Assembly: GCF_036365525.1 (NCBI RefSeq)
Contig: NC_090379.1
Span: forward strand, 92,489,206-92,553,205
Length of the DNA: 64,000 nucleotides
Origin: Heterodontus francisci
Lineage: Eukaryota
Reading direction: 5' to 3'
Shown here: one piece after another, positions 1 to 64,000 of the stretch
Position numbering within the stretch: position 1 is the first letter of the stretch
How the letters are laid out: each line of letters starts with the position of its first letter
Made by a program: the position numbers and the translations under genes
Notes under the pieces: model-generated
Database searches by the model: none
Told to the model about the DNA's origin: nothing
Seen by the model: only the letters and a program-made list of their open reading frames with translations

Positions 1-314
1 AAACTGTTCCCTCTTGTGAAAGGATCGAGAATGAGAGGGCATAGAATTAAAGAAATTAGCAAGTGAAGCAAAAGCGACTTGAGGAAAAACTTTTTCACGC
101 AGCGAATGGTTCAGGTCTGGAATGCACTGCCTGAGTGTAGTACAGGCAGGTTCAATCGTGGCATTCAAAAGGGAATTATACTGTTATCTGAAAAGGGAGA
201 ATGTGCAGGGTTACAGGAGAAGGTGGTGGAATGGCACTCGGTGAATTGCTCATTCAGGGTACTGGTGCAGACATGATCAGCTGAATGGCCTCCTGTGTTG
301 TAATGGTTCTGTGA
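1..314 (+). mobile_element. CR1-type LINE 3' end fragment
   Basis: RKNFFTQRMVQVWNALP, the typical CR1 ORF2 C-terminus, followed by a gaatggcctcct 3' UTR. Confidence 0.85.
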
Positions 315-900
315 ACTCAACACTATCCAGGCCAAAGCAGCCCGCTTGATTGGCACCCTATCCATCACCTTAAGCATTCACTCACCACAGTTGCACCCTG
401 AATGCATTGTGTACGATCTACAAGATGTACTACAGCAACTCACCAAGGCCACTTTAGCAGTACCTTCCAAATCATTGACCTCTACCGCCTAGAAGAACAA
501 AGGCATCAGGCACATGGGAACACCACTGCCTTCAAGTTCCCCTCCAAATCACACACCATCCTGACTTGGAAATATATTGCCGTTCCTCATCGTTGCTGGG
601 TTAAGATCCTGGAACTCCCTCGCTAGCAGAACTGTGGGTGTACCTACATTACATGGACTGCCATGGTTCAAGAAGGCAGCTGCTCACCACCTTCTCAAAG
701 AATGAGCAAATAAATATTATAATAGCAAAATTTGCAGATGCTGGAAATCTGAAATAAAAACAAGAAATGCTGGAAATACTCAGCAGGTCTGGCCGCATCT
801 GTGGAGAGAGAAGCAGAGTTAACGTTTCAGGTCAGTGACCCTTCATCAGAAATAAATACTGGTGTGTGTGATCCCATGAACAAATTATAAAACAAAAAAA
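315..900 (+). mobile_element. 3' end of the second LINE family (same as 17615-20740), interrupted by the element at 717-849
   Basis: Colinear with 20295-20740 (atccag..aaagcagcc.gcttgattggca, ccttctc, atcccatgaa + A-rich tail). Confidence 0.8.
717..849 (-). mobile_element. Short Penelope-like element (family A) with a hammerhead-like core
   Basis: Minus strand begins ctgatgaagggtcactgacctgaaacgttaac; flanked by the direct repeat aaataaata (708-716, 850-858); homologous to 5297-5407, 21941-22165 and 31531-31705. Confidence 0.75.
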
Positions 901-1651
901 AATCACCATTTTTATGCAGTGTATATGTTTAAATTCTGTAAACATGTAGAAAAGATAAATCTAGGTTAAAGGCAAGTCATCGCAGTAAAACCAGAAGGAT
1001 ACATTCTACCTGGTGAAGGGTGAATTTGGATAATGGTAAACTATGTAGCTCCCACTATTCAAACTCCAGCGAAGCTCCTGAACCCATAATAAGCATCGCA
1101 AAATCTTGATGCATGCTAACCGTCACCTAAATTTTGTCAACTTGGCTAAGTTGGGAAGACTCAGAGAGTATATTTACTCTATCACTCAAACAGAAGAATT
1201 AATAATTGGTTTAGAGACATAGGCATGATGATACTCTTCCACATGTGCCAGACACCCAGCTGATCAAAATCAAAAATTAAATTGGGTGTGAACTGACCCA
1301 ATGCAGGAAGGGTGGTAAAGTTGAACATATAGATAACTCAAGCCACAGACCAGAAGGTGTTTGACTTTCTCTTGTATACAAAAAGCTGCACAATTTTTAT
1401 GTTTTCAATTATTTAAGGTTTTAGAGCAAGGTGCAGTACTTTGTTTTAGTGTTTACTGCAGCTACTATGTCTTAAATGCAAAAAAAAACAATTTCAGTGT
1501 TGTGTGTCACAGTTGATCCTGAGATCTTTGTAGCCCTCTAGTTCCACTGTATTGGCAAAGCAGTGCTCTTGTATAATACTTTTAACAGCAACTTTTTAGA
1601 ACAAACTTCTTGTTTTGAAGGCTAATTTCTTTTCTCTTTTCCTTTTTGTAG

Positions 1652-1688
1652 GAAATGATGAGCAAGTGATTGTTCATGATGTTGCAAG
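1652..1688 (+). CDS. DCAF5: DCAF5 internal exon (likely exon 3), 37 nt: (G)NDEQVIVHDVA(S)
   Basis: Polypyrimidine tract + AG (1650-1651), GTAAG donor at 1689. Translation matches the DCAF5 segment GNDEQVILHDVES as I recall it; phase is compatible with the next exon. Absent from the ORF track. Confidence 0.93.
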
Positions 1689-1902
1689 GTAAGAAAAAAC
1701 ACCAATCTAATAGCATTATAGTATTTGTAAAAGGGCACAGAAGTTCATAGAAGTACACACAAGAGATAACAACATGTAATTCACAGGAGTTATTAAAATA
1801 ACAATAGGGTGATGTGAGCAGTATTGAGTGCACTATAATTCTAGTTTCATGTTTGCATTGTGCAGTTTAGAGAAGTCTAAGTCTGGTGAAAATAGGGACA
1901 TG

Positions 1903-1938
1903 TTGTCAAAGCTTTTCGTCTTGCACTCATCAAGACAA
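1903..1938 (-). ncRNA. Minimal type-I hammerhead ribozyme-like motif (C3U variant)
   Basis: UUGUC-UUGAUGA-GU gcaag AC-GAA-AAGCUU-U-GACAA: 5-bp stem I, core, short stem II, palindromic stem III. Confidence 0.62.
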
Positions 1939-2126
1939 TTGCAAGAATAACCAATGTATGGGAAAACAACAACTTGTACTGCGTGAGAAGAGCGTGCTGA
2001 TTGGTTGACAAGTGAACTCTGATTCTCCATGGCCTCATCCAGTCAGAGTTCACTTGTCAACCAATCAGCACTCTCTTCTCATGCAGTATAGGTTGTTGTC
2101 TTCCCTTACATTGGTTATGCTTGCGA

Positions 2127-2162
2127 TTGTCCAGATGAGTGCAAGACGAAAAGCTTTGACAA
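2127..2162 (+). ncRNA. Minimal type-I hammerhead ribozyme-like motif (U4A variant)
   Basis: UUGUC-CAGAUGA-GU gcaag AC-GAA-AAGCUU-U-GACAA; the consensus with the other arm restores CUGAUGA. Confidence 0.62.
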
Positions 2163-3122
2163 CATGTCCCTATTTTCAGCAATACTCAAGACTGATTGGC
2201 ATGGTGATAGCATTTTGAACTTCACATCCAATGTTACCTGTGAAAGTATTCAACAATTTTTGTGTGTACTAAATTGTACTGATTTAATAATGGTCATTCT
2301 GGCTAGTTCCATGTTAATCTGAATTTGGATGGGTGTGACTCTAATTTGGATGTGGTCTTGATGTGTCCATGGTGAGAACTGGGGTGATGGATTTGTGGGA
2401 CTCACTACAGGGTAAGATGCAGATAGTAGAGTTCTTGATGGGTTGCATGGTGGATCCTGGGAGGCGACCTATGCCTCAAGATGGAAACAGCATGGGCTGC
2501 CATGGGAACAAGGGTAGGGTGGTTGATCTGGAGGCAAAAATAGGCAGTGGTGGTGACAGACTCAGTGTGATTTGACATTCAACTCTGGGTCCGACAGGAG
2601 TTTGTGTACCATTTCAGCACTGTCATCCATCTAGAACTGTCCAGAGAGCTTTGAATGTTCTTTTGGAAATTCAAATTGTACTCAGTGGTCAATACTACAG
2701 CAGTTATTTGTAATCTGCATGGTAGACATAAGGCTGTTTGTGTTCCTTCTGCCTTGAATGCTTTTGGGTTTATTGCATGGTTGCTTTTAACATTTGAGAA
2801 AAGAATGAATCATTGAAATGATCACTTTCTCAGCAGCAGAAACTGGAAGTTATATGAAGTGTTATAGAAAAGGGCTGTGTGCAGTTTGGGAGGTAAGGAA
2901 GAAGCAAATACTATTATTTATGCTGTGGCAAATGGATTGCACAAGTTATCTGTTTTATATACATATTTTTAGTTGCAACCATTTCACAATATTGCTCTGA
3001 CACTCCTTCCTTCCTGTTGTGATGAGTTTAGTTTTTTTGTGTTTCTCCCATCTTGCCATGGTTAGCAGCTTGGCTGAAATTGTTAATGATGCAAATTTAG
3101 GTACATTTTCATTTTTTTCCAG

Positions 3123-3259
3123 CACTGAAATAGTGAGTGTTTTTCCCCATGATGATGCTGTATATGGCCTGTCCGTGAGTCCTGTGAATGACAATGTCTT
3201 TGCCAGTTCCTCAGATGATGGCAGAGTTCTTATCTGGGATATACGGGACTCGCATGGAG
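3123..3259 (+). CDS. DCAF5: DCAF5 exon (likely 4), 137 nt: (S)TEIVSVFPHDDAVYGLSVSPVNDNVFASSSDDGRVLIWDIRDSHG
   Basis: ttttttccAG acceptor, GTGAGT donor at 3260; WD40 repeat ending in a WDxR (DWD) motif; overlaps ORF 3019..3270. Confidence 0.96.
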
Positions 3260-3804
3260 GTGAGTGTTAAGAAATGAGTCATACAAAATAAAACTCATGT
3301 GGCTCAAACAATGTACTAAGTCCCTCTGAACAAGATTATAACCTTCTGGTCACCACTCCTTGTTTGCCTACATAACTCGCTGCCCTTGTTTGTGTATGAA
3401 ACTTTGAGACATTTTAAAGAAGTGATGGAGTGATATTTTTCCATCCCTTAAGAGAATATGTATATGGTTTCAGTTTAATGAGTTTTAATCTTTATCTTGA
3501 GCTGACAAAGGCTGTCTTTGAATATAGTACTCTGTACACTCTGTAGCCTTGACATACTTCACTGTGTGCATAAACAAGGCAGTGATTGTGACCCTTCCAA
3601 AAACCGGGAAAACTCTATTCCAAAATATACTGCGGTGTATTTCTAAATTGGCAATATTCTGCTTTGTTAACATATTGCAGAACACTGCTGATCCTCACTT
3701 TAAAGAGCATAAAAATTGGCTTTCATTTCTCCCACCTCCTCCAGATTTGTTTATTACAGAAATTGCACACTTGGGCTGCAAATTTGTAGTTGGACAGTTT
3801 TTGT

Positions 3805-4565
3805 AGGTGTGAATTTTTTGCTTCCTTTAGCCAATAGCATGACTGTTTTCTGAGGTAGCTCACAATGCAGTAACGGGGCTGTTTTTGGTGGGGGAGGTGG
3901 AGCTCCCAGTGCCAGGCCGAAAAAGTGAGGGGAGCCCTGCCTTGGCCATTTTGCGCTTCCCTGAGAGGTCCTCTGGTCTTTTAACATTAAGTTTCATGAG
4001 CCCGGATCCCTGTCCCTTTAAAGAGAAGGATCCCACCTCCAAGAACTGCAAGCCAATCAAAGGGCTGGCAGCTCATCAGTATCGGCAGCACCACCGGGTG
4101 CTGTGGCCATTGCTGGTACTACAGAGGTTTCCAACCCAGGCCCAGCGCTGGAACCCTAGACCTCAGGTCAGTGAGCTGGGGTTGCTGGGGCCAGTCTGGG
4201 TGGCCCTGGTGTGGGGGGTGGTTGTGCAGTCCAGGGGGAGATGATTCACTGCGGGGTTTCTCCATGAGCCACAGACTGCCCACCAAGGAGGGTCCCCCAA
4301 CCCCAAGTCCGCGTGGCGGAGACACCCCCTGCCGCCGGTACGATCCCAGCAGTGGTGGTAAGAAGCCTTTAATTAGCCGTTAATAGGCCACTTATGGGCC
4401 TGAATTGGCCTCTGGCTGGGAAGGCCATCATCAGCCTATCCCAGCCCTGGGAAAATCACGTGGCGATAGGGCGGCGACGGGATCTCTGCCTCACCCGCCA
4501 CACTTTGCGATTCTGTGGGCCACCCTGCCACCGACCCCACCTTGGGGGCCCATAAAATCCAACTC
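3805..4565. mobile_element. GC-rich non-autonomous DNA-transposon-like element (MITE)
   Basis: Sharp GC-rich island; ends aggtgtgaatttt ... aaaatccaactc resemble the termini of 49513-50322; no coherent ORF. Confidence 0.5.
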
Positions 4566-4759
4566 ACAGCCTCTACTCACTTTCTCATATGTATTCTACA
4601 CTCTCTGTACTCTATTTGCAAGCTGTTTCTGATTTAATAGATTGGACTAAGGTATGCTAGTGAAAGAAGATAACAAGCATTGAGGGAACACTTTCACCAT
4701 AAAATCCTTCCCAATCAAAATCCATTCTCCCCAGTCCCCAAACATTTCCTTCTACCAAA

Positions 4760-4970
4760 TATGTCTTTATGCTTTAGAATTCCCTCCCTAAACTTCTCAA
4801 TGTGTTTCATCATCTTTAAGACCCATCCCCCTTAGAATCCAGCTTATTGAACAAGCTTTAGGTCACCTCGCTTATTATCTCCTTTTTGGCTCAGCATCCA
4901 TTTATTTCTGACTATGCCTCTATGTAGAGCAGATCTACAAAAAGGAGGACTATCAAATGCAACAACTTGC
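4760..4970 (+). mobile_element. L2-type LINE 3' tail remnant
   Basis: gaattccctccctaaac...aacaagctttaggtcacc...tatcaaatgcaa, similar to the tails at 28400-28615 and 52515-52710. Confidence 0.6.
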
Positions 4971-5296
4971 GAAATAATGGCTAGTTAAAGGTGAGCACCA
5001 TTATTGGTGTTTAAACAACTCAGTCGACTGTGATGAGGAATACGTACACTATGTGTTGTGAATTACAACAGATTCCTGGATGATTAGTGCTACTCTGCAT
5101 TAGTGTCACAAAGACCTGAACTCGCCATCAACCTCCCCATGTGTAACCAGAAATTTCTGCATTTGTGCTGCAAATACAAATTAAACTTGCTGGAGAAAAT
5201 CAGGGCTGCTATTTAATGGTACAAAGACTTTGGTATTGAGATAATTTTTGTTTCCAATGGCCTTCCACTTCTAAACCAGTTGACAGTTAAATGACC

Positions 5297-5407
5297 TAAA
5301 ATACATAATAAATAAAAACAAAAAGTGCTGGAATATTCAGCAGATCTAGCAGCATCTGTGGAGAGAGAAGCAGAGTTAACATTTCATGTCAGTGACCTTT
5401 CATCAGA
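5297..5407 (-). mobile_element. Short Penelope-like element (family A), degenerate hammerhead core
   Basis: Minus strand tctgatgaaaggtcactgacatgaaatgttaac; perfect 14-bp flanking direct repeat acagttaaatgacc (5283-5296, 5408-5421). Confidence 0.78.
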
Positions 5408-6166
5408 ACAGTTAAATGACCATTGTTTTGCACATGCCACATGAAACACTCATTCAGGATGCAAGTTAAACTGCTATGTTAAATTTATTTCAACTTGGCA
5501 GGAATTAGCTATCTCTCCCCACCCCATACTGCCACCCTTTTCTCCCTCCCCCTCACCCCCCACCATTAACAGGGTCTTTAATTTCTAAATAACCAACAAT
5601 TAACCTGCTGATTTCACAAGTAATGCACGCTTTGAATTGATAGAAAATATCTAGCTTTCATGTGTCGGCAGCAGCTGCCAATAGTTCCTGAATTTTATGA
5701 ATTAAAAAGCAATAATAACCTAAACCCTGGGCAGTAGGCTGATTTATTCATCTGTTTGTGTCATGTTCCATAGGCAAAGCAACTTAGAACTACACATTTT
5801 TTAGCATTAAACTCAGCGATAGACTTGCTTAAATAGCATCCAAGCTGCCACTTCAGAGCTCTGCTGCCCATTTAAATCTTTTTGTTTACTTGGTTATTAA
5901 GGTGATCAATTCTTGGTACCAAATATGCCCCGTTTTCAATTTGCACTTCCAGCAATTTGCAACACAAAATTAATTGAAGCTCAAGCATGAGGGAAGAAAT
6001 GCAACCCATGGCACTCACTGAGATGCCATTCTCCAGCAAATTCTGGGCCATTAATATCATGTAACGGGTGGTCGTTGTTTTAAAATAACGGAATGAAACT
6101 TCACTTGTGACTATTGTTTTTCTTGTCTGCAAGTTTTGACCTTCACATGCATTTCACTTGTTTCAG

Positions 6167-6296
6167 AACCATTTTGTTTGGCAAATTACCCATCAGCCTT
6201 TCACAGTGTGATGTTTAACCCTGTGGAGCCTAGACTTTTGGCTACTGCAAATTCGAAAGAAGGAGTGGGCTTGTGGGACATCCGCAAGCCTCGAAG
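6167..6296 (+). CDS. DCAF5: DCAF5 exon (likely 5), 130 nt: (E)PFCLANYPSAFHSVMFNPVEPRLLATANSKEGVGLWDIRKPR(S)
   Basis: tttcAG acceptor, GTGAG donor at 6297; WD40 repeat with a second WDxR motif; frame continuous with the flanking exons. Confidence 0.96.
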
Positions 6297-8509
6297 GTGA
6301 GCTAATTCTTAGTTCAGTCTTGTCTTCTTTGAGCCTTATCTTTGTCATTAAGAGAAATTCATATGGAACGCTACACAATAAAATTGCCTCATGAATATGG
6401 ATGCTGGATTATAGGTATCTTATAGGTGAGAGGAGTGGGGACATGACCTACCGCTGTGAAGCTAATCAAAATTTGGCATATGATTTTTGCTATTCAGTAT
6501 TTTTGCTGTTATGAATTCAAATATGATTGGCATCCTCAGCAGTTGATCAGGTTACATGATATTCAGTTAAGAGGTCTCTCTGTCAGCAACTTGTTAAATT
6601 GACAAATTGTGCAGTAAACTTGTAGCATGTCCAGTGCTAATAATCTCGACACCTGGTAGGATTGGCACTGTTCATGAAAACAACAAGGAAGTCTTCAAAG
6701 CAGACTGTTTTGCTATGTGACCTGACCTGTTATGTTGGTTCTGAATTGTCATATGATTTTGTTGGTCAGCTGCAAAACCTACAATTTAAAACCTTAATCT
6801 CATTACTTATATAAAGTAACCCTGAGTTTTACACTTGTTTAAAAATTTGTTCACAATTTATAAAATGTACCTTTCAGAAGCTATGTAAGCCTTTCTCTTG
6901 GACTATAATGGAGCAAAAATTGTAACTGCAGCCTTAATTCAAAGTTGCTTAATTCAAGTTATTTGATAATTCAGTTTTTACACTAAATTCCCACTTTGTG
7001 GTGTTTAAGTTACTTAATTAAATTTTTGATTGTTTTTTGCCACAGAAAAACTTTGAATTATCAGCAATAGACAATAGGTGAATCTTAAAGTATCCTCTGA
7101 AACAAATCTGAGTAGTTCACATGCATTGAAATTTTAAAGTTGCTTTGGTGTTGCTTTTTTTTTTAAAAAGGGGGGAAAAAATGCACAGAATAGTGTTTTG
7201 TGGGAGTTAATTAAACCACTGAGTACGATATAATTAAGTTGTCGGGAATCTTCTCGGATGATTAAACCACCATATGGGAGGAACAAGAGTAATTAAACTA
7301 TTCAATTACCAAATCTGCTATAGATTGTAATCAAATGGAATTTAAGAAACTAGTATTTTTAATTTTTATCATTTAGTTAGAATGAGTTATTTTTAATGTT
7401 TATTTAACAGAAAAATACAAAATTCTCTCTGCTATGCTGTTGTAAATTCATAGCATACTTAATTAACCTGATGTAAAACATACATAACAATTATGATTGA
7501 TTTCCATAAGTTTTAACTTTTTTTTAAAAAAGCGATAAGTTTAATCTTGTTTTTGTAATACCCACTGTTTTATTACACTTGCTACTCAGTGATGCCAGAT
7601 ATCACCGGTTGTCACCTATAATTCAATAAGCCTTGGCCATCCAAGCTAACCATTCAGTATTTTTGGAAAATTGTAGGCATTTGTTGTTCCTTGAATAATA
7701 AGTAGAATTCTGGAGGGTCGCAGGCTATACTTAGTAAGTAATTTAAACAGTTAAAAATGAAGTGTACAGAAAGTGCAGAAAAAGGAAAGAAAAAACAGAA
7801 GAAAACTTCAGAATCTTTTGGATGTGCGTTTCTTAGATTTTTAGAGTTCAGTGTTGTGTACTTTAGAGGTCAGTGGATTGACTACCATGGCAGTCCAGCT
7901 GGAACCCATTGCATGCACATCCTCTTCTATGTGGTAATTCCAGACTAATTCATGCATCCTGGATAAACACGTGTGCAGGAAGTGCTGCCAATTGCTTGAG
8001 CTCGAGCTCTGGGTTTTGGAGCTTGAGTGACTGGTGTTACTGCAGTGCCTCCAGGGGTCTGTGAATTTCCTCGAAGGTATGTTCCAGCATGAGTTCACCC
8101 CACAGCTGCAGGAGATGAGGGAATGGGTGACCACCGGACAAGTAAGGAGGAAGACACAGGTACTGCAGCAATTCCCCAAGACAGTGGCACTTGCTAAATT
8201 GTTTTCAGTTTTGAATATTGGGGAGGTTGACTACTGCTTGGAGAAATGCAGTGACAATCAAGCCCTTTGCACATGGAAGAAGAGGGTAGAAATGCAATTG
8301 TCATAGAGGTTTTGATAGTTGGGGGATAGACAAGTGCTTCTATAACTGCAAATGTGATTCCAGAATGGTATGTTGCCAGGAATGGATTCTTAATCCTGGT
8401 TATCAAATATTCAGGATTGATAGAAAAGGAATAAGAGAAAGGGGTGTGGCAGTATTGATTTAAGAATGATGTTGCAATTCTAAAGAGAGAGAGAATTTAC
8501 TAATTTAAT

Positions 8510-8700
8510 TTAGGTTGATAGGTAAATTGGCCATTATAAATTGCCCCTAGTATAGGTAGGTGGTAGGGAAATATAGGGACAGGTGGGGATGTGGTAGGAA
8601 TATGGAATTAGTGTAGGATTAGTATAAATGGGTGGTTGATGGTCGGCACAGACTCGGTGGGCCGAAGGGCCTGTTTCAGTGCTGTATCACTAAACTAAAC
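8510..8700 (+). mobile_element. 5'-truncated HE1/V-SINE
   Basis: Matches the 3' half of 41036-41390; ends gggcctgtttcagtgctgtatcactaaactaaac. Confidence 0.85.
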
Positions 8701-10811
8701 TCGATGGTTCTGGGACTGAGTCTGTTTGGCTTGAGTTGAGGAACAGAGGGGGCACTGTTATATTATTGGGAGATTTATTTTTATACATAGAGCTCCAAAT
8801 AGAAGGACATAGATGAGCAAATTTGTCCGCAAGTTTCAAAGGCATATAAAAAAAATAAAGTAATAATATTAGACTTTGTTTTTCCCAGTCTATATTAGGG
8901 TAATTATAGTGCAATGGGTAGGAAAAGAGAGGAATTTCTAATTTGTGTACTTTCTCGATCAATGTGTCTCCAGTCCAACAAGGAAGGAAGTAGTGTTGGA
9001 TCTGGTTCTGGCAATTGAAATAGGGATAATGGAATGTGTTACAGTAGAAGATTATCTGGCCAGCAGTATCTGCAACATAATTCGGTTTAAATAGACCAGA
9101 AAATATCGATGGTACAAAAGCATAAGAGCTCATTTTACTGATTTATTAAGAGACGTAGCACAGGTCGATTAGAAAAGGTGATTGCAGGGTAAAGCAGTAA
9201 AGGAGCAATGGAAGGCATTCAGGGAAGTGTGTGTTCAGGTACAACTAGGTATATTCCTTTTGAAAGGAAAAGGTAGAGCAATAGCTAATGTGCCCTAGCT
9301 GACAGAGGAAATAAAAGTTAAAGCAGAAAAAGGTGGTTTATGACAAATGTAAGAAGCAAGATTCAGTTAATAACCAGGAAGATTATGGGAAGTACAGGAG
9401 GGATTGAAAAAGTTAACCCAGGAGGCAAGGAGAGGTTACGAGAAAAGAATAGCAGGTAACATTAATTTGAATCCTAAAACATTTTAAGAGCATGTAAGGA
9501 ATAAGTGGTTTGCTCAGGAAATGTTGGGCCTATTAAGGATCCAAAGGGAAATTGTCATGTAGAGGCAGAGGACACGGGAGAAGTATGAAATGTGTGCTTT
9601 GTATATTTCTTCACATGGAGCGAAATGCTGTAAAGGTTACTTTAAAACAGGAGAGGAAAGTTATGGCAGGAAAATAATAGGTGGAGATGATGTAGTAAAA
9701 AGAATAACATTACTGAAAGTTGGTAAGTTAACTGGTCCAGATGGAATGTATCCTCAATGGCTGAAAGAAGCCAGGGTAGAAATAGTAGAGGCATTGGTCA
9801 CAATCTTTCAATCCTCATTGGATGCAGGGTTAGTGCTGGGGAACGGGAGGGTTGCTAACGTTATACCACTATTTAAGAAAAGGAGGGAATAAATCAGGAA
9901 ACTATAAACCAGTCAGGCGGTGGGGAAATTATTGGAAACCATTATCGGACAAAATAAACTTCTATTTTGAAAGGCATGGGTTAACCAAGGAGAGCCAGCA
10001 TGGATTTGTTAAAGGTAAATAGTGTCTGACTAACTTGATTGAATTATTTGAGGTAGCAGAGAAGGTTGATCAAGGTAGTACAGTAGATGTTGTGTAATAT
10101 GGATTTTTGGAAGGCATTTGACTCAGTGCTGCATAGGAGACTTATTAAGATGAAAGCACATGGAATTAAGGGGCAAGTGGTGGTATGGTTACAAAATGGG
10201 CTCAATGATGGGAAACAAAGGGATGTTTTTCAAACAGGCAGTGCAGGCTGGTTTGCAGTGGTATTCCCCAAGGATCAGTTTTGGATCCATTACTCTTGCA
10301 CTGTTTATAAATGACCTAGTCTCTGGTGTAGGGAGCAGCATTATAACGTTTGCCGATGATACGAAACCTGGCAAAGTAGTAGATCAAGACAAGTATAATT
10401 AGAGGCTTCAGGATGACACAGACAGATTGCTGAAATGGGCAGAAGCATGGCAGATGGAGTTCAGTGTAGAGCAGTATGAAGTGATGCACTTTGGGAAGAC
10501 TAATATGGGAAGACAGTATACTGTAAATGGCATAATTTTGAAAAGAGTAGATGAGCAAGAGATCATGGTGTTCAAGTACACAAATCCTTAAAAGTGGCAG
10601 GGCAAGTTGATAAGGTGGTTTAAAATGTATATGGGTAACTTGGGTTTATAAATAGTACAATAGAGTATGAAAGCAAAAGATCATGCTAATTTTGTAAATC
10701 ACTAGTTAGGCCTCAACGTAGTGCTCTATCAGAAAAGGTGTGAAAGCTGATTCCATAAATAATTTTAAATAGGAGCTGGACAGGTTCTTGAGGAACTGGC
10801 AGGATTAGAGT

Positions 10812-11140
10812 CATAGAGAGATACAGCACTGAAACAGGCCTTTCGGCCCACCAAGTCTGTGCCGACCATCAACCACCCATTTATACTAATCCTACATTAA
10901 TCCCATGTCCCCTACCACATCCCCACAATTCTCCTACCATCTACTTCATTTGGGGGAATTTACAATGGCCAATTTTACCTATCAACCTGCAAGTCTTTGG
11001 CTGTGGGAGGAAACCTGAGCACCCGGCGGAAACCCACGCGGTCACAGGGAGAACTTGCAAACTCCACACAGGCAGTACCCAGAACCGAATCTGGGTCGCT
11101 GGAGCTGTGAGGCTGCGGTGCTAACCACTGTGCCGCCCCC
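10812..11140 (-). mobile_element. Full-length tRNA-derived HE1/V-SINE
   Basis: Minus strand head gggcggcacagtggttagcaccgcagcctcacagctccagcgaccc, V-domain gtgtggagtttgcaagttctcc, CR1-like tail. Confidence 0.9.
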
Positions 11141-11399
11141 GATTCTGGATAAAAGGTGGAAATGTGGGATTAAGCAGGACAGCTCTTTCAAAGAACCAGC
11201 ACCGGCACAACAGGCTGAATGGCCTCCTTCTGTGCTGTAAGTTTCAATGATTCTTTATGGAGCAGGACCAACTTGAGTCTGAAGCTGATGTCAATCCTCC
11301 TAGTCCAGATGAAACACAGGGGGAAGAGCACAAAGAGGACAATAAATGAACATGTACTACCTCATATCTCTGCTGATGAGATTCTTTCAGGTGCAGGAT

Positions 11400-12550
11400 A
11401 TCTTAAACAGAATGACTTATGCTACATAACTGGAAAATAAATTTCCATCCAAAAAGCAATTTCAAACGAAAGCTGCATTCTCTCTGCATTCTTCCTAATA
11501 GAGAGAAAACTGAATGTGACTAGACAGCAGTCTGTACTGTTTACTGCATTCTGTGCAGCACCACAAGCTTTTCTTCCAGCCTTAGCCACGTCAGTTGGGT
11601 GCACTGCAGATTGCAGTTGGCTCCATCTGTAAAAATGAATCCCTGACTGTGAAAAAGTAAGGCGCACAAGGAATGCAATACGAAATGGATAGATGTGAGA
11701 AAGAGATTGAAAGATGATTAAAAACATCCACTCATTGCTTGAGAAAAAAATTTACAAATGGGAAAGAAAAGTGGAAGGAAATTCTTAAATGTGTTTTAGA
11801 CGTTACTTTGTTTCTTTGAAGAGGATTAGCTTTCTGCAGCACAAGGTTCAAGCTGGTAAATAAATCCAATGGCAATATTTTAGGTTTTATTGAATTGCGA
11901 GCCAAGTATGATCAGATTTGGGATGACCACCTTGTGTGAAAATGGTACAAGCGCAAAATGAAGGGGTTCAAATACATTACTTGTCACCCCAGCGACAAAC
12001 TGAATTTATTGAAGAATGCATTGGACATGTCATGAAAACAATACTAGGCCAGGCTAAAGCAGTTAAATACTTCTCAGTAATTTGCAATACAACATCAGAC
12101 AGCTCTCACAAGGGAAAAGATAGCACCAGCAATTCGACACGTTCATCAAGTACCTGCAGCAAACTCTGATACAGGAATGTTTCTTGTACTTCAACAACTT
12201 TACCAAGAAGATTGGTGAAGAAATGGCGAAGATGGTTCGAAACACCATAGCTGAACATGGATTAGATTTCCAACTCTGTCGTAGGCAAGCTTATCTTGAT
12301 GGAGCCAACGTAGGAGGAGGAAGTGCTCCAGCTCAGCAACTCTTGGTATTGAAAGTGAGCTAAAAAAAACTCTGTAGATTTAAATAACATTACTGATTCA
12401 TTTGCTGAGAGAAAGGCAGTACTATTATATATTGAAAGTCTTAAATTATACTGAGATTTGGAAACTTTTAAACTTCTATTTTCTCTACTGTCTGTTTTAT
12501 TATAACAGATAAGTTTCTTTCATAAATTTGGCCCCTCCCCCCAAGCATGA
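11400..12550 (+). mobile_element. Internally deleted hAT (Tip100/ZMYM1-like) transposase relic
   Basis: Fragments NGNILGFIELRAKYD, IHYLSPQRQTEFIEECI, AVKYFSVICNTTSDSSHK, GLDFQLCRRQAYLDGAN, then a jump to the C-terminal ITDSFAERKA dimerisation-like end. Confidence 0.75.
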
Positions 12551-13739
12551 TGGGACTTTGGCACAGTTGGTGACTTTACCCTCCTGTTGTCAGTGGTGGT
12601 TGATTTTGTACCATTACCTTCTGGCATTTTCTAATTTAATAGAAGTGATGAAATGCAGTAGTAGAACTTCAGCTCAGTGCTGTTTTCATACTTGCATTTT
12701 ACAGATCAGCTGATTAACCCTTTCCAAGGACACCATGTTTATCCACCAGCCTTTTATTTCAGCTGTTGGGAGTAAGACAACAGATGCTGTCGCTTTTCAT
12801 ACCACCTAATAATTGATTGCATCGCTGACTTTGTAAATTCATTTTGGCTCTTTGTAACAAGTATTATTTGTTTTGATACCCTTCTTAAAATGCAGCATAG
12901 TATTTCAATCTCCCTACTCCTGCAATGGTCCCTATTTACCTCTTTTCTCTTAAATTGCATTATTTTTGTCTTTGGGAACATTTTGAGAGGAGTTCTATGT
13001 AATTTACGAGCTGAAATGTAAAACTTGCAATTAATGTTTCCTTGATTGAGAGTTCTGTACCAATAAACATAAGCATTACCCAAGTACAAAATTTTCATTT
13101 TAGGTGGTTTAAGATCTTGGACAAATAGACTATTAACCACCAGCATCGCAAAGCATATCTGGAAACTAAGCTAATTCTCGTTCCAGGCTTGCTTAATCCA
13201 CAGATTAAGAGTTTTGATGTAGAATAAGCATAGTTTGAGCAGGGAGCCTCTCCCACAATCGCTTTTCTTTGAATCTTTATCCAATTTAAGTTTGACCCTG
13301 ACTACTTGTAATAGTGGATAAAGAGTTCTTCTAACACTAACGTTTGTGGCAAAATATGACAGCAAGCCAAATTGACTATATATTTAAATATAGCCTATTT
13401 CAGGAGTCCAGGGTAACAACAGTAGGAAGTGACTTGTGTTTAGTAAGCAGAAAAGTAATTGTCCAGTTTGAGGACTGTAGTGTAATCCAGGCTGAAACTG
13501 GAGCAGCCACTGAATTGAAATCATTTTTTTCTCACCAAACTTGATGTCCTGAGCATCTACTCTGGAAAGGATGAAAACATACTCTACCTTTTGTTTTAAT
13601 GTTTTGAAGAATTGCTGGCAATCAAATACACATCAGCTTTATTCCCTGAAACATAAACTGTGGTGGAGCGCTTGCACTAAAACCACTCCACTTACAGCGT
13701 AATTTTTTTTTTGGCTAACCTGTGTGACAAAGGCAACAT

Positions 13740-14145
13740 ATGACCAGGAGTAAGGCCATTAGCTCCTTGAGCCTGTTCCACCACTCAATTAGATGATGGC
13801 TAATTTGCACCACAGCTCTGTTTACTGCCTTTGTTCCAAATTCTAAATACCCATCACCCCAGAGCAGCCTACCTCTAATTTTAAGGTTATGCTCCTTGTT
13901 CTGAACTCTCCACCAGAGGCAATAGTTTCTTTCCATCTACCTATCAAAATTTTTGAATCACCATAAACACCCCAATTAGATCTCCCCTTAATCTTCTCGG
14001 CACAGGGCAATGCAAGCCTAGCGTGTGCAGCCTGTCACCGTAATTTAACCCTTTACCTTTACTCTTTATCATTCTGGTGAATCTGCATTGCATTCTCTCC
14101 AAGGTCAGTATATCCTACTTGAAGTGCAGTGTCCAGAACTGAATG
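13740..14145 (-). mobile_element. CR1 LINE 3' fragment
   Basis: Reverse-strand CR1 3' UTR (aggccatt.agc.ccttgagcctgttccacca) and ORF2 tail. Confidence 0.75.
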
Positions 14146-14149
14146 TAGT

Positions 14150-16560
14150 AGAATCGTAGACTGGTTACAGTACAGAAGGGGGCTATTTGGCCTGCTGTAA
14201 TGCAGGCTCGCTGCAAGAGTAACGCAGCTGGTCCCATTTCCCGGTTTGTTTCCCCGTAGCCCTGAAAATATATTCTCTTCAGATAATTTTCCAATATCCT
14301 TTTGAAAGCCACGATGGAATCTGCCTCGACCACACTCTCAGGCATTCCACATCTTAACCACTCACTGCGTAGAAGTGTTTTTCCTCATGTTGCCTTTGGT
14401 TCTTTTGCCATTCACCTTAAATCCTCTAGTTCTGAACCCTTCTGCCAATGGGAACAGTTTCTCCCTATTTACTCTGTCCAGACCACTGAGGATTTTGAAC
14501 ACCTCTATCAAATCTCCTCTCAACCTTCTCTAAGGAGAACAACCCCAGCTTCTCCAGTCTGTCCTCATAGCTGAAGTTCCTCATCCCTAGAACTATTCTT
14601 GCAAATCTTTTCTGCTCCCTCTCTAATGCCTTCACATCCTTCCAAAGATGTGGTGCCTAGAATTGGACACAGTATTCCAGTTAAGGCTGAATTAGTGTTT
14701 TATAAAGGTTCACCATGGCTTCCTTGCTTTTGTATTCTATGCCTCTATTTAAAAAGCCCACGATCCTGTATGCCTTATTAACCACTTTCTCAACCTGCCA
14801 CCTTCAGCAATTTGTGCACATATACCCCCAAGTTCCTCTTCTCCTGCACCACCTTCAGAATTGTAGCCTTTATTTTATATTGTGTTCGCCTTTTTTCTCC
14901 TAAAATGTATCACTTCACACTTTTCTGCATTAAATTTCATCTGCCACATGTCCGCCAATTCCACCAGTCTGTCTATGTCCACTTGAAGTCTGTCTCTATC
15001 CAGCTCACAGTTCACAATACTTGCAGCCTTTGTGTCGTCTGCAAATGTTGAAATTGTGCCTTGCAAACCCAAGTTTAGGTCATTAATATAGATCAAGAAA
15101 AGCAGTGGTCCTAACGCTGACCCCTGGGGAACCTGACTATATACCTTTCTCCAATCCGAAAAATTCAGCACTACTCTCTGTTTCCTGTCACACAGGCAAC
15201 TTCATATCCATGCTGTCCCTTTCCCTTTTATCCCTGGGGTTTTAACTTTGCTGACGAGCCTGTTTTGTGGCACTTTATCTCCTCATCCTTCATCAACCCT
15301 CTCTGTTACCTCATCAAAAGATTCAATCAAGTTAGTTAAACACGATTTGCCTCCAACAGGTTTGTGCTGGCTTTCCTTAATTCATCCACATTTGTCCAAG
15401 TGACACTTAATTTTGTTCCAGATTATTATTTCTTAAAGCTTTCCCACCACCGAGGTTAAACTGACTGGCCTGTAGTTGCTGAGCTTATCCTTGCACCCTT
15501 TTTTGAACAAGTGTGTAACATTTTTCAGTTCCCCAGTCCTCTGGCACCACTCCTGTATTTAAGGAGGATTGGAAGATTTTGGCCAGTACCTCCGCAATTT
15601 CCGCCCTTACTTCCCTCAGCTCACTACCACCTTCTCAAGGGCAATTAGGCATGGGAAATAAATGCTGGCCTGGCTAGAGACGCCCAAAATCCCATGAATG
15701 AATTTTTAAAAAAGCATCCTTGGATGCATCCCTTCTGGCCCTGGCGACTAATCAACTTCAAGTACAGCCAGCCTTTCTAACACGTTATCAATTTTTATCC
15801 TGTCCAGTGTCTCAACTACCTCCTCTTTCACTATGACTTTGGCAGCATCTTCTTCCTTTGTAAAGACAGGTGCAAAGTACTCATTTAGTTCATCAGCCAC
15901 TCCATCTTTCTTTCTTGATACCTAAATCTCCTTTTTGGTCCTTAATCATCCTCGCTCCTCCCATTACCACTTTTTTACTATTTATATGCCAATAGAAGAT
16001 TTTTGGATTTCCTTTTATGTTAGCTGCCAGTTTCTTCTAAAACACTCTGTCTGCTTCTCTAATTTCTTTTTCACTTGCCCTCTGAACTTTCTATATTCAA
16101 CTTGCTTCTCACTTGTATTATCAACCTGACGTCTGTCATACGCACCCTTTTTCTGCTTCATCTTACTCTCTATCTCTTTTGTCATTCAGGGAGTTCTGAC
16201 TTTGTTTGTCCTACCTTCCTCCTCATGGGTATGTACCTCAACTGTTCTCAAACTATCTCCTATTTAAAGGCAGCTCATTGTTCTGCTACAGTTCTGCCTG
16301 CCAATCTTTGATTCCAATTTACCTGAGCCAGATTCGTTCTCACTGCACTGAAATTGGCCCTCCTCCAATTAATTATTTTTACTCTAGATTGCTTCTTGTC
16401 CTTTTCCATTGTTAACTTAAACCGTATGGTACTATGATCACTGTCTCCTAACTGTTCCCCTAGACAACTGATCCACTTGATCCAAATCATTCCCCAGAAC
16501 CAGATCCAGCAATCCCTCCTTCCTCATTGGACTGGCAACAAACTTATCTAGAAAATTCTC
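14150..16560 (-). mobile_element. CR1 LINE, 5'-truncated ORF2
   Basis: ORF 14875..15171 VPQGSALGPLLFLIYINDL...FADDTK...WQMKFNAEKCEVIHF; endonuclease-end motifs LLDLVLGN and LGDSDH. Confidence 0.9.
15621..15712 (+). mobile_element. Very short 3' tail of the second LINE family (or its SINE) inserted into CR1
   Basis: ccaccttctcaagggcaattagg...aataaatgctggcc...cccatgaatgaa + A run; splits the host CR1 sequence. Confidence 0.8.
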
Positions 16561-16569
16561 TTGTTCTAG

Positions 16570-17220
16570 ATTGGTATAACCAGAGCTTTTATACAACTTT
16601 AGCATAACTTCTACCCCTTTGTAATCCAGCTCCCTTGGGATAAAGGCCAGCATTCCATTAGCCTTTTGAAATTATTTTTTGTACTTATCCACTAGCTTTT
16701 AGACACAGACCCCTAAATCTCTCTCCGCCTTCACAGTGCCTAGCTTTTTACCATTTAGCAAATACAGTGATCTATCTTTCTTGGGTCCAAACTGTATAAG
16801 CTCGCACTTCCCCACATTGACCTCCATCTGCCACAATTTTGCCCACACATTTAATCTATCAATGTCCCTTTGCAACTTTCTGCTCTCAGCTACACTCTTA
16901 TTGTACACCTAACTTAGTGATAAACTTAAAAGATGGCTCTCTATTCCTTTATCTAAGTCATTGATAAATATGTGAAAAGTTGAGGTCCCAGTACAGATCC
17001 CTGGGGACACCACGAGTCACATCCTGCCAATCGGAATACTCTCTCTCTTTGGCCTCCTTGTCTCGAGAGACAATGGGTAAGCGCCTGGAGGTGGTCAGTG
17101 GTTTGTGGAGCAGCGCCTGGAGTGGCTATAAAGGCCAATTCTAGAGTGACAGACTCTTCGGAATACATAGTCATTGTCCCTACTCTCTGTCTCCTACCTC
17201 CTAATCGATTTCACACCCTT
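16570..17220 (-). mobile_element. CR1 RT fragment
   Basis: PQGSVLGPQLF, LQRDIDRLNVWAKLWQME, MLAFIPRELDYKG. Confidence 0.8.
17040..17157 (-). mobile_element. 118-bp 3' tip of an RTE-clade LINE
   Basis: Near-identical to about 50680-50790; 9-bp TSD tcggaatac (17031-17039, 17158-17166). Confidence 0.88.
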
Positions 17221-17614
17221 ATGTGGGATTGTTTCAAGAGGTTCATACCCTCAACTATATCTAATGACTTGTTCTTAACTTGAAAAGAGTTGAAAATTTG
17301 ACTCCTCTTTGGAGCCCAAGAAATTTAATGTTGTATTTGATACTGCTCAGATCGAAGCTTGCCACTCCTGAGGCTGCAGTGCAGTTGGGAGATTCTTCAA
17401 TCAGTGGTCTTCAGTCTGGCATAAATTCCAATAGCAGTGGAGATAGGGCAGAAGATAAGGCGCTCAAATTCTTTGCTGTCTGATGTCTGCTAACGAAAGT
17501 TATATTTCCTTGTAAGGAAGGTTGTGATGTGGTTTTGCTTGCCTCACTCAATGTTCTTTGCTTGATAACAATATTTTCAGAGTATCAATTACCAGAGATT
17601 TAAAATCCAAGTCC

Positions 17615-20600
17615 TCGCACAGTGGTTATGTTATTGGACCAGTAATCCAGAAGCTTGGACTAATAATTTGGAGACATGAGTTCAAATCCCACAATGGCAG
17701 TCTGGGAACTTGAATTTAGTTAATTTAGTAAATCTGGAATTAATAGATAGTGTTTGTAATGGTGATCATGAAGCCTTTGGATTGTCGCAAGCACTTAGTT
17801 GCATCAAACAGCTACAATAAGATACACGAAGAATAAATCCAGATGAACCACACGACATCCCCTAAGTATCTGATTTGGATATGACAAATACAACCCTGCA
17901 AAGTCCTCCTCACTACCCTCTGGGAATTGTGCCAAAGAAAAGCTGTCCCACAGGCATGCTGTGCCCATCGGGGCTCAGATAGTAGTGATGTTACTGAGCC
18001 ACTCTTGGTGATGAATGAACATTGAAGTCAGTTACCCAGAGTAAATTCCTAGTATGGGTATAATTCTGTGAGATGATGATTGGCCGAGGTCCCAGACTCC
18101 TTCATTACCATCATGTTCTACCGGCAAGACAGGCTCATCAGAGGTGGCAGCACAATGATATACAGACTGGAGGGAGTGGCCCTGGGAGTCTTCAACATTG
18201 AGTCCTGACACCATAAAGTCTATTGTCTTCAGGCCAAACGTAAGCAAGGAAACCTCCTGTTGATACCACTTGCTGCCCTCCCTCAGCTAATGAATCACTA
18301 CTCCTCCATGTTGAACACCACTTGGAAAAAGTATGAGGGTAGAAAGAGCACAGAATGTACTCTGGTGAGGAACTTCAATATACATTACCTTGAGTGGCTT
18401 GGCCGTATCACTGCTGATCAAGTCTTGAAGGGCCTAGCTGCCAGATTGGGCATGCGGCAGATGGTGAAAGAACTAAAACAATGGGAAATACTTGACTACT
18501 TCCTCGCCAATCTACCTGTTCTAGATGCATTTGTCCATGACATCGTTCTTGTAGAGACAAAGTCCCATCTTGCCACTGAGGACATTCTCCATTGTGTGGT
18601 ATGTTGCCACCACCGTACTCGATGGGATAGTTTCAGAATAGACATAGTAGCTCAGAACTGGGCTCCATGAGGGACGTGGGCCATCAGCAGCAAGAGAATT
18701 GTATCCTACCACAATCTAATCTCGTGGCCTGGCATATCCCTCACTTTACCATTACCGTCAAACCAGACAAGGAACCCTAATCCAATGAGGAATGTAGAAG
18801 AGCATGTCAGGACCAGGCAAACCTAAAAATAATGTACCAACCTGGTGAAGATACAAGACTGAACTACAACATGCATACTAAAGAGCAGAAGCAACATGCT
18901 GTGGACAGAGCAAAGCAATCCCACAACCAACGGCTCTGCAGCCCTGCCACAACCAGTCGTGAATGGTGGTGGATAATTAAAGAACTAACAGGAGGAGGCT
19001 CCTTGAACATTCCCATTCTAAATGTTGGCAGAGCCCAGCACATGAATGCAAAGGCCAAGGCTGAAGCATTTGCAACCATCTTCAGCCAGATGTACCAAGT
19101 GGGCGGCCCATCTCTGCCTTGGCCTGAGTATCCCACTATCACAGATGGTCAATCTTGAGCCAATTTAACTCACTCCATGTGATATCAAGAAACAGCTGAG
19201 CACACTGGATACAGAAAAGGCTATGGGCCCTGATAACAGCTCGACTGTAGTGCTGAAGATCTGTGCTTCAGAACTAGTTGTGCTTCTAGCCAAGCTGTTC
19301 CAGTACAGCTACGACACTGGCATCTACCCAATAATGTGGAAAATTGTCTAGCTATGTCCAGTCCACAAAAAGTGCAACAAATCCAATCCAGCCGATTACC
19401 ATCCCATTAGTCTACTCTTGATCATCAGCAAATTAATGGAAGATGCCCTTGAAGATGTTATCAGGTGGCACTTACTCAGTAATAACCTGTTCACTGATGC
19501 TAGTTTGGATTGTGCTAGGACAACTCGGCTCCAGACCTCATTGCGGCCTTGGTCCAAGCATGGACAAAAGCTGAATTCCAGCGGTGAGGCGAGAGTGGCT
19601 GCCCTTGACATCAAGGCAACATTTTGAGCAAGTGTGGCATCAAGGAGCCTTAATAAAATTGAAGTCAGTTTGAAGCAGAGGAAAACTGTTCACTGGCTGG
19701 AGTCATACCTAGCACAAAGGAAGATGGTGTGGTTGTTGGAGGCCAATCATCTCAGCCCCAGGACACCACTGCAGGAGTTCCTCGGGGCAGTGAGCTACGC
19801 CAAACCATCTTCAGTTGCTTCATCAATGACCTTCCCTCCGTCATAAGGTCAGAAGTCAGGATTTTCACTAACGATTGCACAGTGTTCAGTTCCATTCACA
19901 ACTCTGCAGATAATGAAGCAGTCTGTGTCCACACGCAGCAAAGTCTGGACAATGTTCAGGCTTGGGCTGATAAGTGGCCAGTAGCATTCACGCCACACAA
20001 GTGTCAAGCAATGGCAATCTCCAACAAGAGAGAGTCTAACCACCTCCCCTTGACATTCAACAGCACTACTATTGCTGAATCCCCCACCATCAACATCCTG
20101 GAGATCACCATTGAGCACAAATATAACTGGACCAACCATGTAAATACTGTAGTTACAAGATCAGAGGCTGGGTATTCTACGGTAATTCACCTCCTGACTC
20201 CCCAAAGCCTGTCAACCATCTACAAGGCACAAGTCAGGAATGTGATGGATTACTCCCCACTGGCCTGAATGAGTGCAGCTCCAACAATGCTCATGAAACT
20301 TGACATCATCCAGAACAAAACAGCCTGCTTGATTGGCATCCATCCACCACATTAAACATTCACACCAGCGGTGCACTGTGGCTGCAGTGAGTGCCATCTA
20401 CAAGATGCACCGAGCAAGGCTTGTTCAACAGCACCTTTCAAACTCGTGATGTCTACCGCCTGGAAGAACAAGGCAGTAGACACGTGGGAACAGCACGACC
20501 TGTAAGATCCCTCCAAGTCACACGCCATCTCAACTTGGAACTATATCGTCATTCCTTCATTGTTGCTGGGTTATAATCCTGGAACTCCCTACCTAACAGC

Positions 20601-20740
20601 AATGTGGGAGTACCTATGCCAAAAGGACTGCAGCAGTTCCAGAAGGCGGCTCACCATCACCTTCTCTAGGACAATTAGAAATGGGCAGTAAATGTTGGCC
20701 TTGCCAGCAACACCCACATACCATGAATGATTTAAAAAAG
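17615..20740 (+). mobile_element. Decayed ~3.1-kb non-LTR retrotransposon (CR1/L2-group RT) with a tRNA-like 5' head
   Basis: A/B-box-like head; APE relics (RNFNIHYLEWLG, ILDYFLANLP); RT AGVPRGSELRQTIFSCFINDLP, WADKWPVAFTPHKCQ, LSTIYKAQVR; A-rich tail. Confidence 0.85.
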
Positions 20741-20789
20741 AAATATTTACTTCCCTAAAGTGTTATTGGGTAGTGAGATGCAGATTTGG

Positions 20790-20975
20790 GGAGAGTGGCT
20801 GGGCCATTGAACATATTCAAGGCTGAGTTAGATAGATTCTTGATAGACAAGGGAGTCAAGTGTTATGGGGGACAGACAGGAAAGTGGAGTTGAGGCCACA
20901 TTCAGGTCAGCCATAATCTGATCAAATGGCAGTGCGGGCTCAAGGGGCCAAATCACCTACTCCTCCTAATTCATA
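20790..20975 (+). mobile_element. CR1 3' end fragment
   Basis: atattcaaggctgagttagatagattcttg...gggctcaaggggccaaat. Confidence 0.75.
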
Positions 20976-21940
20976 TACTACGCATGTTCAAGTGCTAGCT
21001 GTAAGATTCAAGTGGTCTAATTTGTTCACTGCAATCTAGACAATTACTGTATCATATGTAGTTTTAGTTTAAATGCATTATAGCACTTTCTTCTGTATAT
21101 TTTTAATTGTTGTGGCTACAAGTGGTGCTGGACTTAATTGTAGAAATGCTTTATTTTGCTTGTTGTACTCGGAAGGTCTTGTGTGTTAGGGGCCTAATGA
21201 CTAGGAGATGAGAACTTTTGGCTTCGGGCAGTTCAGACCAGGTCTTCTCTGTTGAAGGCTGAGAATTCATTTGGAGGTTTGTTGGAATTTTCCCCAGGGA
21301 TTTCTTGGGGACCAGATCAGAAGGGGAGATATTGGATGACTGTTCAGTTTATTAGCTGAAGTGCTTCAAGATGCATGTTTCTAAGGGAGAAGTGGGAGTT
21401 TGTAAGTGCTTTGAGTTATTTTTGAGTTATTCTTGCAGTCTTCCTTGAGTTGATCTTGTTAAAACTATGGAGCCATCTGACTTTCACCCTACTGTGCAAC
21501 CGCACCAGTGAGCCAAGTGCATCCATTTCTGTAGAACATGCTGTCAAGGAAGTGAAGTTGGCTGGGCAAGGGAGTTCTGACAAATGTTCAGCTGGATCTC
21601 CCCTTGCAGATTTTCATCGAAGTTTACAGGGTGGCTAAGGATCTGGGCATTTTTTTGTTGGCATTGGATGGAAATGTTTTTACAGGGCAACTTGACATAA
21701 TTGTATTATTGCCATGAGTAAAACTAACCAAAATTAAACCTGTTCAATTTCCTATTCTGGTTCCCCATTCACAATCCCACACCACACACGATACCAGACT
21801 CCGTGTTCGCCAACTAAGACTGGAAATTTATCGCGACAGCTCTTGTGGGATACTTATGGCACATCGTGTATACTAATTGATGTGTTCATTACTTTTAACA
21901 TGTCTTCTCATGTTCTATAATAAGCTTTACATCCTCAGGG

Positions 21941-22165
21941 ATAAAAACAAGAAATGCTGGAATCACTCAGCAGGTCTGGCAGCATCTGTGAAAAGAGAAG
22001 CAGAGTTAACGTTTCGGGTCAGTGACCCTTCTTTGGAACCGAAGAAGGGTCACTGACCCGAAACGTTAACTCTGCTTCTCTTTTCACAGATGCTGCCAGA
22101 CCTGCTGAGTGATTCTAGCATTTCTTGTTTTTATTTCAGATTTCCAGCATCCGCAGTATTTTGCT
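21941..22165. mobile_element. Palindromic Penelope-like element (family A): 93-bp arms + 31-nt tail, 15-bp TSD
   Basis: 21941-22033 vs 22042-22134 are reverse complements with one mismatch; TSD tttacatcctcaggg at 21926-21940 and 22166-22180; centre carries ccgaagaagggtcactgacccgaaacgttaac. Confidence 0.9.
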
Positions 22166-23014
22166 TTTACATCCTCAGGGGTTCACCAATAACTAACCTA
22201 GTGCATATCCTCTTGTAGGTTAAGATTATTTTCTAATTTTGAATTCTCTATACAGAATAGCAGGTACATTGAAAAATTAGGGAATTTGAATGTAACTGAG
22301 GAAATGTCGTAATTAGAGAAAAAGATGTATTGCATCCAGAAATCTTTGTGATTGATGTTGAATTTTGTTTCATAGCAGACATGAATTAGTGATTACCTTT
22401 CTATTCCTAATTGTTTTACGTTAGGATTCTTGTCTTTTAAAGAGGTTTTGGATGATGTCAAAGCTAATACTTGGGGGAGGGGGGTGCTGTGTGTTGCTTG
22501 GGCAGTGAAGGTAGAAGAATTGAGAGATTTATGAGTTTGGCATGTGGAGCAAAATACTGAAGTAAGGCAGCGAGGAAGCTTCAGCGGTACCACACTGAAC
22601 ACCTTTGATTTAAATCCAGAGTGAAAGAGTAGACTTGACTGGTATTTTAACTGTATTTTCTTTAATTGTGTTTTATTATCTGTTTGCCAGTGTGCTATAT
22701 TTCTGAATTTGAGGATAATGTGACTACTTACCCTATCAGATGAACTTCTGTTTAATCTCTTGTACAAATCTGCAATCAATTAGTTGTGGTATAAAAATCA
22801 CGATTGCTCAACAAACATAGTGTTCACATGTCTTAATCGGGATTGATTTTTCTATAGAGACATTGGTTGCTTGTTTGAAGCAGATAGGTTTGTAGTGCAT
22901 CTCTGCATAACATAACATAAACACATGGCAGAGGTAAATACTCTAATAATCAAAATTTCTGCAGGTGAGTAGTTTACTAGGATATGTTTTGTAACCCCTG
23001 TGTTCTTCTTGTAG

Positions 23015-23228
23015 CTCCTTGCTCCGTTATGGAGGAAAACTTCCCATGCAGAGTGCCATGAGTGTCCGCTTCAATAGTAGTGGGACCCAGCTGTTGGCAC
23101 TGCGGCGTCGCCTGCCTCCAGTATTATATGACATTCACTCGCCACAGTCTGTGTTTGAGTTTGATAACCAAGGATATTTCAATTCCTGCACTATGAAGAG
23201 CTGTTGCTTTGCAGGAGACCGTGATCAA
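23015..23228 (+). CDS. DCAF5: DCAF5 exon (likely 6), 214 nt: SLLRYGGKLPMQSAMSVRFNSSGTQLLALRRRLPPVLYDIHSPQSVFEFDNQGYFNSCTMKSCCFAGDRDQ
   Basis: ttcttcttgtAG acceptor, GTAAGT donor at 23229; highly characteristic DCAF5 peptide; overlaps ORF 23019..23315. Confidence 0.97.
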
Positions 23229-24034
23229 GTAAGTGAAAATCATTTAAAAGGAATGACTGGGAAAGTAGCTTTTAGCTACTTAAATTCACATCTGATGGGG
23301 TCTGAGAGACCTTAAAAGTAAGCTAATAGCTCAACATTGCATGAAATTGTTTGTGGAATTGCTCAATCAAGCTATATGTCCTTATTTAAAAGCGGATGTG
23401 GTGTTGCTGCATAAATGTATGCCGTTTTAGGGAAAATATCACTGTTCAGTAATCTGTTGAACAATATAAGCAATTGCATGAACAAATGTCATACTTTTTT
23501 AAAAAAACACATTTACTCCTAGTGCGGGATAAAATCAGTACCACACCAAGATTTGGAAACTTTTCCAGGGAGGTAAAATGCCTGTGTTTCCTATTTGCAC
23601 ATGTCAGACATATTTCTCATGCATTTAAACAGTCAATTATTCTGTTGCTGTTATTCAGTGCAGCAGTATGTTTGGAATGTCTAGTGGACTTGTTACATTT
23701 TCATTCTCTGTCTTGTGAGAGTTTTGCATTTTTGGGTGAGCTCATAGATTAGACTTTTGAGTATTATTGTAGTGTCCATAAATTACTTTAGTTCTCTTCT
23801 TTTGAGTAAATGGGAGTCAACCAAAATGTCACAGATTTTAATGAGGTGTTCCTTAGCAAAGTTGAGCAGAAGATTAGTCTTTATGTAACAGAGTAAGTAT
23901 TAGGTTTAGGACTACTGTTCATGTTAAGAGTTGGCAGCAGAGGGTTGCACCGCTGAGTGTGCATCACTTGGTATTTGGGTAAAGCAGATCACTTAGCATG
24001 AAAACATCAATGTACTGTTATGAATGGTGGACTT

Positions 24035-26700
24035 CGTAACATGATAATGGTTTTAAAAATTATGATTTTTAAAAGTTTAAGATGGAGTCCAGAAGGTCAG
24101 GGACCTCGCATCCACTCTGCTGAAGGACAAGACAGATCAAAGACTTTTTTTGAAAAAAAGAGAGACTGCAGGGGTAACACCTGAAGAACAATAGGCTTTG
24201 CCCTTCCAGACTTTCAGTTCGTAAAACAAGGAGTCAGTGATTCTGAAGATGCAAATATACCAAGCAGCTGTTAACATCCGGGAACAATGGAAAGCCCAGA
24301 CCCTGTGAAACCAGACTTCTGGATTTTGCGTATTTGAACAGGACAATAAACTATTGTCTTATGAGTCCAAATAAATTTAACAGATTTTCCAAAGGCAGAC
24401 AGGCTGTAATAAGGGAACCCACTGGTTGCAGCCTGAGGACAGGCTGTAAGGATGACAACCAGCAGTTGCAGCCTCAAGAGAGAGAGAGGAGACATCTACT
24501 CTCAGGAGCTTAATCCAGCAAAAGGATGTGAAGAATTGAACCAGTTTTCAAAGTTGAAGCTTGTGGAGAAGTAGAAGGCCAGCAGGGTCACCAAGAATCA
24601 CCTTATTCACAGATGAACAGGTGGAAAAGGCTCAGAGAAATGAGCGAAGAGGACGTTGATTTTTGAAAAGGTCTGGGAGATCCAACCCATTGCAACAGGG
24701 AGGAGTTTGGGACTTTTAACCGGAAAGATTTCACCATCAAAGATGACTGTCTAACATATAAGTGTGGTGTGAGGTTTTAAAGCATCTTAATAAGTGCAAA
24801 AAAAAACCTTTCCTTGAAAAAAAAAGAGTGTTTCAAAAAGAAGAGCCAAGAAATTTGCAGTGGACAGAGAGAATCTTTGATTACGTGAATAGGAAGTGAC
24901 GGGAATTTTGAGGATGAATCCGATTTAACTCTTGGTTTTGATTTGGCAAGGAATATTTGTTTAGTGCCTAAGTTCAGTGAAGAAGGAGTTGAAATGTACT
25001 TCGTGCCCTTTGAAAATTTACTATGAAGTTGCAGTGGTCAAAGGAAAGTTGGACAATTTTATTGCAAAGTGTGCTAGCGGGAAAAGCATTAGAGGTATGT
25101 TCAACACTTTCAGAAGAACAGTCAAGTGATTACAAAGTGTTTCAAACTGCAGTTCTCAAATCTTATGAGCTGGTACCAGAGGCTTACATGTGAAAATTCA
25201 GGAATAAAAATCCGGGTCAGACATTTATGGAATTTGCTAGAGAGAAGGAAATGATATTTGATTGTTGGTATCAGTCCATGAAGATTGAACAAGACTTTGA
25301 AAACCTTAGGGAAGTAATCCTAATGGGGGAATTTAAAAATAGTATCCTTCAGGAATAAGGTCCCATCTGGAAGAACATAAAGTTGGTAAAATAAATGCTG
25401 CAAAAATGGCAGATGATTATGAATTGACCCATAAAAGCAGCAGTTACAGGTTCCCATTTGGAAACTTTGAAAGGAGCTGGAAAGAAAGGGAGTGGATAAT
25501 GAGCAGAGATTCAGTTTTAGTGAGAGAATATAGGCAACCCTCAGAGTGGTTTAAAAAAAAAATAGTCAAGAGACTAGGGTTGAGTTAAAAGGACCAACGT
25601 GTTATTTTTAGAAGAAAAGAGGGTATAAAAAATCAGAATGCTGGAAGTTAAAGGACAAACCAGTAGCTCTAGTAGAGTTACCAAAAGCTTGTCCTGAAAA
25701 GAATGCCCCATTAGGTAATGCTGTTGACAAATCAGTGGCTTTGGCGGTTTTGGCTAGTGAACAGAAGTGTTCTCCCTTGTGTGCTAACAAATTAAGTCAG
25801 GTCCCTGAAGGGTATAGAAGTTTTGTGCTCGGGTACGGTGTCCCCATATTTGTCAGATTAAGCAGGCAAGCTAATTGTGCTGCTTAGAGGGACAACTCAG
25901 TCGTTAATGGTAGCAAAGGACATGGATCTTCCGCCCGATAGCGCTATAAATGCAAAAGTCATGATGCGGGGCATTGAGGAGTGACATTTATCCGTTCCAT
26001 TGCATAAGGTTAATTTGTAATGTGATTTAATTGTTGGTCCAGTAACAGTGGAGATTGTCCCGGATTTACATTTGTTGCTCGGGAATGACTTAGCTGGGGA
26101 TAAGATTTTTTATGGAAAAGCCAGTTGAGGTTTCTGAAACTGAAGTTTTGCAGGAGGAATTTCCTGGAATATTCCCAGATTGTGCAGTGACAAGATCCCA
26201 GGTTGATGAGATTAAGCAAGATGAGAAGCATTCAGTTGTTGTGGAGGACAATTCGGGTGTTTGGTTGGCGGAGACCTTTTTTCAAGGATTTGGATAGGGA
26301 CGTTGGTGAAAATGTTTCCAAGGCTAGCGATGACGAATTGTTCAGCAGATCGTCTTTGATTGAGGCCCAACAGACAGACTCTGACTTAAGTTTGTCTCAA
26401 ATGGCGTGTTCTGAGGCAGAAGCTGAAAAGGTCCCCGAATACTATTATATTAAGAATGACATGCTAATGAGAAAGTGGAGGCCTCTCCAGAGGCCCACTG
26501 GTGAGGATTGGGCTGTAGTTCATCAGGTGGTTGTTCCCCTGGGGTACTGTTGTGAAATTTTGAGAATTGCCCATGAGATCCCAGTGGCAGGTCATGTGGG
26601 TATTTGAAAGACTCAGGCCAGGATAAGACAGCATTTTTATTGGTTAGGCCTGCATAAGTATGTGGTTGAATTTTGCAGAACTTGCCATACATACCCCAGG
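24035..26700 (+). mobile_element. Decayed Gypsy LTR retrotransposon, Gmr1-like (gag - protease - integrase Zn finger); 5' boundary approximate
   Basis: gag LVPKFSEEGVEMYF, WTILLQSVLAGKA, VLKSYELVPEAY; protease-end LLGNDLAG; CAVTRSQ; HHCC motif AHEIPVAGHVGI*KT..RIRQHFYW...FCRTCH. Confidence 0.85.
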
Positions 26701-26711
26701 GGAACAACAGC

Positions 26712-27193
26712 CAGTGTACTCTGTTCTGGATGGCGTTGAGCTTCTTGAGTGTTGTTGGAGCCGCACTCATCCAGGCAAGTGGAGAGTATTCCATCACACT
26801 CCTGACTTGTGCCTTGCAGATGGTGGACAGGCTTTGGGAGTCAGGAGGTGAGTTACTCGCCGCAGAAGTCCCAGTCTCTGACCCACTCTTGTAGTCATAG
26901 TATTTATATGGCTGCTCGAGTTCAGTTTCTGGCCAATGGTAGTCCCCCAGTATGTTGATAGTGGGGGATTCAATGATGGTAATGCCATTGAATGTAAAAG
27001 GAGATTCTCTCTTGTTGGAGATGGTCTTTGTCCAGCACTTGTGTGGCGTGAATGTTACTTGCCACTTATCAGCCCAAGCCTGAATGTTGTTCAGGTCTTG
27101 CTGCATTTCTACGGCTGCTTCAGTATCTGAGGAATTGCAAATGGTACTGAACATAGTACAATTATCAGCGAACATCCCCACTTCTGACCTTAT
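26712..27193 (-). mobile_element. RT fragment of the second LINE family
   Basis: IRSEVGMFADNCT, WADKWQVTFTPHKC, QVRSVMEYSPLAW; homologous to 19840-20310. Confidence 0.88.
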
Positions 27194-27199
27194 GTCGTC

Positions 27200-28615
27200 A
27201 CCTCCCAAATCCATGTCCATCTTTCCCTCCAATCAGGTTTCTGGTTTGCCACAGTAGTGAAGAGACCCTTATCAAAGTTACAAATTGCATTCTATGTGAC
27301 TCTGATCATGGTAAATTGTCTCTTGACCTATCTGTAACCTTTGACGCAGTTGACCACACCACCATCCTCCATTGACCCAATTCCAATTAAACTTGACCAC
27401 TCAACTTCCCTTCCTAGCTCCCCCCGCCACCGTCCCCCCCCCCCCCCCCCCCCCACCATTAGCTGGTTTGTTAATGATTCCCTTTCATTCATTGTCCAAC
27501 TGCATGGAACTGCTGTTGCCTGGTTCCATCATTGTGATCTATTGAATTGTAACCAGATAATCACCTGCTATGACTTTTCTCTACCCACTCCTGCATCGTT
27601 ACCTCTGAAGTTCCACAAGGATCTATCCTTGGCTCCCTCTTATTTCTCATCTACGTGTTGCCCCTTGACAATATCATCTGAAAACATATCAGGTTCCATG
27701 TGTACGTTGACAACACTCAGCTATATCTCACTACCATCTTTCTGTCCCTTCTGTTGTCTCTAATTTGTCAAACTGCTTGTCTGACATTCAATATTGGATG
27801 TGCAGAAATTTCTTCCAACTAAATATTTGGAAGACTGAGGCTGTTAGCTTTAGCCCCTGCCATAAACTCCATTCCCTGACCACTGTTTCCATCCCTGGCA
27901 ACTATCTGAAGCTAATCAAGATCATTCACACCTTGGTGTTGTGTTTGACCCAGATGTGGACCTCCAACCACGCATCTACTCCCATCACCAAAGATTGCGT
28001 ACTTCCATCTCCATGACGTCTCCCAACTCCAACCCTGCCCCAGCTCATCTGCTGCTGAAAGCCTTAGCCGGATCTTTCTTACCTCTAGACGTGACTATTC
28101 CGATGATCTCTTGGTCGGCCTCCCATCATCCAGCCCATGTAAATATCTGCTTACCCAGAACTCTGTTGCCCACATCTTAACTCGCACCAAGTCTTGTTCA
28201 TCAATCACTCCTGTGCTTGTGGTTCAATAATGTCTCAATTTTAAAATCCTCATTCTTTTTTTCAACTCCCTCCATACCTGACCCCTCCATATCTAATCTC
28301 CTCCAGCCCTAAAAGCCTTCCAGATCAATTGCTTCCTACAATTCTCACCACTTGTCCATCTCACTATTGGCCTCTGTGCCTTCAGCTACCTTGGCCCTAA
28401 GCTTAACAATTCCCTCTCTAACCCTTTCCACCTCTTTACTTCTCCTCCTTTAAGATGCTCCACAAAACCGACCTCTTTGACCAACATTTTGTTCAGCTGC
28501 CTTGGTATCTCCTTCTGTAGTTTGGTATCAAAAATATTTTTTAATTGTTTTCTTTGTTATACATCTTGGAATGTTTTACTACATTAAAAGTGCTATATAA
28601 ATGCAAGTCGTCGTT
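27200..28615 (+). mobile_element. L2-clade LINE, 3' part
   Basis: LDLSVTFDAVDH, CLSDIQYWMCRNFFQLNIWKTE; tail tgctatataaatgcaagtcgtcgttg. Confidence 0.85.
27434..27454. repeat. Poly-C run (21 nt)
   Basis: Directly visible. Confidence 0.9.
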
Positions 28616-28934
28616 GTAACTGGTGGTCAGTAAGAGTACCTATAGATGTCAAGACCACAGCAGATAATTAATAGTATTAACGTTCTGGTAATACTGTGAT
28701 GGGGTCACACTTCATGCTTCTGTTGCAGGTGCCGTGTATGTTTTTATTTTGTTTTGAGTACCACCTCTGATTAACATTCAAGATGTGGCTTCATCAGGAA
28801 CCCTTCTTAAAATTACAGCAGTTCAGCAGTCCTTTTGTTTCAATTGTTCGTATTCAATTTCTTTATATTTCTGGGCTTCAATTTTTTTGTAAACTCTACC
28901 AAAATTAGAGGGGAGGGGTAAGGAGGCAAAGCTT

Positions 28935-30015
28935 CTCTTCTATTACTCTGTCCAAATTCTTTGTGATTTCAAACGCCTTTATCAAATCTCCTCTTAACCT
29001 TTTCTGCTCTAAGGAAAACAACTGCGCTTCTTCAGTCTATCCATGTAACTGTAATCCCTCATCTCTGCAACCATTCTAGTAAATCTCTTTTCTACCTTCT
29101 CCATAGCTTTCACCTCCATCCTAAAGTGTGGTGCCCAGAATTGGACGCAATACAGTTGGGGCTGAACTGATGCTTTATATAAGTTTTGCGTAACTTCTTG
29201 GCTTTTGTACTCGACCCTGCTATTTTTAAAGCCCAGGATCCCATATGCTTTACTAATTGCTTTGTTAGTCTGTTGTGCCACCTTCAAAGGTGTCTGCTCA
29301 AACTTCCCATCAGTTTCTCTGTTCTTGTACCCCCTTTAAAATTGTACCATTTAGCTTGTATTCGCTCCTCATGCTTCCAACTGAAGTGCATCACCTCACA
29401 CATTTCTACATTGAATTTCATCTGCCATTTGTCTGGCTATTCCATCAGCCTGTCTGTGCTCCCTTGACACCTATTGCTTTCTTCCTCGCAATTTACTACA
29501 CTTCCAAATTTCATGTCATCTGCATACTTTGAAATTGTGCCATGTTCCCCCAATTCCAAGCCAAAAATGTAAATGAAAAGTGGTCCTACTACGGAAACCT
29601 GGGGAAACACTATATACCTCCCTCCAATCTGAAAAATAGTCATTCACCGCAACTCTGTTTTCTGTTCCTTAGCTAATTTTCTATCCTTGCTGCTACTGAT
29701 CTTTTTATCCCACAGGCTTCAATTTTGTTAACAAGTCTATTATGTGGCACTTCTTCAAACCCTTTTTGAAAGTCCATATACGTAACTTTATCTGTACTTC
29801 TCTCTGTGTTACCTTATCAAAAACAAAGTCAAGTTAGTCAAATATGATTTGTCCAATCAAATCTGTGGTAGCTCTCCTTTGTTAAATCCATGCTTGTCCA
29901 AGTGGCTGTTAATTTTCTCTCAGATTGTTGTTTCTAAAAGCTTTCCTGCCACCAACGTTAAAGTGACTGGCCTGTAATTGTCAGATTTATCCTTCTCCCC
30001 TTTTTTGAACAAGGA
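28935..30015 (-). mobile_element. CR1 RT fragment
   Basis: SLFKKGEKDKSDNYRPVTLT, KYADDMK, YCVQFWAPHF. Confidence 0.87.
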
Positions 30016-30599
30016 TGGCACCACCCCTGTACCCAAGGAGAATAGGAAGATTATGGCCAGCACAGTAATAATTCCACTTGTATACTCCGCTGTCTTGCCA
30101 AACCTAAAAGTGTACTGCCCTTTGCCCTTAAAATGTTTATATATTGTTTTGTTTTGCACCCACCTTGTCTGGTATGTTTAAACTATCCAATCTACCCTGG
30201 CAGTCTAGCAAGTTGATCCATTGAACAGTTGAACCATGCAGACCCCAAGGCCCCCAGGTTCAGTCCCCAGCCTGTGCTGAATTAGCAACAGTGTTGGAAT
30301 ATCCTATTCTACAACAAGCCTCTTAGCAACTTCTGATCCAACATTTACATGTCTGGTTCTTGGTGCTGATACATGTCTGAGATAGCATCCCTGTCCAGGT
30401 GTAGCTCCTGTTTTCACTATTCCTAGTCGAGTTTCAGATCAGGCAGATTACCATTTTGTTCTGCAGGGGACTACAAAATTGATGTCTAAATAAGCCGAAT
30501 CGTTGTGCCTGAGCTGATCAAAAGTCGACAAGATTGAAGATTCATAATAAAAAGGTCTGCTGTGAGATACTGGTCTGTTTGCATGTTGGTAAAACAATT

Positions 30600-31050
30600 A
30601 TTGAGGAGGAAACAGATAAAACTGGATATTGAGCGAAAGAACAGGATATCTGGAGGGGTGGCCGTAAGCCTGGTCACCGAGGTGTATCCAACGGGATGAT
30701 GGGGAGAAGATTTCAGGGCACGGCTGTCGACAGTGAGCAAAAGGACAGGAGAGTTCTCAAAAGGCCAGAGTCGGGGAAAACTTGTTGCAGTAGTGGAATT
30801 ATAGGGCTGGAGGAGGTTACAGAAACTGAGGGGGCTGAGACCATGAGGGGAATTGAACACCTGGTTGATCATTTTAAATTGGAGATACTGGGAGGCCAGG
30901 AGCCAACACTGTCCAGCAAGGACGGGGGTAATAGGTGAGTGAGATGTGGGCAGCAGAGTTTAGGATGAACTGAAGTTTATGGGAAGTGGGAAGGATAGGA
31001 TTGGGGAATAGGCAAGTCCAAAGATGGCAAAGGCAGGGGTGAGAGTTTCA
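30600..31050 (-). mobile_element. L2 3' fragment
   Basis: Purine-rich reverse copy of the L2 3' region (attttaaatt, ggctggaggaggttacaga). Confidence 0.6.
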
Positions 31051-31530
31051 GAACTTGAATTCCCACCTGACTCTTTATATCATCTGACTGTACAATTACT
31101 TAGCATTCCTACTAGCTGTGATACTCTGCTTGTTCAACTGTTATACAAACATAGCCACAGCCAACTGCTCTATTCAGCAGCTCTGTGGATTTAACCTTAT
31201 AATGGTTAATGATTTGGACGTTATTGACAAGTTCCACCTTAACGTCCTGTAATCAATTTCACAACATGAATAGAGCCAATATGTGCATTGAATGGAAAGA
31301 ATTCAATATCTATTGCAGCTCATTAACTGTTTTTGCACTTTTTTCAGAGATTAATTGGGAAGTTTTCTGACAAAGACACAACAAAGTAATGAACAATCAT
31401 AAAGATTTTTACTTGTCCTCCAATCAGTGCCTGTAATTTATAGTCCCAAAGTCAGAAGTACATTGGAATTCTGATCTTGAATAATTCACCAGCCTCAGAT
31501 AAATTCATATAAACCTACCTCATTTTGGAG

Positions 31531-31705
31531 CAAAAACAGAAAGTGTTTGAAATACTCAGCAGGCCAAGCAGTAATTGTGGAGAGAAAAAGCAGAGTTAAC
31601 ATTTGAACAAATTTTCTCTCCACAGATGCTGCCTGATCTGCTGAGTACTTCCAACATATTCTCTTTTTGTTTCAGATTTACAGCATCTGCAGTATTTGGC
31701 TTTTG
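31531..31705. mobile_element. Older palindromic family A element with its centre deleted
   Basis: Arms actcagcagg...tgtggagagaaaa / ttttctctccaca...ctgctgagta plus the same tail; degenerate TSD tacctca.ttgga (31516, 31706). Confidence 0.75.
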
Positions 31706-31939
31706 TACCTCACTTGGAAGTTAGTTTCGCCCTGTGTTGGGAATTAACAATACCAAACCAAGAGCCAGGGCAACAAAAAGGCAGTGTACAATTTTAATTT
31801 CTCTCACTCCAGGCAGATGGCAGTTTGGTGATAATTGCACTGCAGGAGATAGTATGGAATGCTGTAAGTTTGTTTCCTTTGGCCCTGTACCTCCTGGACC
31901 AAAAACCTCCTGCTGCTGTAGCTACTCCTTTGCTCTATA

Positions 31940-32205
31940 TGGACTTCCAGAAGGTTTTGATAAGCTTCTGCACAAGAGATTATTAACAAAAATAAAAGCA
32001 CTCTAAATTGGAGGTAACCTTGTGACATAGGTTGATAAATGGTTAGGAGGTAGGAAACAGAGAGTGGGGATTAAAGGAATGTGACCTGATTGGCAGAATG
32101 TGGCAAATGCCGTTCCCAGGGATCTGTACTGAGGACTCAGCTTTTCACCCTGTATATCAATGAGTTGTAAAAGGAGAGCTGTAAATTTAAGTTTACAGAT
32201 AAAAC
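31940..32205 (+). mobile_element. CR1 RT fragment
   Basis: MDFQKVLISF-type motif, aggaaacagagagtggggattaaagg, gttcccagggatctgtactg. Confidence 0.7.
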
Positions 32206-35200
32206 CCAAGCTGCAAAGCTTTTGGAAAAACCTGTCCACCTATATCTCCTGCTCTGCTTTCTCCAGTAGAGCTCTGCTAACTTCCTCCAGTGCTGTAACA
32301 CCAGTTGGAAAAATATTAACACAATAATGTGGAGAATCCAGTAAATTCTGAGTAAATTTGCACAGTCAATGCCAATTGCTGTTTAATACGCAATAACAGC
32401 CAAAGTATTAACACCAGATCTTTGCATGGAAAAGATTTACTCCAGACACAAATTTAGGACTGTGGGCAAAAGTTCATGTCTCCTCAACTAATGACAAATT
32501 GAACATCATGAGTTTGCCCCATCACTTTTTTAAAAAGAAAGAGTATTGATTTCAGTACCTCGGGTCCAATTTGAATAATATTAACTCTCCTAAATTGGAT
32601 TGGTTATGTTTGCTGGCTTTTCAGTGTTTAGGAGAGCTTTTACCCTCTGCTTGTAATACGTGCAAGATGTCTAAGAACACCTTGTAACATGCAAATCTTA
32701 AATTGAACTGGCTGTTAGTTTTCAGTTATCAGTTGTACTTTAGGACTGTATGAGAATGTATAGAGGCCAATTTTGGTGTGTGGGATTGAGGCAGGATTGG
32801 TAGCTGCCCACCCAAAGGAGAGGGGAACTGGGGCAATTTTCTGGATGATTCTTCAGTTGCATGTGATGGCATGCTGCAAATGTAAGTCCTATAGGTAGCT
32901 TGCGTATTATGGGTTGGAAGCCAGATGCTGCACCATGTTCTTCAGGTATGGTTGCTAACTCTAGCTGGAATTACTCTTGGAGGTTTCATCATATGGCTTC
33001 TTACCTTCAATAACTCCACCTCCACGCACCTCAATTGGTCATCCCTTGCAATGGGAGGCAATTGGAAAGCGTACAGACTCTTCATTACTTGATCAAATGA
33101 CTCTTGACTGTCAACTGAATAGCTTTTTTCCCCCCATCTCCAAAATTTTTAGAATTAATAGATGAAAATGTTCAAAGAAAGTGTAAAGATTTAATTTTTT
33201 AAATGCTGTAATTTTTCTCATGTAGGGTTGGTAACTTTGTCTTAAAGGCCTGCAGCAACTAAAAGGATTAACAGCCAACTGCAGTGGCAAAACTCAGGAA
33301 GTGGAGAAAGATACCTGGGGACTTTGAAGGGACTGGGAGGGTTGCCTAGGTTCTCTAACGTGGCAGTGGAGATCATGATGGTGCAGATCGGGGTTTTTGC
33401 ATGATGCATTCTTTGAATGATTGGTATGTACCACAGCAAGTTGCCAGATGGTCTCGGGAGGTAGTCGCACAGCGTGTCAATGACAGCAATATGTACACCA
33501 GGACCTAGGTACAGTGATTTAATGAACTCATCAGAGTTTGGAGTCTTTTCTAAAATCCCTCATTGTTACTGTTATACACTGCATGACCCCTGTCTTCATC
33601 TCTGCACAATCTGTCATTTGCTTGTCCCCCCACCTTCCTCCACCACCCCCCACCAACCATATCATTAAGAAGGGAAGACTTTGGCGTACCACCTTTATGC
33701 ATTTCATTACACACTTAAAAAGTTGCTCTTCCCCTCACAAATATTGTCATCGTTCCCACAATGAAGAACAGTCTGTATGGTGACAGCTGAAAGCCTTTTT
33801 ATTGGAGGCAAGTATTTCCCCTCTTCTACTGTTCTCACAGGTGTAAGATATGGGGTTTGCTTTAATTTAATTGTAGACTTGGGTCAATTACAATTTCAGA
33901 CGAAGTTGGGAGAGCTGATCTCAGAGGGACTTTCAGTTCAGACTAGCTACAAACCACTCTGGGTACGAGTCTGTTTTCGCAGGCTTTACAGAATTTATTA
34001 CGTTTATCACAATAAGTACAAAAATGTGATACTTAACAAAAGGCAGTGGTAAGCAGTCGCATGCACTGTGGAACACCAGTCCTCAACCTCTGGTTGACTG
34101 CGGCACGTGTCTCTTCACTGTTGACTGATGATCTTTTCTTCTTCCTCTGTTGCTGCACGATGATGTCTGTCAGTATCTTTCTTTTACCCCTCTGAGGGTT
34201 TCTTCATTCCATATTAGGCCATATTTCAATGTAACCATTTTGTTTGGTCAGGTATGACCTCACCTTCCATACATTGTCTCTACAGATGATTTGATGGCCT
34301 AAGTAATTATCTCACAATGGGGAAGGTTTAGTATCCCCTCAACATTCCAGTTATGAATGGCCTCCGAATATCTTCATTTACATTTCCATCCCTATGAGGC
34401 CTGCAAGTCTATCAGTTATTGTGACTTTGAGTCTCCCTTCATTGAAATAGCGAGAGGCGGTCATCAGACATCCTGCCTTATTTCAAAAGTCACTTCTACT
34501 ATTGTTGCTGCAGTAAACACTCTGTCTTTCACCATTTTTCCAGTACAGAATACAAATATACATTTCACAAAACAGCGATTGCAGACATTAAAGTACACAA
34601 CTTAATCCTAATGTGCATTGATACAACATACAAAGTACCAAGCATAACGGCATCATTTCTTAAAAGCATTCTACTTTTAAAACCATAGCACCTCACGTAA
34701 TCAGCAGCGGGCTGTAACCTGCACAGTTTCATTCAAGTAGTACAGTAACAACAGATTAAACATGGCAGATGTTAACCCCTTAGTTCCTACACAGGAGAAA
34801 CTTGCATGTGACAAGGAAGCAAGCTGCACTGTCACTCCCTTTGAAAGAGACAAAATCTTGGACAGGAGCCATAGGTGATGGCAATGGTGGAGGACTGTTC
34901 CCACAGGAAGGTTTGTGAATAACTTTTCATCTCTTCTCTTGATGCTTCATTCCTTCAAATCAGATGCCCTGACTTACCTGCTGAAGACGGCAATCTGTTG
35001 TGCCTAGTGCCGACAGCAATCTGACATGTCTTGCAAGCCAAACTACAAGCCTAACCTTTGTTTCCCTCCACTTTCTCTAGGCCTGACATTACTTGGATAT
35101 AACTGTCAGTCAGAGTGAAGAGGAAGGCCTTGACCTGGTTGCATTGTCACTTGCTGTTATAGGCCAATCACCAGTTCAGAAATTGACATTTTGCATGATT

Positions 35201-37058
35201 TAGACAGTGACTTAGAAGAAGGGTACGCTCAATGATGTATTGAGCATAAGTGCTCCTCTGATTCATGTCATGGGATCTTTTATGTCCAACTGAACAAGCA
35301 CTGGATTGTTCTGGATTGCCTAAATTTTGTGCTCTGGTCTGCAATGAGACTTGATCTCGCAACCTTCCCACTAAGGTGATAGTGTTACTTACTGAGCCAA
35401 ACTGGTAGAGACTTTTGAAGGTGCGAGGAGAGTTATTGTTGTATAGATGAATTTGGGAATGGAATTGCAGAGTGTCGATGCATGATGGCTGAAGACACTC
35501 CTACTAATGACAGAGCAAATATAGGAGGGAGGAAACCCAGTTGGTTAGATCCTGAATAGTGTATGATGCAAGCTGCATTGCAGAGTTGGGTGGTATAAGG
35601 AGGAATTTGAAGGAGAGGATCTTAGAATCAATGTGCTGAGGATGGGGAGCCAGTGAGATGGTGAGTCTCGAGATAGTTGGTTTAGCGGAACTTAGTGGAA
35701 GATAGATTGCTGTTTGGTGAATTTAGGAAGAGTGTTTGTTGATTAGGGAGGGAGGGTGGGGGAAGAGCAGCAAAAGAGTATTAGAGAAGTTGTACCTGGA
35801 GGTGATCAAATCCTTGTTATTACAAAAGTATTTTTCTTGTGAAAAATAATTAGAATATATGTAAAACGTTGACATGATGTGAGAACAGTCAACAATGCTG
35901 TATATGTGTGCTTTGTGATGCATTGTGGATTTTGGGAATTAAAAATGTCAATTTCAGAAACTTCCTGCAAATAAAACTGTTCATTTGATAAATGTAAATT
36001 TACTTTGCTGGTGGTGAATTCTTTTTGTAATTAACTAAGCATAGCATTTTGGTATAAAACATTGGCTGCCACATGAATGCTTAAGATCAAAAGACTTAAT
36101 ATTATGAGATTTGTAAAGCTGCTTAGAAGTTGTCTAACATCTTCTCATTGTACTTTTTCATAAGCGTTACTGTTAAAGCATGAATGCGAGCTCTGGATTT
36201 GATTACACAATTTCATTCCTCTTTTTCAGTCGCATACTTTCAAGTGTTGAGTGATCTTTCAAATGTATGTGATTCATGATTATAATTATAAGTTATTTTG
36301 GTATTTTCAAATACACTAAAGTATTAAATGATTTCTCTTCCCTCTTTGCCTCCTGTTCTAACCAAAATAATAACTCATCTCAAAGCTCTTTTAATCATTT
36401 CACCCATTAAAGATTAAATTATTTTTAAACCATCTTGAAAGCATTACTTAATACCATTTCACAGATAGGCTTGCTTGCATAGAGTATAAACTTCTGGGAT
36501 GTAGTGTGTATTCTATTTGAAGGAGGGCTGCATGGAGTACTTCCTGGCTCCTTGAGCAAGGGCCAACCGGCTGTACTTTTCCAGCAATTAGAACACCTCC
36601 GTGTGAAAACTATGATTGCTTTGAACTTTTTACTTTAGGTAACCAAGTGATGGGGTGTGAGTGGTATCCTGCTGGTTGTGTTTGTAATCAGATTAACCTG
36701 CCATTCTTTATTATTAAACTGTCTTGGTTACTGAGTGATTTCCCAAACCGACAGATATGGAAAAACAGTTGCCACTGCTTCTGATTGAACCTACTCTCTA
36801 GTCAATTTGCTTCCTGAATAATAGTTTTTCTTCCTTCTGCCCCTCTAAATTTCGATTGTGTTCCAGCTTACTTAATTTATTTTTTAATTCCTTAAGAAAC
36901 TCCTTAAGAATTTGAAGTGAGTGTAGGTTTGAACTCTATTACATTTCACTCACTTATATCTTCTGCAGTGGCTTTATTTGAGGTATACACATGACATTTG
37001 GATAACTATTTTTGAACTTGTATCTTGGTGCCTTAAAAATGGTAACCGATATAATATC

Positions 37059-37898
37059 AGTGATTCAAACAGGAAGTGCCAGTCACCAAAGCACCAAGGA
37101 AATTTTGCATGGGATTGCTGGGGTAAGGTTCCATGGTTGACTGTGTTCTTTTGGTAATTCACCCAAGAGGCTATTCTTGGATTGATTGATGCTAGGTGAA
37201 AATTAATGCAGAGAAATCTGAGGTGTAGGTTTTGGGGGGAGGAAGAAGTAGTAGATCAAATATAGGCTGCATGGCACAACCTTTTAAAAGGAATAGACAT
37301 GCACAACTTAAAAGTTCAGATCTTTAAAAGTGGATATGCAAATTAAAGTTGTCTTTAAAAAAAATTTCTTAGAATCCTAGTTTTTAGAAATAGGGATGTA
37401 GAGTACAATACGTTTTATATGTTTTATTAAAAACAAGTAAAACAAATTAATTTTCAACAATCAATAATCTCTCCAAGATTCTATTAATTGAACCTTTCCT
37501 TGTATGTGTTGGTTCATAGTTTAAATCTATCTTTTTAAATACTATAATTTTAGTATGAATGTTAAGTCAGAGAACTCTTTGTCCAAATGTGTTTTCTCGT
37601 TGGTTTGTTTTCTGGAATTACATTCGAAATAAAATAGATTATTTGCATTTCAGCTGTCTAATCTAAACATGTGGGGACTCTTTTTGCCATTCCATTCCCC
37701 CACCCAGGTTAGTGATTCATGCTGAGGTGAGGTTCCATGGTTGACTGTGTTCCTTTGGCAACTCATCCAAGAGGCTATTCTTGGATCGATTGATGCTAGG
37801 TGAAAATTAATGCAGAGAAATCTGAGGTGAAAGTTTTTTGGGGGGAGGAAGAAGTAGTAGATCAAATATAGGCTGCAAAGCACAACTTTTTAAAAGGA
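37059..37898 (+). repeat. Local direct duplication, ~180-bp unit (about 37117-37291 and 37720-37898)
   Basis: Shared aggttccatggttgactgtgttc...ccaagaggctattcttggat...gaggaagaagtagtagatcaaatataggctgca. Confidence 0.9.
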
Positions 37899-37909
37899 GT
37901 CTGCAAGTG

Positions 37910-38700
37910 GAAACATCTTTTGTATGTCTACCCTATCAAACCCTTCCATCATCTTGAAGACCTCTGGTCACGTCTCAGCCTTCCAACTTAGTCCTAGCCT
38001 GTTCAGTTTTTCTTTCTGTATAACCTCTCAGTTCTGGTATCATTCTAGTAATTTTTAAAACATAACTTTTCTGTTTTTCAGTTCTACTCCCCACTGCTTT
38101 GTTTGCTTTTTTTTTAAATGGCCCTATTAACCTACGTCACTACTGTTAATGATTCATGTATCTGTACCCCACAGATCCCTCTCTTACGCAACCTCTTTTA
38201 GAACCTTATTTTCCAAGAAGTATGTGGCCTCCTTATTCTTCCTATCAAAATGTACTACCTCGCACCTATCTATATTGAAGTTAATTTTCCAGTTATATGC
38301 CTAATCTGCAAGTTAGTTAATATCTGCCTGTATTTTGCTGCATTTCTTCTCTGTATTAACTGCACCTACACAATATGGTGTCATCGCAAATTTTGAAATT
38401 GTAATTCTGATTGCCAAGTCCAAATAATTTATGTAAATGATTTGCATCAGTGAACAACAGTGGTCCTAGCATCAATTGTTGTGTAACACCACTTCAAGCC
38501 TTTTGCCAATCTGAGTAACTGCTTTTAACCTTTACCCTCCATTTTCTGTCTTATAACCAGGTTATTATCCATTCTACTAATGGTTCCGACTCCATGTTCT
38601 GACTTAGTAATTAGTCTACTATGCAGTACCTTATCAAAGACCTTTTGGGAATCCAAATATATTAGTTCTACTACATGACGCTTTCTGTTGCTTCTTCAAA
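37910..38700 (-). mobile_element. Old CR1 RT/3' fragment
   Basis: Reverse-strand DFPKGLDKVLH and FAMTP(ADDT)-like motifs and CR1 3' coding remnants. Confidence 0.65.
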
Positions 38701-39190
38701 GAATCCTATGGAGGTTCTCAAAATTAGAAAGGGGCTTGATTAGATCACAAAGAAAGAAATTATTTCCTCTGGTCAATGAGCCAGTAACCAGAGGCAGAAA
38801 TGTGATGTAATCATCAAAAAAGTAAAGGGAGAAGTTGGGAGCAGCTTTTTGCACAGGTTGTTGAGATGAGGAATGCCATACCAGAAATACTGGTTTTTCA
38901 AAGGGAAGTGTATAATTACCAAAAAAGTGAAGGGATTAGGAGCATTTTTTTTTTACACAGATGGGTTGTTAAGATGGGGAATGCCATACCAGAAGTAGTG
39001 GTAAAGCAGAACCCATAAAAACTTTTAAAAGGGAAGAGAATAAAAATTTGAAGAAGAAAAAGTCAATGGTACAGGAAAGGGGGCAGGGGAATGGGCCTAA
39101 GTAGGCATCTCTATCAGAAAGCCAGTAAAGGCACAATGGGCCAGATGGACTCTTAGTAAATTTCTATGATTCTATTCCATGATTCCTTAT
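38700..39190 (+). mobile_element. Old CR1 3' end with an internal tandem duplication
   Basis: ggttgtt.agatg.ggaatgccataccagaa occurs twice (about 38857 and 38963); ends in ttctatga repeats. Confidence 0.65.
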
Positions 39191-40440
39191 GTATGAGTCT
39201 GTACAGGGAGTGCTTGATCAAGATAGCTGAACTGAACTCTGTCCTCACCCAGCATCCAGATGCATGCTCATAAAGTGGTTGCCAGATATTAAGTAGAAGC
39301 TCCCCTATTCCCAACCAGTTCTGAAGTAGATGCAACACCCTTCTTGTTCCCTTGGCTGAGATCAGCAAACTTAAAACAGATTATGGATTGAATGCGGTCC
39401 TTGTCCTTAACTGTTCTTGTGTTTCCATTATGTGAGACTTTGTGCTGCAGTATAAAGTGCATTTGTTCACTTAGTCATTGGATGTTCTCTTTAAGGAGAA
39501 CTAATTGATGTCTCTTTTATTAATTTGAGTTATAGGTGAGCTGTGGCATTATTGCTACTTCTGAAATTGAGACTTAAGACTACTTAGACTCTAAATTTTA
39601 ATTGTGTAATGGTGAAATCTATTCACTTGTCTAAAGCAACTAATTATGTTTTTATGGGTAGGATTAAACAACTCACATGCTGGTAAAGTTGTAGTTTTTT
39701 TAACTTAAGTTTCCACATATATTTATTTTATCAGTTGTGCGTGTTTTGTCACATTTTGTTTGTAACACCAACAAATTATAGTTGAATATTTTTTGTTTAA
39801 AAATGCAGAAGAAACCTGGAAAGGTTGTTGAAATAATGAAGAAATGAGTCAAGTAGCTGCCACTTTGGAGAAGCTTGCAACAGTAATAATTAATTCTGAT
39901 TCACTGCAAGATCCATTTAGACCACTTCCTCACATCATGTACCTGAACAGTAGGCTTAAAGATTCGCAGATAAACATAATCACGCTTCAAACCCCAGACT
40001 GCCTGTGAGCAATAAGATTAGCCAGTTTTTTTTCAAACAGCACACTATTGCATATTTGGAAGTTCTTTGTGAAACTTATCACAGTAGCTGATAACCTTAC
40101 AGCCTACAAGTAACAATTACATTTAAGCATGGTGAACATTCTGGGTTCAACTTCCTGCAATCCAATGGAACTCTTGAGTACCACAGAGTAATTCCCAGCT
40201 AATTGAAAGCTAGCCAAATGTACCAACTTTTTTTCACTCCATCTGCACAAATGTTCGGGCTATGATTTTTACTTTGCGTCGTTGGACATAAAATGGAATG
40301 CTTTATGCTATTGCTGCCTGTTGTTTGCTGCAGTATCTAGAAATGTGGGATTTCAGGAGTATCATAAATTGGTATTTGGACTCAAATTTTGTAATGTGAC
40401 ACAGGCATAGCAGCGAGGCGTACAGATTGATTCAGTTTTT

Positions 40441-40740
40441 TTAGAGATACAGCACTGAAACAGGCCCTTCGGCCCACTGAGTCTGTGCCGACCAACAACC
40501 ACCCATTTATTCTAACCCTACAGTAATCCCATATTCCCTACCACCTACACTACGGGCAATTTACAATGGCTAATTTACCTACCACCTGCAAGTCTTTGGA
40601 TGTGGGAGGTAACCGGAGCACCCGGTGAAAACCCACGCAGTCACAGGGAGAACTTGCAAACTCCACACAAGCAGTACCCAGAATTGAACCCGGGTCCCTG
40701 GAGCTGTGAGGCTGCGGTGCTAACCACTGCGCCACTGTGC
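40441..40740 (-). mobile_element. HE1/V-SINE
   Basis: Minus strand gcacagtggcgcagtggttagcacc...cccgggttcaattctggg (A and B boxes), V domain, CR1-like tail. Confidence 0.92.
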
Positions 40741-41035
40741 ACGTATGTTACAGAGTATGCAGTCTTGGTTAGGTGTCGGACAGATGTGTGCTTAATAACA
40801 TGAATATTTGCTGAAATAGCCTGTTGTGTTTCAAAGTTGCTTTCCATAATTTTAAACCAAGCGATCGGCTTCATAGTTCACTCATGGCCTGCAGATTATG
40901 GTACCCGGTGAAATCTAATTTCTGGATTCCTTTCTAACACAACCATCCTTTGTAAGATACCATGAAACTCTAGCCAAATTTTTCATCCCAGACTCATGGA
41001 AATGCAGACTTATTAATGTGAATATTCTCCAATTT

Positions 41036-41390
41036 GGGGCAGCACAGTGGCGTTGGGGCGGCGCAGTGGTTAGCACTGCAGCCTCACAACTCCAGCGACC
41101 CGGGTTCGGTTCGGTTCTGGGTACTGCCTGTGCGGAGTTTGCAAGTTCTCCCTGTTACCGCGTGGATTTCCGCCGGGTGCTCCTGTTTCCTCCCACAGCC
41201 AAAGATGTGCAGGTTGATAGGTAAATTGGCCTTTGTAAATTGCCCCTAGTTGTAGGTAGGTGGTAGGAGAATGGTGGGGATGTGCTAGGGGATATGCGAT
41301 TAATGTAGGATTAGTATAAATGGGTGGCTGTTGGTCGGCACAGACCCGATGGGCCGAAGGGCCTGTTTCAGTGCTGTCTCTCTCTCTCTC
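41036..41390 (+). mobile_element. HE1/V-SINE
   Basis: ggcgcagtggttagcactgcagcctcac...cccgggttcg, V domain, tail gggccgaagggcctgtttcagtgctgt(ct)n. Confidence 0.92.
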
Positions 41391-42537
41391 TTTTTGATAA
41401 ATAAGACTCCCTACTTGCCATTACCTGGAGCTTCACTGGTTACTTTGTAACATGATATTATGTAGTTATATTTCAACTTGTCTATGATTGAAAAAGTTTG
41501 TGTATGTGTTCTCTCAGCCCACACTTTATTCCCAGCTAATTGAAAGCTAGCCAACTGTACCAACTTTTATTCACTCCACCTCCACTAATGTCCGGGCTAT
41601 GATTTTTACATTGCGTCTTTTAACATAAAATACAATGCTATTGCTGCCTGTTTTTTGCTGCAGTGCACAGAAACATGGGATTGCAGGAATATCATAAATT
41701 TGAGTCTGATTACCAATTTTTTAATGTGACACAGAGCCATAGCAGCGAGGCACACAGACTGATTCAATTGTACCTATGTTGCACAGTATGCAATCTTGAT
41801 TAGGTGCTGGAATTTCAGGGAGAGCTGTTGCCAGGCTGCTGTTACCAGCACTATAAGGTTGAGGGAAAGTCTGAGAACAGATCTCTTGCCTTTCCCCTTT
41901 CTTGACCACAGGAAGTACACAGCAGAGGAGAGACTGTGACACTGCATTAGGTTGACAGTGAAACCACTTTAACCATAAGGTTGCTAGCTGGTTAAGGGAA
42001 ACATCTTTGATCAAAAATTATGTTTGAGCACTTCAACAGTGCTGTTTGCTCATTTTCCTCCTGTTCCCTGCTTCTCCATTTATATTCATGTCGCTGTCTC
42101 TCACTCCTTCTTGTATTTTTTAATTCATCTTGAAGATGGCCACAACTTTGTGTTTTAGGGACTGAAAGCCAGTTTAAAAGTAAATCTTTCCAGCCAGTCA
42201 AAAGCCCATCCCTTGGAAATAGGGCAATTTGAGTTGCAGTGATTGCACTTAGTCTCCACTATCCCAGAAATATAGGGACTAAAACACTCAAATTGGTATC
42301 GGCCAGCCTTTAGGAATTGACTATTTGGTACAAACTAGACTGAAAATTAAAGGTGAATCATGTATATTGTGGTACTCCATTCACAAAATAATATATTAGA
42401 ACAAAAGCATAATACTGCAGATCCCAGAAGTCTGAAATAAAAACAGAAAATACAAAAACAAGAAATTACATGAAGAGAAACAGGAAATACACAACAGATC
42501 AATAATATATTTTTAGCTGCGTTTGCTGGCAATGCAA

Positions 42538-42551
42538 CCACTAGGTGGCGC
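42538..42551 (+). promoter_or_regulatory. CTCF-like binding motif
   Basis: CCACTAGGTGGCGC matches the CTCF core CCACYAGRKGGCRS; motif match only. Confidence 0.5.
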
Positions 42552-42689
42552 TGTACTAGTACAAGTGCAAATGCAGCCTCATCTACTTAAATGTCGCTGC
42601 TGCCAGGATTAAAGATGGTGCTGTTCAATTTATCACAGAAAGACGACTTCAACCCATGGCAGCACACAATGGGCGTGTTTGATAGACGG

Positions 42690-42755
42690 AGAACATTGCG
42701 CTGTTTAAAGTCTCATCAGAAGGACAGCACCTCTGACAGTGCTGCAACCCTCTGT
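42690..42755 (-). mobile_element. DeuSINE core fragment
   Basis: Minus strand gcagcactgtcagaggtgctgtccttctgatgagactttaaac resembles 55990-56035. Confidence 0.55.
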
Positions 42756-42779
42756 AATTTTACGAGGTTTCAGGGCCAT

Positions 42780-43300
42780 CCCACTCTCCGGCCGCTTACT
42801 CCCCGCTTTCCCCCCATCTCCCGCGTAGCTGTAGGCCACGCCCCTTCCCTCTCAGCCACTCGCTCCTACATCGCCTCGTCACCCCTCGCAGCCCGCTTTG
42901 CTTCTTCGGGCAGAGTGAATGGCCGAGAGGAGGGAAGCGGCCCGTGGCCGAGAGCTAGCTTCTGAAGGAATGGGGAAGCGGGGAACAAGCGGCTGGAGAG
43001 CCGGGTGGGCGGTGGGGGGGGAGTGGGCAGCCAAAGGCCGGGAAGTGAGGGGAGTGGGGAACGCGCAGGTGGGGAGGGGGGTATGGAGGGAGTGGGCAGC
43101 GAGAGGGCAGGTGGGTGGGGGGGAGGGAGAAGCGAAGACCGAGCGGCCTGGCGTGAGTGGCCGAGGGGGAAGAGTGTTTTTCCGCGCATGCGCTGGTTAG
43201 TCCTGGCAAGACGTAGGCTGCACATACGCTGTATCACCGAGTGCATGAGTGCAGCTTGGAGCGCTCTGATGACGTCAGCGGGCAGCTGCATCGTTAGGAG
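42780..43300. other. CpG/GC-rich island with G-run cluster and NRF1-like and CRE motifs
   Basis: Dense CpG against a CpG-poor background; GCGCATGCGC 43184-43193; TGACGTCA 43270-43277; many GGG runs 43002-43128. Confidence 0.6.
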
Positions 43301-44189
43301 TCGCTTTGTATATTTTTTCTCTTTTTATATCACAATACTTCTCAGCCTAGAAATTGCCAATGGTCTTTTTCGTATGATATTCCTCTTTTTTTTAATTATG
43401 CCTCTGAAGTGCCTTAGGACGTTTCTTTCTGCATTAAAGGTTACACTGCAGTCGGCAGCTTGTGATTTTCCTGTCCTTTAAAATGAAAATTGCAGGCTGT
43501 TGAATGTACAAGTGGTAAAACCTCAGCCTGACTATACTTTATGGTGGAAGGTATGTTGATCAGGACTAAGCAAAAGACATATAATCTTCATTCATGTTGA
43601 ACCTCTTTTTTTGAAATAAAAAGATGGTATGCTCTGTACAGTCTAGTACATCCTCTGCTACATCCCTGCTAAAAATGATGTCTGCTTCCCTGCTTTTTCA
43701 CTGCAAGTAAAAGTTGTTGCAAAGTTTAAAAACTTGCCCTCCATTGGTGATGTACTGTGATTGCTTCACCACTTTTGTGGCTCTTTGTAAACTGTCGCAA
43801 AATTCGTCTGCCATATTGGCAGCAATTTCAAGTTTTACTGACATTCGCCAGAGTTTTGAGTAAGTCATTTTGACAAGTTACAGGGGTTTGTTCCAGTAGA
43901 GTGTGTTTAGTTGAACCCTGGGGATATGATTGCTAAACCTTGCTAACTTCCTACCAATTCAACAGGTGAATTTTTGTTACTGTTGATAGGGCCCAAGATA
44001 ACAGAAATAACATCCTGAAGTAATTACACTTCATGGACAATACTAAGCAGAGGAGTAAAGCATCCGCATTCCATATGTAAGGAAGAGGAAATTGCTTGGG
44101 AACCTATTTTCTCCATTTCTTTTAGGCCCATAATAGGTTTAAATAATGTTTTTTAAAAAGAAAAGATAACGTAGAAACCACATTTTGTA

Positions 44190-45070
44190 AAAACAACAAC
44201 TGCTTGCATTTGTATATCACCATTAGCGTAGAAAAATGTCCCACAGCTCTTTATAGAGATGTAATCAGAAATGATAAGGGAGGAGATATTAGTTGGGGTG
44301 TCTCGAAGTTTGGTGAAAGAGGTGCTTTTAAGAAGGCTCTTAAAGGAGTTGGTAAGGCTGTGGGATCTAGGGAAGGAGTGTGGAACCTGGGGGGCTGATG
44401 ATGCAGCTGCCAGTGGTGGGGCAAAGCAAGGGGGTGAGGGATTGTGGAGAACACATAAGCCAGAGTCTGAGGAAAGCAAATTTCCAGTGAGGATTGTCAG
44501 CCTAGAGGTGGGATGAGAACATGAGGGGATTGCAACACAATAAGAGAATTTTAAATTGGAGGTGTTGAGGTCCTGGTTGCTCGTATATGTTGGGAAGGAC
44601 AGGGTGGTAAGTGAGTGGCCTTGGTGTGGGAAGCTTGTGGAGGTATGTTTTGGGAAGCAGGCCAGCTCAGCATTGGAATAGTTGAGTCTGGAAGTCACAA
44701 AGGCAAAAATGAGTGTTTTGACAGCAAATGGATTGAGGTAGGGGTGGAGGTAGGTGTTGTTGAACAGGTGAAAGTTGATATTCTCTGTCATGGAGGCCAG
44801 AAGCTTAGTGCAGGACCAATGTAACCTCTCTAATTTTTTTTAGTTTGCGGGCCCTTTAAATTATTTAGCTCAACTATGCACACGCGGTAACTTAAAGCAG
44901 CTGGCTTGTGCGTGGCCTGCACGGGAACTTTCGGGTTGCTGTGTGGCCAAGCAAACGTGCATGTTAGAGGGAACTTTGCTCAGGACCCAGTAGGGCACCA
45001 AGAATGCAGCCCATCTGGTTCAGCCTGAGACAATGGCCAGGAGGGGAATGGATGGGAGTGGAGCTTGTGA
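44190..45070 (-). mobile_element. L2 3' fragment
   Basis: ORF 44153..44791 KTLIFAFVTSRLNYSN, SFKSLLKST; tail acaacaactgcttgcatttgtat. Confidence 0.82.
44817..44978. mobile_element. hAT-type MITE nested in L2
   Basis: Imperfect TIRs caatgtaacctctctaa / ttagagggaactttg; 8-bp flanks tgcaggac (44809-44816) and ctcaggac (44979-44986). Confidence 0.65.
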
Positions 45071-46599
45071 TGGGCAAGGACAATCATAAAATCTTACAGC
45101 ACAGAAGGAAGTCATTCGGTCTGACTTGCCTATCCTGCCTCTTTGAAATAATGCTGTCCAATTTAGTCTCCTACCCCAGCCTTTTCCTTACAGCCCTGCA
45201 AATTAGTTCCTTCCAAATAAAGGTCTTTTTGGACAACTCTTCATTCAATATTCAGAGCCAACTTCTTAGTTGTCTGGTTTGGTGACTATCTAGGAGAAAA
45301 TAATCTAAATCTTGATCCAATAATTTTATTAGGTTTTATAACTTGATGCCTATTGTAATTTGGTACAAGAACAAGTGGCAATTTACTTGATTATTTCTGC
45401 ACTACTTAGTTTAATAGGAAGGAATGCTGATGAAAAGTCCAATTATTTAACCACATGGTTCAGTATTAAATGCAATGGCCAATGTGCATGTTCCCTTAAA
45501 TTGATGTACTTAATTTCAGAAATTAGTTTTTCGATATGTTTTCTCCCCATGGGTCTGGGACAGGGTCAAAAAAATAGACTTGATATTGTTTATAAGTTTC
45601 ATGCAAGGAGGATTTGGATGCCGAATCACAATTTAAAAGAAAACTTTGCATAGCTTTAAGCTGAGGAACCTAAAATCTAAGACTGTTTTAAGTAGGCAAA
45701 TGGTTGTCAAATCTTGATATATCTGATCGAAGAATATACGTCATCCTGAGTGTCTGCTTATGCTAAATAATGCTCATGTATTTTTAAATTAAAATGATTT
45801 TCCATCCTCCTTCCTGCCTCCCCTACTGGAATCAAATTCTGGAGGAGAGGAAACGTATGTTCCTGCACTATTGGTCTATGAACACAATTAATTTTAAATA
45901 ACCTATTTATCAAACAGAACTGTTTCCCTCCCTTCTTAATCCTTATCCTTTGCTCTTCTTGGAACTTTCCTCTACCTTACTGATTAGTTTCTTGTCTAAG
46001 GATGTTTATTCATCTTTCTAGGTTTAGATTCTACTGGTTCAAGTTCATGTCATTGTTTTCCACAGATGCATAGTTTAGACAGTGAAAGAAAAGGCCCTCT
46101 TACTAACTTGAAAACTTGCTACCACTTAAGTAAGTTATCTCCCCCCTCCCCCACCCCACTCTCCACCAATAGCTGCTAATATTATATGCTGATTTCTGGC
46201 TGAAAATGGCATGATGAGAACCATTTGCGTCTCCTGTTATCTGTCCAGTCTTGAAACATGGCTGACTGGAAATGTTAGTATATGCATCGATGGTGATAAA
46301 TTGTCTGTGCAAGAAGTTAATGATTGATGGTATTGTCATCAAATTTAACCTTTAACCTGTGGCCCCACCACCCTTGTGTCTGATCTCCGAAGCTTTCCAA
46401 AAAGCCTCAGTACTTGAATGGAGGAAACTGGCTCTTTGGTCTCCTGTCGCTGAGCATGCTGAGGACCCTGTCAGTGATGCATATGTCCCAAATAATAGCA
46501 TTTTCTGCAAGTTAAATTAGTTTCATTAAATATGTGCTGTTTACAATGAGTGCTGTGCAATGAAATTTAGTGGTAAAGATGGCATTAAAACTATAATCC

Positions 46600-49015
46600 T
46601 GGTCACTGAATGGCTGCAGAACACCCTGAGGGGGGAGGGTGAACAGCCAGCAGTCATCATCCACATTAGTATCAACGACATGGTTAGGAAGAGGGATGTG
46701 GTCCTGCGGAAAGAGTTTAGTGAGCTAGGTAAGAAATGAGCAAGCAGAACCTCAAAAGCAGTAATCTCCAGATAATACGATAAAACAGGATCTGGCCGAA
46801 GTGGACTGGGAGCAGCTACTTGTAGGAAAGTCTACATCAGACCAGTGGGAGTCATTCAAAGAGGAAATAGTGAGAGTTCAGGGCCAACGTGTTCCCGTTA
46901 AGGACCAACAAGTCCAGGGAACCCTGGATGTTTCGGGATATAGAGGATTGGATAAGTAAAAAAGAGGAGGCTTATGGCAGATTCAGAGCACTGAAAACAG
47001 CGGAGGCACTAGAGGAGTATAGAAAGTGTAGGGGGGTACTTAAAAAAAAAGTAATTAGGAGAGCGAAGAGGGGACATGAAAAAACACTGGCGGGCACGAT
47101 AAAAGAAAATCCCAAGGTGTTTTATAAATATATTAAGAGCAAGAAGATGACCAGGGAAAGAGTAGGACCCATTAGGAACCAAAGTGGCAATCTGAGTGTG
47201 GAGCCGGAGCACATAGGTAAGGTTTTAAATGATTACTTTTCATCTGTGTTCACTATGGAGAAGGACGATGTAGGTGTAGCGATCAGGGAGGGGGTTTGTG
47301 ATATACTTGAACATATTAGCATTGAAACGAAGGAAATATTAGCTGTTTTAGCAGGCTTAAAAGTAGATAAATCCCCAGGCCCAGATGAGATGTTTCCCAG
47401 GCTGTTATGTGAGGCAAGGGAGGAGATAGCAGGGGCTCTGACACAAATTTCCAAATCCTCTCTGGCCACAGGAGAGGTACCAGAGGACTGGAGGACAGCG
47501 AATGTGGTACTATTATTCAAGAAGGGTAGCAGGGATAAACCAGTGAGTCTAACATCAGTGGTAAGGAAACTATTGGAAAAAATTCTGAGACAGGATTAAT
47601 CTCCACTTGGAGAGGCAGGGATTAAACAGGGATAGTCAGCATGGCTTTGTCAGGGAGAAATCATGTCTAACAAACCTGATTGAATTTTCCGAGGAGGTGA
47701 CCAGATGTGTAGATGAGGGTAAAGCAGTTGATGTAGTCTACATGGACTTCAGTAAGGCTTTTGATAAGGTTCCGCATGGGAGATCGGTTAAGAAGGTAAG
47801 AGCCCATGGGATCCAGGGCAATTTGGCAAATTGGAGCCAAAATTGGCTTAGTGACAGGAGGCAGAGGGTGATGGTGGAGGATTGTTTATGCGAGTGGAAG
47901 CCCGTGACCAGTAGTGTACCGCAGGGATCGGTGCTGGGACCCTTGCTGTTTGTAGTGCACATTAATGATTTAGCATGAATATAGGAGGTATGATCAGTAA
48001 GTTCGCAGATGACACGAAAATTGGTGGTGTCGTAAATAGTGAGGAGGAAAGCCTTATATTACAGGATAATATAGATGGGCTGGTAAGATGAGCAGAGCAG
48101 TGGCAAATGGAATTTCATCCTGAAAAGTGTGAGGTGATGCATTTTGGGAGGACTAACAAGGTAAGGGAATATACAATGGATGGTAGAACCCTCGGAAGTA
48201 CAGAGGGTCAGAGGGATCTTGCTGTACTTGCCCATAGATCACTGAAGGCAGCAGCACAGGTAGATAAGGTGGTTAGGAAGGCATATGGGATACTTGCCTT
48301 TATTAGCCGAGGCATAGAATATAAGAGCAGGGAGGTTAAGATGGAGCTGTACAAAAGACTAGTTAGGCCACAGCTGGAGTACTGATACAGTTCTGGGCAC
48401 CACACTATAGAAAGGATGTGATTGCACTGGAGAGGGTGCAGAGGAGATTCACCAGGATGTTGCCTGGGCTAGAGCATTTCAGCTATGCAGAGGGACTGGA
48501 AAGGCTAAGGTTACGTGTCCCTTAGAACAGAGAAGGCTGAGGGGGGACCTGATTGAGGTATACAAAATTAGGAGGGGCGTTGATGGGTTAGATAGGAAGA
48601 ACCTTTTTCTCTTTGCGGAGGGGTCAATAACCGCGGGCATAGATTTAAGGTGAAGGGCAGGAGGTTTAGAGGGGATTTGAGGGAAAAGTTTTTTCACCCA
48701 GAAGGTGGTTGGAACCTGGGACACATTGCCTGAAGGCGTGGTAGAGGCAGGAACCCTCACAACATTTAAGAAGTGTTTAGATGAGCACTTGAAACACCAT
48801 AGCATACAAGGCTACCGGCCAAGTGCTGGAAAATGGGATTAGAATAGATAGGTGCTTGATGGCTGGCACAGACATGGTGGGCCAAAGGGCCTGTTTCTGT
48901 GCTGTATAACTCTATGACTCTACTTCCAGTGCCATGCACAAATGAGTATAGAAATAGGAGGATAGTGCAGATGAATGTATGGCTGGAAAGATGGTGCAGG
49001 AGGGAGTGCTTTTAA
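46600..49015 (+). mobile_element. CR1 ORF1 (SGNH-esterase-like) fragment split by a younger CR1
   Basis: LRGEGEQPAVIIHISINDM...SRTSKAVIS (46600-46778) resumes as LPVPCTNEYRNRRIVQMNVWLERWCRRE (48923-49010). Confidence 0.75.
46779..48920 (+). mobile_element. Relatively young 5'-truncated CR1 (HER1-like) LINE
   Basis: Long ORF2 pieces 46889..47599, 47607..47978 and 48107..48385 (KSPGPD, MDFSKAFDKVPH, VPQGSVLGPLLF, FADDTK); tail ctgtataactctatgactc; 3' end shared with the HE1 SINE tails. Confidence 0.95.
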
Positions 49016-49512
49016 ACCGTGGTTTATTTGCCAATGATAGAATCATGGTAAGTTACCACACAGAAGGGGGCTATTCAGCCCATTGTGTCTGTGACGGTCA
49101 AAAAAAGAGCTATCCAGCTTAATCCTACTTTCTAACTCTTGATCCATCGCCTTGTCGTTTATAGCGCTTCAAGTGCATGTCCAAGTACTTTTTAAATTTG
49201 ATGACAGGTTCTGTATATTTAAATAACAGAATTAAATTTTATTTGTTTGAGAACTTGGGAAAATATTAAATCTGCTTTAACTCGATAATGTGTTGAACCT
49301 CAGCATGATAAATGCCACCAAACTAAGCTTCCAACTCCAGATCCTCTCCACTCAAATACGGGAACCCTCAACCATGATTCGGTCATTCAACTACTTACGT
49401 GCTTTCCTGAGCAGCTCCCATCCTCCACCCTTCATAAATGACAACTCATTTAAACCTCTGGTGGCCTATCATGCCTAGCTCATCCATCATTCATGCCCTC
49501 ATCACCTACGTT

Positions 49513-50322
49513 GGACAGGATTTTAAGAGCTCGCTGCTGTCAAAAATGGCGGCTAGCCCGCCAAAGAGCCGCCACAATCTCCCGCACAGTGGCTGATTTA
49601 AAGCCCCCAATCACGTGGAGGAGACGAGCTGTCCGTCGCCGGCAATGGCGTCAGCTGCCTGTGCGCAAGTGCTGGTGCCCTTTTTAAAGGGCAGCCAGCA
49701 CTGCTGGTACATTTAAATTTTTAAAGAAGTAACCTCCTAAAATTAAATAAATACATTTATAATGCCCCTTTCCCACCCCCAATAACAATTACAGTAACTA
49801 TTTGCCCTTCCCCCTCACCATCCCCCCAAAATACTTACCTTTTACAACTGACCTTCCCCCCCCCCCCCCCCCCCCCCAACCCACCAAACTGCACAAAGTT
49901 TAAAGGTCAACCCTTCTCACCATCCCCTACACTCATTGCATTTATTTGACCCTGTTCCCCACCCACCCCCGCACTGAAAATTGTACCTCCTCCCTCCTCC
50001 CCACATGTGTGGTGCCACGTTTCCCTGGATGGGGATATGAAGGTGCGGGAGTGCTGGCCGATGTGCCAAAGATCGTGGCAGGATGTCAAGATCGTTGGTA
50101 AGTCTATGTAAATGTATTCATTTTATTGATTTGAATATTTGAATTGAGGTCCCATCGCCCAGTGGTGGGGGGCTGTCATGGAGCCTCGCCGCTGCCAGGA
50201 GGATTGGGCTGGGCCCTCAAACAGTGTTGAGGTCTGTGGCGAGCCTCATCCGGAGCCATCTTCAGACACCTCCCCCCCACCCCCAGGGAACCCGACACCT
50301 GGGGGAGAACAAAATCCTGCCC
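49513..50322. mobile_element. Non-autonomous DNA transposon (PIF/Harbinger-like termini)
   Basis: TIRs ggacaggatttt / aaaatcctgccc (11/12); 3-bp flanks gtt/att; contains a 22-nt poly-C run (49856-49877). Confidence 0.7.
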
Positions 50323-50670
50323 ATTGTCTCCCAGACCTCCAAATATAAATTCTCATCCTCGTGTTGAAACCTCTTCAGGGCTTAATTTCTCCATAACTCT
50401 GTAACCTCCTGCAGCTCTATTACCCCACCTGCACCCTCCCCACTTCCCCCACCTAACTGGCTTCCTCTTGACTATGGCTTCCTTAGCCACTTAGGTGCTA
50501 CACTCTGGAATTACCTTCCTAAAGCTCTCCACTTCCTCTTGCTTCAAGACGCCCTTTAAATTTGAACTGTTTAACCAAGCTTTTGGTCAACGCTTGTACT
50601 TTTTCCTCTCACTCAGCATCCATATTTTGATTATGCCTTTGTGAAGCAAGTTGGGATGTTGTTCTACATT

Positions 50671-51454
50671 CTTTTTCTTTTGGGCCTCCTTATCTCGAGA
50701 GACAATGGATACGCGCCTGGAGGTGGTCAGTGGTTTGTGAAGCAGCGCCTGGAGTGGCTATAAAGGCCAATTCTGGAGTGACAGGCTCTTCCACAGGTGC
50801 TGCAGAGAAATTTGTTTGTTGGGGCTGTTGCACAGTTGGCTCTCCCCTTGCACCTCTGTCTTTTTTCCTGCCAACTACTAAGTCTCTTCGACTCGCCACA
50901 ATTTAGCCCTGTCTTTATGGCTGCCCGCCAGCTCTGGCGAATGCTGGCAACTGACTCCCACGACTTGTGATCAATGTCACACGATTTCATGTCGCGTTTG
51001 CAGACGTCTTTATAACGGAGACATGGACGGCCGGTGGGTCTGATAGCAGTGGCGAGCTCGCTGTACAATGTGTCTTTGGGGATCCTGCCATCTTCCATGC
51101 GGCTCACATGGCCAAGCCATCTCAAGCGCCGCTGACTCAGTAGTGTGTATAAGCTGGGGGTGTTGGCCGCTTCAAGGACTTCTGTGTTGGAGATATAGTC
51201 CTGCCACCTGATGCCAAGTATTCACCGAAGGCAGCGAAGATGGAATGAATTGAGACGTCGCTCTTGGCTGGCATACGTTGTCCAGGCCTCGCTGCCGTAG
51301 AGCAAGGTACTGAGGACACAGGCCTGATACACTCGGACTTTTGTGTTCCGTGTCAGTGCGCCATTTTCCCACACTCTCTTGGCCAGTCTGGACATAGCAG
51401 TGGAAGCCTTACCCATGCGCTTGTTGATTTCTGCATCTAGAGACAGGTTACTGT
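50671..51454 (-). mobile_element. Young RTE-clade (BovB-related) LINE, 5'-truncated
   Basis: KVRVYQACVLSTLLYGSEAW, RWLGHVSRMEDGRIPKDTLYSEL, CSTCGRACHSRIGLYSHSRRC; catt duplicated on both sides (50667-50670, 51455-51458). Confidence 0.92.
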
Positions 51455-52069
51455 CATTAAAGGTGCTATATAAATACAAGGTGTTGTGGTCATAATTTTA
51501 TGGTAAAACTTTCCTGGTTGCAATTCATTCATAGAATGACGCATGGTTGAAACAGTTCACTTTTATTTAGCTGTATGCAGGTAAATGAAATCTGTCCATT
51601 TTTGAAGTGTATTTTTATTATGTATTTTAAGGATTGATAGATGGTACAACGTGTTAACAGCTCAACAGTTTTAGAATGATGGAACTTCTGTTTGTAGCGC
51701 TTTCCTCCCTGCCTATTGACTGGTTGACCATTATTGAATATTTTAATTTTTGAAATTAGTATCTTGCATTTCTATATGTTAGATATGGCTTTTTTTAATA
51801 TACAGGAAAATATGGCATTGGTTATCCAGCTATACTTTTTCTCCTGCTTGAGGATGACAGAAGCACTGGTGAAATATTGATACTAATAGTTTTTGACACC
51901 GTATGATTGAATTTTTTTTTACAAAGCTAGTTTATACCTACTACAGCTATCCCAGTCAATACTGCTATTCTTTATCCAAGTCATTTGGAGATGGGGAATA
52001 TAGGATCAGTTCAACTCCAGGATATTCTGGAGAGGAAAGATAGCCCATGTCTTTTTTCTTTCCCTCTCT

Positions 52070-52710
52070 AATACCAGTCACCTACATTAAACCCTCTCTC
52101 CTGCCTCCTCCCAACTCAGTCCATCTGCCTCTGAACCTCTCATTCATGCCCTTATCTCCAAACTTGACGACTCAGACGCTCTGCTGCCCAGCTCCCCATC
52201 CACCATGTTCTTTAAACTTCATCTCATCCAAAATTCCGCTGCCTGAATCCTATCTTGCACCAAGTCCTGCTTACCCATCGCTCTTGTCCTTGCTGTGCTA
52301 CTTTGGCTCCCAGTCCTCTGGGAGTCAAATTTTAATTTTAAAACCTCCAATTTTAATTTCTTAACCTTGTGGCCTCACCCTTCCCTATTTTTGTAACCTT
52401 GAACAGCATACAATCTTTCCTCAATCTTGGTTTCTCCGATTCTGGCCTCTTGTGTATTTTTCACTTTGCTCTTTCATCGGTGCCCATGTCTTCAGTTGCC
52501 TATGTTTCATGCACTGGAATTCCCTTCCTAAACCTCTTCATCTCCCTTTCCTCCTTTAAGAAATTTTTGATAACCCACTTCCTTTAACCAAGCTTTTCGT
52601 CATCCATCTTAATATCTCCTGCTTTAGCCCTGTGTTTTTGTCTGTACACCTCTGTGAAGTGCCTGGTGTTATTTTTCTATGTTAAAGGTGCTATATAAAT
52701 CTGTTTTTGT
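52070..52710 (+). mobile_element. L2 3' fragment
   Basis: cattcatgccctt, attttaaa, aaccaagctttt, ggtgctatataaat tail. Confidence 0.75.
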
Positions 52711-53987
52711 AGTTTCTCCTAATTGCTAATTTATGTGAAGTAATGAAATACACTCTGGTGGCCTACATATACTGGGTCAAACAGTCTATTTTGCAGTAAT
52801 CACAGTCTACTGTTGAAAGTATTTTTCAGTTTGGACTTGATCGTAAACATTGCATCATCATGTTTGACATACTCAAAAATGTTTCATTTTTTTGTCCATT
52901 TTCTCTGTGCTACTTTTGAAACAGGAACTACTTCAGGAATAGAACAGGATTGTATTTTTTAATGACAATTATATGCAAATCTGTAAGCTCACTCTTTCAC
53001 TACATCTCAAAAGGATTCCAGGGACTACAGTTTTAATATAGAAAAACAAGTAGTTGCCTTTTGTATACAAATTTACTGCCATAATAAGATATAATTTTGC
53101 CAGTTTCATAAGTTTTGTCTCTTATTTTACATGTTTTTGGTTTAGGATTTTTTGCTGTTGTTTGCTGTATGTTAGTGTAATCTGTATGTAAAGACTTTGA
53201 AAGGTTTGTATTTCTGCATCGCTACAGACTCACCAATTGCATATTGAAACAGAGATTCAACCCACTTATACAATATAAGAGCAATTCTCACTTTTGATTC
53301 AGCAGGACTGAATGCAATTGAAGACATGAACCTCGCTAAGCACTAGAACATTGAAATAAGTGAAGGATGCTGTGCAATGGCTTTAAACACAGTTGTGATA
53401 TTGCACTAATTTGGCAAACTAGTTTTGTAAAGGAAGATTATATCTTAAAATTTCGCAAATCGGGTGGGAATGAGGTGAAAAATGGTTTTGTAAAATTCAT
53501 AATTTGGTGATACAATGCTAATAAGCGTATATGTTATAAGGCCAAGTAGCTTTATCTAACCTGAATGCTAGTAGTTATAATTAGTATTAGTGTTTTTTTT
53601 GTTAATGATGAGAAAACTGAGAGCTGAGCTGATACCTATTCAGTTTTCTGTATATTGTTGATCTTTGACCACTGAAACCAGTTCAGCTGTTTCAACTGAT
53701 TGTGTAAGACTTTCTGTTAAAGGAACATTCATAACCAGCAACAAATATGGGGAAGGGAAACCTGAATCATGCTTTTTAAGGAATTTATAATTAATTTATA
53801 TAGAATTATATAAAATATAAAGCACAGGCCTTTCGGCCCAACTAGTCTGTGCATCATCTCACATTTATCTATGTTAAAGTTAATTTGCTGCTTAACTGCC
53901 CAGTCCGTAAGTTTTTTAATCTTTTACAAAATAAAACAACCTGGTAGAAACCTGCATGAATAATGGATGCTTTTTCTTTTGTTCCAG

Positions 53988-54054
53988 TTTGTCCTATCTG
54001 GCTCAGATGACTTTAATTTGTACATGTGGCGCATTCCTTCCACTTTAGAGACAG
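53988..54054 (+). CDS. DCAF5: DCAF5 exon (likely 7), 67 nt: FVLSGSDDFNLYMWRIPSTLET(G)
   Basis: tttttcttttgttccAG acceptor, GTGAGT donor at 54055; phase 0 start matches the previous exon; SGSDDFNLYMWRIP motif. Absent from the ORF track. Confidence 0.95.
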
Positions 54055-55049
54055 GTGAGTTATCATGTAGCCTGATCTGATTTACACTGATGTTTTTATA
54101 TATCTCTTTTATGGTAAATAGCGAATTTACAAATGCACGAACCAATAGCTGTTCTTGAAGTGAAACTCTAGGCTCCAAGTAACTGTTATTTAATAGGACA
54201 TTTTTCCAATGCTTAATTACTGATGTAAGATAATAAATAATCTTACACTGGAACTAATTTACTATATTTAAACATGTCTACAAAGTAATTTTATTTTACA
54301 AGTCTGGACTGATGAGTTAAGTCTCCTTGGTCTTCCAACTGTAAGGGTCTTGTGAAGTGAGTTTAAACAGTTTCCTTGTGGTGTTGGTTCATAGCACAAA
54401 ACTGCCCATTGTTGAACACTAACTTAGCAGTCTCACCCCGGCTGTGGGAAATAAAAAATGGCACTCTAATCCTGTAAAGGGTGCTCTATGTTTTGGGTTG
54501 AGGAATGGTTTTGGACCATTTGGATGAGCAAACATTGATCTTGCTGTGCCTAATGCCAGATCTAGCAATTTTTTGAAATTCATTTATCACAAATGGAGAA
54601 CTGTTCCATTCTCTAATCTACCTTGAGGAACTTAAAAAGTCACCTTCTACCCTTTTCATCCCCGCAGAAACTGAACTGGCATAGGAGAACAGAGTAACTT
54701 CATGATCAACTTAAAGAAGCAAATATTGCAACTTCATTAATACACAGCAAATAGCATGTTGAGTTAGCCTTCAGATATTTGTTACAATTAGGGTTTCCTT
54801 CCAATAGTTATGTGTTGTGTTTCATGTACAAAGCAGTTCCCATTGGTGATTGTGAACTCCCTATGCAAATTTGGCCTTGGACACAATGTATGTTGAATGC
54901 AGCGTACACATGTGAACTATTACCATTGATATATACATTGGAAACAGTATGGGGTATGCCCTGTAACTTATGATCTCTATAAAATTAGCAGTGAATAATG
55001 ACAGATTTTATGGTTCAGACTGTAAATGATTGAGACAGGGATAGTGTAT

Positions 55050-55360
55050 GATAGCCTGATAGCCATGGTACTTGACTAGCAAGCAAGAGGTCTCAAGTTT
55101 AAATCTCACCATGGTAAATTGTGAAATTAAATTTAATAAATTTGTGTAGTGATCATGAAAACTGTCAGATTGTTGTAAAACCCAATTGCTTCACTGATGT
55201 CCTTCAGGGAAACCCTACCTGAGTTGGCTATACATGACTCCAGTTCAAAAGTATGTAGTTGACTCCTAATGGCCTTTGAAGGCCCTGCCATCTTCTCAAG
55301 ATGACTAGGAATGGGCAATAAATGCTACCTTGCTAGCATTGCCAAACTTAAAAAAGAAAA
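55050..55360 (+). mobile_element. Old SINE sharing its head and tail with the 17615-20740 LINE
   Basis: aagtttaaatctcaccatgg and gtgatcatgaa match the LINE head; cttctcaag...aggaatgggcaataaatgct matches the LINE tail. Confidence 0.7.
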
Positions 55361-55879
55361 TTGGTCAATCAGCTGAGCCAGTACAGCTATACTTGCCAAT
55401 ACTTTGAAACTGTTTCAAAGCAATTAAAGGTGCTAAACTTGTTGAATACTGTGCAGTAACCTTTTTGGACCACATGTCCTTGATGAAAAGCTTTTACATA
55501 AAAAAGGCACTTCAGAGTCCCAATAAACTCTGACCTTTGAATTGAGAAGGGAATTGGAAAATCTGGATGACTTCTCTGATTATATGCTTCTGTTTCTTTT
55601 GAAGCTAAACCGGTACAAAAAGGTGGATTAAAAATGATGCCTTCACAGTTAAATTAAAACTGTCACTCAAAGATAGATTTCAACGGCTTCAGGAAAGCCT
55701 CTCGTTATCCTGACCAACAATTCACACGTATTCAGAACAAAGAAAAATTGAAAATGCTGCTTGCTTGGCTCCCTAATAAACAATTGCAAAGGCCACAGCC
55801 TAAGTAAATGTAGTTGATTATTTCTATCACTTTGGTTGACTTGCATCCTTTAACATAAACACAGATGTCCACACCTGCG

Positions 55880-56272
55880 TGTTAGCCTTAGCTCAACAAT
55901 AACTTCTGAGTAAGAAAGTTGTGGGTTCAAGCCCTACCCCAGAAGTTTTAAATACATAATTTAGGCTGACAAGTCACTGTAGTACCGAGGCAGTGCTGTA
56001 CTATCGGAGGTGCTGCATTTCAGATGAGTTGCTAATCCTCCGTCCCCATTTGTCCTCTCATATGGTTGTAAAAGGTCCCATTGCACAATTTGGCCAAATT
56101 TCTTCCTCATCCAGCGTCACTAAAGCAGATTATCTGATTGTTTATCAGATAATCCACTTTTGTGATGTGGTGGGACCTTGTGCACAATTTGGCTGGAATA
56201 TTTCACTACATTACAGCAGACACTTTGGGATGTCCTGAGGTTATGAAAGGCGTACTATAACTGCAATTTCTT
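55880..56272 (+). mobile_element. DeuSINE (SacSINE1-like) with an L2-type tail
   Basis: tRNA-like head (gtgggttcaagccc), Deu-like core gtgctgtactatcggaggtgctgcatttcagatgag, tail cactttgggatgtcctgagg.tatgaaaggcg. Confidence 0.7.
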
Positions 56273-56407
56273 TCTCTCTATCGTTTCATCATCAATAGGT
56301 TTCCCACCTTCTTCACATAGAAGGAAATGCAGATGATTTCCTGGAAAACAGTTAGCAACAATTACTTTAAAGTTGTTATAATACTGACAAGCAACAGTTC
56401 TAAATAA

Positions 56408-56475
56408 ATATATATATATATATATTTAGTATCGAAGTTCTTTTTTTATCTGGAATCAAGCAATCAAATAATTTT

Positions 56476-56521
<46 letters not shown>
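56408..56521. repeat. (AT)n and (TG)n(TA)n microsatellites
   Basis: 56408-56425 and 56476-56521. Confidence 0.95.
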
Positions 56522-56522
<1 letters not shown>

Positions 56523-56996
56523 CTCCTTAAGCGTTTAAAAACTGACTTGAATTTATCACAATTTAACTGTTAAAATTGCTCTCTAGATATTTTCTGAGCT
56601 TTAAAATATCTATTTTGGCAACATATTTTGCTTGCTGATTATAACTTTGAACTTAACTCTAGCAGTGGCAGTGTGGCATTACTGTTAGGGCTCTATTTGG
56701 TTCTTGCTGACCTAACGCAGTTTTATGCTGTGAACATTTGGTTTTCTAATCATGTTAATTTGAGATGTGCAGAGGGAGAAACCTCTAATGCTTTACAAGC
56801 ATGTTTGCTGAGATAAAGGCCTGATTGTATTTGATTTTATCTAGTGGTGTTTTGAACATTAGCTTTTTAAAATTTGTTATTGCCATTATGATGTTCGTTA
56901 CTAACTGGTAAGGAAAATTGGTAATTAAATACTTCTGCTCAAGCCTAGCATTCTATATGTGCTCGAGAGCAACCTGTTTTAGCCTAGCCTCTTATT

Positions 56997-57642
56997 GGGC
57001 CAGATCGTGCTGGAAAAATAAAAGTGTGTTAACGATGTACAGCATTACTAATGTGAAAATCAGCCAGCATGTTCAGAGGATTAAGAGATAGGTCATGAGT
57101 TGCAAATCACCAGAACTTGCTGGTTTATTTATGCCGCTCTGCTGTTTACTTTGCATCAAAGGTATACCACCCTTCGCCACCCTGTTATTTTTAAGAACTT
57201 GCTGGATTTGCACATAACTTTCTATGGTAAGTTTAAAGGGAAATTAAAGAACGCACCTTTTTACTGATGTGGTAATTGTTGATAATTTTTAATGCAATGG
57301 CAGTCAACCTCCTTGACCCAGAGGGGGAACAATTTAAACTGTGGAGTCGCTTTCCTTCAGGTGGTAAATTGTTGTTAGAGATTTTAAAAGCCAATTTTTT
57401 TTCTTGCTTTTCCTTTCTATTTTCTCTCTCTTAATCCAGTCTTCCTTTCCCTCCATTCTTCCTTTTGTAACTGACTTGACTCTTAATTCATCCCTGTCTC
57501 AGTTGTTCTTCTGTTTCATTCTTGATCCTTAAATCTCATTGGTTAAGGGGCTGGTCTTCCAGCAAGTTATCTTGCTGAAGGGTCCAGAAAGAAGTTGAAC
57601 AGGGCACGCTGCAAGTTGTCCTGCTTCAGCAAGATCCAGCCC
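56997..57642. mobile_element. PIF/Harbinger-like MITE
   Basis: TIRs gggccagatcgtgctg / cagcaagatccagccc; 3-bp TSD ATT (56994-56996, 57643-57645). Confidence 0.72.
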
Positions 57643-58784
57643 ATTATGTTCTTACAGTAGTGCCTTGTAACTGTGTATTGCCTCCCTTTGATAGGCTTTG
57701 AACAATGTAACATGATATACAAGTATAATAAATTAAAAATCTTATGTCTACATGCATTTTCTCCTGACTTTGTCCATTACTAATGTCAACGTCCACATGT
57801 ATAATGGAGCTGATTATGTAAACTTGTCAAGCTGCAATTACAGTATCCTGCCAATGGAGACACTACATCACCACTGGCAGGAGGGTGTATTTACAGTAAA
57901 TGTGGACACGAATTTATAATAGAACAATAAAAATAAAGACCTAAATATGATATGCAGTCTGAATTATTTCTATGTATCCTATCCAAGTATTCCTTGCCAT
58001 CTAGCCACTTCACTTAAAGAATGCACTTATTCTTGACTCTCTGTGCACAATGCCACAGGAGACTGACTAGATAGAAGTGAAAAATTACGTTGCTTGGCTG
58101 TTTCTATTTTACATGATTGCAGAAATGCAACTGGTGTTGGCAGTAATGTCGAACAACACCTGAGACTATTCTCTTTTACAAGCAAGATTCATAGAAAGTT
58201 GCTTGGTGAACGAGGCTTAACATGGTGAGAGTGATCTCCACAGTCTCTAATGCACTTGGTTGATTTTCTTTAAACTTAAATATAAGGTCATCATTGAGCT
58301 GGAATTCAAACTGTATACTTGCTGAGTGTCGGGTTCTGTAGTATTGTGTTTAGTCAGTCACCATTACCTATTTTGTTTTTCATAACTTCCTGTTCCGCTT
58401 TTTTTTTGGGTGGTGCATTAACCTTCATGTATGTTTTTATGATTTGTTATTTAACCATGAGTGTCTCTGTGGTCAATTTTCTGACATGCCAGGTTAGTGT
58501 ACCAAGGTGTTGCCACTGACTAGTGGGATGTGAGTTTGCCCCTAACTTCCTCAAACTGCAGGTTCTGCTCTGGCTGAGTCATTGGAGAGAAGGAAAAGCA
58601 TATTTTTAGAGAGAGATCAGGTGACTTTCCCAACTGAACTCTTGTTCCACTAAGAGTTCCTCAGACAATAGAAAAGTATTTTTTTCTGAAGGGTTAGGCT
58701 CACAAATATGACTGCTCTCCTCCCTTCCCCTCATGGGGCTTTTGCTGGGGCACAGCTCTATTGGCATGCTTCTAAATTACTAAG

Positions 58785-59335
58785 AAATTACAGCACTGAT
58801 AAAGGATGTTGGGCTCCACTAGCCTGTGGTCTTTATCCTCTATGCAAGTAGCACTACTAATCCCATGTCCCCGCCATTTTTCTGTTTTCCTTTATCTCCC
58901 CATTCCTTCTTCTAGCAGTCTAACCTATTCTTAAAGGTTGACTTGGTTTCTGCCTCTACCACTAAGTCTGGTAGTGCATTCCACAGTTGCACAACATTCG
59001 ATGCAAAAAACGTTCTCCTGCCCTCTCCTAAATTCCTTGGATTTTGTATCTGTTTTCCCTTATTGTGGAAAACTCCAACCAATTCAACAGTCTGTTTCTA
59101 TCCAACCTGTTCCCTGAACACCTTTATCGAATCACCTTGTAATCTAATGAAAACAGCTAGTTTTTCCAAATGTTTTGTATTTGATTTTCTTACTAGGCAA
59201 TATCTTAGTAAATCTTGCTTTGCCCCCATATTACTTTGCTCTGCTTCCAATAGCGCGAAGGTCAGAACTGCACATAGTGCTTCAACTATGGCCTTAACTA
59301 AAATTTTATATCAATTGATCATGGCAAGTCATCTT
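58785..59335 (-). mobile_element. Old CR1 3' fragment
   Basis: Reverse-strand VVQLWNALP-like and YVQF*P-like relics. Confidence 0.65.
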
Positions 59336-60955
59336 GTATGAGTGAACATTGTCAGGCCATTTAATCAAGGGGAGGGGAGGGTATGTAAAGGCTGAGTCTG
59401 ATTCTGTACTCAAATCCATCTCCCCACAAATCTACATGCACAAAAGCTTAAAGTATTAGTTGTAACATAGAGTTGAGTTACAGGTTCTAGTTGTTGGTCA
59501 ATCGTTTCCCCTTGAGCACGAGATCAAGAATGTTCTTTGCTTTCTTGATTTTTGTCCCTAAAACATTTTTCAGTTCTACTTTTCCCTTTTTCCCCCCATT
59601 TATCCAATTTAAAACACTAGAAATTTAATTGCGCGTTTTTCAGGTGAGGAACAGGCATTTAAGGATCCAATATTGTAAGCAGGTCATGTATGCTCCTCCC
59701 ATGCCAGAAATACACTGTCTGCCATAATGGTTCATAGGTGTCTAGGGTGCATGCCAAAAGCATGCAAAAATTTCATTATCTTTAAATAAGGGTCCGACGC
59801 TTCTTGTGGGGCCCGTTCGTGACGTTGGACTGCCCCAGTGCCTGACTTGCCATGGCAACTGTTCAAGGCAAATTTATTGTAGTTGTAAAATGTGCTAAGG
59901 TTTGTGACTTTTTTCAGTCTAGCATGACATACACAAAGTTTAAAACTACAATATGAACTATTTCATGGGGAGAAGACAGCAAAATAAAAACTAAAGTATT
60001 TTCTGAAGGATTTAGGTAAATTTCTCCTATGTAATCACAAATGGATTTGTCTTTAATAGAAGCTAGCCACAACACCACCTATCCCCACCACCACCCGTAT
60101 TTCTTTGGTGGGGAGAGCCCCTGTGCTGTTTCAACTATTTAAAGTACACAATATTGCTATCATTAAACATATAGATAGCACATGTTTGCAGATGTTCATT
60201 TTCTTTGCTTACTTATTTTTTTAAAGTCTGAAGTCCACAAAATTGAGAGTGGACACTCATTCAGATGTTCGGTTTACTGTTTAGGATTCTTTGTTTATAC
60301 CAAAATGTGTTGCACACACATTTATTGACTGCATTTTATCATAGGAATTCCATATTGCTAACAGGAAAGACCAAGAAAATGCTGCAGTGACCAATGCCAA
60401 TTACCATAACTTGATAGCTGCATTGCAAAATTTAATGGAAGTTAACTTCCATCCTACACATGCCCGAAAAAACTATGCCACCAATATTCAGGATTTTTCT
60501 CTCAAATGATGTGAATTCCACAATAGTGTAATTTAATGTACAAAATGAAATTAAAATGGTGGTTCATTGGATTGTAAATGAATAGCACCACAAAATGGAA
60601 GGATGTACATTTAGTTTTTCCCTCCCTTTCCTCATATCTGTATTTGCTGTCTCAGTCATACTGCTCTGGGCAAGTGCCTCACTCGCCAGATCGGGTGGGT
60701 AGAGAATCTGGGGGAAGAGTGTTTTGTTGTGATTGGTTGGCGAACAGCAGTAGCAGTTGTCTTGATTGTAGGAGAAAAGAGGAGGTTGTGTGAAATAGAG
60801 GTATTTTGTGCTCTTTAAAGAATAAGTAATGGCAGCATATGTGAAAATGCTATTCTAAGGTTCCTGTGATTTCTATTTTTTTTCCCCCACACAAACAATC
60901 TTTTATGGTCTTTCTCGATGAGATTGCTCATTTGTAGCAAAGTCTGGTTGATTGC

Positions 60956-61037
60956 AGGTGTGAATTTGTGCCCACTGGCAGCTGCGTTCCAATTGTCCAA
61001 GCTCATTTAAAAAGGGAACTGGTGGCGATTCACACCT
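60956..61037. mobile_element. Tiny MITE-like element
   Basis: Perfect 10-bp inverted ends aggtgtgaat / attcacacct. Confidence 0.4.
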
Positions 61038-62043
61038 CATAGGTTTCAAGTGAATTCAAACTGCAATTTCAGAACTTAAAAAACGGGGTATGGATCCAGT
61101 GGGTGAAATTTGCAGGCCTCAACCCAACAGCACAGTAGTGCCCTGAAAGTGGAATGCAAGAACTTGCCGCACCATTGTCATTGCTTTCTTTGGTGTGCCC
61201 CCTCTGAGTAGGCGGCCCAATCAGCTGCCTGAAGAAGGCACCCAGCTGATTGTACTATTTAAGTCAGGGTTCTTTGCCAACAAAATAGGACCCCAATGCC
61301 ATTTTAGGGCTGAACTGGGAGGAGCTTGCACTGTGGAGCAGAACGGTAAGTTGGACTTTATTTTTGTTAGGCCAGGAGGAGCAGGAGTGTCCCTCCAGTT
61401 TTCACAAATCCAGCCTGGACTGCTGCTGCTCCAGCTGCTCTCCCATGACACAGCTACTTTCTTTGACTCCAGAGTCCGCTGCCAGTTGCCCTAGCATGCT
61501 CAGACTTTAGCCGTAGCTTGCCCTCTGGATGGACTGGACCTCTTGCCCAGACAGTCAAGCTGCCAGCCTCCCAAAAGTCCACTCGGGAATATTCGTGCTA
61601 ATATATCGTTTAGTTCCCTTAGTCATTGTTTGTGTTAAAGTTATTTGAACACTTGCATGAAACACAGCAAGAAAGTTGTCACAGCACTCTCTGTTGGGGA
61701 GAAGGAAGGATAAACATTATTGGGGAAAGTGGTCAACAAGAATTAAAAACCTAATTGTGGATTTGGATGTAGCCTTCAGATAACTGAGTCAAGCTTTGAG
61801 AGGTTGGATGAACCCAATTTCCTTTCATAGTTGAATTTTGAATGCAGTAGACTTCAGTAATTTTGACAAAATAAACATAGATTGTTATACCAAATTATCT
61901 TGCTTTAGTTATCACAAAACAAAATATGTGGTCGAATGTGTAGTGGAATCAAATGTGTATTTGTTTTTAAAAAGTGAAAATCTTAAAATGTATTTAAAAC
62001 CAAATTAATGTGTAGTCATACTTCTGATGTAAACTGTTTGCAG

Positions 62044-62171
62044 GAGGCCCCGCCAGGATTGTGAATGGTGCATTCATGATACTAAAGGGTCATCGCTCCA
62101 TCGTAAATCAAGTGCGCTTCAACCCTCATTCTTACATGATCTGCTCATCAGGAGTGGAAAAGATTATCAAG
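62044..62171 (+). CDS. DCAF5: DCAF5 exon (likely 8), 128 nt: (G)GPARIVNGAFMILKGHRSIVNQVRFNPHSYMICSSGVEKIIK
   Basis: tttgcAG acceptor, GTATGT donor at 62172; GH-containing WD40 repeat; overlaps ORF 62061..62282. Confidence 0.96.
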
Positions 62172-62399
62172 GTATGTCGTACCACCAGCAGGAGACATTT
62201 AGATTTCAGCCACTTTGGCCATCTGTGTACACTGAGACTACATTGTTTGAAGATGCTCATAACAAAACTACCATTTTTTTAAAAACAAAAAATGGGAAAT
62301 CCCTAATATAGTGGTGGCATAGACAATAAACTTTGTTAATACTGGCATTTGGCCAGTTCAAGGTTAGTATACTTGTGTTTTATTTTACATATCTCAATA

Positions 62400-62523
62400 G
62401 ACAAATCAAGGGAAATGGGAAAAGCATGGGGAAGTGGCATTGAGGTAGATGATCAGCCGTGATCTAATTGAATGGCGGAGCAGGCTCAACAGGCTGAATG
62501 GCCTATTCCTGTTCCTATGTTCC
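62400..62523 (+). mobile_element. CR1 3' UTR tip
   Basis: gatcagccgtgatctaattgaatggcggagcaggctc..ggctgaatggcctattcctgttcctatgttcc. Confidence 0.8.
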
Positions 62524-64000
62524 GAGTTCCAGATTTATCAGTATGTATGTCATAATAGGCAGTTTATTCCACAACAGTCTTCCTATCTCTACATCAATTT
62601 GTTTTAATCTTTCTGTAGTTCAGCATGCATCATACAGTACAACAACGTAATAATTCTGACTATGTTTGTGGGTGTTCCCAGTGCGTGAGTAAAACCTCTT
62701 CTCAAAGATTTTGACTTAAATGTTCTTGTAATGCCTATGAAATCAACTGATTGATCTTTTGCTCTCTTTCCTATACCACAAAGTAAATAGGGAAGAATTA
62801 TTGCAGGAGATCTGCCCGTTTAGCATATTCGTAATGCCCTGATAGATCTGTATGTAAGCCTCTCCATTGGGCTACCCCATTAGTTTATTCTCCTGTTCAC
62901 AAAAGTTCCAGTTTCTGTTGTGTGCACTGGAAAAAGCAGTGAAATTTAGCATTCGGGCTGCAATGTCTAATTATTTAATCTGTAGCTGATCTCAAAAGTT
63001 TCTTCTCTGTTTTGAGAAATGCTGTTTGAGGTGCCAAGCTTGACACTTGTATTTTGCGTCATTATTAATATTTCCACAAGGAGGTACACAGTATTTTTAG
63101 TGAGCCTTCTTGGAGATATGACATCTGTTTGGTGCCTTCTACCTCCTGGAGAATTGTACATTGCTGCTTTGTGAAGATTCAGGTGAATGCGTCTCATGCA
63201 ATGGAGAAATGAACTTGAAAGAGTGAACATCAGTAAGAAGCTCTGTATTTATCGCCAGGGAAGGCTGGAAGGCTATACGGAATCTTCGACTCGGCGAAAG
63301 AAGTACTTCCTCAAACCTAACAAATTTCTGGAGCGAAGGACCAGATGGTGGTGGAGGAAGCTTTGTCTATGTGGGAATGATCCACGGTGGTGTCGACGAT
63401 CAGGATCTGATTGAGGCAGGAAGTTAGGGGCCTTTTTTAAAATCTTTAAATGTAAAAGAACATCAGGAACTGTGCAGATACCTAAAACTTAAAGGCCCCA
63501 AAATTTGGCTCCTTAGTGCCTGTTTCTTCAGCATTACGAGTGCTATTCTGGCTCCAAAATCATCTGTGGTGTAAGCATCACGCTTCTGGTGCCAGTCACA
63601 CCGGACATCGTTTCGAAGAGGACATGCACACAGGGAGCTCTGTCAGAAGTATGCAGAGTAGGAAGATTGTGACATCAATATTTTACGGCAGCATTGCCAT
63701 TTTGGAGCTCGCACACAGTTAAGCGTGCTTTCAGCAGCAAGGAGCACCTCCCACCTGCGCTATTTTAAAGGTATCATCAACTACTTTCAGGTTAGTTGCT
63801 GATTGATTTCTGCTAGCTGTTGATGCAATTGTAGCAGAGTTGGTAGTTTCTAGAATTGTTTAAAGTTACTAAAGCTTACAAGGAATGATGTGGCACATGC
63901 TGAAAAACTTGTCCTGACTTCAAGGAATCTACATATGCCACTTGCTCCAAAACATGAGTGCAGGGGAGGGAGGGAGTTCATGACAGGGAAAATGAGCAAA

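Follow-up and report, generated by a model that had tools for sequence, protein, structure and literature searches.

The palindrome and its hammerhead motifs

The window, i.e. the whole stretch of 64,000 nucleotides of Heterodontus francisci DNA that was analysed, contains a palindrome of 298 bases in an intron of 1434 nt (1689-3122). Its inverted arms (1884-2022 and 2043-2181) measure 139 nt each, are 92% complementary with 11 mismatches, and enclose a centre of 20 nt. A palindrome of 292 bp at 1887-2178 had been described in a first-pass annotation; it is the same object minus the last three pairs of the arms. The left arm starts 195 nt past the end of a 37-nt exon (1652..1688, + strand, AG/GT borders), in agreement with the earlier estimate of about 200 nt. 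This exon lies outside the element and belongs to a DCAF5-like WD40 host gene. The following exon (3123-3259) gives a match to human DCAF5 (8tl6_B residues 178-219, E 5.5e-22), an assignment to be read together with three repeat-rich WD40 entries that score above 8tl6_B by summed repeats.

As RNA, the palindrome folds into a hairpin with a computed energy of -239.7 kcal/mol, compared with -81.9 +/- 5.1 kcal/mol for shuffled sequences (z = -31). Weak Rfam miRNA matches at the palindrome were discarded, because they reflect the hairpin only. A very stable hairpin of 139 bp at a distance of 195 nt from a short exon might have been taken over by the host, either to tune splicing of the 37-nt exon or as a source of functional edited or small RNAs, and two stretches of the arms (1887-1931 and 1994-2022) are indeed free of arm-to-arm mismatches. 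However, none of the 11 hairpin mismatches is compensated and G-U and A-C mismatches stand at 4:2 (p = 0.69), so that the mismatch pattern gives no sign of selection on the hairpin. Moreover, both splice sites lie outside the hairpin, whose end is about 930 nt upstream of the acceptor, and a flank contig of run X6 that is listed only from 2238 onward tentatively hints at an empty site in organism C. A takeover by the host is therefore considered improbable. Long intronic duplexes are typical substrates of ADAR, and passive editing of the hairpin is therefore plausible.

Each arm harbors one hammerhead motif of 36 nt with a 5-bp stem I, a 2-bp stem II and the palindrome AAGCUU as helix III. The sense motif (2127..2162, + strand) is composed of stem I (2127-2131/2158-2162), the core CAGAUGA (2132-2138, with the change U4A), stem II (2139-2140/2146-2147) and GAA (2148-2150). 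Its palindromic helix III occupies 2151-2156, and the cut is predicted after 2157. The second motif (1903..1938, - strand) has the core UUGAUGA, in which C3U is present without a compensating G8A, and its leader lies at 1941-1945. Places, cores, the 5-bp stem I and AAGCUU are all as first annotated.

Both motifs were recovered by a descriptor search, for which the descriptor was composed after the motif was known. With one core mismatch allowed, they are the only ones of their kind in the window. When a stem I of at least 5 bp and a palindromic helix III of at least 6 nt were demanded, 30 of 30 shuffles gave 0 matches, and 2 matches were obtained in 30 shuffles when any palindromic helix III was accepted. 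A search with hammerhead models had been proposed as a check, and it was successful with the descriptor but not with the Rfam hammerhead, which gave no match at the gathering score in the whole window and none at E up to 10 in 1-6000.

In the pre-mRNA hairpin the pair probability of stem I is below 1e-38, versus at least 0.998 for the arm pairs. Even for a single arm, stem I is absent from the nested folding (p = 0.000) of a program that models neither pseudoknots nor a dimer. Local pieces of 46 nt favour an alternative hairpin (-4.3 and -9.0 kcal/mol) over the hammerhead monomer (-1.2 and -1.8 kcal/mol), and the AAGCUU self-duplex was computed at -4.3 kcal/mol. The change U4A is harmful to the hammerhead. 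Position C3 is paired with G8, and this pair is described to covary only as U3-A8 (PMC3088659). Neither motif at the locus is predicted to cut, because the cores are mutated, the strands are opposite and the sense motif is buried in the hairpin. Any one transcript contains a single motif, the other being on the opposite strand, and a dimer in cis is therefore impossible. Thus, from the earlier proposal of a dimer formed via the palindromic helix III, the palindrome AAGCUU stands, but the two motifs of the locus cannot pair with each other in this way.

The family of the palindrome and its link to Penelope-like elements

Reads or contigs of four out of 24 listed sequencing runs were aligned to 2005-2420 at 80% likeness, with the numbers counting pieces and not copies. 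On 2019-2200 there were 1556 raw reads in X24, which has the same species label, and 6223, 4491 and 10197 contigs in X1, X5 and X6, which represent three organisms. The depth in the flank was almost nil compared with that on the arm. These numbers show that the family of the palindrome is very abundant. Within the 64-kb window no second copy of it was seen elsewhere, and no remnant of a Penelope-like element (PLE) ORF was found there.

Family reads run upstream past the 20-nt centre rather than folding back. At the junction (2005-2018) the depth is 0 in four of four runs, with no read or contig across, and the raw reads are the better witness at this place because hairpins break contigs. At the fold-back junction (2022..2043), the 20-nt centre corresponds to the family sequence minus about 5 nt, and loose read ends lie before 2032-2044. 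The fold-back was made at this insertion, and the palindrome is not a family-wide form. Long inverted arms and small size would also fit a miniature inverted-repeat DNA transposon, or a palindromic family amplifying as a unit with the hammerhead as an incidental feature. This reading is contradicted by the reads that pass the centre upstream and by the empty junction in all runs, and, as set out below, the sequence matches a Penelope pseudo-LTR (pLTR) and ORF start; we regard it as extremely improbable.

The right arm (2023..2190, + strand) is a direct, 5'-truncated pLTR copy without the optional tail, and the left arm (1887..2022, - strand) is by arm comparison a shorter, inverted copy, whose outer boundary is uncertain between 1874 and 1887. 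Many family copies stop at 2184-2190, as does the right arm (loose ends behind 2184, 2189 and 2190), and others share a run-on of about 25 nt.

The family reads also reveal the state of the motif outside this locus. Position 2133 is T in 610 of 648 reads, i.e. the family core is CUGAUGA, as had been deduced for the ancestor, and the core changes therefore struck each arm separately. Cleavage had been expected after AAGCUU-U; the place (after 2157) holds as a prediction, but the base at the cut site is C in the majority of the family (486 of 757 reads). Further family changes, among the positions listed, occur at 2147/2148 (184/756 and 118/758), at 2158 (162/752) and at 2124/2125 (76 and 43 of 406). 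They lie on CpG sites, as would be expected of changes that arise by neutral decay.

In organisms B and C (X5 and X6), the outermost stem I pair (2127, 2162) differs in about one third to one half of the depth, which suggests a subfamily in which this pair is changed. The flank is covered by a single contig of X6 (organism C, 89% alike), listed from 2238 onward only, and its start is a tentative hint of an empty site. The 47 nt between the element end and the start of this alignment (2191-2237) could be lineage-specific sequence or a piece of the insertion event.

For relatives of the family we turned to metagenome contigs, where the exact 20-nt family motif had no match. A relaxed pattern, in which core, stem II and helix III were fixed and loop II was free, gave 121 metagenome loci, found in 10 of the collection's 64 parts. 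One sister family accounts for about 115 of them and was therefore counted as one lineage; locus L031 represents a second. At locus L069 the sister family is inserted head to head, with arms of 460 nt (515-974/1220-1679) around a 245-nt centre that contains a GIY-YIG ORF end (PF01541, 22.8 bits at a cut-off of 22.6). A pLTR directly behind a GIY-YIG ORF end was seen in the two sister lineages (L069/L061 and L031) but not directly in the window's family, the ORF stop being separated from the core by 194 nt in L061 and 134 nt in L031. No PLE relatives were found in viral contigs and plasmids.

A search with the L069 fragment returned 62 proteins, several of them of about 840 aa with an RT domain; the RT was recognised by Pfam in P0027, P0042 and P0009. 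Full-length homologues begin with MFLFSVLLKFCTTKKLF (P0027) and MNYLLIAIFKFCTTNQLF (P0028), and P0063, P0064 and P0076 begin alike. In the right arm, 6 nt past the predicted cut, an ATG appears to open the first nine codons of the RT-endonuclease ORF, MSLFSAILK (2164..2190, + strand). When compared without gaps with 213 fetched proteins, this peptide matches best at residue 1 of P0027, with a score of 28 that is weak alone, and 2164-2190 also matches the N-termini of P0063 and P0042. The family run-on behind 2190 translates by eye to FCTTKRLF, and the same tail is present in the sister family. The protein searches revealed neither a protein starting exactly with MSLFSAILK nor an intact ORF belonging to the family of the window. 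A search with frame 2021, which is not the ORF frame, gave no match. An ORF start at the ATG within the core (2135), as in the anole element PAc, was considered and dropped, since the relatives match the ATG at 2164.

The window arm can be aligned to the sister pLTR over about 170 nt with a score of 81, compared with 34 +/- 5 for shuffled sequence, about 20 of the matches being forced by the search pattern. Among 115 copies of the sister family, conservation drops in two steps behind helix III, at a distance of about 25-35 nt and of about 60 nt. As in an endonuclease-bearing (EN+) PLE, the copies of the family are dispersed, high in number and 5'-truncated, and have two alternative 3' ends that differ by the tail. 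By eye, P0027 and P0028, which are relatives and not members of the window's family, are without the cysteine-rich linker between RT and endonuclease. Absence of this linker is given as a criterion of the Penelope/Poseidon group (PMC3846280), and the relatives therefore point to this group.

Promoter-like elements occupy 2039..2092 (+ strand) of the right arm. They comprise CCAAT boxes at 2039-2043 (in the family form) and 2061-2065 and a TATA-like box at 2087-2092, 45 nt before the core, and might act as a promoter. At 2091 in the TATA-like box, 500 of 536 family reads have A instead of G. TATA and Inr elements have been described in pLTRs (PMC3846280, PMC8557442). We take the palindrome to be a PLE pLTR, because the sister family has the same architecture behind a GIY-YIG ORF end and because the ATG at 2164 matches the start of an RT and GIY-YIG protein. 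The link to a Penelope ORF, named as a check in the first-pass annotation, was thereby found, and from the proposed fold-back Penelope derivative the Penelope pLTR is retained, whereas the palindromic family is given up.

At 2057 (C in 697 of 773 family reads) and at 2169 (T in 629 of 676), both arms have the same base and depart from the family majority, which argues that they were copied from one template. At 2042, 419 of 434 family reads have A instead of G, and with the family base the junction would have a microhomology of 3 nt (AAT) that fits a snap-back of newly made DNA. Target-primed reverse transcription probably began near 2190, as copy ends like that of the right arm mark start sites of reverse transcription in the anole element (PMC11167929). 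It would have come to a halt after about 170 nt, whereupon the newly made strand would have snapped back at the microhomology and copied itself. The outcome would be a head-to-head pair, of which each arm presumably decayed by about 4% afterwards. PLE insertions are described in which an inverted, 5'-truncated pLTR sits beside a direct one, with a brief overlap between the two and, optionally, a tail of 30-40 bp (PMC3846280, PMC8557442), and opposite-strand hammerhead pairs 100-700 bp apart have been reported (PMC4209133).

Alternatively, the palindrome might derive from two separate insertions, or it might have been produced later by inverted duplication or gene conversion. A search between 1830-1892 and 2176-2260 yielded no target-site duplication, and the outer ends of the arms differ by about 12 nt, as such an origin would allow. 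PLE copies without a target-site duplication have been reported (PMC3846280), and the shared rare bases exclude two random family members. Furthermore, the geometry equals that of the inverted pLTR known from the literature, including its short overlap (PMC3846280), and it recurs in L069 and at 21941-22134 of the window. More than one event is thus very improbable, and a single fold-back during insertion is preferred.

Other elements are present in the window. At 21926-22180 lies a second, unrelated palindrome with hammerheads (arms 21941-22036/22039-22134, 98%). On one side only, it carries a tail of about 30 nt, and it is flanked by a perfect target-site duplication of 15 bp (21926-21940, 22166-22180); judged by these features it is a textbook inverted PLE insertion. 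A minimal hammerhead with a long helix II, an intact core and a truncated stem I (822-849, - strand) lies in a copy of the same other family, of which more copies are found at about 5311-5408 and 31532-31704. Open frames at 18209-20268, 26191-27232, 46874-47978 and 50727-51221 presumably encode fragments resembling LINE/LTR retrotransposon proteins.

Predicted leader-loop II pairing in the family motif

In front of the sense motif, the leader CUUGC (2120..2124, + strand) is the exact reverse complement of loop II (GCAAG, 2141-2145), and a pseudoknot between the two is predicted. The complementarity is exact on both arms, with a chance of 0.9%. In the sister family leader and loop II read CUGAC/GUCAG, and in L031 CUGAC/GUUGG. 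In an alignment of five rows from three lineages, 25 of 25 cells of this helix are paired; two of its five pairs are changed on both sides and one on one side. Sliding partners were 31-46% paired versus 93% for the whole structure. Over this structure, four pairs changed on both sides were observed, a number reached in 146 of 500 shuffles by a control that ignores relatedness. The covariation of leader and loop II is nevertheless a real test, because the search pattern fixed neither of them; the palindromic helix III of the sister families was fixed by the pattern. In stem I, two of four counted pairs change on both sides, and by eye the fifth does so as well, with the L031 row aligned by a shift of 1 nt. 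Stem I covariation, which had been asked for earlier, is thus present.

Of the 109 metagenome matches that extend far enough upstream (the duplicate locus L070 being omitted), 105 allow pairing of leader and loop II, versus 0 of 14 GTDB and 1 of 42 viral chance matches. The latter two sets (14 and 42 matches to the relaxed pattern) include no stem I of at least 5 bp and served as chance controls. Against the pseudoknot counts that in X5 and X6 the depth drops sharply at 2103-2130, the region of the leader in their main subfamily, and that, as described above, stem I is missing from the nested folding of one arm and a competing hairpin is more stable.

The third lineage with a pseudoknotted motif, L031:434-458 (- strand), lies behind a GIY-YIG-type ORF end. 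Its leader pairs with loop II via two G-U pairs, its spacer is longer, and it has one extra base near the cut site. In L036, L032 and L033, self-inverted stretches are located near the motif.

Stem II has 2 bp and the extra nucleotide at 9/10.1 is absent in all three lineages. Although first labelled a minimal hammerhead, a motif with such a short stem II, no nucleotide between 9 and 10.1 and a predicted pairing of leader and loop II is not of the typical minimal type. The distance from TATA box to core is 45, 48 and 46 nt in the three lineages, and a transcript start would therefore fall just before the leader. The start codon trails the predicted cut by 6, 3 and 4 nt. In an intact element, the hammerhead would be the first structure of the mRNA. 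Its helix III would need a partner copy, via the AAGCUU palindrome, the leader-loop II pseudoknot would brace the 2-bp stem II, and the cut would fall just before the start codon. By analogy with braced hammerheads, the family motif might exceed the Penelope motifs known to date in its rate of cleavage. We predict that the family hammerhead is a variant with a covarying pseudoknot, which would be modestly new for Penelope elements. No printed description of a pseudoknotted PLE hammerhead was found in the literature text searched; figures, Lunse et al. 2017, Arkhipova et al. 2017 and the supplements of PMC3088659 lie outside that text and may show one.

The same complementarity could also have the opposite effect. 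If stem II is given up, the leader helix can grow to 6-7 bp, and it might serve as an off-switch in which pairing of 2119-2125 with 2140-2146 breaks stem II and keeps the ribozyme inactive until a partner RNA or the protein of the element refolds it. This would concern the family motif only and would leave the origin of the locus as it is. A 7-bp form can be drawn in all three lineages and reaches -7.9 kcal/mol for the left-arm sequence. In addition, copies end 30-60 nt past the cut site, where the template was therefore uncut, and the anole ribozyme cuts only with protein (PMC11167929). On the other side, stem I covaries too, which is compatible with the leader helix as a pseudoknot, and stems II of 1-2 bp braced by pseudoknots of up to 6 bp are described, with loss of rate on disruption (PMC3088659). 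We hold an off-switch to be on the unlikely side.

We consider it very probable that the palindrome is one dead insertion of the 3' end (pLTR) of an EN+ PLE, folded back about 170 nt in; in the intact family the motif would be dimer-dependent and pseudoknot-braced. It counts against this explanation that the hammerhead of the anole element is reported to cut only with protein and that insertion in vitro could proceed without its cleavage (PMC11167929). As a locus, the palindrome is ordinary insertion debris, and greater weight lies with the family motif. The tested metazoan Penelope hammerheads are reported to cut slowly or only with protein (PMC4209133, PMC11167929). A covarying tertiary contact that is kept across distant lineages argues for selection on the folded ribozyme. 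A fungal-virus hammerhead with a short helix II is reported to cut 7 nt before an ORF (PMC13725137). The family hammerhead occupies a comparable place, closely following the TATA box and preceding the start codon by 3-6 nt, and a role in translation therefore becomes testable. It is tempting to speculate that one Penelope branch, including this vertebrate and at least two distant lineages, uses a dimer-gated, pseudoknot-braced, fast ribozyme. Such a ribozyme would remove the capped first 40-45 nt of the mRNA and leave the start codon 3-6 nt from a 5'-OH end, whereby self-cleavage would be tied to translation of the RT. This far-reaching proposal is doubtful as a whole.

Comparison with known systems

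The arrangement of the locus resembles inverted pLTR insertions of EN+ PLEs (Arkhipova et al. 2013, PMC3846280; Craig et al. 2021, PMC8557442), which are described as head-to-head pairs with the inverted copy about 20 nt shorter at the junction. Also shared are a TATA box and the first ORF codons within the pLTR, an optional tail, which in the family measures about 30 nt, and an ORF length of about 840 aa in the relatives. Here, in contrast, about 170 nt of the element are present, the arms are tailless, and no target-site duplication was found. Non-LTR retrozymes (PMC7229834; bioRxiv 10.64898/2026.07.22.740005) are also non-coding, PLE-derived and equipped with a type I hammerhead. They are described as head-to-tail tandems, whereas we observed a single dispersed head-to-head pair, with no other copy of its family in the window.

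With the metazoan PLE hammerheads (Cervera and de la Pena 2014, PMC4209133), the family motif has in common the type I topology, the CUGAUGA/GAAA core, the G10.1-C11.1 pair, the 5-bp stem I and the occurrence in opposite-strand pairs. A palindromic helix III that needs a dimer is shared as well, and palindromes of 6 nt appear in Fig. S3 of that paper. The difference lies in stem II, which has 2 bp here, 7-8 bp in the Schistosoma families, and at the shortest 3 bp among the Fig. S3 rows examined. Both the long helix II and the extra nucleotide between 9 and 10.1 of the typical minimal PLE motif in that source are absent. PLE hammerheads are usually described without tertiary contacts (PMC6155905, PMC7761336), unlike the family motif with its covarying, predicted leader-loop II helix.

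The family motif is in this respect closer to the pseudoknot-braced hammerheads (Perreault et al. 2011, PMC3088659), which combine a very short stem II with a Watson-Crick contact from the stem I side to the stem II side. According to that paper, stems II of 1-2 bp are common, and a pseudoknot of up to 6 bp between the two sides is needed for a high rate. A pseudoknot of this type is supported here by 5 bp with two pairs changed on both sides across three lineages. An example tested in the same source is, however, a metagenomic type II ribozyme, while in our case a predicted contact is joined to a dimer-type palindromic helix III in the pLTR of a retrotransposon. Finally, PAc, a Poseidon element of Anolis (Frangieh et al. 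2024, PMC11167929), likewise has a hammerhead at the junction of pLTR and ORF and a tail defined by two 3'-end sites within the ORF start. The ORF of PAc is reported to begin inside the hammerhead before the cut, whereas in the family studied here the matching ATG follows 6 nt after the predicted cut.

Follow-up and report, generated by a model that had tools for sequence, protein, structure and literature searches.

A fold-back insert in a DCAF5 intron of Heterodontus francisci, probably a doubly truncated insertion of a Penelope-like element

The fold-back insert at 21926-22180 of the window, the whole 64,000-nt stretch of Heterodontus francisci DNA analysed here, very probably comprises two 5'-truncated 3' ends of an abundant longer repeat (family A) joined head-to-head, the repeat likely being an EN+ Penelope-like element (PLE), the two copies likely having arrived in one event, and the hammerhead motifs that they carry being predicted to be inactive. 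The anatomy of the insert, the two 3' ends of the family, the variable joints between copies, the continuation of the repeat upstream and the damage to the hammerhead cores are established directly from the letters and from sequencing reads.

Anatomy and genomic position of the insert

A preliminary description of this DNA had reported 93-bp arms with one mismatch, a one-sided tail of 31 nt and an exact 15-nt target-site duplication (TSD), and all of these features were recovered at the following positions.

21926-21940, plus strand: left TSD, 15 nt; with its flank inside a read-derived contig (21400-21964, 0 differences)
21941-22033 and 22042-22134: left and right arms, 93 nt each, with 1 mismatch (21959 G versus 22116 T)
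21941-22039, minus strand: inverted, tail-less, 5'-truncated copy of the family A 3' end, its last base common to the sense copy
22039-22134, plus strand: sense 5'-truncated copy, beginning at core base C3
22135-22169, plus strand: one-sided tail, 31 nt (22135-22165) plus 4 nt common to the right duplication
22166-22180, plus strand: right TSD, 15 nt, its first 4 nt ambiguous with the tail; inside a read-derived contig (22146-22900, 0 differences)
23015-23228, plus strand: DCAF5 coding exon, 71 aa, E 5.1e-39 to 8TL6_B

The duplication, TTTACATCCTCAGGG, is exact over 15 nt and occurs only twice within the window; no direct repeat other than this one was found in 21500-22600. The match of family A reads extends as far as 22169, which makes the first 4 letters of the TSD element sequence as well and gives a tail of 31-35 nt and a TSD of 11-15 nt. 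The letters between the 93-nt arms, TGGAACCG, had been described as an 8-nt centre. They are present as described, but they are not a spacer: pairing extends the arms to 96 nt (2 mismatches) and leaves a loop of 2 nt, and the centre is thus the head-to-head joint of two truncated copies that share C22039. These copies measure 99 and 131 nt, with no ORF between them. As RNA, the insert has a predicted folding energy of -192.7 kcal/mol (z -28), and none of 200 shuffled sequences was equally stable. The stability of the sense copy on its own is unremarkable (z -0.58), as is that of the family A copy at 5310 (z 0.55).

The insert is intronic, lying in the DCAF5 intron that precedes the exon at 23015-23228, with its sense copy in gene orientation. 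This exon, which had been placed about 850 nt downstream, is confirmed by its match to 8TL6_B and begins about 835 nt from the insert. Within the DCAF5 pre-mRNA, the 96-bp hairpin is a predicted substrate for double-stranded RNA editing. At 22122-22139, the end of the arm and the start of the tail form a pyrimidine run ending in TTCAG, which resembles a splice acceptor in the sense orientation of DCAF5; most of the run is predicted to be paired within the hairpin.

Family A in sequencing reads

Reads and contigs from four of 24 runs (X1, X5, X6 and X21) were compared with 21400-22900; runs X7-X20, with word shares of 0.06-0.10, were left out of the analysis. Run X1 comprises contigs, possibly from the source sample, and run X21 comprises raw capture reads from another sample bearing the same species label. 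Family A is very abundant: the depth of X21, which yields no copy number, was about 20,800 on the tail bin versus at most 0.41 on the flank bins. Loose ends, whose agreement is about 0.4, were counted in X21 at 21941 (3196 reads), 22168 (3926 reads) and 22169 (10496 reads). The ends at 21941 and at 22167-22169, together with the copies at 720 and 5310 listed below, define two 3' ends for the family, one with the tail and one without it.

In the upstream direction, 5103 X21 reads run on past 22039 (agreement 0.74), and a continuation beyond the core, of which 30 letters are visible, is also found in 12 X5 contigs and one X6 contig; the element in the insert is therefore a truncated piece of a longer repeat. 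Among the rows listed (15 of 243 joints and 12 of 186 between-letter rows), the left arms of fold-backs end at 21963, 21967, 21970, 21987, 21989, 21995, 21996 and 21997. Joints landing at 22085-22088 were disregarded, since differences at 22082 and 22084 probably account for them through the alignment.

Two further points emerged from the contigs. A joint from 22168 to 21941, present in 12 X1 contigs, connects the tail end to the 3' end of an arm and suggests that tail-to-tail arrangements exist too. Run X6 (organism C) contains, as its sole family A sequence, a 398-nt contig of the young subfamily (2 differences over 131 nt); this contig may represent contamination, diet or transfer.

Near-perfect palindromes can arise in long-read data, and the central joint is spanned by none of the contigs listed for runs X1, X5 and X6. 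An assembly or chimeric-read artefact, a concern raised in the preliminary description, is nevertheless barely conceivable. Both outer junctions lie in read-derived X1 contigs (21400-21964 and 22146-22900) with 0 differences, and 0.89 of 72 words are present in each of four runs from one sample. Moreover, an artefact would yield neither a TSD, nor a one-sided tail, nor the two differences carried by the arms, and other family A fold-backs exist. An empty-site joint is absent from the 15 joints listed of 243, a comparison in which X21 flank depth is at most 0.41 and contigs drop variants; no piece crosses the insertion site in X5 or X6. The earlier suggestion that the insertion might be polymorphic therefore finds no support in these reads.

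Other family A copies in the window

Besides the fold-back insert, the window contains four copies or remnants of family A.

720-849, minus strand: older single-arm copy with tail; CUGAUGA core; 9-nt duplication (708-716 and 850-858)
5310-5407, minus strand: older single-arm copy without tail; CUGAUGA core; 14-nt duplication (5283-5296 and 5408-5421)
31531-31705, no strand assigned: old fold-back copy with tail; diverged duplication with 7 exact nt
42403-42451, minus strand: tail with a short arm stub; no convincing duplication

Exact TSDs, of 15, 14 and 9 nt, accompany three of the five family A insertions. The single-arm copies, the variable length of the duplications and the differing joints argue that the palindrome is not itself the mobile unit. 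The preliminary view of the insert as a recently active, non-coding, ribozyme-bearing retroelement thus holds in part: the insert is young and PLE-like, but the fold-back is not what moves, and its motifs are damaged. The same architecture was said to recur, in older form, at 31531-31705; this copy does belong to family A and has the tail and a diverged duplication, but its joint is a different one and its core has been lost.

These copies also bear on whether the insert could be a MITE of a DNA transposon, which would likewise be short and non-coding, with long inverted arms and a very high copy number (compare the X21 tail bin at about 20,800). Such an origin is extremely unlikely, as the ends are asymmetric, the TSDs measure 15, 14 and 9 nt, single-arm copies occur, the joints vary and the repeat continues upstream. 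The preliminary description had associated a MITE with TSDs of fixed length, and this is contradicted by the variable TSDs and the single-arm copies.

Several details of these copies were recorded. In the old fold-back, AAC (31612-31615), the base after the predicted cleavage site, may be where the sense arm begins, although this start is uncertain, the next 7 nt being too diverged. The older copy (708-858 with its duplication) lies inside the AATAAA region located at the 3' end of another repeat (314-696, matching 20297-20666). Filler bases are present at two copies: a few at the tail end of 720-849, and about 13 at 5310.

Family A had been described as distinct from a second fold-back family, B, and this distinction is upheld. 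The hammerhead-like motif of family B lies ~90 nt from its pivot, unlike that of family A. The family B element (1884-2201) has 139-nt arms that are 92% complementary, a short one-sided extension and a hammerhead-like motif at 2132-2160. Other repeats in the window include nested inverted segments at 40443-41383 (87-91% complementary), which look like a dispersed repeat present twice in opposite orientation, with further copies at 8512-8691 and 10815-11139, and a direct repeat of 177 nt at 37116-37898 (92% identical, spacing about 600 nt).

Hammerhead motifs

The motifs flanking the joint had been read as back-to-back hammerheads. The layout is indeed that of minimal hammerheads, but each motif is damaged, and their position on opposite strands makes a cis dimer impossible.

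22005-22039, minus strand: minimal hammerhead remnant; core CCAAAGA (U4C and G5A), extra A, 5-bp stem II
22039-22070, plus strand: minimal hammerhead remnant; core CCGAAGA (U4C); 5' strand of stem I absent, 0 bp

The minus-strand motif has the ACGU palindrome and a GUU triplet, and its stem I consists of 3 Watson-Crick pairs and 1 G-U pair, partly borrowed from the other arm. Features typical of PLE minimal hammerheads are present, namely the extra base at 9/10.1, G10.1-C11.1, the palindromic 15.2-16.2 and an NUH triplet. A helix I of 4-5 bp was found on neither arm of the insert; long family copies offer AGUU/AACU for it. A relaxed hammerhead descriptor that included the NUH triplet matched at 22039 (plus), 22036 (minus) and 849 (minus), all within family A, and gave 0 matches in each of 20 shuffled windows. 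Rfam returned no match at gathering score, and the 8 matches at E<=5 included no hammerhead family, a result that neither supports nor excludes a minimal motif.

The departures from the hammerhead core were compared with the reads and with the other copies. Of 6624 X21 reads covering base 22034, 6023 have C, which makes the G5 form the majority; G5A in the minus-strand motif is accordingly a minority change, likely a private change at a CpG. The CCGA (U4C) core, with CAGTT upstream, is also present in one X6 contig, and U4C is likely a subfamily trait. The older copies at 720 and 5310 have a CUGAUGA core, which fits CUGANGA, whereas the cores of the insert (CCGAAGA and CCAAAGA) do not. G5 is essential in hammerhead ribozymes. 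The predicted pairing probability of stem II is 0.97 in the isolated motif versus about 5e-18 in the whole insert on either strand, and both motifs of the insert are predicted to be inactive, buried within the hairpin.

These properties make it very unlikely that the locus is a working, retrozyme-like ribozyme element that cleaves itself or gives rise to circular RNA. The motif layout fits minimal hammerheads, and U4C, which lowers activity in vitro, is tolerated by a viroid, whose infectivity was kept in vivo (PMC3088659, excerpts). However, the motifs stand on opposite strands rather than in tandem, stem I of the plus-strand motif amounts to 0 bp, the minus-strand motif carries G5A, and both are predicted to be sequestered. 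By definition, furthermore, retrozymes consist of units in tandem whose motifs are complete (10.64898/2026.07.22.740005, excerpts).

Age of the insert

The exact TSD, the identity of the arms and the retention of CpG indicate from the letters that the insert is young within family A, and the youth claimed for it earlier is upheld in this relative sense. Its arms are identical at 92 of 93 positions, versus 79-86 in comparison with older copies, and arm plus tail contain 4 CpG, versus 2 and 0 in two older copies. Each arm carries one change that is in the minority among X21 reads (22034 and 22116). If both changes arose after insertion, 2 in 230 nt would correspond, at the epaulette shark mutation rate of 7e-10 per generation (PMC10587355, excerpts), to about 1.2e7 generations (95% 1.5e6-4.5e7), a loose estimate in view of CpG decay, reverse-transcription error and conversion between arms. 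This age does not favour a segregating insertion.

Probable origin as a Penelope-like insertion

The insert is very likely a doubly truncated EN+ PLE insertion, an assignment made by structure rather than by the defining RT and GIY-YIG ORF. Five structural features are present, among them an inverted 5'-truncated copy joined head-to-head, the optional tail of 30-40 nt at one end, a TSD of variable length and variable 5' truncation of a longer element. The preliminary description had invoked inverted repeats with a short 3' tail as hallmarks of Penelope-like insertions, and the comparison was apt, the anatomy being that of the published insertion pattern. Previous studies of PLE insertions describe an inverted pLTR, a 31-bp one-sided tail, an 8-10 bp TSD and head-to-head palindromic joints (PMC3846280, excerpts), as well as an inverted 5'-truncated copy with a 30-40 bp tail (PMC8557442, excerpts); this anatomy is likewise supported by PMC2377424 (excerpts). 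Purified PAc cuts and extends both strands, with two reverse-transcription start sites that bound the tail, and it copies uncleaved RNA (PMC11167929).

We infer the enzyme and the order of priming, as well as the inactivity of the motifs. By analogy with anole PAc, the GIY-YIG nuclease of the element would nick both strands 11-15 nt apart, and each 3' end would prime reverse transcription of the sense RNA. Bottom-strand priming would occur at the tail end, where 4 nt match, and top-strand priming at an internal start 31-35 nt upstream of the tail end. Synthesis of both cDNAs would end where the hammerhead core begins, at its 5' edge, and the two would then be joined via one shared base, C22039, with fill-in producing the TSD. 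Against this model, PAc prefers an AT-rich site, which the right-hand edge of the target here (GGG/GTT) is not, and PAc is reported to prime without homology, whereas 4 nt are common to the tail end and the target of the insert. In addition, two cDNAs made from the same stretch of RNA would need either two RNAs or displacement. For head-to-head repeats, PMC3846280 (excerpts) favours self-priming on an antisense template.

A pattern scan of the six frames of the window found no GIY-YIG pattern, and exact-pattern scans for family A gave 0 matches in viral, metagenome and prokaryote collections. A 41-aa open frame at 22057-22179, covering arm and tail, was considered as the start of an ORF and rejected: one of nine candidates among longer proteins matched, and this sole match was a host RNF14 model rather than a PLE protein. 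In this NCBI RNF14 isoform model of Heterodontus francisci, residues 2-36 are identical to the family A arm and tail at 32 of 35 positions. The N-terminus of the model may reflect exonisation or a gene-model artefact. Since a Heterodontus francisci model carries family A sequence, the family occurs in sharks.

Start of the short copies at the hammerhead core

Turning to the 5' ends of the copies, the short copies could have been templated by a discrete non-coding RNA of ~130 nt that starts at the TT before the core and depends on a PLE for mobilisation in trans. Such an RNA would be spliced at the upstream CAG, or would start from an initiator there, and would represent a non-autonomous derivative, close to the view taken in the preliminary description. 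This reading is compatible with a PLE origin, and we regard it as possible but unlikely. All four core-bearing arms in the window, from three of the five insertions, start 0-3 nt before C3, a clustering whose chance is 0.009-0.085 if starts are uniform over 200-60 nt. Among the between-letter rows listed (12 of 186), five of eight joints landing at 22039-22044 start at the T or TT that precedes C3, and none of the eight includes the upstream AG. The upstream sequence in X21, X5 and X6 reads CTAAY, 9 nt, CAG/TT in both subfamilies, an arrangement reminiscent of either a branch point with an acceptor or an initiator. The intron of D. virilis Penelope reaches as far as the 5' end of helix I (PMC4209133, excerpts), and most transcripts of that element are spliced (PMC2377424, excerpts).

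Several observations argue against a discrete RNA. Long copies are common, with 5103 X21 reads continuing past 22039 versus 6624 through 22034, and no pile-up of molecule starts or ends was flagged in these DNA runs. The rows listed are a selected minority, and in family B the pivot and the hammerhead-like motif are about 90 nt apart. Finally, the same accumulation of ends would be expected if reverse transcription paused at a motif that is folded or bound by protein.

A fuller scheme can be drawn from this reading, and we offer it just as tentatively. The CAG/TT acceptor or initiator would set the 5' end of the RNA, strip most of stem I and so disarm the ribozyme; the disarmed ~130-nt RNA would preferentially be copied by two-site priming into single-arm and fold-back inserts, with the young, spreading subfamily doing so from a U4C core. 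If this is true, the fold-backs would document, across the genome, a switch in RNA processing during the PLE life cycle. Should the accumulation of 5' ends at a splice or start site hold, it would tie together intron, ribozyme and truncation. Our preferred reading is still the doubly truncated insertion of a longer PLE.

Comparison with known systems

The insert is mostly ordinary: its insertion pattern has already been published, and it provides one more clean example of known PLE anatomy. Literature searches, whose scope did not extend to Lunse et al. 2017, found no published description of family A. The canonical EN+ PLE unit (PMC3846280 and PMC8557442, excerpts) has the same inverted 5'-truncated copy, 31-nt one-sided tail, variable TSD and palindromic joint. 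It differs from the insert in that the copies here are of 99 and 131 nt with no ORF between them, and in that the TSD is 11-15 nt rather than 8-10 bp.

Further parallels come from PAc (Poseidon, Anolis carolinensis; PMC11167929), in which two 3' ends bound the tail ~90-130 nt downstream of the hammerhead, as in family A, and in which uncleaved RNA is the copied form, which we count as a likeness to the insert. The PAc ORF begins at stem II, whereas the same frame in the insert stops at once. PAc also prefers AT-rich cuts and primes without homology, whereas the tail end of the insert shares 4 nt with its target.

The motifs resemble the PLE minimal type I hammerheads (PMC4209133, excerpts) in the extra base at 9/10.1, G10.1-C11.1 and the palindromic CG at 15.2-16.2; the short helix I of that class is matched in long family A copies. 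They differ in the U4C of the young subfamily and, within the insert, in the loss of stem I on one arm and G5A on the other. One supplement file of PMC4209133 has no entry for shark, Callorhinchus, Squalus or Leucoraja. Non-LTR retrozymes (Li et al., 10.64898/2026.07.22.740005, excerpts) are likewise non-coding, hammerhead-bearing and pLTR-derived, and are reported in one chondrichthyan; these are head-to-tail tandems with two complete motifs, whereas the insert is an inverted pair with damaged motifs. In a family this abundant, with TSDs so sharply defined, counts of priming sites, stop sites and joints can be made genome-wide, and such counts bear on two unsettled points of PLE biology, how head-to-head repeats are built and what purpose the hammerheads serve.
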